The notes under the pieces: model-generated
The model's database searches: none
The model's input: the letters and a program-made list of their open reading frames with translations, nothing else
Told to the model about the DNA's origin: nothing
NCBI GenBank assembly: GCA_951804945.1
Contig: OX638150.1
Span: 38,750,001 to 38,814,000 of the forward strand
From: Podarcis cretensis
Lineage: Eukaryota
DNA: 64,000 bases
Direction: 5' to 3'
In this document: in pieces, positions 1 to 64,000 of the stretch
How positions within the stretch are numbered: position 1 is the stretch's first letter
How the letters are laid out: each line of letters starts with the position of its first letter
Translations under genes and position numbers: made by a program

Positions 1-125
1 TTTGGGCGAAGCCGTCGGAGGCATCATCCGTCCCGCCCGCTGCCTGGGAGGGGTTACCCTGATGCCGCGAGGGTGGGAGGGGACGAGCGGACGGCGGAGG
101 CTGCAAGCGGAGCCCCAGTAGCGCC

Positions 126-195
126 GAGAGAGAGAGAGAGAGAGAGAGGGAGGAGGAGGAGGAGAAGGAGAAGGAGGACGGCGACGACGACGACT
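126..195. repeat. Compound (GA)n/(GGA)n/(GAC)n microsatellite
   Basis: gagagagag...gaggaggagg...gacgacgac. Confidence 0.9.
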
Positions 196-310
196 GGCGG
201 TGGTTTGGGTCGGTCGGGGCCAGGGAGGCTGGCGCCTATTGTCGCGCGTCCCGGCTCCGGGTGTCCCGCCAGCTGCCTGCTGGGGCTAAAGGGAGCAGCG
301 AGCGGGGCAG

Positions 311-312
<2 letters not shown>

Positions 313-342
<30 letters not shown>
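313..342. repeat. (AGC)10 trinucleotide repeat upstream of the MAP2K4 ATG
   Basis: Perfect AGC x10. Confidence 0.95.
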
Positions 343-343
<1 letters not shown>

Positions 344-503
344 CGCGGGCGAGGAGCCGAGGGCGGGCGCGCGGGACGGGCAAGGAGGGGGTCGGGTCCG
401 CTGCTCCTCCGCTCCTGCTGCATTGCAGCCTCCCTCCTCCTGCCGTCCGTCCCCTTCTCCCTCCTTCCCTCCCTCCCTCCCTCCGCGTCTGGCGCGCTGC
501 ACA

Positions 504-582
504 ATGGCGGCTCCCGGCCCCGGCTCTGGCTCCGGCGGCGGCGGGTCCCAGGCGGCGCACACGACAGTCAGCAGCATGCAGG
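504..582 (+). CDS. MAP2K4: MAP2K4 exon 1 (coding part)
   Basis: acaATGG Kozak context; [27 protein letters not shown]; donor G|GTAAGG at 583. Confidence 0.96.
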
Positions 583-2704
583 GTAAGGGAAGCGCGCCTG
601 GGGAGGAGCGGCGGCGGCGGCGGCGGCAGCCGGGCCCGAAGCGACGCCCGCGGAGCCAGCTGTAGGCCGCGCGGCGCTTCGCTCCCTTCCAACCCTCGCC
701 GCCCACCACACGCTCCCCGCCTGGCTGGCTGGCTGGCTGGCTGCGGGGACGGGGGGGGGGGGCGCCCGAGCTGGACCAGGCCTCGCCGGAGACCGAGAGG
801 CCTCGGCCGCCTGGAGTTCTCCAGCGAAGCCGAGAAGAGCCGCTTTCCCGTGTGGGGCTCCGCTGGGTGGGAGGGGGGTGTGGTGTGTAGGGAGGGAGAC
901 GAGGAAAGCGGGGCGGCGGCGGCGAAGCAGCTTCGTGCGTGTGAACAGGCGCTTCTGGGCGGCAACACGGGTAGGGGTGCAGTTGGGGGTGGCGGCTATA
1001 CGTGTGCCTAGATGTACGTGTGACGGGAAACTCGGGGCCTTCTATCTCCTCTGCCCGGGGCATGTGGGCGGTTTCCGGGTGATGGGAGTAGCTACGGTTC
1101 GGGGACTCATCCCGGGGTGTAAGTCTGGGGAGGGTGTGGGGAGCCTAATCGCCAGGGCGTGATCACTACTGGGAAAACAGAATTAATAAGCAAAAAATAC
1201 GAGGCTGACGTCTGGCTGACTAACGAAGGTATGTGTCGGAAGAACGCATGCGTTAAGGTCGGGGGTAGAGGTAGCATGTCCATGTTGCTCATGTCTGCTC
1301 AGAAGTAAGTCCTGTTGAGTTCAAGGGGATTTACTTTCCGGTCCGTGTGTACAGGATTGCAGCCTAATTGCCCTTGGGGTGGGGGTGGGGTGTAGGGGTA
1401 AACAAAATCTTGGTCTGTGTAGGCCCCATAGGTTTAAAGCACCTCTCTAAGAGTCCTGAGAACCTTAATTTAACCCCCACAGAGCTACAGTTCCCAGCAC
1501 CTTTACAGATTACAGTCCCCATAAGTTGGTGGCGTGTTTGTGTATGCTTTAAATGTATGATGGGCCTGGAGTCCATAAGTGGTTTTTCTGTAGGCATGCA
1601 GGGGGAAAGTGGTCTTGTGTGGGGTTTTTTAGGAGTGCAATATGTAGTTAGATTAGATGTGAGGCCTTTCTGACATTGAAGTTAGACGGTGGTTTTGGTT
1701 GAATGGGGAATGCATAACAGTGAGTGCTTCTCTGCTCGAATAAAGGGAGTACTGTATCAGATTATTAGTAGGTGTGCTTGTAATTAAGGAGGATGCAGAG
1801 TGCATGAATGTGAGATGTGGATGGAAAGTGCAAGGTCCTTTTCTCAGCGTTGTTGCATATTGAGCAAGTGTTTTTGAGAAACAGATGTTGGCTTACCACC
1901 CCATAATTCTGATTATGCCCTTAAGAAGCCTCTCTGTGTACCTACTAAATTTTTGGAGAGGGACACTTTGATACCTATGTACTTGGTAAAATATTTAGCA
2001 AAATAAAGCTGAAAGTATATCTTAATATTTACAATGTAAACTCAACACTGTTTTCCTAACAACTCCATTTAATACATAGAAACTAAAATTAGTGGTATAT
2101 CCGGTGAAATGAGAATAGGATTAGGTTTGTACTGTTGAAATAATGAATGGTGCTGTGAGACACCAGTGATGCTGTTTTAACACTTCATAATCAATTCTCT
2201 CCTCCCACAAATGTGTATGATCACTCACTGCAGTATCTTGGGACACGGTGTTCTCAGGATTGGTATACAGCTTTCGAACCAGCTAACCTGGAAAGCCTGT
2301 TATGCCCTGCAATGTACAGGATTTTGGACATAACTGATAGCAATTGAAGGGAATCTCTAGTAGGAGGACTTTGAAAGACATCTGGAGAGCTGCTGCCAGT
2401 CAAAGTAGACAAGACACAGAGGGACTGGTGGTCTGACTCAGTACAAGGCATCATCACCTGCTCATTATATGCTAGGAAGCTGCCCTTGCTACTTTTCAGC
2501 ACCAGCCTATGTACATGCAGCAAAATGCTCATGTTCGCAATTGTCAAATACCTGTATGTTGTTTGCCTTCTATTTCATGTATAGAAGTGCTTCCCACACA
2601 GGGATTTTGTTGTGTTTGAAGTATCCTTCATAGATACATACAAACACCAGAATAGTAAATGTTACTGAGCTTTACTGCTGAGTTGGCACTGGACACTAAC
2701 CACT

Positions 2705-2742
<38 letters not shown>

Positions 2743-5700
2743 ACAAAGTGTTCAAGGTCAGTATCTGAGAAACTACGTATATATGGTTATATATAAATGC
2801 AAAACTATGTAGACTTCTCTCTTAAGCTGCATTAGATGGAGTAAAGTACAAGTATAGGGAGGTGTTTGTTTTTTATTTACACTCCAAATGCTCTTGATTA
2901 GGTAATTATATGAGAGGTAGATTGTTCATTGTACAACTCTGATGGTACTGTAAGCATCTCACAATTTTGTTGCAATATATTATTTTTTGTTTAGCACCTG
3001 GAAGTGCAGTACCACACTCACTGAGTTTCTGTGGGTAACAAGAAAAATGTTTGCCAGATGCTACTAACATGTTTGGCCTAATACTTGGTTAGATCCTCAA
3101 GCTCCTTAATAACTCTTGTAGCAAGACACTCCCCTTATTGGGCTGTTTCTTGTTTGCTTAGAGTTTTAGTTTGGGATCTCAAGAGTGTTGATTGGTATAT
3201 AGCAGGCTATTTGGCTTTTCCTTTCCTTTTGTTTTTAGGCCGTTAACTACTCCTAGTATTATTCCCAGGTAACATTCTGTGTTAACATGGGAAGGATAGG
3301 AACACACTCCATACTCTTGTAGTAGAAATGGTACTATGGGCACCTAGGAGTTAACTCTCAATAATACCCATGCATTTGGGTGCTCAAGTAAACCAGTATG
3401 TTATGATATTTGAATTTTGATTACTCACCTGGGTAGTCTTGCGGTAAAGAGTGTTTGTTCCTCTGCATATTGGAAAACAGCCCACATTGAAAGGCAGGAC
3501 TTCAGGCTGGTTCCCACATTATGGTGTTAAGTAAGGGAAATGGCTTTCGAACCACTCTTTTGCCTAAAATATGCAGGATATCTATTTTTAACCCTTAACT
3601 TTGGTTGTTGCAAAGTAAAAGTTTATTGCAAGGGTTTGCTGAACCACTCTGTGAACATCACCTGTACTTGTGTCTTTCTAATGAGTAGGCACATTTGAAT
3701 CAAAGTGAGTGATCACAGAAATATGTTACAGGTGTACATTAATTACTTAATGTAAAATCACAGTGTGGGAGATGACCTTTAGTCTTGTATAGAACCAGTT
3801 CTCTTTACCAGGCTGCAGACTGCCCAGATGTGCTTCTCTTTGAAGGCAAAAAACAGTTGGTTTTCTTCTATCCTGCCTTTCTGCCTGCTTTCAGTGTTAG
3901 AAATGTAAGTATTCATTCCTGGCAAGAAATTTACGTGGTGATTTTATTGAAACTCATCACCTAATTCGTTCAAAGGCTATGATGAATGAAAACTAGGAAA
4001 TTTTCATTATTAAATCAGTATGGAAGAATCTTGTATTTGTAATTCAGTCCAGTGTATGTCTCCTCACTGAGATCTACTGAGTCCAGGTGATGTGCATAGG
4101 ACTGCAGCCTAAATCATTGGTCTGAGTCAGCTTCATGTCTGTACACTTGTTCTGTAAAAAAAAGCTGTGTTCTCATTGCTGGTTATATAACCATCTAAAA
4201 ATTGTTGATTTTGAATTGAATTGAAAGTGCCTACGCTTGATTTTAAAAAACAGACATGTAGGGCCATAGTACTGTACATCATAATCTTTTCAGGTTCTCC
4301 TTGTGCTTGTTTACTGAATTAAGAAATCCTAAACAACTCCTTTTTACTCAAAACTTGTATCAAAGTGCATTAGAAGCAGGGCTTTTTTTCCAGCCAGAAC
4401 TCCCCTGAACTCCGTTCCGGCACCTCTCAGGTGGGTGCCATTGCTATTATAAGAGAACAAGGGAGGCGTTCATGGTGAGTTCCAGCACTTCTTTTTCTCG
4501 AAAAATAGCACTGATTAGAAGTGTGAGCGCAAGCAGAATTTGAGGAGTTGTATTGGATACATAAGCTTGTGAAAAACCTATGGTTCTCTTTTCAACAAGG
4601 TATTAATAGACCAGTGGGCCTGTTTAGACGCCAGTTCATGCGTTGATACAGCAGTAAATAACGTGTAGCTCTCATGCACACAAGAGCTTCCTCATTTACC
4701 TGTGGCAGGGTGGCATCCCATTACATGCAAGGAGCTACCCATCACTAAGAGCTCCATATGAGCATTGGAGGTCCTGTGAATCTTTAGATCAGAGCAGTGA
4801 ATTATAATTAAACATCAGAAACAGTCCTTTAGATCTTTCATGCTGTGGAGTTGAGTTTGGTATTTCTCCTTCCCAATATTTATTCGAATGGTAAGTGACA
4901 TACTACATCAGTATCTGGTTCAGTTCACTCATACCATTTCCCCTGTGTCATTTCCCACAACATAGGTTTTTGTTGCATAAATGTTGTATAAGTGCCAGCA
5001 TAGGAAGATTTCGGTCAAGAGCTCAAGTGGATGTTCTCCTCATGCAAGAAAAGTGGACCTTTAGTGTTACCAGCTAAAAGCATGTGAAGAGTGCATTAGC
5101 CTCTTCTTGGAGTGAACTGTTGGATATTGATTGATTTTGACCCTATTTCTGTTCTGAATATTGCTTCACTTGGAAAATGTTTTTGTGCATTCCAAGGTTA
5201 AAGAGAATTTAGTGCTCGGAAAGATAATTCAATACTAGGTGTGTGTCGTTCCCCCCCCCCCAATGACTCCATGGCTTGATTCTCATCCACAGTCTTATCA
5301 AGGGTACTTGAGATAATATAATATTATATATTCCAGAAAGTCCCAACTGATTGAATGGGTGGTAAAATGGCAAATGCAGTTCAGTGTAAACAAGTGTAAA
5401 GTGCTGCATGTCACGACGACAAATATTAATATTAAACACATGTTCCCGGAGTCTGAGAACAGGACAGAGGCCTTGGGGTCGTAGTGGATAGCTCAGTGAT
5501 AATACAAAATCTGTGGTGTGACTGCATTTGGAATACTGTGTACAGTTCTGGATGCCTCACCTCTGAAAGAATCTTGTAGAGTTGGAAAAGATTCAGGAAA
5601 GGGCAACCAAAGCAATCAAGGGGATCAAGTAATTCCACTATGAGAAAAGCTTGTCATGTTTGGGACTTTTTTGTTCAGAGAAAAGGCGAGTAAGAGTTGA

Positions 5701-8700
5701 CGTTATAGAAGTTTATAAAATTAGCATGACTTGAAGAAAGTGGGAGTATCTCTCCCTCTCTTAAAATGTTAGAACTTGTGCACATCCAGTGAAGCTGTAT
5801 GTTGGAAGAATCAGGACGAATAGCAAAAATACTTCTTAATGCAGCACCTAGTTAAACTAAGGAACTCACTAAACTAAGGAGGCAGTGATGGCCACTAACT
5901 TAGATGGCTTTAAAAAAGGATTGGACAAAGTCATGGAAGATAAGGCATATATGGCAACTAGCTATGATGGCTCCATAGTTGGAGGCAGTAATGCACCTGA
6001 ATACCAGTTGCAGGAAACCATGGGGTGGTGTTGAATGCTCTTCTGATTGGCTCCTGCTTGTGAATTTTGTTTGGCATCTGGTTGGGCATACTGTGTGACT
6101 AGGATGCCGGACTAGATGGGTCATTTTTCTGCTCCAGCATGCTCTTCTTATGTTCTTAAATTTGCACGGGATTATAATTTGTAGGCAGGTTTTTCTGGAA
6201 GGCTCAGAATCATAACATGTTTCTTAGACCTCATGCTTTTAGAAAATATTGGAAACATGGGGGGGACGCAGGTGGCGCTGTGGGTTAAAGCCTCAGTGCC
6301 TAGGACTTGCCGATTGAAAGGTCGGCGGTTCGAATCCCTGCGGCGGGGTGCGCTCCCGCTGCTCGGTCCCAGCGCCTGCCAACCTAGCAGTTCGAAAGCA
6401 CCTCCGAGTGCAAGTAGATAAATAGGGACCGCTTACCAGCGGGAAGGTAAACGGTGTTTCCGTGTGCGGCTCTGGCTTGCCAGATGCAGCTTTGTCACGC
6501 TGGCCACGTGACCCGGAAGTGTCTCCGGACAGCGCTGGCCCCTGGCCTCTTAAGTGAGATGGGCGCACAACCCCAGAGTCTGTCAAGACTGGCCCGTACG
6601 GGCAGGGGTACCTTTACCTTTACCTATAATTTGTAGGCAGGTTTTTCTGGAAGGCTCAGAATCATAACATGTTTCTTAGACCTCATGCTTTTAGAAAATA
6701 TTGGAAACATGTAGGCATACCAGTTAAAGACTTGAAAAACCTTGTAATGAATTGGATGTTGTATTGGTTCCCATTGGTTAATGAATACACCCTCTTTGTT
6801 CTTGGACCATGCCATTTAATACCTATCTTTTTGCTACTATGTTTTTGTTTGTTGCTTGCTTCTGATGTTCCTTGTGCCCTCTATATTTACATCTGACAAC
6901 TTTATTTCTTCATTTTAGGCCAAAACAAGTTTCTTCAGCCCATCCAAATTTTGAAGTTAACATAAAATAAAAATAATAAGACAGTTGCTCTCTATAATCT
7001 GTGTTTAGAATTCAGATGTGTCCTGTCCCAGAGGAAACTAGTTAGCAGAAACAAGCATTGCTCCCTTTACAGCCAAAAAGTTATTGATTGTAATAACAGA
7101 ATGGAACATTCTGAAAGGATGTCAGCTACTTTACTGAGACCATCTTGGTTACTTTACTATTGTCCTTTGCTTTTTAGCTGATTTGGCTGGCTTTTTTCTT
7201 TCTTGCCTGAGGCTCTTGCTGAGCTTAAGTACCATATCTTCTGGATTTGTTCATTCATGGTCCTTTTCTCTGACTCGAGAAAAGATGGCCAAACTTTAGA
7301 AAGTGTAGCTTTCAGTGCTGGATAGCAAATTATGTCAAATGTTAAGCTGTATGAGTAGGCTCAATGTGCTTCCAAGCTGTTGTCAAATGCCAGAGTAGAT
7401 TCTTTCCTTTTGATTTGCATATGATTCCAAATCCCTTGTTTTCAACTTGCAACTGAATATTTGCATAGACTTGTTTTGGCTTCTTTCTTGGGCTAGTTAT
7501 GGAAACTCAATCAGAATCAGCAACCAATTTTTTTAAAACAATTTTTTAAACTAAGTAAATTTTACTTCAGAATATCTGGAGATTTTATCTGTTCCTGCAT
7601 CTTATCAGAAAGGAACAAGTATGTTAGCCCTCTGTCCTAGAGTTTTCATTATTATTTTTTCCAGATTGCGTATACACAGTAACAGACATTGCTTGTACTT
7701 TTCAGTCAAATATCTAGGGGTTACTTTTTTACTCCTATTCTTGGACAAGATGGTCACTCATTTATTCTGTTTCATGTGTAAAAGCATTGAATTTGGTGCA
7801 AATTTTCCTTCAGCTGGGCTGTGGTATTTGATAAAAAAGCTACTCAAACCTTTTGGCAATGTCCAGTGAAGTTTTCACTAGCTCAGGGATTTCTGCTAGT
7901 GAAACAGAACTTATCCATCTTCTCCCTGTGTGCCCCTCCCTGCAATCTCCCCAGATCCTCTTTGCAGGGTTGGGAGAATCCTCAGAACACATTACGGGTG
8001 CAAAAGGGTGGGGATATTGGGGGAGAAGAGAGAGGGGAAGTTCCACTTTGCAGCCAGAAGTCCTTGCACTAGCAAAAGTACTTGATTAGATTCTGCTCTT
8101 TATTTCCAAATATGTTTGTGAGGTTCTCTACTCAAAGAGTAGAGAAGGTGGCATTTGTGTCTGTGTTTTTTTCTTTCTCGTTTCCAAGTTGAGCTGTATA
8201 TGAATCTTACCATAAAAGAGAAAGGTAATACCGTATTTTTCTGTGTATAAGATGCCCCCATGTATAAGACTATTTTGGGGGACTCCAAATTAAGAAAACA
8301 CCCCTCAGCACTACCCGTGTATAAGACGAGCCCCAATTTTAAACCTGATTTTTTGGTAAAAACAACCTAGTCTTATACACAGAAAAATACGGTATACTTG
8401 CAGAAAAACACTCAGTTTAGACAGACGAAGCTGACACTGTGTTAGAAGCTATCAGCAATGCCTTAATAAAACGTTCTCTGCTTATAGCATACCAGATAGT
8501 TACTTCTTATCTTGGACAGAATGGCAGCATTCACACATCAGGACCCATAGTTAACAAACCATAGTTTATCTTGAACACACAGATGGTTCCCACTTAGCGC
8601 CTCCCCTTGCCTCTGGCACCAGTTAACCACAAACCCTCACTTAGTATAGCATCTGAATCTGGGGTTGTGGTTTGTTTAAGTCCAAACAAACTATGATGTG

Positions 8701-11700
8701 AAGCCAAGATTTGTTCTTGGCTTCCTGGCCATGGTTTGCCTAAGTGAAACAAACCACAGCTCCCAGTTCAGACAAAATACTAATGCAGGGATTGCAGTTT
8801 GTTGCTCCTGCTCGCCATAGGAGACGAGCAAAGTGAAAGCAGTCTGTGTTCACAATAAACTATAGTTAATGTGCAAATTGGGCCATCACATGTCAGATAG
8901 TAATTGAATATAAGTTGGCCAATCAGTATAAGTGATGACATTCTAAATGAAAGCTCCATGATTAAAGGCAAGTTTTATCTGATTCCTTGGGGGGGGGGGT
9001 TTGAAACAGAGTGTGGTTATTACATTCATGTCTTGCCTGTGACTTTCCTAAGGTGTCTTGTTGCCCCCTACTAGAGACAGAATGCTGAACTAGGTACATC
9101 ACTGGTTTGTTGCAGCAAGGTCATTATGTTGTACTCAATGATTATGACTGAGCACAGAAGACTGCCATTTTCACCATTCACATTTATATACCTGTGAATT
9201 TTCACGAGTGCAGCTAGTATAAACCTATCCTCTCAGTTGACCATTGGGCTTCAGCTAGTTGTGTATTGAAAGAAAGAAATGAATGCAGAGGGTCAAGTGC
9301 CCTATAGTTTCATGGATTACTATGCAGGCCTCAACAAGTCACTGTTTTCTCAGTTCCACTTCTGCAAGTGGCAAAATACACACACACACACACACTAGCA
9401 TGTTACATTTAAAAAGTCATATGTGACTTCCAGTGTTTTGTGAATGCATTATCCACAATTTTGGGGCAAACATGAATCTTCATATTGGGCACAAAATGTA
9501 GCAACCTGAATTTCTCATGTCTTATTTAAAAATAGGATTATTATTTATGTTCAGAGAATGCTTAAGAGAAACCTCAGAAACCAGAGAACGACTCACTCAG
9601 CAGGATTTTCAGTGGGGAGGGATTGAAGTATTAGTACCTTGGATATGTGCTTGCTCCTCCTTACAACTAGAAAAAGTGACATAAATTATGCAAAAAAGAA
9701 AAGTAGGCAAATTGGGTTTATCTGCATTATTTAGACAAGCTGGAGAAACAACATCTGCCTGTCTCTTAAACTAAGTCAGATATAATTCTGCGGTGAATGG
9801 TGAAAACAGACAGTAATACTTGCACATGTACAGTATACCCAGAAATACAAATCTAATATTGGGAAGCCTTCATGATGCATGTACTTATATAACTTCGGAA
9901 AGTACATGTGGGAAACTTCCTAGCAAAATCACCATTTGTTCTTAACATTTTGTTTAAAGTTAATAACAAACTAATACTTAACCTCTGTAGCTGACCTGAT
10001 CTGGACAGCCACCTGCTAATGCTTTACTGATGTTTTGGACAGTACTGTATAGTACAACTTTGACTTTTCCAAAAGGTATTAGATACTGACAAGAAAACAG
10101 GTTATTGGAGTACTGTCTTTGCAACTCAGGCAGTGATTTAACCTTTTACTTGGTGTTTGAGGGTGTTTTTTTTAAATGAACATGAAATGTGATTTTTAAA
10201 GGTTGTGCAAATATCTATTTTCCAGAAAATGAACTAGAACTTATCTTTTTTGCTTTAGGCTTTCAGATAAACTTCTGTGAAAAAGCACAAAGTAAGCTAC
10301 ATGTTTTATAGTATTCTGCTATTTTATTTTACTTTATTTTTATATCATTCTTGGTACTGGGAATGTGTCCACTGTTGATCTAACTAACCAGCCATGCATT
10401 AATACATGGGCAGAGCTTCCATTTTTCATCTTGCTACCCAAATCTAATTCTGTTGTTCTGTCAATAATTCTTTAGTATCTCTTATACTTCTTGGATAGTA
10501 AACTAGAGGTCGCATAGATAGTCGCTCCTAAATTGTAATGAATGAAAGATTTAAGACTTTTATAAAATGAAGTGGAAATATAGATATTTGGGGTTTAATG
10601 GTGTCTAACCACTTAGTGAAAAAGTAATCATAGGAACTGAGAGGATTATTTCAGAAGGGGCCCAAGTCACCTTCTTGTTTCTGCTCTTGTTTTAAAGTTT
10701 GGCATGAACTGCTTTGCATTGCCCTTGATGGCGTGACACAGTAAACCCAACAATGGTTCGCATTCACTTTGCTCCAAACCAGTCAGTTTGGTATAGCAGT
10801 GATGCCAAAGTTTGGCTTAACAGGTCATCTGAAGGTGGGATTGTGCTTAAACTCTACGCTCCTCAACTGTGATGTAGTCAAGAGTAAACCTTGGCTACAG
10901 ACCATGATTAAGGAGGAGATAACTTAACCATAGATCAGTGTGTGGATGATACACTAAGCCAACCTTGGCTTTATTGTTGTGCTAAGCTAAAATAATCAGG
11001 GATGATCAAAGCGGTTGCGTTTTCCCTGGGAGCTAGCATGTTTGTGGTAAGTCATGGTTTGGCTTAGTGTTACATGGGAATGCGACAACTGTCAAGCCAT
11101 CAATCCAGTAGTGTAATGTCTAATCTGATTGGCACTGGCTCTCCCAAGATCTCATGGAACAGTCTTTCCCCTTGCTACATGAGATCATTTGAGTGGAGAT
11201 GCCGAGCTTCTAACTTTCGTCATGCAAAGCTTGTCCTCCGCAACTGAATCAAGGTATTCTACTATGGGCTCTGGTTGTAATTTAAATGACCCAGTAGTGC
11301 TCTCTGTGTACCTTTGGAATGATAACTTTTGAAAACATGACTGGATACATCACTTTGAAACTGACGTCTCTATAAAAGTCAGGAAAAATTGTCAGTCACT
11401 ATCATCCCATGTTTGGATGATTAATGGAAGCTCTGCACAATGAATTTTTTCATTGTTTCATTCTCTTATGGCATTCATTTTTTTAAATTGCTATGTTCAT
11501 TATATCGTTATGATTGCCTGCCATGCTTTAGTGGGAACGTTATTGGAGACAAAAACAGCACTGCTAGCATTCCCCCCTGCCCCTTCTACTGGGTACACCT
11601 TGTATAGTTAAACACATCCGTCTTGCATTCAGGCTGCATATATTTTTCATTTTTATTTGAAGCTAATGGATATGCATATTTAATTTTGAAATGATGAAAT

Positions 11701-14700
11701 GCTTGTAAGATGACTATTGATGCTTAGTGATTTGCTGCCTAAGGGTTCTAAAGATGATCCCTAGTAGGAGGATGGTAATCAAGAAATGCAAAACAGTTTG
11801 TGCCCCAAATATCGCCACCAGCCATCTAGACGATCAGAAATGTAGTTTGCCTCCTATTTCAGTACTAGGGCTCCTCTGGGAAATGCTATTTTGTAGTCAG
11901 TTTGTAATGCATATTTGCAGCACTGTGAAGGTATATACCTAGAAGGGGGGGGGGGGGGGACGATGACGACAAGACAAAGTACCGTAAACTGAAAAGATTC
12001 AAGTGGTTTCTGAGATACCTTGCATGGTGTTTTGGCGCCTTGTATTTTCCTGTCACAACGACACATCTGTTGTTGTGTAGAATGCTGTTTTATTCTCTTG
12101 CGCCTCTTGCAGATAGTGCTATCCCCATGGATGAGGAAGTGCTAGTTCTTAAAACTGAGGGCCATAACAAGAATGAAGGTAATTTTTCAAACAAACAAAT
12201 AGGAGCTGTGGGGACTTCCAGATCAGGCCCATGGGGGCGAAGGGGAACTGTCTCTGCTGCGGCCCTGATCTAGATAAGAGGTCCCATAGCTACTACTGGT
12301 AACCACAGGAGGATGGGAGCCAGGTTGAGACTAGGGCAGGGGTAGGCAACCTAAGGCCCGGGGCCCAGTTGTGGCCCATTCGCCTTCTCAATCCAGCCCG
12401 TGGACGGTCCAGGAATCAGTGTGTTTTTACATGAGTAGAATGTATCCTTTTATTTAAAATGCATCTCTGGGTTATTTGTGGGGCATAGGAATTCGTTCAT
12501 CTCCCCCCCCCCCCCCCAAAAAAAAAAATATATATATATATAGTCCGGCCCACCACATGGTCTGAGGGACAGTGGACTGGCCCACGGCTGAAAAAGGTTG
12601 CTGACCCCTGCACTAGGGTTAAAGCTTCCCATCTCCATCTTGTAGTTCCAATCCAGTTTTCAGGAGTAGGAGTCGTTAGTTCCTATTTACTTTTTAAAAG
12701 TGAAGTGAAAACCATCCTTTCTGTTTTGTCCCTGAGTTGTGGTCCCTCCAAGCAAGATCCTTGTGTAAAACAAGAGCTAATGCTTTAGCTTCCTTTTTCC
12801 TCTGGCTTCTTATGCTCTACCTATTGCTTGAATCTTTTGTCTTATGACTTCATTCTACAGTCACCACTTCGTGCCATTAAGGACTCCTGTTTTTTGGTGG
12901 GGGGGGGTAAGCAGATGGCTTCTTAAAAGATTAATGAAGTTGTCTATAGCAGTATATTTCTAGCAGAAATAATAAATGGGGACTGAGTAACTTGGGCAGC
13001 TGTGAAGGTCACATCAGAAAAAGTAGCATAAGTAGGTAGACCACAGATTATTTGCATATTTTTATTCATAATGAGCAAAGCTTATAAAATTTGCATAAAC
13101 CTTGTGGCCGTCAAGTCATAGTTCTTGGACATTTCAAAACTCTCTATGCCTCTGTTAATGCAATTTGCAGGCACTCCCTTCCTAAATACCTTTAATTAGA
13201 AATCAGTTCAAGTGATTTAAGTGGAACATCATTTCATGTAAGTATGCTTTAGGGAACATGTTCTAAAACTGGTGATATTTGTAATAATTCTGGAGGTGGC
13301 TAACAATTGACAGTGGTTTTAATCTTAAGGCTTAGAAATGTGGTCTTTCCTTGCAAACAAATACTCCCTGTGGAAACAAATATTATCCTGGTTATTTGTA
13401 TTTTATGCAGCTTTTTATATCTTAAAACTAACTACATTAAAGAGTTTTGAATCCCCAGAAGATCAGAATTGTGACACAATCTCTCAAATAAAGAGATAGT
13501 ATTAAATTGCCCCAGTTTGGGGGGGGGGCGGAATGAAAGAAATGGAAAGCTGTGAATGGGGCAGGATGATCAGCGATTTCCTACGCAATGGAGGGTATGT
13601 TGGTGGTTCACTGGAGAAAGCATTTAGAAGCAGTCCTGCCCTAACCACTCATTTCTTTTCTCTGTGGACAGTATTCAACTAAATCTTGTGCTAGCACAAG
13701 GGGATTTCACCTCGTTTCTTTCCCCCACATGCACCCCATGCCATCCCAAAATCCCTGAAGGATAGAGAAGAAACCCCAGAACAGATTTAGAGGGCATGCA
13801 AGCGGAAGATGGGGAGAACATTTCATTGCACAGGGTGAAATCCTTGTCCTGACCTTAGCACTATGCTTCACTTGAGCTCCACCTTAGCACTATGTTGAAT
13901 ACAACTCAACACCTGCTAGATCAGTCAAGAACATAGCTCCCATTCCTGCAATCTTAAAAAATGTTATCCTAACCAGAGAGATTATCCCAATTTTTTCCCA
14001 TAACTAGTTTTGGCAGGAGGGTTACTTTCCATTCTCCCTAAACATGTCAAAATTATTAACCCAATCTTTCCATCCATTCTTCTTTCTGTAGTAGTTCTTT
14101 TCAAATGAGTTTCTAAAGAAGCAAACCTCTTCTTAATCTGGCAAGTCCCTGGTTCACACATGATCTATAATGATGGTAGTGTCCTGGCTGGGTATTAAAA
14201 AAACCTTTCTCCTGTCTACACACTTAAGTCTTCATGCAGCGAGAAGGTGACTAGCTACAGAATTCTGGCAAACTCAAGAGAATCAGTGACTGATGAGTGC
14301 CATCTCCACTAAGGAGGCGTTGTTAGGAATAGGTTGCAAGAAGTATTTGGGGAGAGTACTACCAGAAATAACACACACAGAAGCCCTAGCAAATGGTACA
14401 ATTAAGGCAATGTGAACACATGATGTGGACAATGCAGATGAGTGCACTAGCTCTGAAGTTACTTGTTCTTTCCAGGCTTCTGAAATGTGCATGTGTCTGC
14501 ATATAAACAACTTTCTACACTTTATACATTTGCCTTCCATTTGCTGTAAGATGACTGAAACAGTGGTGAAGGGAAGGGGTGGAGCAAGTAGTGCTAGAAT
14601 GCTCATCCTACTGCCCTCCCTATTATTCTTAAATTGACCAGACTTTAAAATATACTTTGGACTAGAGAAGTAGTTTCTTCAGTTCCAAAGTAGTAACGAG

Positions 14701-17700
14701 AGAAGAGCTAGAAGTTAAAATGTGAGACATAGGGACAAGACCTGGAAGGTGGGGATGGTTCTGTACATCCATCACAAATTAAGGAAGAGGCTTGTCCTTT
14801 TTCATACTCCATTCTATCCTTTCCCCTTATTTGGAATCTCAAAAGGCAGACCAGGGCAGTGCTACTCAAAGTGGTGGTCCATGGATTTGTGCTCGTCTGC
14901 AAACCATCAGCTGCTGGTCCACAACAACTCCACCACAGCCCAAGCTGGGAGGGATGTTTCAGGGACCAAATATGGTACCAGTTCCTGGCACATCAGTGGG
15001 GTGGGAATTGCTGGTCCACCACATCAAACAGTTTGAGAAACACTGGACTAGGGAATGCTTTCAGGACAGCTATTTTTCTGCTGTCTGAATACTTAGCTTT
15101 CAATACTACTCATGAAACAAATCATCAGAGCTTGTGAAGAATTTCTGTAAAGGGGAACAGTATAGTCTGGCATTACATTTAATATAGAGATAGTGTTCTT
15201 CATTGTGCCTTTTGGTTGAAGATCTTTAGGTTATACTACTGATATTTATTCCCAGCTCATCCATAACTAGGACAGCTACATGTACTATTTTTGTTAATCA
15301 ATACGAGATTCTCTTAGCAAAATTCGTACACTGTGGTTTAAAAGAGGTCCTTCCTTCTCCTGCATAGCAAAGTGTTTTATTGAACTATGTGCTGCTTCAA
15401 AACCCAACCCTCTAGAGTAGATTTTCTGGGGGAATGAAGGAAGGCTTGAATAAAATCACATGTCTCTTCTGCCTACTGGAGAATCCTTTGAGAAGAGCTA
15501 CAGTCATAGGATCTCTGGATTCAAGCTCTTTCTTAGATCTATAATGCCTTATTTGTCTTTGTCATCACTAACTCCCATTTTGCACCACTGAAAACATTAA
15601 TTCTTGGGAAGCACAAAAGGAATTGTCTGCTTAGCCCTAGAGTTGCCCTCCAAAGGGGCCAGGCAGCAGAATGTATTGATGTCCAAGTGGCATCCTTCTA
15701 AATTATTGGTCCTAAAGCTAAATTCTAAACAGAAAATGTGGGAATAGTATGCACAGAAGACAGGTATGAATATGGGTTGGTTGTGCACAGCATTCTTTCT
15801 AGTCTCTTGGCTGGACTGTCTTTTTATTGATTTAATACCACTAATCTCCATGTCTACTGTTGGGAGGAGCAGAGATCAGTATGTAAATCAGTGCAGTTCC
15901 CATGTTGAATGTGAATATTGAGTACGTGTACTGCATCCAACAACCAGTACCCTACAACAAGGCCTTATTCTTCAAATGTGATCATTTTTGTTTGTTTGTT
16001 TCTCCCAATTTTTTCTGGAACAGAATACAATGATGGCATTCGTGTACCAGGTTCTGGTCTTGTAACAGCATCATTGTAGTTTCTGGGGAAGACAGAAAAG
16101 GCAACCCTGACCTGCAATAATGTTATCTGTGCACCAACCTGGTGCATAATGTGTGTATACAGAATCAAGGAACTGAACCCAATGTTTATTTCATATGTAC
16201 TGCTTAAATCTGTAGACACAGGCCAAGTCACAAAAATCAGGTTAGACTTTTAATAAAATAGGTATGGAGGTTTTTTGAGTGGTTTTTTTTTTTTTAAGTA
16301 GAAGTGTTTTCTGTTCCAGGCATATCTAGAATTGCATTCAATTAGATAGGCTTCCCAGCTTTTCAGAATTAATAGCCCAATGTTGCAGGTGTATATGAGT
16401 TAATCCTCTTGTTCTTGCAGCATCAGAAATAGAGCCTTCATCTTCATTTCCTTGTGAAGTCACTTGGGAGGTATGAGGCTCTGGTGGTGTCACACAACAG
16501 TGTGATGTCAACGAAAGCTAGCAGAAATTACCTAACTAGTTTTAGTGTCATATATCCATAGACTTGGGTTTATTAATTGGGTCTTGTGGGGTTCCTCTGA
16601 TTTGGGCCTTTCTGGTATTATCTGAACCACTAAGTTGCTGATACCATCTTTCCTGTTAGCATGCAGAAAGCAGTGAGGAAGATGCACTCCTGCAGTTGCT
16701 TTTAATCTACTGTTTAGATATGTCAGTGTAGAGTGGTATGATTGAGGCTTTGTGGTAAGCCATATGCCTTGAGCTTGTGCAAATGAAAAGTTTGAATTAG
16801 CTGCTATATATGTGCGTATGCATGTGTGTATGAAAGAACATGAGGGTAACAGAAGAGCAATACAGCAAAAACAACTTGAGGTTAAAATGCATGCCATGTT
16901 GGTTTAGTTGAATTTCTTGCTTACGTTAGATACTGAGATGCAGGGCCCAGGTGCTTAAGACCATACTGCACAATCCTATACATGTTGACTCAGAAGTAAT
17001 TCCCATTGAGTTCCGTAGGGTTTACTCCCAGGTAAGTGGTTATGGGATTGTAGGCTAAATCTAGCAGGCAGATTTCTGAAGTGTCCAGTTGATTACTCTC
17101 CTGGAAATAAATCCCATCAATTCACTTCCTTGTTAAAGTGTGTTGGTATTAATGTGTCATATGCCAATCATTCCTATGCATTGCAAGGGGGTTGAACTAG
17201 ATGATCCTCGTGGGTCACCCTGCAATTCTATAATTCTGTGATTGAATAACAGAAATGTTCATAAGCTGTTTTTAAAAACTTAGGTCAGTTCATCCCTTTG
17301 CTAACAAAGGAAGTACATTATTTTTAGAAATACTCAAATTTTGCATCAGAATTTTAATTCTGTTATTGAGTTAGGCAATTTAAATTCTTTTCCTCAATGT
17401 GTTAAAATAGATCAAGTTTAATCCAGACATTATTTCCATAACCTGTCTGTCTGCACAAAACATTTATTATTGAAGTTTGCTAAGTGGAATCTGTGCTATG
17501 GTGCCTCATTAATCTCCTTTACTTCTTCTCAAACTGGGGCTTCCTGCTTCCTTGACATGAAGACTGTTGCTGTGAGGAGATAGGAGGTATGAAAAACCAG
17601 ACAGTCAGTAAACATGGGGTGTTCTCGGCGCACTTCATTGCAGAATACATGGTAGTAAAATGTTTGATAGGCTCAACTTTAAGTTCAACTGCAGCTTTAA

Positions 17701-20700
17701 CTTGCCACTTGTTATAGTTGTGAGATACAGCAATGTATTTATGCTTAGGAAACTTACACACATTTATAGATGCTATATGTATTAGTATGCCAGCAGATTC
17801 TTCTTCTTTTTAAGCGAGGAGTTCCCCATTGCCCATTGGCTACAAAAAAAGCACATGTACCTACTAGTATCTGCAAGTATGTCCTTACTCTCCTGCATTC
17901 ACACATTCGGGCTCACAGATACATGTGCATATGCTAGCATACTCCTATATGCACACTGATCTACACATTCTTTCTCATGCCCAGAATGTTTTCTCAGTTG
18001 CATGCAGACCTGCACATCTCCCTTCAGTAGGCAACAGTATGGGCTTGTTTTTGCTAGTTACTTTTGCTGGATTTTGTGACCCAGCTACATCACGTAGTGG
18101 TAATTCAAGCTACAGTCAAGGCTGTGTTCCTGCCCATTTTTATTGAACCGTGTACACATCCTATGCATGTTAGTGCTTCAGAATAATGAGGTGATATATT
18201 TTGACCCTTGACCTAGCAATATTATCAAAAATATGAATACATGGGAAATATTTTGCGGCTAGCCACCAGCATTAAAGGAAGGGGTTTTAGTATAATTGTA
18301 AAAACAAGAGCATTTGTAGACCAAAGAAGCTGTTTGTCAGATTCAGACTTGCTCAGTGGCTCAATTTGGTGTTAAGTTCAGAAGCCCTGTCCAATGACTA
18401 ATCTATTGATATTGCAATATTAAATGTCATTGTGTATGTGAAATGTTTCATGTAGGGAAGAATATGTTACATTTTTTGGTTCTGGTTTATTTTGGATGCT
18501 TTCAATACAGTAATACATGTTCTCTTGCCGACAAGAGTGTTTTTTGTGTGTTTATCTCTCAGGTAAGCGCAGAGCACTGAAGTTGAATTTTGCAAACCCA
18601 CCTTTCAAATCCACAGCGCGATTTACTTTGAACCCTGGAGTTCCTTTTCAGAATCCACACATGTGAGTATAAAGCCAGAAATTCCACCAGATGGAACCAT
18701 TTTGAAGTAGGAAGATAAAGCACTTTCCTTTGTCACACAAATTTTGTAGGCAGTTCAAAAGATAAAATTGTAGTCTGGACTGAGACGTAGGATGTTCTGT
18801 TTATGTAACATTTTCTCATGTATTTTTGGAACTTCAAATAAGCTGTTTTACCTAAAGGCTTAAAGTAAGACTACTCCTTTGAACTGTACCAAAAAAAAAA
18901 AAAGTCCTGTCATTTGCTGGCAAGTCATCTCCATATGGCAGAGGTAGCTTACCTGTAGTCCTCCAGATATTATTGAACTACAAATTCCCATCAGCCCTAA
19001 TGAGCGTGACCAAATGTGGCCCCACGCTGCCAACCACAGTTTAGCCACTCCTGCCTTATGGTTAATCTCACTCACGGACTGCTTAAACCTATGCCTGCTG
19101 CTTTTCAAGTTTGCAAAGTTTTTATTCCTGTATTTGATTTTAAGATATTTGTGTGAGACATCTTAGTTTTAAAATTGAGGGGATTCTTTTTTTTAGAAAT
19201 CTAAGAGGTGGTGAGAAGTTACTAGAACCCTGTAAGTCTCCAAGAAAGGTGTTACGGACAGCCTTATATACAGATTCAGTGTAAATTGGAGTATCCAACA
19301 ATTGGTTGTTTAATGCAGCAGAATGTCTCTTGAAATACAAGCCTTGTGTCCTCAGATCCACCAATCTGGACTGATGGGTAACTTCTCAGGCTGTGCAGTC
19401 AGCATCTCCTTTATATTGCCTTGTGAGGTTTTTGAAGTCCGGCAGAGTAAAAATCCTCAGAGCCTTGTGCCTGTCATTCCTCCAGTTGCTTGTACTTCCT
19501 TTGGACAATTCTGCCATGTATGTGTGTCTGTATGTTGCGGCTTTGTTCATATAGCTCAGAGCTTTCTATTTCCTATGAATATATCCGTTTCATTTCCTTA
19601 TTTAGAAACTCTTCCTTGTTTTGATTCTAAAGCTATCCAGGTAATTATAGATGGACTTTGGAAAAGTATTCCTGTTACTTATAAGGTCAGTTCTGAAAAC
19701 CAGAAGATGCAGATATTTCAGTAGACATTCTTCTAAGATGTCCAGTTTCTCATCCAAAAAGAAGCGAAGCAAGGTTCAGCCTGCAGAGTTCTGGCATCCA
19801 GCAGTACCACCATTTATAAAATGCCATATTAATTTAAGGACTTAGGACTTACTCCCCATGTTAGAATATATAAGCTAGCTGGACACAATCTTTTTACAAT
19901 AACCTCATAGGTCCTTTCTCTATGTAGTGGTTCTGCACAACTTTTGTCTTTCAACTTTTTCTCTTTGATAGATTTCACCTTCGTAAGACCTTTATTCTTA
20001 GTAAGTTAACTCATCACCTTCTAGTGACTTTCTTTAGTAGTGATATTTTTCATCCAGTGACTTTCTGAACAGGAATTTCTGTAGATAATAGCTGTTCTTG
20101 TCTGGCAGTTCTTCTTGCATCTAATAATAAAATCCCTAATTTCAGGCTCATCAGGCAGCTGGTGGTATTGCTTTGAACTTAAGACTATTTTGATAAAGTA
20201 GGTTGGACAAGGGGAGAAATAAGTTTTTTCTGCAACAGCCAGCTTCCCAAATATTGTGTTAGGGTTTTTTCTAGACCACCCACTGTATAGATAAATATAT
20301 CTTACATTTTATACTGAACATCATCAATAATCTGTTTTGAGAATACACTTGTTATGTAGTCTGTGAAAGGAAGTCTGTTTCTTTTATAAAATTTGTGTTG
20401 GGTAGTTCTTTTGAAATAGGAAAGGCTTGTTTTATCCATTTGTCCCCCTCACCTTTACAAACTCCTCATTTAGTATTTAGGCTGCAATCCTGTACCTGCT
20501 TACCTGGGAACAAGCCCCACTGAAGTCAGTGGGACTTACTTCTGAGTAGTCTTGTCTAGCATTGCACTGCGAGTGTTCAGTGGTTAATTTTTTTATCTTA
20601 TGTCTCAGATTTATGAAGGTTTTCTTAGGAGCTGGTATGTTAACAAGTAAGGGTCATAACATTCAAAAAAATCTTAAATTCTTTTTGAAAATCTTTTGCT

Positions 20701-23700
20701 AATGTGGGTTTTTCTAATATGTCATTCTTCTTCCAGACACCTTTTCTTGTGTTGGATATTTACTTTGTTACATAGTATGGAAGTCCATATGTGCTGTGAA
20801 TGAGGCAATTTGCTGTTATTGGATTAAATCTTGTTTTCCAGTCATTGTAGATAGTGCTTCGTTAGTTTGTTACTATTCTTTATTCTATGAGTTGGTTGTT
20901 ATTCTTCATTCTGTATAAAAGAGCAGCCTGTGTTGATTAGATTTTGGGGATATAGTTTGTCATCCCATTCATCTAGATGGGTAATGCTGAAATTTCAGAG
21001 AGGATATTTTCTTCTGTGGAGGCTAGGCATTTGGGCTTAGTTTTGAAGGCTTTATCATATTTTTCTAAATGATTGAAAATGTTGGACTATTTGCTTGATC
21101 TTTGTGTCCTTAAAGCTAATGGCAGTCATTGGTTATACTGCTCCTTACCCACATTTAATTGCCCCTTAGGCATACTTTGTTGGGTTCACAAGTTGTGTTC
21201 AGGGGCTTCAGTGATGGAATTTTTAGATAAAAAATTGCAGCTTTTATTACAGGCAGGTTGAGGAAAGGAGAGCTCTTCATTCCAAGATTTTCTCTGTCCA
21301 GAATTCAACTGCCTCCCAGAAAACAGCTATGGAGGAGATTACCAAAACACATTGTTCAGGTGAAAAGTGGTTTCAGAAGGGGATAAATATACTTGGTGAT
21401 AAGTATCAATATGTGCTTGCAGGCTTCTCTGTTTATAAGGAAGAACTGGTTTTAGCATAATGTTAGCTTTCTTTCTGTAGAATTTGTGGTTGGCTACTTT
21501 ATTCAAGGTGAAGCTGCCTGGTTTGTTCTGCAGCTATATGTAAATTAGGCATAAAGCTTTGCGGAAAACTGCTGCCAGTGTGCCCACCAACAGGTTAGAG
21601 TTTATTCACACTTTATTGCACCGTCTTGTGCCTTCTCCTGTCACCTTGGCTAGTTAAGGAGCAGAGTTCTTTATGTGTGCTGTAAAAGTTGCTTTATGTG
21701 CTAACATTGTGGTTAAAATGATGTTACATACATGCAATTGTAATATGTCTGTATTGGTCCTATAATTTTAACTTGATAAATTTAAGACTAGTTACTCTGA
21801 CTTGATGTTTTTATGGTGTGTCTAGGTCCTCTCCAAAGGCTGAATTAGATCTCCTGAATTAGCAGTTACCTCAGATGCCACATGTATATAAAGGCAACAA
21901 CTTATTTGCGCCTGTTTGTGCGCATGCGCATCAAATTGACCTGGAAGTGGCTGGAAAAGGAGGCTTAATGGGGCAGAGTGGGCTTATGTGTGCTCCACCA
22001 TCGTGCACAGTAACCTGGCACGCAACCCCCACACAAATCGGGGGTTGCCTGTAATTCTTTCTTCTGTGTAGTATAGATTGACAGAGATTCTCATTTTGTG
22101 TTTTGTAAACAGTGTAGTACTTCATTTTCATAGTTTCACCATAGAATATTAACATAGCAACAACTTCCACAGTGGGAAGGTTCACATGAGTCCTATGATA
22201 GATCAGTATTGTTACTACTCGCTCTTCCATTTCACCCTCCTTTTTTCTACCTCTGGCTTGGCTTCTTCTGATTTGGATGGATTAGGGTCAGATTTTTCCC
22301 TAGATTGATTGTAGATTATTCTGAAAGTTTGCTGAGGTGGTAGATATACAGTCCTCCATGCACATGAGTCTGTTGCTTAATTCTAGGTAAACTATACAGT
22401 AAGATACAGAATGCGCAATAACATCTGTAGACCTTAGGGGCTGTTCTGGTACTGTGGTGATTTATGTTTGACTCACAATTGTTGCAGCCCTGGTTGGGTA
22501 TTTATATCATCTATGGAGCCCTGTTAATGAGTCCTGGAGGCTGCTATAGTGAACCACATTGAGACTAGAAATATTTCATGTTCCTTGGTGCTTTGCTGCC
22601 ATATTGCAAAAGATCAGACATAAGAGTTTCCACTTCCCAAAGGCACAACTGGGATATACAACACTTTGCCAGAACAGCAGCAGGTATGCTTCTTCCCTGT
22701 TGCAGTGCAGCTGTGTTTGTTGCACAGTGGCTGCAGAGAGTGAGTGGGGAAAGCATGTACATACATGGCTTTCTTGAAAGTAAAAGGCCAGGTAAGAGTT
22801 TTTCCCAAGCTGGTTCTGCCCTGTTTACTGAGGTTTAGCTGCTTCAGCTAAAGCAGATTGGTAAGCTCTGGCATTCATTGGGGTGGAATCTACACACAGG
22901 TTAAAAACGTTGTGAAAATGCTTTTTCTAAAATCGTTTTGAAAAATGCATGGAATTTGCTATAGCTCACAGTTGGCTTCTAGTGTCACAATTGTTTATTG
23001 CACTTTACAACACATTCAAAACGTTTTGTTTGCAGCTGTATAGCTAAGTCCTCCAGATCTCTAGATTGTATTTCTTTGCAAGAAGTGAGATACAAACAGA
23101 TACTTTCAAGCTGACCATCACCTTGTTACATTTCATCAGAAAGAATTCTGCTTAATTCTTGAACCCCAATAGTTCACAGTTCCTGCTAAGTCTTTTACAC
23201 GGCACTTTTCTTGCTATACACTATAAAACTGACAGCATTGAGGGGAAGTGAATATGGCTGGAGAGCTCGAAAGGGGTTTGCAAGTGATCCAGATCAACAT
23301 CTTTACTACGTTCATAAGTCATTAGTTTCTCTTTGAATACAGAATTGTTGAGGCCATCCAGGTTACATAGATGAGTTGCATGTAGAAGAATAAGTTACTG
23401 CAGTTGGAGCATGGCTTCCTAAGATAGGCACTAAGATCCAAAGTACACACTTCAAAACTTGATGAAGTTGAACCAAAGTTCTTGATTCTGAAGGCTGCAG
23501 CATGGACAGATTCTCAAATGGATGGCATTGTGTTAAATCTTCAGGTCTTAAAAAGACGAAATAAAATCGGAGCAAGGGAGATTTGGCCATAATTAAATCA
23601 TTTCTGCTGGAACATGACTTTAATCCTGAAGTACCTAATGATTCTGTGCATCTAGAATAGAAGAGGAAGTACTAGACTGGCAAGTTCCCCCTAAGCTTTC

Positions 23701-26700
23701 TTCAGAGTACCTTTGTTGAACAGCCCCAGAATATTTTAAAACTCTAGCTGGAGAACTGGGCCCCCCCATGTCCTTTTCATGCAGCTTCAAACTTCCCCTC
23801 AAGGGTTGGGGCAGGCACCTTCCAACTCAGGTTTTTCTTTTTCCTTGACGAAGGTTCAGGATTTAGAAAAGTAAAATCTATGCAGAGAGAATTAATTCCA
23901 GTACTTTTTTTTTTGACAAGAATTATAGAATTATTATATTTGAGTAAAGACTGTCTCCATGCCAACCATTACAATTCGCTATATTTCACAATAGAGATCG
24001 CCGGAATGATTATCAGATATGGTGAGCTCATCTCCACTGTCTTAGACAAGGTTCCTTATCATTTTACTCTTCCGAAGGATGCTTTCATATACACGTTGCT
24101 TTAGGAACAGTGATACAACCCTCGCAGTTGCCTAAGGCATTATTTATCCTGTGTATCTCACCTTAGATCCTTGAAGAAGATGCCTTAAGGACTTCGTTTC
24201 TTCTCTTACTTTTTTGAATTTCTAGGAAGGGTCATTGTATCCACCCCCCATTCCTATTGGAAACCTCAACACTACTGAGAGATCAGAATAATTTACTTTC
24301 TCTCTTCTTATTTGTGAGCCTCTGGTTGGATTTTCCTTTTTTGTGGGGGGCAGGAATCCTAAGAAGCAGATCAGAGAAGCAGCATGGCAGATCTCTGTGT
24401 CCCCCTCTCTGTCTCTCCTTAATTAGCAGAGGACTCAAGGAGATTTTGATGCATCCCTTTTCCTAACAGTCTTGACTTGACCGTTGGTTTTTATGTATGT
24501 AAACATACTGAATCTTCCTCCCCTGTTTGTCCTGCCCCTGCAAAGGGGTAGGTTTTGTTAGTGTTAGAAGAGGAGATTTCTTACCTGGAAATACTTGTGA
24601 GAGATTCGGATCCAGAAACTTCCTTGTTCCTCACACAATCACAGAGTGGACAGTGAAAGCTAGCTTCTAGCTCTTCCGGTTTCTTAGGGAAGAATTCAGT
24701 TCACTCCAATCTAAATAAGTAGGGTAATAGTTACTTCTCCTGATTGGTGGATCCAAGACACAAGCACTAGTTTTCAGGTAAGAAATTTACCTTTATCAAA
24801 ACAATATGATGAAGCAATGTAGTGGTAAACAATGTAGCAAATTGTGACAAAGAAGGTCAGTGGCACTAATTAGTTGATTTTAGCTAGCAATTTAATTGCA
24901 GGTATGTAGTTCATAGGACAAAAGGAAATACTGCATCTGAAATTAAGGCTGGCATGCTATTCCTAAATGGTCTTGCTTGGAGGTAAGCCCCATTTATTTC
25001 CGAGGGATTTACTCTCAAGTAAGGTGGCAGCGGATTATAGCCTTCCATGGCTTTCATGCATTAGTATGAGTGGTTCAAAAAGGCTTTAAATGAACTGCCA
25101 CACACTTTGCTTTTTTTCCTTTTTCCAAAAAGAGAGGTATAGACTAGCCCTTAACAAGGAACTGAAATGTGCTCATTTTGTATATAAAAGGCAGTCTGTC
25201 TTTTCAGTTACTATGTGTGTATGTGTTATTGTGTCATGTGATAACAGCACTGTGTTTTCCTGTCATTTTTACAACTCTTTCCTGGCTGAAGTGATACACA
25301 AGCAACAATGGGTAGTAATCACATTGCCCCGTTCACTTTCAAAAGGAGAGAAGCGGAGATGATCGTGAAACTTTCCAGCAGGCTACAGTAAGCGTAACTG
25401 TCTGTTAGCCCCATTGTCAGATATTTTCATAACAGAAAAAGCAAAAGAAAGAAAAAGGCATGAACACCAATATAGATCCTTGCAGAAATTTGTCATATTA
25501 TGAGTGAATTAATATATATATATTTAAATTATTAAATACTTTCAACATATATTTCATTATTATTGTTTAAAGCTTATTGCTGCATTCGTATTAGCAATTT
25601 CCAATGTTCTGTCCCAGCTGACTGTCATTGACTCTAGAAAGACAGTGTATTTTTTTAAAAGAGTACTGGTATTCAGAGGGTAACTCAGTATTAGTTTACA
25701 AAAATCTCTCCTTTTAAAACCATAAATATTTAATTCTCAAGCATGGTTGACCATAATGGATGGAGTTGATGCAGGTGTTATAAGGTTGTTGCATATTGTC
25801 TCCAAAAAGCCTTCACTGATAGAACAGCTCTAAAACCTGTGAATCAGGTTGTCTTTTGTGAAGTATTATTTCATTTTTGTAGCTGCCATACTTCCAACAC
25901 CTATTGATCTGTAAAACAGCCCCCCCCCCAAACAATTAATGGACCAGTGAAAATGAAACGTATGCTTCTGGTGAAGTAAGCCTGAGGCACAATTGAGGTA
26001 GAATCTACACACTTATAAAAACCGTTCTGGAAATGCTTTTTTAAAAGTGTTTTTTTAAAAAAATACATTGAATTTTCCATAAGGCTCGTCATCACCAACT
26101 AGTGTCACATTGTATATTGCACTTAAAACACACTTAAAATGTTTTATTTGCAGCTGTATAGATGAGTCCCAAGGCAACTGAAGAGTTGCTGTCCATTGCA
26201 CGGGTGTTAGATTTTGTTCTGAATTTTCTTAATTTATAAGTAATTCATATTGGCTTTGAGTACTTCTAAAACATTTTAACATAACATTATAGCGAGTCGT
26301 GGAGGATACGGAAACATTCTGAGAAAATCAAATATTTTCATCAATTTGGCGCAGTTCATCAGGTCCAAATTTCTGAGTCAGGCAATGCAGTACATTTCTG
26401 GGTAACTAAAATGGTGTGACCTTAAAGCTGCTCCCCCAAACAATGCAAATAACTGTGCTAGTTCCATGTTTACCCTTCCAGGAGAATAAAGAGTCTTCTC
26501 TAAGGTCCCCTGCCTCATACTCACTGACAAGAAATAGTTAAACTTGTAATTTAGGAAATTAAACCAATCCTCATATAAAGGAAATTGTATTTTTATACCA
26601 TATTTTAGATCGGACTTAAAACTCCATAAAAAGTTATAATAAGAGAATCTATTTCCTTAAAATATTTTTTGCTGAATGTGAAATTGTAACTTAGTGGTTT

Positions 26701-29700
26701 GGGGTAGAAGACTGCAGGCCTCTGGGGGACTACTTTGTTATTTTCCTTAGACTCCATGAACTGGAGACAGGTATAAAAGACATAAACTTATAATTGAAGT
26801 GTGTTAAGTCCAGGAATTTGCCTTTAAGTTTTGGAACTGAAAAGAGCCTCTAGTGCTTCCTTACAAAAATATACTTTGTCATACATCATTCCCCCCCCCC
26901 CCAGCTTGGTTTCCACAGGGATCATTTTGTTGCAACAGTTGCAACAGTTGAAAGCCAGTCTTTGTCAATCTACTTCACATCACCCAGGGATCTGTCAGTA
27001 GATTCCAATTTAACTACTCTGCTATCCCAAACAGATTATTGGACTCATCATGTTCAAATCACTGATTTTGTTATGTCATCCTATATATATATATGTAATC
27101 AGGCACATCACTGGCTCTGCTCCCTGGGCATCCATGCATAAGGTTATTCTCTGCAGAGATTGGGGTCTCATGCCATGACTATGATGCTTTGCCTTGAAAA
27201 GTGGCAATGCTTACAGGATGCATTTACATCGTTTGATATATTTCTTTGTTGTGATGAAGAGGGACAGGCAATTTTGTCCCAAAGCTTTTCTGCTTCAGTT
27301 TTTAGGCATCTGCAGCAGTATGGATGTCATTTACCAGCACATCTGTAATACCTCTTGTGCAGTGCTGGAAAATCTGGGCAAAGCAAACAAGAATGATCAA
27401 GCAGGATTCAAGAGTGCATGTTGTCTTGCCAGGGCAGCAATATTACTAGATGCCTTGCCTCTTGGGAAAGAAATACTGCCTCTGATTGTTGGCTGTTGAT
27501 GGTCTCACTCCTGTGAAATTATTTCTGTGTCCTTTCAGTTGCTGGTAGTTCGTTCATTTTTTTTTTGTTTGTCATACTATAAAATGTGGCAAATGATTTT
27601 ACTAGCGTAAGCACTTACAGGTGTTGCAATAATGGCTTTCAAGCTCCATAGCACTCCTTCTCATGGTAAATCTGCCCCCTTAGCATGAAGGCCTTTTAAA
27701 ATGTTCTTTTGCCATAGATTTGACTAATTGTTCCATTGTCTGTTGCAAAGTGTACTGTTATAACCACAGCACGTACACTTATTTTCTGTAGACCTGGAAA
27801 GAATTAAAACCGGTTTATTTTGTTAATCTATAAATTCTGAGAACTGTTGTAGTGAGAATTGCCCTCCATCCAGTTGGCTTTCCAAACCCTTAAGAGCAAG
27901 GTAGTGCTATGTTATCTTCCTGTACTAGAATATTGCTTTGTAGCCTTGCAGTGTGCTGCTGTTAAGGTTTTACTACTCCGCAGAGATCCTGGGCTCATAG
28001 ATCTCTCATTCACAAGGACCCCTTCTACATAATGCCCTGATTGATGGCAATCAGGAAGCATTAACGTATGATATTTCTGATAAGGGGATTTAGAGCTATT
28101 GTGGTATTACCATAAAAACAGCTCTTTCCCTCAGTACTATTAGTCTGTGTGGAACAGTAGTGATCAGAACTGTTATCCCACGGGCAATGTGTGATTGGCA
28201 ACACTGATCACCTGCAGGTGCATTTGTACAGAAGTCCTCTGTGCATAATTCCCCTGTCAGTATTTCTTATTGAGTCACAAACAGTTTGTTAAAGCTTTAT
28301 CATCCTTGGAACAAGAATGCTAAAGTTTGGGGTTTTAGCTGGAGCTGTATACCTGTCCCAAACCTTTGAGTTCTGTTTCAGCAGCTGTCTAGCAACTTGT
28401 ATGCCTTCTAGATTGGCCTTATTAACTAGTATATGGTTCTCGTTCTACAAGAAACTGAGGTATATCCTTGTAAATTCCCCAAATCTGATGGCTTACTCTA
28501 GCAGAAGGTAAGATGGAAAAAATGAAATACTCCCCTCCAGAGAGTCAGAAACATTAAAAACAATAAAACAAACAGGCAATATGCCTATAGAAAAAGAACG
28601 GTCTGCTGTGAACCAGCAGCTGCACTAATCAACTAATTTTGTCTGAATTAGGTTTAAATTCCTTTAGCTCCATGCAATACATTACCAGCCTCAGTCACTG
28701 ATTCTGTTAGGACTAAAATGGAAATGAGAGATGGGAGAGGTGTTCAGGTTCTTGTCTGAACATGTAAGCACCAAATTGTGTAGGGATTCTGGGTCCAGTG
28801 TACAAGCCCTGACCCCAACTTCATCATGCACACTTCCCTCATTCAGTCCCTGACCTTCTCTTGTGTAGGGAAGGTCTGTGTAGGAATTCTCCTCATGTGA
28901 ATGCAAGCACAACTCTCTTTGTGATCAATCATCTACAAGTGAATGTGGGTAGAATCCCTATAGAAGATGGGAAGGTTTGGATACTGAGCAGGGAAGAAGC
29001 GTGTGCAGTGACATTGAGGGTCAAGCTTGCATGCATGCTTCTGTCCCTCTATGTGGTTTAGTACTTTTGTACTCATGCCTATACACAGTTGGAGTTGGGT
29101 GTTATCAACTCCTGATGACATAGCACTCCAAAAACACTGAATAATCTTGTGCAGTGGTTTCTCGTAGATGTCAGACACCATGAGGCACAGAATTGAACTT
29201 TTCTCCCTTGTTGGATATTCTTCAGTAATGTTAATTTAAATTTGATATGTATATTTTAAACACTGTTGTGCACCACCCTAAAATGATGTTAAGAGTGGTA
29301 CAGAAATGTGTTGTATATATATTAAGCTCTGCTTTCCTGCAGCTTTCCTAGCAAAAGGACAGTACATATTGAAAATGAGGATTTGTTCTGGTGTTACTTA
29401 AATACAGTAACCTTAAATGGATTTGTGTTGATGTGCAGTGACATTGACTTAAACCTTCGCTGTGGACAGAACCCTGATTTACTTTTGTATACTTTGGTTT
29501 ATAATTGTATTTTGAGTGCTACTATGACTTCTCTCTCCTTTCTCCTCCTTATCAAAACCAAAAGCTTCTGGTAGCTAAATTAATTACTTAGTATTTAAAT
29601 TTTAATATTTGGTTGTATGAAAAGGAAAATGGAAGTAGTTTGCACACACAACTAAATTAGGCAGATCTTCTAAGCATCCAAATGATCCTTTCACCTAGGT

Positions 29701-32700
29701 ATCTGAAGGGTTGATTAATGATAGAATCAGAAACGGTATCTGCCTTTGACTTTAAGATAAAAATATTGGAATTCCACGGAAACCTGTTAGATATTGTTTT
29801 ATTCATTACTTAACCTAGAGGGAGGCGGGGTCCTAGCTGAGCAGCTCAGGCTTGTGACAGTTTGGCCACATCTATCCCAAGGTTATCAGGGTGGGGACAA
29901 GCCATTTGAATTCTTTGACATGTCACTGATGTTTGAGTCCTGGGAATCTTGTCTTAGCAAGATGGTGAGCTATGCTCTTGTTATATGTGTGTTATTTTGG
30001 GGTATTTAAGTAACTAGCCATAATGCCCCCCCCCAAATTAGTCATACTATGATGATGTCAATATTATTTGTATGAATTTTCAGTATCCTAGGAGTAGCAG
30101 ACTTTGGGAGCAGTGTATGTTTTTGTAAACAGGTTCTGGATGTTCAGCCTTGTAGCTGCAGAAGACAATTAGCAGGACATCAGTTTACTTTTTTGTAGGA
30201 TCTGGGGTGTCTGTTTCCCTATAGGTTGTTTTTTCTCAGGTTTATTTAAAAGCACGAGTATTTCATATTACCAGTATCCTGCAATGTGCTAGAAGATTGG
30301 GAGCAATTAATGCCCAACACCTGTGTAATGTGATTTCTAAGACAAATTGCTTTATCTTTAGCAGGTGCAAATGGCAAAGCTTACAATCTATTTATTCTTT
30401 TTTGTTTCAGCTTCTCTCAGCTTCTAAATTCTTTTCTTTTCCTTTTTCATTCATTAACATTTTGTAGAAAGGTCTTGTAGGTGGTTTATTTATGACACAG
30501 ACAGGAATTCAGAGATGCTGATAGATTATTTTTTTGCTCGGTATTATGTTGCCTCTATATTTATCTTGTATAGCTGAATCTATATTAAAGATGACATACC
30601 AAGATCAGTGAATGATGGAGAAAGGGAGAGAGATACTTCATCATCTTCAGAAATTGGTGTTCTTACGTAATGCCAAGCCTTTGTATTGCACCGTTCTGTA
30701 TTTCCTCTTTTGTGGCAAACTGCAGTTGTAAGCCATGATCAAACCATGGTTTGCATTTCAGATTGCAGACAAACTTTGGTTTGCACAAACTGTTTTTGCC
30801 TATTTGGATGTAACTGCAAACTGGTTTGCCACAAAAGAGGATGTGTAACAGTGTGCAAGGGGAGGAAGGTGTGTACATGCCCAAGGCTCTGTTTGAATTG
30901 AGCCAGTGTCTAGGAACTAAAAAGCCTTAGGTCAAGCCTTTTTGCTATCTAATATTCTTTCATTGGTTTTAGAGGGTCTTTCTTGAATTCATGTTTGGAC
31001 TTATTCCAAAACTAGTATTGCAGTGCCTTTGTTGAGTTTGCTAAGTAATTTGATTAATTTCCCATAATTTTACTTGAGTGATTACTTCTGAAGTATTCTC
31101 TGCTCTTACCATAATCACAGTTTGTGATAAATGTACAAATATCCACATTAAATTTTCAGCTATCAGGTTTGACAAGTTCTTTGATTCAGGGCTGAGAGGA
31201 AGGGCTTTAAAACTATGAAGCACTTCTAAAATTGCAGCTGAGGAGCCCAGAGTTTAACAGTCCAATCCTAAACATGCTTAATAATAATAATAATCTTACT
31301 GAATTCTTTGAGACCTTCCTCTTACAAAGTAAGCTTCATTTTCAAACATTTGACAGTGATGGGTAGAAGATACTGGAGACTTTCACATTTGTCTTGAGAT
31401 GAACACTGTTCATATTGGAAGACAAAAATAGAAAAACTGTATTTCTTCATGCAGAACCACTTGTCAGCAAGAAAAGAAACCTAACACAGCTGTGGAAGTC
31501 TGTTCGACCCAATGTAAAAAATATCCTTTATTACTGACGCAAAATTCTGCACACTTCTTCTAGCCTTAAAATATGCACCAGCGGCTTTGTGGCTTTTTGA
31601 CTAATCTTCTTTTACTTCAAAAATACACTGACAGAATATTGGCTCTGCGTGTATTTTTGGAGTTAACATGATCCCTTCATTTTTTCTGTTTTCTATTAAT
31701 ATTTATAAACTCTTCTTGGAAACCCAACAGCCACAGGTATGGGTTTTCTTTATGGTGTTATCAATGCAGGCAATAAAAGGAGAAAGACAATCACCAGCCT
31801 AAACTTAACTCTAGAAGAATATAGTTGCTTTATGTTACGTAGCATAACTAATATTATCCTTCTGCATTTCATAGGAATATAATACAGTTTTATGCAGGAA
31901 TTTATAAACAACCACAGAAATAGACATACAGTTATTGTAATATAAGAGACAGATGGTCTTGATTAATAGCTTTAAAAAAATCTAGTTGCTTTAGGTGCAA
32001 TTGTTTAGAGTATCCTGCCCTGTTACCTCCATCTAGATTAGATCCTTCATGGAAAGTATATTATTGCATTAGCTTTATGTTCACTACTCTGTATAAATGC
32101 ATTTAATCAGTGCTGTAAGAGAGAGAAAGTTTTCAATTGATATAAAATGTGGCAAAATTCCTTCCCAATTTTTTTTTGGCAGAGAGAGACTGAGAACACA
32201 CAGCATTGAATCATCAGGAAAATTGAAGATTTCCCCTGAACAACATTGGGATTTTACTGCGGAGGACTTGAAAGATCTTGGAGAAATTGGACGAGGCGCT
32301 TATGGTTCTGTCAACAAAATGGTCCACAAACCAAGTGGGCAAATTATGGCTGTTAAAGTAGGTGATGCCCGTAATTATTCTTGTACTTTCCAACTGCAGG
32401 GGCAATATATAGTGGATAATTTAATATCCATCCATCTTGCGCTCAGCAGTTGTTTTCTTTCCCCCGCTATCTGTATATTTTGCCTTGTAGTTTAGTGTTA
32501 TTAAATACTTAACTGGTTTGTAAAATTATGGGTTATAAAATTTAAGGAGAACATCTAATATACGTAAGCTTCTTTTTAACACAAACTGTATATATACTGA
32601 GACCCTTTATCTCTAGGTTCCTGGTTTTAAATCCAGCTCAGGTTTATTATTCTTAAATGCACTTTTGCAGTGGACAGGTCAGGGTCCTTTGTGAAACAAG

Positions 32701-35700
32701 CTAGTTGCCTTGCTACAGTAGTTTTCATTTTTCCTACTTATCTACTTGCACCAGTGTGTTTTCAAACTGCTAGGTTGGCAGGAGCCTCGGACAAAGCAAC
32801 AGGAACTCACCCCATCATGTGGATTCGAACTGTCGACCTTCCATTCGGCAAGCCCAAGAGGCACAGTGGTTTTGACCACAGCACCACCTGCGTCCCACTC
32901 ATTTCTTGTAATACTCTTTTAACAACACTAGGCTATAAAATAACTTGAAGTGAAGGCAGAATTGAGCCCTGTACTCAGTCTAGTTATCAACAAATATACT
33001 GGCATGTTTCAGAACATGTAGGCCACTAGTCATCAAGTATAATAGGAGTAGAAGAGGGCGTGACCCGTATGCTTTATGGAATATTAAATGTTCTTCACCC
33101 TGCTTTTTCCAGCATCTGTGTCTGTGAGCTACATAAGTGACTTCTGGCCTACAAGGAATCCATTCTGTCTTGTTCCCTCCTCTCCCTGAATTTGTAGGGT
33201 GGCACATGCCATATTTTTTTCTGTGTAGCCATGCATCTGCTGAGTCCTGTTGAGGGTCAATATTTGGGTTTTCCATAGCAACAAATTAAGGTTTGTTACC
33301 AAGTAAATAGGTTGGTACCAACAAGGAGTTGCGTCCAGTGTGGACTGCTTCACACTTTGATTAGCCAGGTTTCGCTTGTGTATGCTGCAGTATAGCACAC
33401 AAAGTATGAATGCAGAGGTGGACATTTGTAAACACAATGGACAGGCTACCTGAGAGACACATCACATTGCATCTCCCTGATACATCTTTAGTGGGTCCTT
33501 GGAACATTTAAGGATTCACATAGCTTCCATGTTGACCTCAGCAACTGTCATACATTTATCTGTATGATAGACACAATTGCCATATTCAAACTTTGCTATT
33601 ATGGTGCTGTTTAATCCATTCCCATGTATTCAGTAATAAATACTAAATAATAATAAATTATGGGAGGAATTCAGCATTCCTCTATTATAATGATTCTCTC
33701 AGCTTGCCATACAGGACGATCTCCTCCCTGCCCCCAGATATGCTTTTCTGGAGGTTCCCACAATCACTGGAACCAGTTTGATCTTCCCAGGATCACTCTA
33801 CCTTGATTTGTGCTCAGCTTGTGTTTTCTGTGGGAAGTCTTGATAATAGGTGGGTGTTTTATGGTAAAATGATGCTGGAAAAAGATTCTATATAGATGGC
33901 CAGTAAAATAAAAGTAAAAGAAAAGAAATAATTCTAAAATTCCATAGACAAAATTCTACAGAAAATAGGAAGGTCAGGCAGATACCAGCAGCCACTGAAG
34001 AAAGGGAAATATGGTAAAGAAATATTAGGAGAGGAATTCCGGAGAAGAAAATGGGAGCAAAGTCAGAAAACTCTGGAGATAAACTGCGTTTTTGCAGGGC
34101 TCTTGAAATCAAGGAGAGCACAATGGCAAGTGCTTTGCATATTTGGTCATGGGATTCCTTGGGAATACAAAGATTGGATAATGTATTGTATACAAAGGCT
34201 AGGAATAGTTCCAAGCTGAAGGGAATTGTGAAGGTTAGGGGGCATTGGCCTATATGCAGCTTAGGTATTGCCCAGAGAGTTAAGAAACACTGGAAAAAGG
34301 AAAAACAGATGGAGTGTGTTATATTTGCAGTTGTGTTTTAGAGTTCCCATTTCATCTTCTGTGTAACAGGCAGTTCTTTACTTGGATCATTCTGTTCTGC
34401 CCATCACTTCCTAAGCAAACAGTTGAGCTGCTTACTATTTGTACTCTGGAATGTGTAATGGCTTTACAGCTGTGGAATAATTGTGCCCAGAAGAATTGTA
34501 TAGTGTCTCCAGAACAAAGCAGAACCGTCCCATGCCTGCTATTATAACTTTCTCAAGTGGTTTTGGTCAGCATTTGTTTGGTGGGGGAGGGTATTTTTGT
34601 TACTCTTAACAGTTAGCATATAGAGATCCATATTGTTATGCTATAACTAGGGATATTTTTGTAAAGTGTCTTCTTGGGGCCACATTACGTGCTAATGTTC
34701 AAAGCATTTTTTATTGTGTGCTTAGAATTGACCTTTTTCTTTAGAAAAACAGGGGTGTGGGTGTTCATGCTGATTTTCGATTGGGGCTGGAAGAGAGGTT
34801 AGCTGTTTAGCCCTGCACTGTTTTCCCTGGAAAATCACTCTATACAGAAGCTTTTTTGCCCCAGAAGGTGATAGCAAATTGTGGGTAGTACTGGAGGAGG
34901 TTGCCTAGAAAATAGCAATGGGTAAAGGATCAAAATCTGGATTAGGATTAGGATCCACTGCAGTTAACTTTTCTAAAAGGAGAGACATGACACAGTGCCT
35001 AAAAACACTTTTAATGTGCCATGCAGTTTGGCCCTTAGTCACAGATTGGCTACCAACGTGTCATATTCTTTATGGAGGGGGTGGGGGACCTTAGGCCAAG
35101 GGACCAAATATGGTCCTTAGTAATCTTTCCAGACCATGCTTCCTCTCCAAGCCACACCTGTGGCCAGCCTTGCACTGCGGCCTACTCAAATGTTTTTGTT
35201 AGGCTGGAATGTGTCCCATGAATTGAGTCCTGAACTGAAGAAAATACTGCCTAATAAAAGGGAATATTCATCCTCAAATATGGATCGTTGCATGATAATG
35301 ATAGCTTAAGTCAGCCTTCCCCAACTTGCTGTCTTCCTATCATCCTAAACTACTGGACAAGGTGTGGTGGTTAGACTTCTGGACTAGTACCTTGGAGATC
35401 AGGTTTGAATCCTTCCTCAGGCATGTAACTCTTTGGTTGTCCTTGAGCTAGTTGCTGTTCTTCAGCCTAACCTTCCTTACAGGTTAGAGGTTATTTATTT
35501 TTCTTAAAAATCACCTGAGCTGATTAAAATGGTTCAGATGACATGTCAAAGCCCATGGGTTTGGCCTGGAGTGTGGAAGGAGTTAAGCAGGTGCTTTTGA
35601 ACAGTACATGGTTCATGTGGGTGAGCCCATAATAAGATATTAATGTGACATGCAAACACAACTAGTTCTGTTTACTTTAATTATGATATCTCTTCCTTTC

Positions 35701-38700
35701 TTATTCTTTCAGAGAATTCGTTCGACAGTGGATGAAAAGGAACAGAAACAGCTTTTAATGGATTTGGATGTAGTTATGCGAAGTAGTGATTGCCCATATA
35801 TTGTTCAGTTTTATGGAGCACTCTTCAGAGAGGTGGGCACTCAAAATCTGCTTAGTTTGTAACAGATTTAGTTAATACGTTTTATGACGTTTTAATGGGT
35901 AATGAAGCACATTAACTGAAGGGCAGGCAGTATACAATTTGCAAGGGTAAACTAGTTTGGTGGGGGAGATGCAGGTAAAGAAAACATTAGCACTGCTTTA
36001 TCTCTAAAATGCCTATTTCATTTCAGTGCTTCTCAAAAGGTTCATTATAATCATGTGTTATACACTTGTGGCTTTCAAACTTTCTACCTTTTATTACATT
36101 TCACTTTTATCACATTCCTCCTCTTAAGGAGGTTGGGATGGTGCACATGGTTCTCCCCCATTTTTATCACAACAACCCTGCCCGGTAGGTTAAACTGAGA
36201 TATAATAGCTGGCCCAAGATATTGAGAAGCCTAGTAAGCATCTGACTACTCCAGGGGTCACGAGGAATGCAATGCCATTGTATTTTGGGGTGGACAATTG
36301 CTATTGTATTCGAATGTCACATGCCACCTAACTACCGTATATACTCACGTATAAGCTGACTTTTTCAGCACATTTTTAATGCTGAAAAAGCCCCCCCCCC
36401 TTGGCTTATACTCGAATGAGGGTCCCACCTGAGCGCATTTTCAGCAACCCCTCGTCGGAGCAAGCTGTTTGCTGCCGCCGCTCGTGCTGCCACTGCTCTG
36501 CCAAGCACGGCTCCTGTGCCTGCCCTTGCGAGTGGCAGAGGTTGTTGGTGGTGGTGGAAGAGGAATGAGCAGCCTGAAAGCAGCCCTTTTGGGCTGCTCG
36601 TTCTTCCTCCGACGCTGCTGCCACCAGCCTCTGCCCTCGGTAGGCAGAGAGACTGGAGGGGCTGGGGGAGAGAGAGAAGCCCCCTCTGCCGTGTGCGCAT
36701 GCGCATACACACTCTCCGGCCCACTAGGAGGTTTGTGGTGTGGTGAACCGGCTTATACTTGAGTCAATAGGTTTTCCCAGTTTTTTGTGGTAAAATTAGG
36801 TGCCTCGGCTTATATTCAGGTCGGCTTTTACTTGAGTACATATGGTAATTGATTAGATCAATTGTAATTTGACAAAAGAGGAAGCAGAATATTTTGTGAG
36901 GCAGACCAACTTGAAGTTTGTTCACAGAAATATGTATGTTCTGCTTTGTCTCTCTTCGTAAGGCAAAGGTTTGCATCGGTGTTGGTTTGTATATCTGAGG
37001 ACCTTCTTTTCTATGCTTCCCTTTCCATCACAGCTTAGCAAGAGTTGCACATTGACCACCCCATATGTGTATTTCAGATTAACAATAATAAAGCATGTCT
37101 TGCTTACTGCTTTTTTATTCTTAGGGTGACTGTTGGATCTGTATGGAGCTCATGTCTACCTCGTTTGATAAATTTTACAAATATGTATATAGTGTATTAG
37201 ATGACGTTATTCCAGAAGAAATTCTAGGCAAAATCACTTTAGCTGTAAGTATTCTTTCTATTCTCACTGCTGCCTTTTTTGTGTGTGCACACTTCTGCTT
37301 AGATTTTCAAATCCAGGATCTAGGCGGGAGATGATTTGACTTATTTAGGCTTGTTGCTGTGAAACCTAACGGTTTACCATATACTGCTCAGTCTCTGCCA
37401 GGGCGGCTTCAGAATTTTTTTTTCTTCTGGTGGTGGAGGGGCACAGAATGTACAAAATATACTTCTAGGTGGGTGGGTTGTGTCCCACATGCTAAGATCT
37501 CTGAAAGAAAAATAGCAGTAGATGCCAATGACAGGAGTCCAGCAACGGGGAGGCAAGAGTGGGGGTGAGCTCCTTGGTTGGGGAGTGCACTGCCCCCTAT
37601 CCCAGCACCACCCATGGCCCCTGCTAGCACAAGCAGGAAACAAACCATGGTCTTACACAACCATTTCTATTACATTTTGTTTGCATTAGCTACACTGTAA
37701 CATGGTATAGCTATTAAATGTTTAAAGGGATGCGCCTGCATTTCTGCCTTATAAGCTGTCTGAGATGCATCTTTAAATTGTTTGGCTTTGGATTGTGTAA
37801 TAGGAGGCATATTACTATTTTTGTTCTCAATAAAATTTCTCTTTCTCTCCTAGACTGTGAAAGCACTAAACCACTTAAAAGAAAACTTGAAAATCATTCA
37901 CAGAGGTAGGCTTTTCTGGATTTGTCTTTCTTACTGTGTGGTATGCCTGTCACACGCAGTTCTTCCTGAGCGTGCCTGTAGATTATGCAAAATACATTTG
38001 TGAGCCGACTATTTGGGGTATTCCACATGATCATTTTATGTTTCACTATGTCCGTGTGAGCTTTGGTTCTCTTGGGCTACCAGTTGGAGGCTGACATTAG
38101 GACGGAGCCAATTGACAACACTCATTGGGTGTTCCATTTTTTAAGTCACAAGTTTCTGTGTGCAGAACAGGGGTATAGTCCTATGGGAGGGGGTTTCTCC
38201 CATTTAAGTCTCTCACACACCAAAGCTGCTGCCATTGGTTGGTTGCTTGGCTGGCTGAGGTGCCTAGTTTGTTACTCCTTAACAAGCCAGGATTTGTAAG
38301 CCAACAACAAACCATGGTTTAAGGCTGGCTAGTGATCCTGGTTTGTAAGGGAGCAACAAACCGAGATCCTGAGTTCGGATATCATGGGAAGCAAGCTCGA
38401 ATCCAGGTTCCTGATTTATTTCTCCTGTTAATTCCAGAGTGGGAGTGACTCTACTTTCTGTGACATGCAGTTGCTGTCTTTAGTCGTAACTTTGTGTCTG
38501 ACGCTATGTAACTTTCAGCAGTTAGAAACTGAAGTGCTTTGGTTGCAGCTTATCTGCTTAAATATGTTTCTGTTTGCCCACATCTGTTGCAGATATTAAA
38601 CCTTCCAATATTCTTCTGGACAGAAACGGAAATATTAAACTCTGTGATTTCGGCATTAGTGGACAACTTGTAGACTCCATTGCCAAAACCAGAGATGCTG

Positions 38701-41700
38701 GCTGCCGGCCCTACATGGCAGTAAGTGGGATTTGAAAACTTATATGTGATGGGTGAGGTGTGAATAGAAATGGAATCCTTTCTTTTACTTGCTTTGTTGT
38801 AAAGGCAGAAGGTAAATATTTTGTACATGAATGGCTGAGGTTGAAATCATTCTTCAGCTTCACAAGCTAAAACTTAGATGAAGTTAGCTTGATGTGAGGC
38901 TTCTCCAGCTTAATCTTAGTACATTACATCACTGCACACCCAAGGTGTGAACAGCTTTTCTTGCAGTAATCAAATCTCTTTCATGCTTTAGTAACCTGGT
39001 CCCTCTACTGGCGAAGGTATTGGAAGCATCCATTTTCTATGTGTTTGCATTTAGATGGTCATTTGTAGGAGGAATCTATAATGAGCTAGTAAAACCCTGT
39101 GGCTCCTACCAGAGCTTTTCCTGGGAAGAAGAGGCTCAGGAATAGAGTGAGGACATTTTGGGCCATGATGGTTACCATACAAAGGTGCAGGGAAACGGGG
39201 AACATACAGTTCAGTGAAATTCCTTTTGAGTAAATTAAGTCTGAGAATTGCTTAGTTACATTCTGATGAGGATGTTGGTGCCTTGTGGTAGCACGGATCA
39301 ATAAAATACAGCTTTAGTTCCCAAATGTGGCAGAATAATTGACTAGTCTAAGAGGGATGCCCCCTATTGCCATTTAAATAACAGACAGATGGTTACACAA
39401 GATTTCCAAAAATACAGATTCTTTTGCCATTTGTTCTTAGTTGGATGTGTTAGTTTTTTTAAGGAGAAGTGATGCCAGATTCAAAGCCACAGATAGCAGA
39501 GAAACAAAGCATATTCTTTCAGAAATACTGGCACCAGCCAAGTGAGACTAATACACTTGAGTTGTGACATTAATAGCAGATGCTTTTGCCAAGCAGAACC
39601 AGATTGGACAAAAGTGCTGCAAAAGATTGAATGGTTCAGTACAATCCTAACAATACAACATCATAAAATGCACAAATAAAATAAGAGGGTAATTTTATAT
39701 AGAATAATATCTAGACTTTAGGCACCTGAAACATTGAAATACGTTTAATACTTCACTGTGATGAAACTTGTATATAATAATTGTCCATGGCTTCCAAGCA
39801 GGAACCATGGGATCTAATTATCCTGAGAAGACTCATATTAAGGGCTTTCAGTTCAGACTCCAGATTCAGTACTTTGGAAAACAGTCCGCCTCAGTCAAAG
39901 ATGCTTAAGGGGCTGCCTAATTTGGCTCAGTGTTTATCCAAGTCCAATTCCTTCCTACCCCTTCACTAGTGAGAAATCAAAAATTTCAGAAGGATAGCTG
40001 CAGTGATTTCTCCTCAAGGCCAGTCTTTGCAGTTTTGGGGTGGGTAAAAAAGGAATCTCTTAAATCTCCCCTAATGTTTGCTTCATTTGCATAATTCATA
40101 CCTTGTTGCAGGATTCTGATTTGCTTTAAATAGAGTACATGCAGCCCTGCATTAGGATTAGGATCATGGAAGGGACAGTTGGTGTTAAATGAATCCTTCT
40201 CCATATCCCACTTCAGTAAATTTTTGTCTTTTTCTTATATAACTGATATTCTTCCTCTAATTTCAGCCAGAGAGGATAGACCCCAGTGCATCCAGGCAAG
40301 GATATGATGTCCGCTCTGATGTCTGGAGCTTAGGGATTACATTGGTAAGTGAGAAATGCTAAGGGCTTTGCATGCTGCTGGAGATAAAACCCTAAAGCAG
40401 CTTGTGAAGCAGCTTTAGAAGAAGTAAAAGCTAAACTGGCATTACTCTTGTGAACATGTACGCTGTGATAGGGCCTGCATTTCCTCCCTGAATAACAGAC
40501 CTGGCTCAGCTTTCCTCTGCTATGCAGTTTGGCTTCCGTGGCTACTTTTTATCAGCAGTGACTTTACTCTGTTACTAGGGGGCAGCAATGCATGCTAAAC
40601 CTCAAAAGAACCATGCTTTAAGCTAGGAAATCTGTTCCTTGCTGCCCCTTTAGAGCCAATGCAAGCCCAGACTTCCTAGGTTTGGACCACTGAAGAAAGC
40701 AAACTTAGTAGGAGTGGAGAAGAGTGTATTGAAGCAGAAAGGTAGAAACCAAGGGTTCGGTCTAATCAGAGACAATTCCAGATTCGAAGGGGCTGTTACC
40801 CTCTCTGGGCACATACACCCTTAGCATTAGCCTAGTAGTCACCCCCAAAGTGGAGCTGACTAGGGGTGGGGACAGGTGGCAATGGTATTGAAGGGGGAAA
40901 CCAGGAACTCCAGCTACCACCTCCTTCATTTCCCTGGAATGCCTCTGGGCCCTGCCCTAGCGTGTACAGTGGACGCTCGGGTTGCGAATGTGATCCATGC
41001 GGGAAGCACGTTCGCAACCCGCAGCGCCGCATCTGCACACGTGCAAGTTGCAATTTGGCGCTTCTGCACATGTGCAAAGCACGATTTAGTGCTTCTGCGC
41101 AAGCACTGAAACCCAGAAGTAACCTGTTCTGGTACTTCCGGTTTTGGCGCAGTGCATAACCCAAAGCTTCTGTAACCCGAGGTATGACTAGTATGTTTAT
41201 GAGGAATGGGTAGACATTGTTTCCACTGCCTTTTTTATGGGAAGCTTGAGGTCCGTCAACTGGAGACAAATGCAAAATGGGGGCTTGGGTTAATGCAGAA
41301 CACACACACTATTATTTCATGTGTTTTAAAGGTCAAGTACTTGCCTGCTGTTTTGTGAACATTTTAAATTTAATTGAAGCAGCTGGTAAGTTGCCCACTG
41401 TCTCCCCAGCAGTTGCCTGCACACCTCGTATGATTCTTCTTCTTTTTAACAAAAGAAGTGGAAAGCATTGCAGCTCTTCTACAGCAGCAAGATAGAATTT
41501 CTCCCCTATCTGTGGAAAGCAGACTTGTGGGCTTTTCACAAATGGTAAAGTGTGTTTAAGGGGCTCTTCATCTGAATACATCCAGCTGCAAAGACAAGGA
41601 AAAAAAGAATGTTTGTGGGGAGCAGGGGGCATTAGGATGCAGAGGGTTGAGCTCTTTTAAGTTGCTACAATGTCTGGGAATCTCTTTTGAGTACCGGAAC

Positions 41701-44078
41701 TATTATTTCTCAGGTACAAGCCATCTCCTGCTTTCCCCCAAGCTTTCTTGATTTCAGCTGGCTAATTTGGGAGGGTTGCTATTGTTAAACCATAAGGAGT
41801 TGGAAACCTTGCACAGAGCTTCTGCTGGTGGGGCTTGTTTGGAGAATCCTCGCTCCCAGCCTCCTGTCCCCATGAACTTTACAATGTCTAATCTAGCCCA
41901 TGTTGTTCCTTTTCCTTTCGGTGTAGTATGAACTGGCCACAGGACGGTTCCCCTATCCCAAATGGAATAGTGTATTTGATCAACTGACACAAGTAGTCAA
42001 AGGAGACCCACCACAGCTGAGTAACTCAGAGGAACGGGAGTTCTCCCAAAGTTTTATCAACTTTGTCAACTTGTGGTGAGTATGCCTCGCTCTGGGGCTC
42101 TTCAGGGCATTAGTAAGTGGTTCTGGCTCAGGCTTCCAACTCTGTCCCTCAGCAACTTGCATGTGGCAGCAACATCCAAGAGTATTCATGTTGCTGGAAA
42201 TGGTGCATTTTTCCTCCACTGAGGATGAAAGTGGGTTGGGGGGAGAAAGCTGCAGTATGAAGAGCCACTTGCAAGCCTTAAATTAATGCCACATTTCCTG
42301 CATGTGTGATGGAAGTGGTGGCTTGGAGAGATTTAGACATGTCCTTCCCTAGTTGAGTTGCCACTCAGCGTGAAGGCAACGCAGATCTTCCTTACTGACT
42401 TCTCACATTTGACAAATAGCACTGGGATGGTAGGGAGGCCTTTCCTCAGGCTGTGTCTGTAGCAAGACCTTTTGTAGCCCCTAATTACATCTTGGAGATC
42501 CGTTTGTTGTTGCCTCCTCAATATATGATAGAGGGAGCAGCGATTGCATCAAATAGAGTGCACACTGTAAACTGCAGAATATATCTTTGTAGTGCCTCCT
42601 GCTGGGAGTTTGCCTACCTGCAGGTTTGTAGCTGTGATATTTTAAATGAATCTTGATAAGCTGTGTTTGCCTCATTGCAGCACAATTATTACATTGTCCT
42701 GTGGATAAAACGAAGTGGATCTGAGTCGGTTGCTCTTGTTACATTTAGCACACCAGAATGGGCTCAGGAAGCGTTATGTGAGCAATTTAACATCGTTTAG
42801 TATATTAGTCTACATCAGTGGTGATTTGGAGCCTTGCAGGAGCTAGAATAGCTAAAGATACCTTTAAGATGAAACAATTGCCTTTGAGGCTATAATCACA
42901 CAAAAGAGAAAGCGGAGGAGTGGTATTTAAAGGAGAATGATCAATGTACATTTTACAAACTGATTAAAGCAAGAGTCGCTTCAAATTCACTACAGTGTTG
43001 ATGTGCTGCCACCTGTTGGTTTGACATATTTCTGCAGTGTTTTTAAAATGCAGTTAATTAGCCTCTTGAGCTGATTTCTTAGAGGCAAATGGGCAGGACC
43101 AGACTGTCTTTAGTTCAGTGATGTTCTTTCCTCCTTAGAAAGGTGGGGAGCAGGTTTTGTGTTAAGTAGCCAAGGCCCTTGAAAAGCAACTGTGGCATTT
43201 TCCTCTCTGCTGAGCTCTCTATATTCATTTATGGCTGGTTATGGTAGTGCAAGAAGGATCTTTTTTAAGAATCCCCCTGTGTTTGTTTATGAATGGTTAA
43301 TTTCATGCTGCACAGGTCTTGAGAAATAAGGAAAAGGAAACTTCCCTGATGCCAGGAAGTTGTTGAAAGGCTGTGTACTTCCTGCATTCAGAATTTTAAA
43401 ACAATGGAGTGAGAGACGTACTGATAGGTTGCAGACTTCAGAGTGCTTCTGGTTATATTGCAGCATTTTCTTGGTTACCTGCAGACCAAGAACAGTCCTG
43501 GGATTCCCAATACCTACAACATACTCTGAGCCTAATAGGCAATACAAAGGTGAAAATACAGTGTCCAGGGCTTCTGCATAGTTTGGTAGAAAGAGGAATT
43601 TCAATAGTGCATCTTGTCTTGCGTGGCTCATCTGCTGAAATTCCCAGTCCTATACAGCTTGCAGAAGCCCTGTCCTCTTTTTAAAATTTATTTCTTTACC
43701 TGATTGCCCTGGGTGAAAGAGACGGCAGGTCACTATCACTGTATGAGTTGGTTTTATAGCCACAGCCTTTGGACAGAGAGGTGACTTAAATGACCATTAA
43801 TGATCATCATCATTCATATAGGTGCATTCATGCGATAGAATTGCAGTCTCTGACAGTGTGCAGTGTCTTAACTGCCCAACACTTAATTTCAGATGTTTTT
43901 CTGCTAATGTTCTGTCACCCTAATCCTCTTACTGATCTTTTTAGCCTTACAAAGGACGAGTCCAAAAGGCCAAAGTATAAGGAGCTTCTGGTGAGTATGA
44001 TGGGATATGTGAATGCATGAGACTAGAACTGGCTAAGACTTTAAGGACTTTAAAGACTTTTAACTCTTTTGAAGCTTG

Positions 44079-44122
<44 letters not shown>

Positions 44123-44810
44123 CCCCACCCATCTGACTGGGCTGCCCCAGCCACTCTGGGCAGCTTCCAACAGATATTATTGGGCATTCTGTAGCAGCAC
44201 CCATTGCTATTCCCATTTTGTGAGATATGAGCTGCATTCTACCTGTTTAGTGCAAACAGTGAGGCTGGGCTTGCTATTTTGTCTTTTGCTGTGGTGAGCA
44301 ATGAAGCAAGCCCACATTTAGTTATTTAGTTCATTCAGGGGTTGTGTTGTGTATCTAGAGAATTAAAGTTTTTTTTTGCAATTGCACAACATATTTAATT
44401 GGTATAATTAAAATTTGATTTTGGGATTTGTCTGCTTCACCAATTATCCATTTCCTCCCAAACGTAAGGCCAAGGGATGTACTGTACCCCACCTGCCTTC
44501 TCTGTGTGTATATGCCCATGTTGATGCTTGGAGCCCTTCTACTGAATCTTGTGAGCTGGTACCTCAGCGCAGCAACTCATAACACCTGTTAAGTGTTAAG
44601 TTGCATGGAAGTACCTTTGGGAGCTCACACGTCTTCGGGAGGCACCTTCTGTGCTCCAAAAGTGAGACTATATTTTGTTCCCTTCTCTTCTACCAGAAAC
44701 ATCCCTTCATCCTAATGTATGAGGAGCGAACAGTGGACGTTGCGTGCTATGTTTGTAAAATCCTGGATCAAATGCCAACGACTCCGAGCTCTCCAATGTA
44801 TGTCGATTGA
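504..44810 (+). CDS. MAP2K4: MAP2K4 / MKK4 dual-specificity MAP kinase kinase 4, full spliced CDS (11 constitutive exons, 1161 nt, 386 aa; 397 aa with the microexon)
   Basis: join(504..582,18563..18662,32183..32357,35713..35832,37125..37244,37854..37905,38593..38720,40267..40344,41927..42075,43945..43990,44697..44810). All introns are GT-AG and phases are consistent. The translation contains the D-site [26 protein letters not shown], the SIAKT activation loop and the C-terminal PSSPMYVD. Confidence 0.98.
2711..2740. repeat. (TG)15 microsatellite
   Basis: Read directly. Confidence 0.95.
4377..4513. mobile_element. hAT-type MITE
   Basis: TIRs CAGGGCTTTTTTT / AAAAATAGCACTG; perfect 8-bp TSD ATTAGAAG; second copy at 58666-58791. 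Confidence 0.85.
5340..6158 (+). mobile_element. CR1 LINE 3' fragment (degraded RT C-terminus plus 3'UTR)
   Basis: CR1-type motifs (W-MQF---KCKVLH; [11 protein letters not shown]; gaaagggcaaccaaa) and a ttcttatgttctta tail. Confidence 0.85.
6260..6624 (+). mobile_element. Full-length Sauria SINE
   Basis: tRNA-like head with A/B boxes (gtggcgctgtgg; ggttcgaatccc), core ctgccaacctagcagttcgaaagca, and (ACCTTT)n tail; flanked by an 87-bp direct repeat. Confidence 0.95.
8231..8392. mobile_element. Tc1/mariner (Tc2-like) MITE
   Basis: Perfect 22-bp TIR CCGTATTTTTCTGTGTATAAGA; TA on both sides. Confidence 0.9.
10259..10291 (+). CDS. MAP2K4: MAP2K4 alternative 33-nt microexon, (G)[10 protein letters not shown](S)
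   Basis: tttttgctttag|GC TTT CAG ATA AAC TTC TGT GAA AAA GCA CAA A|gtaagc; phase 1-1. Matches the [12 protein letters not shown] insert I recall from the longer mammalian MKK4 isoform. Confidence 0.92.
12337..12610. mobile_element. hAT (Charlie-like) MITE
   Basis: TIRs CAGGGGTAGGCAACCT / AGGTTGCTGACCCCTG; TSD gactaggg/cactaggg; inverted copy at 56582-56832. Confidence 0.88.
14857..15045. mobile_element. hAT (MER5-like) MITE
   Basis: TIRs CAGTGCTACTCAAA / TTTGAGAAACACTG; TSD gaccaggg/gactaggg. Confidence 0.8.
18563..18662 (+). CDS. MAP2K4: MAP2K4 exon 2 (JNK/p38 docking D-site)
   Basis: ctctcag|GT AAG CGC AGA...; [32 protein letters not shown]; donor AT|gtgagt. Confidence 0.97.
20480..20569. 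mobile_element. About 90-bp palindromic squamate MITE-like repeat (other copies near 1280-1364, 4040-4110, 16965-17056, 24950-25042, 55647-55720, 61828-61897)
   Basis: Recurrent ggctgcaatcct...tactcagaagtaa...aggattgcagcc self-complementary unit. Confidence 0.75.
22881..23050. mobile_element. Probable Harbinger-like MITE (second copy 25996-26170)
   Basis: Two similar copies (gaatctacacac...ctagtgtcaca...tttgcagctgtatag) with imperfect TIRs. Confidence 0.65.
25346..25387 (+). CDS. Candidate 42-nt in-frame cassette exon of MAP2K4 (unconfirmed)
   Basis: cactttcaaaag|G AGA GAA GCG GAG ATG ATC GTG AAA CTT TCC AGC AGG CTA CA|gtaagc. Length is a multiple of 3 and it is open in the phase-2 frame of intron 2. 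Confidence 0.45.
25996..26170. mobile_element. Probable Harbinger-like MITE
   Basis: Homologous to 22881-23050. Confidence 0.65.
32183..32357 (+). CDS. MAP2K4: MAP2K4 exon 3 (kinase Gly-rich loop, catalytic Lys)
   Basis: [58 protein letters not shown]; ttggcag| ... |gtaggt. Confidence 0.98.
32735..32896 (-). mobile_element. Sauria SINE 5' fragment
   Basis: Reverse complement of the SINE head (gggacgcaggtggtgctgtgg...ctgccaacctagcagtttgaaa). Confidence 0.88.
35360..35485 (+). mobile_element. Old tRNA-derived SINE fragment (MIR/Squam3-like)
   Basis: gtggtggttaga...caggtttgaatcc...ctcagcctaacc..acagg-like layout. Confidence 0.6.
35713..35832 (+). CDS. MAP2K4: MAP2K4 exon 4
   Basis: [40 protein letters not shown]; AG/GT flanks. 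Confidence 0.98.
36335..36845. mobile_element. Tc2-like non-autonomous DNA transposon with GC-rich interior
   Basis: TIRs CCGTATATACTCACGTATAAGC / GCTTTTACTTGAGTACATATGG; TA flanks; internal repeats of ggcttatact. Confidence 0.85.
37125..37244 (+). CDS. MAP2K4: MAP2K4 exon 5
   Basis: [40 protein letters not shown]; AG/GT flanks. Confidence 0.98.
37854..37905 (+). CDS. MAP2K4: MAP2K4 exon 6
   Basis: [17 protein letters not shown](D); AG/GT flanks. Confidence 0.98.
38593..38720 (+). CDS. MAP2K4: MAP2K4 exon 7 (catalytic loop, DFG, activation loop)
   Basis: [42 protein letters not shown]. Confidence 0.98.
40267..40344 (+). CDS. MAP2K4: MAP2K4 exon 8
   Basis: [26 protein letters not shown]. 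Confidence 0.98.
40967..41191. mobile_element. Tigger/mariner-like MITE
   Basis: ta|CAGTGGACGCTCGGGTT...AACCCGAGGTATGACT; related to 51042-51264 in the opposite orientation. Confidence 0.8.
41927..42075 (+). CDS. MAP2K4: MAP2K4 exon 9
   Basis: [49 protein letters not shown](C). Confidence 0.98.
43945..43990 (+). CDS. MAP2K4: MAP2K4 exon 10
   Basis: [15 protein letters not shown]; ttag| ... |gtgagt. Confidence 0.98.
44080..44172 (-). mobile_element. LINE (L2-type) 3' tail with (TAA)n microsatellite
   Basis: Minus strand reads tgttggaagctgcccagagtggctggggcagcccagtcagatgggtggggta followed by about 14 TAA units. Confidence 0.75.
44697..44810 (+). CDS. MAP2K4: MAP2K4 exon 11 (coding part, DVD region, stop)
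   Basis: [40 protein letters not shown]. Confidence 0.98.
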   Translation, partial: KHPFILMYEERTVDVACYVCKILDQMPTTPSSPMYVD

Positions 44811-46453
44811 TACTGCTGCTACATCAAAACTCTAGTGCAAATGCTGAGAAAAAGCAAGATGTACAGAATCTCCACCCCGTATTGCAGTGTTTTAACGCTC
44901 GCCCAGACACCATGTGCAATAATGTTGGTGTTTTTCTTCCATTCTGTCTGTATATTATTGTCACTTATAAAGTGCATCCATGTAATAATACCTGATCACA
45001 GTGTTAGTGTCAGTCAAAGAGAGACCTCATTTTGCTCTTTTTGTGGACATATTCATAAAATGTGGAAATAAGTAACATTTTATTTGTTGACCATGATTGG
45101 ATAGCACCTAAAGTTAATTTCTAGACTCAGAGACTTCTCAGCAGCTACTGGAATGATTTTATTCTCTCAAACTCTTCCAATTGTTACAGATAATATAAAA
45201 GAAAGGAAGTTAGGCATTGGCCTATCTGATTCTGAACATAAACTGCTTGGGGAGAAAGAAACTTTTATGCAGCCAAATGAGCTACTTTTACCTTCTGAAG
45301 CCAACAAAGGCAAAGAGGGGATAATATATAAATATATATATAAATATATTTCTTCACAAAGTGCAATAGATTAATTGATTTGAAATTCTGTTGCTTTTCA
45401 GTCACAATATGTTTTGAAGACAATTGTGGCTCAGCAGAACTTCATATTTCAGAGGGAGAAAGAAGTGATCATGTAAAATGGACTATGTCTTTACCAAAAA
45501 ATAAAAATAAAAATGCATTGCATTGCATTGAAAGGAGCTAACAATTAAACTCATGAGAGTATGAGTTTGAACTCATGGAGAATAATGTATTGTTTCATTT
45601 TCCAAGCAAGCCACTCTTCAGTAGAACTAGGTGTCCTGTAAATTGTTACCTGGTGAGATAAGACTTTTACCTGAGGAATTATTAAACTACTCAGTTGAAT
45701 TTAACTGGCTTGTGACCCCTGATTTCCAACTCATGGCTAAACTTTCACCATTGAAAGGGTACGGGACAGTTCGCAGTTGTGAAGAGCTATTTTACATTGT
45801 TAATAATTATTTGTAATTTATCTCCATCAAACTTTTCATGTTTTCCAGTTGCATAGAAACTTCCCACAGAGCTCCAGATATGACTTGGATTTCTGATATT
45901 AACCATCAGATCAAATAAACTCCCCATATCCCCATCAGTTGGATAGTTGGGCTTCCAAAATCATTACAAAGAGGATGCTAAATATGTTTGCTTTCATTTT
46001 GTGGATGAATTCGTTTATTAGAATTTCCTAACACAACGGTAACTAAGAGAACTGGAATGTTAAGTTCTTAAATGCATGTGACAGAAAAAAGGAAACCCAG
46101 AGGTTATATTGCCAGACCGGGGAGTGGGGTGGGGGAGCCCTTTAAACAATTATATTGTCAACTCAACTGCATCCAGTATGATCTTATCTTCTAAGTCACA
46201 AGGGGGAGGAAGTAGTGTTTTTTAAAATCCAAAGTTATTTGTAATCTCAGTAACTGTCACTTTTTAACATGTAATACTAGAATTGTAAGGGAATTAAGCT
46301 TTACCATTGAGTGGGTCAGCGATAACAAGACCCTGTTACTATAACCAGTTAACTTAATTTTCTCTAGTATACCAGCTGATTAATAGGATTTGGGGGCAAA
46401 AACTTGGTCAACACCATAAGAGATAATGTATTGAAATGGGAACCAGTTGGGAC

Positions 46454-46579
46454 CAGGGCCATTCCAAGACATTTTGCTGCCTGAGGCAAATGACAAGTGC
46501 AGAAGCTGACCAAACTGCCAGGTAAGCACCCACCACCTGAGCGGCTGTTTCACTTGCCCAATGGTAGGCAAAGTCCCTG
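46454..46579. mobile_element. hAT-type MITE inside the inferred MAP2K4 3'UTR
   Basis: CAGGG...CCCTG ends; perfect 8-bp TSD GTTGGGAC. Confidence 0.85.
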
Positions 46580-48031
46580 GTTGGGACTGTTTTAATGTAG
46601 TAATTATTCATTGTAATCCACTCAGGTGGAAGATTTTCAATCTCATCCAGATGTTCCCAAACTCTATATGCATATCTCCTGGCTTTTCCTCTTTGTGCCT
46701 GCTGGAAATTGAATAGTAATTAGAGCTCCCTTCATTTTGCATTCTATTCTCACGTACGTTAGCAGTGCATTTCCATTCGGTCAACCGCAAATGGAGGTAG
46801 CTCCTATTCAGGCTCAGTGGATGTCTGAGAGAAACTGACTGTTCTAGCATATTAATCATAGATTGATATATTAAAGGTGCAGCATTTATATTACAGTATA
46901 TGTTTATAAAGATGTATAGTGTTCAGAAGCTGTGAAAATAGTGTAAGAACTGTACATTGTGAGCTCTGGTTTAATTTTTTTCTTGTACCATAGAAAAAAA
47001 TGTAAAGTTTATTGAGAAGCTGATGTGCAGGGGATATTGCCTTATTGTCTGTAAGTAAAATGGAGTTTGACAACATGATAGCTTCTAAGAGCTTCCAACT
47101 ATTTTATCCTCTCCTGGTTTGACATCCTCTTCTATTTAAAATACTCTACATGGAATCAAAGTGTTAATGTAATAGGTTCTCCCCCACCCCCCGCCTGCAG
47201 GTCAGTTGTAATAAATCAAGGATCCGAATATGATCTTGCTATAAGGTCAGACATGATGATGGGGAAATCAATAAATGCAAAATGAAATTTTAAAATGCCA
47301 TCTTTCTCTGGCCAAGTTTTCCTATTTATTGATGTTTGCAAGAAGGACCAAAAGGGATGGTGGGACTTTGAGGGGGTGCCCCTGAAATACAAGAGGCTCA
47401 GCTGATCCTGACCATTGTTTGACCTTTAAACAATTTTTTTACTCCCCTGAACAAATTACTTTGTTTGCTGTCTATGCATTTTACACAGTGGTACCCCCAT
47501 GCTGACTGCAAGCTTTTTAATCTAGCAGAGCTTCCATCAGTAGAATGGGGAGGGGTGTGCTTTTTGTTATTCCCCCACAGTCTCCTATGCCATCTCACGC
47601 ACTGTTCTGAAGGGTTCCCCCAACCCTATGGAGTATGTTTTGGGGGACTTCAGGTTGGAAGGAGGAACTGCCAAAAATTGCCTCTCACCCCATTCTGCTG
47701 CTGGAAGCCTTTGCTGGATCAAAGAGCTTTCTATCAGCGTATGGGAGAAATCATTGGATAATATTTTTCATCTTTAGCTACTACTGTATTTGAGGTCTGA
47801 CATTACCACATGAATGACCCAGTTACTTGGGTCATGCATGGCGTATAACACTTGTGCATCCTAGATTTGAATTTGCCTTTTGGGCAACAGCATCACGTTG
47901 CTGATTTATGTTATATTTGTAATTTAACACAAAAGATATCTCTCATCAGTAGCCCTGCCCAACAAGGTAGCTGCCATTTGGGACTTTTGCTTCTTGTTCC
48001 ATCTGTTTTGTATTTTTATGTTACTGGTTTC

Positions 48032-48037
48032 AATAAA
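48032..48037 (+). terminator. MAP2K4: Probable distal poly(A) signal of MAP2K4
   Basis: AATAAA preceded by tttgtatttttatgttactggtttc (UGUA/U-rich upstream element). Confidence 0.6.
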
Positions 48038-48491
48038 TTCATTGAAATCATTTTGAACTAAATTCTCATACGTTCTCCAGACCATTACCAGCCTCTTCCA
48101 TTTCTATCATTTGGGGTGGGTGGGGGGAGGCATTTTTTTTAAAAAAAAGATTTTATTTTGTAGACCAGAGGGGGAAATTGCATTTTTCACTTCTCCTTTA
48201 GCAGTTAAATGACAAGAAGCTGTGATATGACGTGTCTTTGAAGTTCACTGAACAAATTATTGACTTTCTGCCTAACTTTCTGCACATAGTGGCTTGTAAA
48301 GGTGAAATGAGAGATAAACTAGTCCAGGCTGGCCAGGCTTTATGGATAGAGCACTGAAGAAATCTTGGAATGTCTACTATTGTTAAAGCTTGCACATGAC
48401 AAAATAACTGCAAAACAAGCACTCAGTGTGACATCACAGGGAGTCTTTTAATTAAGTACGGCAGTGCTGATCACAGAGGTAAGGCATTGTG

Positions 48492-48497
48492 TTTATT
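48492..48497 (-). terminator. MYOCD: Probable poly(A) signal of MYOCD
   Basis: TTTATT on + reads AATAAA on -, in the context cactgtaAATAAAcacaatgcc at the end of an AU/UGUA-rich block. A second candidate lies at 48152-48157. Confidence 0.55.
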
Positions 48498-51041
48498 TAC
48501 AGTGTGGTTTTTTAATATATATATATAGTTGACAGCATCCCTTTAAATAAGGATAAAAAGCCCTGTACCGCATGGCAGTGTAGCACCTAAAACTAGTCTG
48601 TATTCAAGTGCTATTAAAAAGCCTCAATGGAATGACTTCTAACTTTTTTCATATTAAAATTAAGTAAAAGAAAAAAAGCATGTGAAGGATTGTTCTATCC
48701 TACCAGTGCACTGTGTGAACATTTGTACAATAGAAAATTCATGCTTTAAATAGTGACCTTATAAAAAAAACCTTAACATTTTTTTATACAACATGCAGCA
48801 ATATTAAAACCAGTTGTTCGTTCTTCCCCTACTTGACCTCAGAAGTTTAGTCACCCTAGTGAGGCTGGAGTTCTGCACATATTGAGGTCTGTAGAGACAG
48901 CTCTCCTGGTCCAGGCTGTTCTTCAGCCAAGAAGACACACGAGGGCACGTGGTCCTTTTTGTACTGTCTTGATTTCCAACAACTCCTTCCAGTAACACAA
49001 TATTAAATACACTCATTTGGTAAATAATTTTGTAATTAGCTTTGGTTTGCAATACTTTTACACAGTTTCAGGAAATGGCCAGATCCGTCCAAAGCAGCCA
49101 CAAACTGTTTCTTACACATGCCCTTCCATACTGTGCAACCTTTCTGAATTGCAGTGCACAGAGGTTTACAGAAGAAATAAAAACACTGATGAATTGGCCA
49201 GTACTGCAAAGTACCCAGCTAGTCAAGAAGAACAAGCTCCTCCTCTTTGGATGTGGATTCATAGCTGTTCTCTGGAAGACCTTGCATGGGATTTTCACTC
49301 TGCTCCCTGCACTACAGGTGAGGCTGGGCAGGAAATCCAGAAAAAAGCAATGGCTAAGGCATGAAGATATTGTGGACTTGAGCATCCTGTGCAGTTAGTT
49401 CTGTGTCACAATACTGTAAATTGGAGCTTCTTTTCACAAGCCTTAGGCAATTAAAAGGTTGAATATGATGTCAGTGAGGCTGCTGCTTGTGTAGTGTAGA
49501 TCACAGACAGGTGTGTTGAAGGAAAGGATGTCTTGAAAGAGGTGCAGCACCACGTGAAGGAGGCAGTAGAGGTTTATTTTTTAAGGCGATTCTTCTCACT
49601 GGTGTTGTGTGCATTGCAAGGTATCTGTTTGGTTCAGTTGACTGCTATTGTCTTGCTGTTCTGAGGCGCCATTCTGCTGTAGTAGAATGTGCTTTGTGAT
49701 GCTGCACGTTTCCATGCTAGGTGTTTTTGGCTGAATGCTTCACGCTTTCTGTGGGACATCAGCATGATGTCATCAAATTATTATCCTGTTTTTCCTTCTG
49801 TCTCTTCATACCATTTTTAAAAGAGAACAACAGTACGATCCCCATAGCTGTAGATCACCATAGTACTATTCTATCCTTTTTGTGTGGATTTTATGTACAC
49901 TCTGACATACTGGGCAGGTGAACCTGTTGCTAGTCATCTACTTCAGCACACCATCCCTATTAGTTTTTCCATTTGCACAATTTTGTAAGTATGGCTTTTC
50001 AAAGCATCTTTTTATTTGTGCTAGAACACTTTTGCCTATTTACTAGAATTGAAATAATCACACAATTGTACTTACATGAAAAACAATTTAACTCAAATTT
50101 TAAGAATTGAAATTGCTTTAAAAATTGTTGTTTTCTTACCATTATCTTAATTTAAAAAGTGCTTTCTTTTTTTTAAGAAGCCATAAAAGTAAACCATATA
50201 ATAGAACTTTAAAAAAGTGGTTTGTTGTAAATTAAAGAATTAATTTGGCTTGTTCAGAATGGTCCCTTTCCCACTTCCATGCCTATGTCATGTCTAGTGG
50301 TGCAGATTACACATAAAACAAGTACTATATCCTCAACTCTGAGTGTGGAAAGTTTTTCTGTATGGAAAAGACTTTATGGAGAGTAATGATTGTGCACAAC
50401 TAAGAGTTGCCAATTTGGAAGTACCTATATAAGTACCTGCCCTCCCCTTTCAACATATGTCTCACCACCTGCTTAAGTTGTATTAATTTATAGCACCGGT
50501 ATAGTTCAAGCAAAGTTTCACTCAAGGGCCATAAACATCATAGCAGACTATTGTTTTAAAGGCTTAGTCACCTGCTTAACTAGTATTTTGAAGCATGGTG
50601 CACCTTTGACAGCAGCTGCCATTTTCAGATTTGGTTGCAACAGGAAGCAGAAGTGATTTTGTTTTTTAAAAATAAATTAATAAATCCTGACATATAGGGA
50701 CCGGTTTAGTTAAAATACGCTTTCCATCACTGTAGGTACAGTAGTGTAATTTGTTTTAAACTACCACCTAGCTTTGAGCCAAGTAGTATACATTTTAAGT
50801 GCCGTTGGGACTTTTGCTTCTACATTTCTTTTGTCAGTCTCATAACTAGACTCAAGATTTAGCCCCCAGTCAACTATCTGCTTCCTAGGCCCAACCACTC
50901 AGCATTTGGTCTATAGGCAAAAGTAAAACTGAGGGGAATGTAAAGGGTTTTGAACTTGCTAGAATGAAAGATAAGAAGGTATGTGCAAGAAGACAAACGG
51001 TAAGCTGACTGGGCATTAAGGAAATTATTAATAATCATTTA

Positions 51042-51264
51042 CAGTCATACCTTGGGTTGAATGCGCTTCGGGTTGAGCGTGTTCAAGTTGCGCTCCGCGG
51101 CAACCCAGAAGTAACGGAGCGTGTTACTTCCAAGTTTCGCCGCTTGCGCATGCACAGACGCTCAAAATGACGTCATGCGCAGACGTGCCATCGCTAGTTA
51201 CGTTTGCTTCTAGATGCAAACGGGGTTCCGGAACAGATCCCGTTCATATCTAGAGGTACCACTG
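51042..51264. mobile_element. Tigger/mariner-like MITE inside the inferred MYOCD 3'UTR
   Basis: ta|CAGTCATACCT...AGGTACCACTG|ta; CpG-rich interior. Confidence 0.85.
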
Positions 51265-53093
51265 TATAGGTAAATTATAACGTTCAATTGTTACTGTGGA
51301 CATTCAGCGGTGTAGTGAGGATCTGTTGCTCAAGTGGATCTGAGTATAGTTTGGAATTGTGGCTGAGGGCTGGGCCCTCACTTTGTGGTATAAAGGGAGA
51401 ACTATGGTTAAAACGAATAAAGGGTAGATATCTCACAACCTAGTGCTTTGCTCATTACCCAGACTTTGTTTTTTTATATGTAGTTGTGGAGTCATCACCT
51501 GGGTGAAGCCTACCCACATGTGAACAAAGGAACCCTACCAGGCTGGCAGCATTTGCATCTTCTTTTAATGAGGCAACATATTTGAGTGATACATTGCAAT
51601 ATTCTTGTCTGCCCTCAGGAAAGCAATGGTTAGGAACATAATGAGTATCTGGTGCTTGGTATGAAGCCCATGGGCTGGGAATTGGTTGCTGTGTAGCTGG
51701 GCCTGCTGTAGTTCTGCCTTGTACCAGCTAGCCTGACTTTGCCCTAGATGAAAACCTGGCAGCCTCCTTTTTGGGGTCTGCCCTGTGCAGTAACAGGTGT
51801 GAGCATTCTAGCAGCAGCTTGATGGTCATGTATGATACTGCATACAGATCTGTTGCGACATGTAGAGAAAACCCAGACTGCGTTCTGTACCATTACTGAC
51901 GGACTTAGATCTGGCAATATCTTAATTTAAAGACCGACAAAGGCCATAGGTTTAGGCTACAAGGGGTAAGTTGCCCAGTTTCTTCCACCGTGGTAGACTT
52001 AGTCGTAGATTTGCAACCTCCACTTGTTATGCTGATTAAACTTTGTCACTTTTTCAGATCGGCTCTGGGCAACATATTATTCAATATTATCAATTTATTC
52101 AAGACTGCCTGTTTATTAAACTGAATAAATTATTTGGTATATGAGGAGGAATGTGAGTCCTTCGAAGTGTTTTTGGAATTTGAAACAGAATTTAAATTGG
52201 TAATCCTTTCCATTTTTATAAGTTACGATTACTTTATTGCTTGTTGTAAATTTATTCATGACGATCTGATACACTCACAGGTTGGTTTTAATAGTGTGTT
52301 GAAATGCTATAGATTTATCTATATCAAATTATAGATATGTTTATATTTTTAATTTAATTAAGAAATGAGCAAAGTACTTATGAAGGGAGGAATGTACCCT
52401 GAAACAGAAAATTGATAGAAGTCGCCCCAGACTTCTAGTCAATTAAAAATCCTTCATTTATGTACTTGCTTTTTATATTACTCTGCATTCTTTTCAAGCT
52501 GAGTGCCCACCACATAAACAAGTCAGATTGGTTTACTTCTATTTCAAGTGCCTTTAAAATTGGTAAGACAGGGCAGAGAGAGAAGTGTTTAGTGAAAGGA
52601 TGGCTTGGAGGTTACTGGTCTGACAATGGCTTCTTCGTGAGCTGACTTTTTTTTAAGTCTTCATGTATAGAATCAGGAGGAAAGGCAGTGGCTGCCATGC
52701 AGTGTGTTGCAAGCTGTAAGTGAACCAAATTTTTCCCCACAGTAGGTAATAAGAGACAATATAGCAGAACCTGATCTGGATGATAGATATGTTAGGGATG
52801 AAATGGATGTGCATACCAAACATAATTCTGCTGCAGAGTGAGTCTTTCTTGGAAGCTACGAAAGTTAGCTGTGCTTGCTGAGGAGGAGACTCCTGCGCCA
52901 GAGATTTGCTTTGTGGTGTGTGGGAGATTATCTGGCAATTTCATTTGTAATAGGGGAGGGGAATGTCCTGGGAAAACTGACTCCAGTTTCTTCTCCCTGG
53001 CTGTCACCAGAGCTCTCTGATAAAGTATCTGAGTCTCTTTAATGGAAATCTGTTTGTGTTTAGCTGCATCCCCACACATAAGGCTTATTCTGT

Positions 53094-53662
53094 TCACCAC
53101 TGTTGTAAATGCAGGTCCATGGTACTGTTCAAGTTGAGATCACTAACATCTAAGAAATCAATGTTGAAGATGCTGGGCCCAGTGGTGGTGAGGGAACCGA
53201 AACCGTTGGCTGAGCTAGGCGGAGTGAGGTCCAGCCATTCCATTGTTTCCCAAGGAGACTCTGTGAAGCTCATGTGCAAACCAGTTCCTTCTCCAGAAGA
53301 TGGGGACAGCTGGGTCTCCATGGGCGACAGGGGAGTGGGCAGGATCTCGTGGGGTGTCAGCAGTTCATCGGCAGCTTTGTTGGAAAATCCTTCCATCACC
53401 CCTTCAAAGTGTGGTTCTTCACCCACTTTCAGTAGGGTGATTTCACTCGACCGTCCCAGAGGGCTGTGGGAATTTAACAAGATTTCCAGATGACTGTCGT
53501 TGCTGCTAGGGCAGTGTTCAAAGGACAGCTGACCTGAGGGGCCTTGCTCAAATGAAGCAGATGTCTTCAGTAGCGAGGAAGTCCCGGAGGTCCCTGAAGA
53601 CATCGTTATCTGAGGCACCTTCTGAAGGCAAGGGCGGTCCTCTTTGGCATTTGCAGGCATTT
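53094..53662 (-). CDS. MYOCD: MYOCD last coding exon (transactivation domain)
   Basis: EMPANAKEDR...SPWETMEWLDLTPP...SIFNIDFLDVSDLNLNSTMDLHLQQW-TGA; acceptor gcaaacag|. Confidence 0.96.
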
Positions 53663-56600
53663 CTGTTTGCAAACAAAAAAGGCTCATCAAGAGCAGATCT
53701 ACAACTTTTACTATGCCGTGCACCCCAAGCCACCCTGCAACTTGAAATGTTATAAAACATCTTGCACACCAGTGATTACTGCCTGTCAAGACGGCAGACT
53801 CCTTTGTCTACAGTATGAGATACCCAATGGAGCACATCGTAATTCGCTGTTGCTGTCAGAGAAGTGTGTCCTACTTTTCTTTTGGTTGGATATAGCTTTA
53901 TGTGATGCTATACTAGAGTAACTTGGCATACCAGGAATCTACTTTGTGGTTCTGTGAGCCTGTAAGGTGTAACTAGGAATGCCTGGGTGAGAAGAACAGA
54001 AAGATCGCAGAAGAGCCAACAGCAGATTGTGGTCAGGGAACACAGTAGGTGCTCCATCCAAGGACCACAGGAAGGAAATCAGTAGAAGAAATTATCACTA
54101 AGCATATGTGTGTTGGCAAGGACTTGTTAAGAGGGAAAAAGATGAGCGGATGAGCATGGGACGTCCTACAGCAACTAGAATCCTAATACTTCACCAAACC
54201 ATTATTAGGCATTACAAGTATAAAACATCGATATATAAAATTTAAAATATATACAAATAAATAGACATGTAAACTATATAAAAATGGGATTTCTTTCATT
54301 AGGATTTCTTCCCACTAAATAGTGCCATTCACCACTCTAAGAGATACTGTTGACCAAAACTCAGCCACCCTTGCAGTTAATTCCAGGTTAATGTCAGACA
54401 GATAGATTCCTGTATGCTTATATCAGATTCTGATTGTTAAGACCACACAATCTATTTTAGTGCAAGGGTGGCTAAACTGTGGCCCTCCAGATTTTGGGCT
54501 TCATCTCCCATCATCGCTGACTGGGGTTGATGTGAGTTGGGGTCCAGTGACAGTCTGAGGGCCACATCTGGTTGCTTAAAATAAGCCCATCAAGAAAATG
54601 CACTTTGGGAGCGGCACTTTCTTTCATGGGCTATGACCATGGCTACATTTAGCAGTAGGCATTGGGCTCAAATTATGGCTTACTATGACTAGGGGGTAAG
54701 GACGCAGGTGGTGCTGTGGGTTAAACCATAGAGCCTAGGACTTGCCAGTCAGAAGGTCTGCAGTTCGAATCCTCTTGACAGGGTGAGCTCCTGTTGCTCG
54801 GTCCCTGCTCCTCCCAACCTAGCAGTTCGAAAGCACGTCAAAGTGCAAGTAAATAAATAGGTACCGCTCTGGCGGGAAGGTAAACGGCGTTTCCGTGCGC
54901 TGCTCTGGTTCGCCAGAAGCAGCTGAGTCATGCCAGCCACATGACCCAGAAGCTGTACGCCGGCTCCCTCGGCCAATAAAGCGAGATGAGCGCCGCAACC
55001 CCAGAGTTGGCCATGACTGGGCCGAATGGTCGGGGGTCCCTTTACCTTTACCTTATGACTAGGGGAAATTCTCTGAAATTGCCATTTTGGGTACCACCCT
55101 TAAGGCAATGAAAAGCATTGGGGTTAGGGGTTAGTGCAGACACAGCGATCACAGTGCACCCTCTCTTTGGGCAGCCAGAGACTTCGCTCATACTTGCTTT
55201 GACCAGAACCAATAGTCTTGCCTTAGGAATATCACCTACCTCCAGTTTCAATAAGCACATCCAACAGTTCATCCATTTGCTGGCTTCGGGTCATCTGCTG
55301 CAGCAAGAAAAAAGCAAGAGATGTTAGGAAGTTGGTACTGGAGCCACACACTACTATACTAGAAAAATCAGCTTTGATGGATATTGAGAGATGCTTTCAA
55401 AAGAAAGCTGAAGCCTCAGACCTATAAGGATGATAGAATCTCCTTGACAGGCATGTTAAATAAACAATGATTCCTTAGTAACTAGTTGAAACAGGTCTCC
55501 TACAATACTTGAGCAGTTTTTTGTGCGTATAGTAGGCTGTTATGTATTACAATTAATACCGTTATAGTTCATAAAAGCCTCAGAGAAGCAAGATCAATAG
55601 CCCTCCCAAAGTGGAATGAAAACTCCCTCCTTCACTCAGATGTTCAACCTGTAACTAATGTTACTTAGAATAAAATCCCACCACATTCATTGGTACTTAC
55701 TTCCTAGTAAGTATGCTTACGTTGGCTCCTGTTAACCCACACAAACTTTGTGTGACCCACTGCAATTACCTCTTTAGGGGCCATCCTGCAGTGCTCTTGT
55801 GTGTACTTTTTTGAACCAAGTGTTCAGCTGTAGCTTGCAAACTTAGTTCATTCAGAGATCATTCTGTTTCTTCTAAAAATTCAGATGGCCCTTCCAATAG
55901 AAGTCACCTGAATCACTTCAGCTGCTTATTCAATGTCTGAACAAATAAGAGGTTGAATGAATTTGCATTTGCTTTTAATCCAATTGACTGTATATAACTC
56001 TTTCTACAACAATAAATTCAGTTTTCAAGTCTGTCGGTAGTCATCTGCTTTCACTCATAGGTCACACAACACTCTCAAATCTGCAATTGGCTTTGATGTA
56101 CATAACAATCAAAGCAAGCTATCTGCAGCCAAGCGTAGCCTACCAAGCACCAGACTGTTACCTGTTTCACAGCATCAGCGTAGGGTGGTGGCTGCTTTCC
56201 ATCTGGGAGGGCAGCATTTGACTTGCAAAAGCCAGGAGACAGAATGGAATACTTCTGACTACCTTGTGCTGGCACCTGTGTGGAACCAAAATCAATCACA
56301 GGGATCAAGCCAAACTTGGGCCAAGACTGCTATTCAGCAGTTGCCTCCATAAATTTACCTCTTGCACATGGGAACAAATCAACAGTCAATGAGGTGATCT
56401 CATTGCAAATCCAGTGGAAGCATGAGAAAAAGTCAAGGCTCCGGAAGCCCATCTCCCTTGCTGTAATAACAGTTTTGCCATTGATAATGGCACTTACAAA
56501 GTTCTGCAAAGGAATTTTGAAATAATATTGAATTCCCCCACCCACTGGCAGAAAACTGCAGTAAAGGCTGCCTGGTTAGGGCAGAGGTGAGCCAACTTTT

Positions 56601-57264
56601 TCAGCAGGGGGCCGGTCCACTGTCCCTCAGACCTTGTGGGGGGCCGGACTATATTTTTTTGGGGGGGAATGAATGAATTTCTATGCCCCACAAATAACCC
56701 AGAGGTACATTTTAAATAAAAGCACACATTCTACTCATGTAAAAACACACTGTTTCCTGGACCATCCGCGGGCCAGATTTAGAAACCAATTGGGCCGGAT
56801 GCGGCCCCCGGGCCTTAGTTTGCCTACCCATGGCTTAGGTGATATGCTTTCTTTTGAATGGGCAGGAGAGAGTTACAGGGACACCAGGGTGGTAATTAAG
56901 CTGTATATGTGGAAGAGTGGGTAGTGTCCAGTTTCTTAATGACTTCTGAAAAAGTTGAACCTACTCTGCTTATGTGTATGCCACCATCCTTGAAATGCCG
57001 TTCTGCAACTTGAATGCAAACCAACAGATGTATATTTTAATCACTGGAAGATGGGCAATTAAACTCCTCCTTTCCTGTTTGGTATTTCATCAACTGAGAA
57101 GCAATAATAGCTGGACACATGGAACACAGCCTGCCAGTTTTGAAACATTGCACTGCCCCCCAGTCTGATTCTGGGCACAGTTCAAAGTGCCTTTGAAGCT
57201 CTGAGCAGTTTAGAATCTGGATAGAATGGGAGCTGCTTTAACACCCTCCCCTAACTCTGCACCT

Positions 57265-57307
<43 letters not shown>

Positions 57308-60300
57308 TGTTTCCTGCTTGGCAGGGGGTTGGACTCGATGGCCCTTGTGGTCTCTTCCAACTCTATGATTCTATGATTCTAAGTAGCTTTCTTACTGGAG
57401 CTGTGCGAAGATGGCTGCTGGGCTGTGGAGAGCTGCTGCGTCCTTCTCCCTGAGTGCTGGGGGACACAGGGAGGAGGTAATGGCTGTTTGGTGAGGGTGG
57501 AAGGCTAATGTGTTGCGGACTCTTTGCTGCCTCTAGTGGAGAATGCTGGGGAGAGCACTGTGGGCTTAGGAATGTGGAGGACAGTATGCCGCTCTGTCCT
57601 GACGGTTCCATGCAATGGCTATTTACAAGATGGGGCAGCTGAGGTGTCCCACAGTTTCTCAGTGTGTCCAAGTTGCTAGCCTGGCCTTTCAAGGGAGCTT
57701 GCTTAGAGGCAAAGGGACAACTGGACGCTGGGTTTTCTTGCTTGATCGGAAAGCCGAAGAAGTGTGGAGAGGGCTGCTTCTCGTCCAAGCCGTGGCTCCT
57801 TTTGCGCTTCTGCAGCTGCATCCTCAGCTCTTCCACTTGCCTCTGCTCTTGCTGCAGTTTCCAGGTCAGCTCATTGATGACCTTCTGCTTTTCCACCAGC
57901 ATCTTGTCTTTCTCTGTGTCAACCCTTTCCACGTCGAGCTGGATTCCAGCGCCGTTCATGCTTCCCATCAGGCTTTCTTCACACCCGCCTTGCACAGGGG
58001 AAGGGTGCAGGACAAAATGTGGGGAAGACATTGGTCCTTCGTTGAAACTGTCTGGCAAGGAGCCATTCACCGATAGGTCTGAGGAAGCTGGGGAGATGGG
58101 GGGAGTAGAGCTGGTGCTGCCAAAGTGGTAAAAGCCATTGGACAGCAGGCTGGCTGAAGACTGCGACTGGTAGCTGGAGAGAGAGTTGGTTGGTGTCACT
58201 GGGAAGGTGACGGTGGTTATCTCATTGAAGCTAGGCACAGAACCCCCGCTGCACTCCTGGAAGGGCCGCAGGCGTTCCATCAAGGCCGTTTTCGTACCTG
58301 ATACAGGGAGGCCCCTTATTCGGAGCTGCTGCCTCAGCTCCGACACCTGGAATGAAAGCCGATTAGTCAGTGGCAAGGTCGCTTTTCAGTTCAACTTTGT
58401 GGCAAAGTAGCAACCTGCTTACAGTGGACCCTGACCCAAATCTAAACCAGAGATTATTTGCACGGACAAAGAGTTGGGCTGGGTAAAGTTTGGGCTCCAA
58501 AATGGCTGCTATTAATTGGACTGGATATGTCAGTTTGTCCCTGTGCTGCTTAGCACAACATTACTTGGACATCTCTAATTATTTCTATTGCCTTAGGTGC
58601 TATGCTGTCCAAATTAAAATTATGCAAGTTGTAATAAGCCTGGAGTGGGACTGAACATCTGCACCCAGGGCTTATTTTTCAGCCGGAATTCAGTTTCAGC
58701 ACCTCTCAGATAGCTCCATTGCCATTCTAAGAGAACAAGGGAGACACTCATTGTGAGTTCTGGCACCTCTTTTTCTAGAAAAATAGCACTGCCTACACCT
58801 AATGAATTTGTGGCTGGTTTTAACCTGGGCTGCCCTTCTTACATTTTAGATATAGACAGAGCAGTGCTTCTTGAGAAACTTGGGGGAAAGAGAAGGCATG
58901 CTTTCCAGTCAACCATCATTACTCCTGAGGATACTCTCCTGTCCCTGCTTAGGAGCTGCAGCCCTTTGGGCACAGGCAAGTCCTCCAGGTGAAGACTAGG
59001 CAGAACACCAGAGCTTGTTGAACTTCCCATTACTTTGCTTCCTGTGGATGGCCTATATTTTCAGCAACAGCTGCCTGAGGTTGTGCCTCTGGCACGTGCC
59101 TGTGTGTATATAAGTGTTCGCTTAGGGAACTTGGTTTCAATTGATTTCTTAGCGTATGTTATTTTTAATGCTTGAGGTTTTTTCTTGTTCCAGGGTTGCC
59201 TTTGTGTTAATTTTGTTTTAATTCAGTGTGTTAGTAAAATAATGGTTTGCATTCTTAAACAACGAATATTATTGAAATAGAACTGGCTCTGCCATCTGTT
59301 TTTAAACAAGCTACGATGTCCGATTTTATTAGTTCTAAGTCAGCTTTGGCAAATAATAATTTGGTCTCTTCTCTACAGTCCACTGACCCTAGTTGGTCTG
59401 TTGATCTTATGGTGGTGTTTGACTGCTTCAATTTATGTGATATTTGAATTTTGATTAATTTGGGATATTGACCGAAGTGCATGTGTTAACCATGTGTTTG
59501 CTGGAGGAACACACTGCCTCCACATGCAGTTTCATATACCACACAGAAGGTTTTACACTTTTCATCAACTTTTGCATTCAGTACTCACTTTTAAATCATC
59601 CAGGTTGGATGGGAGAGGACCTGGCTTGAGAGACGAAATGCAGGATTGCCCTGAAAAGCTTCCCTTCCCAGGGGAAAGAGGGCTGTTGGCAACTGTCGAT
59701 GGGGAAGAGTTTGAGGTTTTGGCCATTTGCTCATTGGGTTGCCTGTAAAAAATAAAAGTGCAGAACATTTTCCCCCTTTTGTTTTCTTCTCCTTTTTAAA
59801 TATCAGTATTCTTACTTACTTCACCAAACCTTTATTAGGCATTACAAGTACTGGCCATCATAAAACATCCATATATACAAATAAAAGCCATGTAAAATAT
59901 ATAATTACAAGAATTATCATTGGGATTTCTTCCTGCTAAATAGTGCCAGTCACCGCTCTAAGAGATACTATTGAGAAAATCTCAGCCACCTTTGCAGTTA
60001 CTTCTAAATAAGTGTCAGACAGATAGAATCTGATATTTTCATTGTGCCATGATGTTAGACTTCCCAAAAAAGGAGATAGCACGTGTTTACATAGCTGGTT
60101 GCACAATGGACAGTAGAAAAGGATATGTTCTACAGTGTCTGGCACGTTCAAATAACTTCTGCAATGTCTATCATTTCTGGGGATGTTTAAATATCTGCCT
60201 TTGACAAGAGCTGAGGGGGAGATGTTCAGCTGGGCTCACATAAAGGCCCTGCGTTGGGCTGGAATTATTAATTTTGAGATTTAAGTGACCCTGTTATCTG

Positions 60301-63300
60301 GTGTATTTAAGCCATAGAACTTGGGGGAGCAAATTTTATTTACAACTGATTCGATGAATGTCCCTTAATCTTGTTTGAATATTGCAATAAATATATTGCT
60401 CACTTGAATTATACCAGGATTCCAAGTCAATACCAATAGATCTAATTTTGCTATGTAAGAGCTGGAACGATCTGGATGTATAAGAGTTCTTAAGCAAGTC
60501 AGAGAGCAGACTCAAAGGTTGGCAGCAAAAATGGCAACGCAGCCAGTATTTTATAGTGCTAGCCTTCATCCAGTATTCCATAATGTGTACACCTAGTTCT
60601 GCATACATCGTCTCATACTTGATTGAACTTAGGAGCCCCAGGATACATCTCAAGAAACTTGAGTGTATCTTATCTAAATCACTATTATATGCTTCTATCC
60701 ATATTGGGATCCCAAAAAGTAACTGGGATGACACTTTAGCTTGAAAAATCTGAATAGCAGCTGGTATAATTTGGTCACCTTTCTGAAAATAAAAGCGAGC
60801 TATTGCTGAGGAGTTACACTGTGCCTGTTTTATAGCACTTGTGCGATGGGTTGACCAACCTGAGTTGCTCTGCAATAAAATTTACTGCATCACCACTGTT
60901 GTCCTGAAGGGTACAATCCTGCTGAAGTTTGGAAGAGTTGACCACACTTAAAAGGGAGAGGCTTTCTCTCTTAAACACACACTTTAATTTCCTATTTAAA
61001 TTAACAGAGCTTAAAAGTGACTAATGGGCTGGAATGTGCCCCAAATTGATTGTGACAAGAAATCAAACCTGGGTAAGGTGGAAAGGTCACTCTAGGAAAC
61101 CTTTCCGTTACCAACTCACTTCAGCTGCATGGAATGGGGCCCCGGATAGTTGAAGTGCTGCTGGTGCCGGTGCTGCTGCTGCTGCTGGCTGAGGATCTGG
61201 AGCTGCAGGAAGAGCTGCTGCTGCTGCAGGAGCCTTGCATAGGCTGAGTCCATGGGCGGAGGGGACTTTTCCGCCTTCTGGTCTGGGGGAATGTACTGGT
61301 GGTACTTAAGCTTCTTCACTTTTGGCTTCATTTCCTTGGGCTTTTTGTGGCGATTCTTGCTATCGCTCGATGGTTTTGACTAAATGGGGCACAAATAAAA
61401 ATTTCAATAAGATTATCTGCAACATGGAGTAACTGAAGTTAGTTAGAAAGTTTAGTGAGCCCCCGTGCCCAGGGCCTGTCAGCCTGCAAGTCAGTGGAGA
61501 TAGTATCAAGACTGTGGGAGGTCATAATAGATGTCCCTTCTCACTAGGGTTGTCGAAGGAATCCACTGAAAACAGAATATCAAGCAAATTTCCTTTAATC
61601 TGCCCATTTTATCCCCACTGGCAGAGACACTCGCTGTGGAAACTATTTACCTTAATTATCTACAACGAACTTAAAAAAACCCACACCACATGAACATGTT
61701 ATGTGTAAATAGATATGTAAATTGCTTTGCTATATATATTATTTACATCACGTATACAGGTGCCTCTTTACTGTCCTTGTTTCTAAAGTGTTGTTCGCAC
61801 CCTAAGGCCACCTATATGCACTAATATGTTGCAATCCCAACAATGTCTACTCAGAAGTAAATCTCACTGACTTCCAAGTACGGTTACAATTTCAGACTTA
61901 ATCTGTATCCTCTTGTGTATTTTAAAGCCAGTAGAATGCATTGCTCGTTATTCTTTTCACATGGAAAACCACACTTCCTGGGGTTACCTTGACTTACAAC
62001 TAAACTGTACCTCCCTGATGCCAGAGTGAAAAAAGCAAGATACGATGATCATGTAGCGTAGCTGGTTAGAGCATGGTGCTGATAATACCAAGGTCACTGC
62101 ATATTCCTGCATTGTAGGGGGTTGGACTAGATGATCCTCAGGGTCCCTTCCAACTCTGATTCTATGACAAGTTTATATTGAACTGTGAAATCAAGGTAGT
62201 GAGAAGTAGAAGACTCTAGTTTTTTTGCTGCAAAATACTAACATGGTCCCCCCCGCCCCCGCCCCCAGAAAACACAAGGAATGTAACTCATTTGTAAGTT
62301 ATCTGTTGATGGCTGAGATATATGTGTCTAATGTGTGCTACATAAAAAAAAATGTTAGAAATTACAAGTATTTCCACATCAGCAGGCAATGAAACAGCAC
62401 ACAAACTTTTGCAAAATAAACCAATTGCATAGGAATGGAAAACATCAGAAGAAAGTGCAAATGAATATTGCAGTTGAGACGTGTTTGTACATCCCTTCTT
62501 CCCATCTGACCTTCTGTAGTTGAGTACAAGGAACAAAATATACAGGCACCACATCATTTGTAAAGGGCATGTTTATATATTTATTAGCCACACATTCCTT
62601 TTAAAACAGTCTGAAGCAGCAATCTGGTCCTTACCCAGATGACACTTCCAAGAATTTTTAAATGATATGTATCTAATAATATACTAATGCATGTTTTACA
62701 ATCGTCACAGTACTGGTGTATTTTGTACTTGGATACTCTGACCCAAATATAAAATCTCAACATGTAACGCAGCCTTAAGATAGGCCTGCTGCCCCCAACA
62801 TCATGGGGCAGTCCTCAGGTCACCTCCCCGGTGACCATTTTTAAACATTAGGTGTGTTTGGAATTACAACTTCCGTTATCCATAGCTAGCATGACCAGTG
62901 CTCAAGGGTGATTGGAGCTGTAGTCTGTAACATGGGCAGGACACCATGTTGCCCATCGTTGCTTTACGGCTTTTAAATATTTCTTTCATTTTTAACTTGG
63001 GCAGCACCCAGCTACTCCCCTTTCCCCCAGAATGCCTCTGGGTCCACCTCCATAGGAAAGGAGTAAAGAAGGAAAGCTATAGGGCAGTGCTTTGCCTTCC
63101 AACTTCTCTCTAAATATCATAAGAAAAGGGACGGAGGGCCCTCTTGTTGCCCTAGAGGGACAAGGGAGTATTTTGTCTGTTTTGAAGGGCAGAGTTTCCC
63201 TAGATGTTTTGGGAAGAGATACGTGCATAAGTGGTTTGTCTGTTACTTAGTGGTTTACATGGAATATTAAATATACATTAAAATTATCCATAAAAGTTAA

Positions 63301-63952
63301 GCAACTTTTTTAAAAAAAAAATATAAATGGAAATTAGTAGTTTAAAATATACCAGTGTTTGGTTTGGAGTATGCATGGATATTATTTCTGTTGTCTGGGG
63401 CAATATTTCTGAGTATTGACATTTTCTCTCTCTGAAATGGGTATTTTGTAGTGCCCATGACAGCTTCATAGAATTCCACAATTCCTGAGACAGATGAATG
63501 AGCCATCTAACACAAGGTCCTGTTGATGCTATTGTTGGAAACAACTTGGCTTCAACAGATCATCAAAGTCTCAGCTTGCTCCTTTTGCAGGTACTTTCAC
63601 CCCAGAATTCTAATGGACCCAGTTTTGTGACACAAGGAGGTACTGTCTGGGTAGTTCCTAGCGACTCCCATCTCCAAGCAAAGCCAACACTGTAACTCAC
63701 CTCCCCAAACACCTAAAACCAGTCCCCCCCCCCCCACTCTTACTGCAGATGAGTGCTAGTTGTTGTCTAGCCAATAAGACATGTTAGCAATTTTTCTTCC
63801 TACGTAATGGGAGGTTAGGCTCATACCTTTGCAGATGTGGTAACAGTGCCAGGAGGTGTTTGTTGCCCATTCTGTTGTTTAGGACTTTCTGGCTGGCCAT
63901 TCCTCAGAGATGTCATATCAGCCGTATCATTTTCAGAGCCAACGGAATGATC
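53094..63952 (-). CDS. MYOCD: Myocardin, partial CDS (last 7 coding exons; 5' exons lie beyond the window)
   Basis: complement(join(53094..53662,55240..55297,56162..56275,57396..58346,59589..59742,61120..61379,63827..63952)). GT-AG introns with consistent phases. Basic, Q-rich, SAP, coiled-coil and TAD regions are present, ending MDLHLQQW. Next to MAP2K4, as MYOCD is in mammals. Confidence 0.96.
54185..54430 (-). mobile_element. 3' end of an RTE-X-like LINE (same family as 59812-60875)
   Basis: Colinear similarity to 59812-60030 (cttcaccaaacc..tattaggcattacaagta...ctctaagagatact...tgtcagacagatag). Confidence 0.75.
54696..55053 (+). mobile_element. Full-length Sauria SINE
   Basis: Same head, core and (ACCTTT)n tail as 6260-6624; 12-bp TSD TATGACTAGGGG. 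Confidence 0.95.
55240..55297 (-). CDS. MYOCD: MYOCD 58-nt exon
   Basis: QMTRSQQMDELLDVLIETG; acceptor ctgcag|CAG, donor G|gtaggt. Confidence 0.95.
56162..56275 (-). CDS. MYOCD: MYOCD exon
   Basis: VPAQGSQKYSILSPGFCKSNAALPDGKQPPPYADAVKQ; AG/GT flanks. Confidence 0.92.
56582..56832. mobile_element. hAT (Charlie-like) MITE
   Basis: Inverted homologue of 12337-12610. Confidence 0.85.
57265..57381 (+). repeat. (AAC)14 microsatellite followed by a CR1-type 3' tail
   Basis: aac x14, then gggggttggactcgatggcc...ttccaactctatgattctatgattct. Confidence 0.85.
57396..58346 (-). CDS. MYOCD: MYOCD large exon (SAP domain, coiled coil/leucine zipper)
   Basis: [30 protein letters not shown]...KDKMLVEKQKVINELTWKLQQEQRQVEELRMQLQK...; 951 nt, phase 0-0. 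Confidence 0.97.
58666..58791. mobile_element. hAT-type MITE
   Basis: Homologue of 4377-4513; degenerate TSD tctgcacc/cctacacc. Confidence 0.8.
59589..59742 (-). CDS. MYOCD: MYOCD exon (start of SAP domain)
   Basis: QPNEQMAKTSNSS...KPGPLPSNLDDLK; tttacag| ... |gtgagt. Confidence 0.96.
59812..60875 (-). mobile_element. 5'-truncated, disrupted non-LTR retrotransposon (RTE-X-like) ORF2 C-terminus plus 3' tail
   Basis: ORF 60336-60875 (LLFGIPIW...LDKIHSSFLRCILG...YAELG...KYWLR) and ORF 59936-60151 (DTVEHILFYCP zinc-knuckle-like), followed by AATAAA and a (GTAA)n tail. Confidence 0.75.
61120..61379 (-). CDS. MYOCD: MYOCD exon (basic and Q-rich SRF-binding region)
   Basis: SKPSSDSKNRHKKPKEMKPKVKKLKYHQYIPPDQKAEKSPPPMDSAYARLLQQQQLFLQLQILSQQQQQHRHQQHF... 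Confidence 0.97.
62052..62167 (+). mobile_element. tRNA-derived SINE with CR1-type tail
   Basis: tagctggttagagcatggtgctgataa (tRNA-Ile-like head) plus gggggttggactagatgatcc...ccaactctgattctatga; a similar tail occurs near 17180-17245. Confidence 0.75.
63827..63952 (-). CDS. MYOCD: MYOCD 126-nt exon
   Basis: ttgattccag|DHSVGSENDTADMTSLRNGQPESPKQQNGQQTPPGTVTTSAK|gtatga; the GSEND motif and 42-codon length fit the mammalian exon as I recall it. Confidence 0.9.
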
Positions 63953-64000
63953 CTGGAATCAAAATAAATACATGGAAATTAATAAACATCAATATGCACA

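Follow-up and report, generated by a model that had tools for sequence, protein, structure and literature searches.

A probable optional exon in intron 2 of MAP2K4, conserved in squamates, turtles and birds, with a predicted role for its last 14 codons in lengthening the regulatory helix of MKK4

The closest described relatives of the exon analysed here are another exon of the same gene and a helix in related kinases. MKK4delta, a form of MKK4 with an extra 5' exon, is reported to change signalling output (Haeusgen et al. 2014, as cited in a section of PMC8699841), and two human MKK4 isoforms are given in sections of that review and of PMC12942867. The passages of PMC8638120 that mention human MAP2K4 splicing do so without the intron 2 exon analysed here. 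No description of this exon was found in the literature searched, which had subscription papers outside its scope. In MKK7, according to parts of 10.1101/2020.06.11.145995, the N-terminal helix sits against alphaC and promotes the active state; a regulatory helix of this kind is expected by the authors across the MAP2Ks. The free human MKK4 regulatory domain (residues 12-86) is described in a section of PMC8391806 as having no helix propensity by NMR. Phosphorylation of human MKK4 at Ser80 by Akt is described in part of PMC10487481 as inhibitory.

The window, the whole stretch of 64,000 nucleotides that was analysed, contains the entire MAP2K4 gene on the + strand, from an ATG at 504 to a stop near 44810, and the 11 constitutive exons give a single open frame of 386 codons. 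Exon 1 is equal to a Podarcis lilfordi protein at 23/23 aligned residues, and the source of the window is therefore lizard-like. The exons of concern here are exon 2 (18563..18662, +), which encodes the D-site and ends in phase 2, and exon 3 (32183..32357, +), which encodes the ERLRTHS motif and the start of the kinase domain. The candidate exon lies in the intron between them, in a stretch with a copy number of 1 in the genome.

Other features of the window were noted in passing. In intron 1 there is a 33-nt exon (10259-10291), also found in mammal, bird, frog and fish models, which we take to be the likely orthologue of the MKK4delta exon. A 24-nt in-frame exon candidate in the same intron (17563-17586) has a weak GAAG acceptor and a GTATGA donor, and encodes CCCEEIG, a three-cysteine run just before the D-site; it is found in models of Podarcis, Rhineura and a close relative (P0127), and among the proteins examined these are all squamate. 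About 7 kb after the MAP2K4 stop there is a SCARNA16 (Rfam RF00424, 143.5 bits) at 51670-51849. Near it is a CG-rich, promoter-like stretch (~51060-51260), and a GT at ~51271 could end the first exon of a non-coding host gene.

A sequence-only reading of this DNA had proposed a cassette exon of 42 nt in intron 2 (25346..25387, +), bounded by an internal AG (AAAAG, 25344..25345, +) and the donor GTAAGC (25388..25393, +). All of these elements are present, and the frame is open in the phase needed between exons 2 and 3. If the same donor is paired with an AG further upstream (GAAG, 25290..25291, +), the product is an exon of 96 nt (25292..25387, +; 32 codons, phase 2-2), likewise open and in phase, which is the form in the gene models of squamates, turtles and birds. 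The 96-nt frame is closed by a TGA just 5' and a TAA just 3'. It comprises a 54-nt 5' part (25292..25345, +), found only in squamates, turtles and birds, and the 42-nt core, which is common also to crocodilian and monotreme models. Upstream of the first AG, 28/37 positions are pyrimidines (25250-25286). The 54-nt part itself ends in a run with 13/17 pyrimidines (25325-25341) followed by AAAAG, from which we infer that it may be the exonised end of an old intron.

Splice sites were scored using a crude matrix made from MAP2K4's own 10 constitutive acceptors and 10 donors. The donor, already described as consensus by the sequence-only reading, ranks 17/825 among the GTs of intron 2. Both acceptors are weak AAG sites: the upstream AG scores 3.6 (rank 98/903 among intron 2 AGs) and the internal AG, weak as had been claimed of it, scores -3.1 (rank 399/903), the constitutive acceptors scoring 9.0-17.6 on their own matrix. 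Four other intron 2 donors pass the same filters, making a total of 8 AG-GT pairs on 5 donors, and the anatomy of the exon alone therefore decides nothing; by itself it is not beyond chance. Two open, in-phase pairs in the intron, 24470-24547 (6.5/9.6) and 30411-30476 (14.2/7.5), outscore the exon on this crude measure; they occur in none of the proteins examined and are probably pseudo-exons. The cttttcag at 25208 was rejected as an acceptor: its score is 0.9, the 180-nt exon that it would give contains a stop, and it is not part of the conserved island described below. No Rfam family was found at the exon site.

The conservation of the stretch is beyond chance. When metagenome contigs were scanned with a short motif, two matches were obtained. 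One, L001, is a chance match, its blastn comparison with the window being empty; the other, L002, is a bird-type contig that encodes the bird-type insert peptide at 32/32 residues. When the 6-kb locus of L002 was compared with the window by blastn, the sole match was an island of 204 nt at 25225-25428, with 89.7% identity (E 7e-73). Beyond the island, identity is ~42-49% (40/96 further upstream, 40/82 further downstream). The sequence-only reading had staked itself on the AG and GT sites and the frame being kept in other reptiles or birds. In L002, which is one other genome only, both AGs, the identical GTAAGC donor and the open frame are all retained, and the 96-nt and 42-nt units, both multiples of three, are stop-free in phase between exons 2 and 3 there as in the window.

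Identity within the island is 63/66 in the upstream flank (25225..25291, +; UG-rich, then a pyrimidine tract; one 1-nt indel) and 35/39 in the downstream flank (25388..25428, +; one 2-nt indel); in the exon between them, the 5' part is identical at 49/54 positions and the core at 36/42. The alignment has no gap columns in the 96 exon bases and three in the flanks, from two frame-breaking indels of 1 and 2 nt. The upstream flank (95%) is thus conserved above the exon (85/96, 89%). Conserved intron flanks and low synonymous change are described in PMC1543662 for conserved and regulated alternative exons, and the flanks found here fit that pattern. We regard the upstream flank as a probable splicing-regulatory element. 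The 11 substitutions in the exon fall 3/3/5 by codon position, and 6/9 changed codons are non-synonymous, mostly conservatively so; selection of the codon type is therefore weak.

UG and YCAY sequences can be read in the conserved flanks. Exons activated by RBFOX have a conserved TGCATG downstream; TGCATG is absent from 25000-25900 and from the corresponding stretch of L002, and the GCATG at +71, which had been offered as an RBFOX core, is present in the window and missing from L002. Neural microexons of the SRRM4 type are very short and have a conserved UGC shortly 5' of the acceptor. Here the modelled exon is 96 nt, and the TGC that had been pointed out about 20 nt upstream of the internal AG is there in the window and is TGT in L002. 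The exon thus belongs to neither class as judged by these features.

Public protein models were then considered. Of 466 proteins gathered, the exon 3 motif is present in 303, among which 251 also have an exon 2 that could be classified; clades were set by the exon 2 signature, and the other 52 proteins were left out, including P0125, which has the insert. A 32-residue insert is present in 30/68 of the squamate, turtle, bird and crocodilian MAP2K4 models with exon 2 (5/7 squamate-type and 25/61 bird/turtle/crocodilian-type proteins), in a sample steered to insert-bearing clusters, so that these ratios are not inclusion rates. In P0131 (Tiliqua) and P0127 the insert is 100% identical to the 32 residues of the window. 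Every squamate, turtle and bird model that has the insert has it in the 96-nt form, which revises the size first proposed. The exon was also not unrecognised, as had been claimed, since it is already in many RefSeq XP_ and UniRef models. Predicted pairs from Motacilla (X1/X2, 531/499 aa) and Meleagris (X1/X2, 455/423 aa) differ by exactly the 32 residues, and platypus X1/X6 (412/372 aa) by exactly the platypus insert; inclusion and skipping forms therefore coexist within one species, in predicted models only. All of the protein support for the exon is of automated origin, and the models may be copied from one another. Such gene models rest partly on RNA-seq introns. A search of sequencing runs with five words sampled from 25292-25387 listed 24 runs, 20 of which contained every word, and no RNA run was among those listed. 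When contigs of four of these runs were aligned to 24900-25800, through a filter that can discard such contigs, one short piece fell on an AT-rich stretch, none fell on the exon and there were no joints, a result that counts neither for nor against splicing.

Conservation and models together uphold the proposal of a lineage-restricted, in-frame cassette exon between the D-site and RLRTHS. We are in little doubt that 25292-25387 is a real exon, and the 96-nt form is very probably the main one in the lizard of the window.

The core has a wider distribution than the 5' part. In 5/5 crocodilian proteins with exon 2 and in 2/3 monotreme proteins (platypus and echidna) the 14 residues stand behind other peptides, and the codon immediately following the internal AG is where homology starts in both lineages. 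The 5' peptides of the crocodilians and of the monotremes have no relationship with one another or with the 5' part of the sauropsid exon (local scores 9-12, p 0.6-0.99). Within the core, REA and KLSSRLQ are invariant over squamates, turtles, birds, crocodilians and monotremes, and the four central positions vary, mostly conservatively. Turtles and birds, between which the crocodilians are nested, have the 54-nt part in common, and the simplest reading of the crocodilian models is therefore that a separate exon further upstream is joined to the internal AG. On this comparison of sequences, crocodilians and monotremes probably do use the internal AG as an acceptor; alternatively, the boundary of the core would mark the start of a helix and not an acceptor. 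The acceptor first proposed is thus not the edge of the exon in squamate, turtle and bird models, and it is the exact edge of the core that is common to the amniote lineages. The core is absent from the 70 placental-type, 11 marsupial, 84 fish-type and 15 amphibian-type protein models (0 in each). Judged from these protein models, not genomes, the exon was likely lost in marsupials and placentals. The suggestion of the sequence-only reading that it was lost in mammals agrees with the therian proteins and fails for the monotremes, where platypus and echidna models keep the core.

It is worth adding that the crocodilian piece before the core (P0031, P0066, P0069, P0075 and P0191) is 38-40 residues long with a variable poly-alanine run, and as 0/5 proteins lack it, it may be near-constitutive. 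Inserts unrelated to the exon also occur at the exon 2/3 junction (proteins P0104-P0162, P0192, P0092, P0021), with lengths of 38 residues in amphibians (15/15, including a Xenopus NP_ record), 19 in mormyrid fishes, 58 in bichirs and 38 in rat. This junction is a repeated insertion point in the linker. The amphibian, mormyrid, bichir and rat inserts were rejected as homologues of the exon: in 40 pairwise tests the best p was 0.10, and profile scores lay within those of shuffles. When the crocodilian, amphibian, bichir and rodent insert peptides were compared with the window by tblastn, there was no intron 2 match beyond the core among the matches listed.

Inclusion of the exon lengthens the linker from the D-site to the kinase domain from 40-41 to 73 residues. 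The RLRTHS motif is wholly in exon 3 and is kept with or without the insert. AlphaFold was run on P0131 with 129 aligned rows, including MKK7-like rows which can bias the pose, and gave a model with a mean pLDDT of 78.7. The 5' part is predicted as coil (residues 63-78, pLDDT under 50), followed by a helix at 79-104, which runs from two residues before the core through the Akt site. This agrees with the earlier suggestion of a possibly helical peptide; the pLDDT is 57-58 within the core and reaches 77 for residues 101-110. The mean helix cost per residue is 0.33 for the core vs 0.88-1.14 for the 14 residues that it displaces. The amphipathic moment of the helix is not significant (p 0.08-0.12). 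In the short isoform there are prolines just before the ERLRTHS motif.

The best structural match of the P0131 model, among 1000 Foldseek-ranked chains that were re-aligned, is active MKK7, 6yg1_C (Z 38.2, rmsd 2.7, 313 aligned; next Z 35.8). Model residue 88 falls on residue 102 of that chain, at the start of the aligned range, which places exon residues 88-94 inside it; these positions are known as end points of the range only, and the MKK7-like rows may bias the pose. The insert has no sequence match in the PDB. The idea that it contains a second D-site or an export signal was rejected, as neither is conserved in birds and turtles when judged by eye against consensus patterns.

The explanation that we consider the best, and probably the correct one, is that of a conserved optional MAP2K4 exon of 96 nt, in which the last 14 codons would, as predicted, lengthen the regulatory helix. 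In this mechanism 25292-25387 is likely spliced as an optional, frame-preserving exon, and the proline-rich residues before ERLRTHS would be replaced by a helix-forming run. The run would continue through the Akt site to the position of the activating helix of MKK7, and inclusion could tune activation, Akt inhibition or JNK/p38 engagement. For the step in which the exon nucleates or extends the N-terminal helix of MKK4, which is based on the structural model, we hold the chances to be even.

It is possible, if on the unlikely side, that the exon is real and the peptide a tolerated spacer, with selection acting on an RNA element and on linker length and not on a regulatory helix. Intron 2 would on this account simply take unrelated inserts, as is seen at the same junction in all 15 amphibian proteins, in mormyrid fishes and bichirs and in two rodents; the conservation of the flanks, as high as that of the exon, and the low pLDDT of the helix point in the same direction. 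Against a spacer is the behaviour of the core, which keeps REA and KLSSRLQ from squamates to monotremes, the part preceding it having been replaced twice.

We doubt that the 42-nt exon is spliced alone from the internal AG in the species of the window, whether as the main form or as an alternative 3' splice-site form. The unit is symmetric as well as a multiple of three, L002 keeps both the internal AG and the pyrimidine run, and it is precisely at this AG, behind unrelated peptides, that the homology with crocodilians and monotremes sets in. In none of the 466 proteins, however, does the core directly follow exon 2; the score of its acceptor is near the median for the AGs of the intron, and the AG, which also forms part of an Arg codon when the 96-nt exon is translated, would be conserved for that reason in any case.

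It is very improbable that the island is a conserved non-coding element (an enhancer or RNA element) mis-modelled as an exon by gene predictors: the intron flank does have the highest identity, the acceptors are weak and the support is from predicted proteins only, but the indels are confined to the outside of the 96 nt, an open frame in the right phase extends precisely from splice site to splice site in both the window and L002 with stops in the other two frames in the window, there are isoform pairs with and without the exon within species, and the peptide is conserved as far as the monotremes.

The probable 96-nt exon may also have a history that can be read from the distribution of its parts. 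The 42-nt core would be an old amniote exon, the 54-nt part would have been added in sauropsids by way of the upstream AG, and therians would have lost the exon. A fuller version, which we put forward as speculative and rather unlikely to be right in all its parts, is that the core is an ancestral amniote exon coding for the N-terminal half of an MKK7-like activating helix, and acts as a splicing switch in reptiles, birds and monotremes. Each lineage would have a different 5' piece (by the upstream AG in squamates, turtles and birds, and by exons of their own in crocodilians and monotremes); the switch would have been lost in marsupials and placentals, and human MKK4 would have been left with a truncated, disordered version. 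No account of the dual-acceptor pattern and its link between monotremes and crocodilians was found in the literature searched, with subscription papers again outside its scope.

Finding the exon is not in itself a discovery, because the sequence is already in automated annotations. Its interest may be that two natural MKK4 isoforms, which differ in a half-helix predicted beside the Akt site, provide a natural experiment: the MAP2K regulatory helix has been proposed family-wide, and free human MKK4 does not show it. A comparison of the isoforms would be a direct test of an MKK7-like allosteric helix in MKK4. The locus also offers a clean case of a signalling exon conserved in amniotes and apparently lost in therians. 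A second, longer MKK4 is to be expected in chicken, lizard and turtle, which is relevant to work on JNK/p38 signalling in these animals.

The exon is thus of a familiar kind, already present as a model in databases and without a description in the papers searched. The same exon is found in the RefSeq/UniRef predictions XP_066470793.1 (Tiliqua), XP_061472421.1 (Rhineura), XP_048673248.1 (Caretta model) and XP_030143022.1 (Taeniopygia), and the insert isoforms in these databases are automated models without a functional description. The MKK4delta exon resembles the intron 2 exon in being a short cassette exon of MAP2K4 that keeps the frame and belongs to the N-terminal regulatory region; it lies before the D-site, whereas the intron 2 exon lies after it, is 96 nt long and is not seen in therian proteins. 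The 38-residue insert of amphibians (NP_001107157.1, Xenopus tropicalis) is at the same junction and gives a linker of similar length (76 vs 73 residues), its sequence being no closer to the exon than the pairwise p of 0.10 and the within-shuffle profile scores given above. Finally, the helix of MKK7 (PDB 6yg1) and MEK1 resembles that of the model in lying between the docking site and the kinase domain. In those kinases it is constitutive and seen in crystals, whereas solved MKK4 chains match the P0131 model only from residue 101, and the N-terminal half of the helix in MKK4 would be an optional element, predicted with a pLDDT of ~58.
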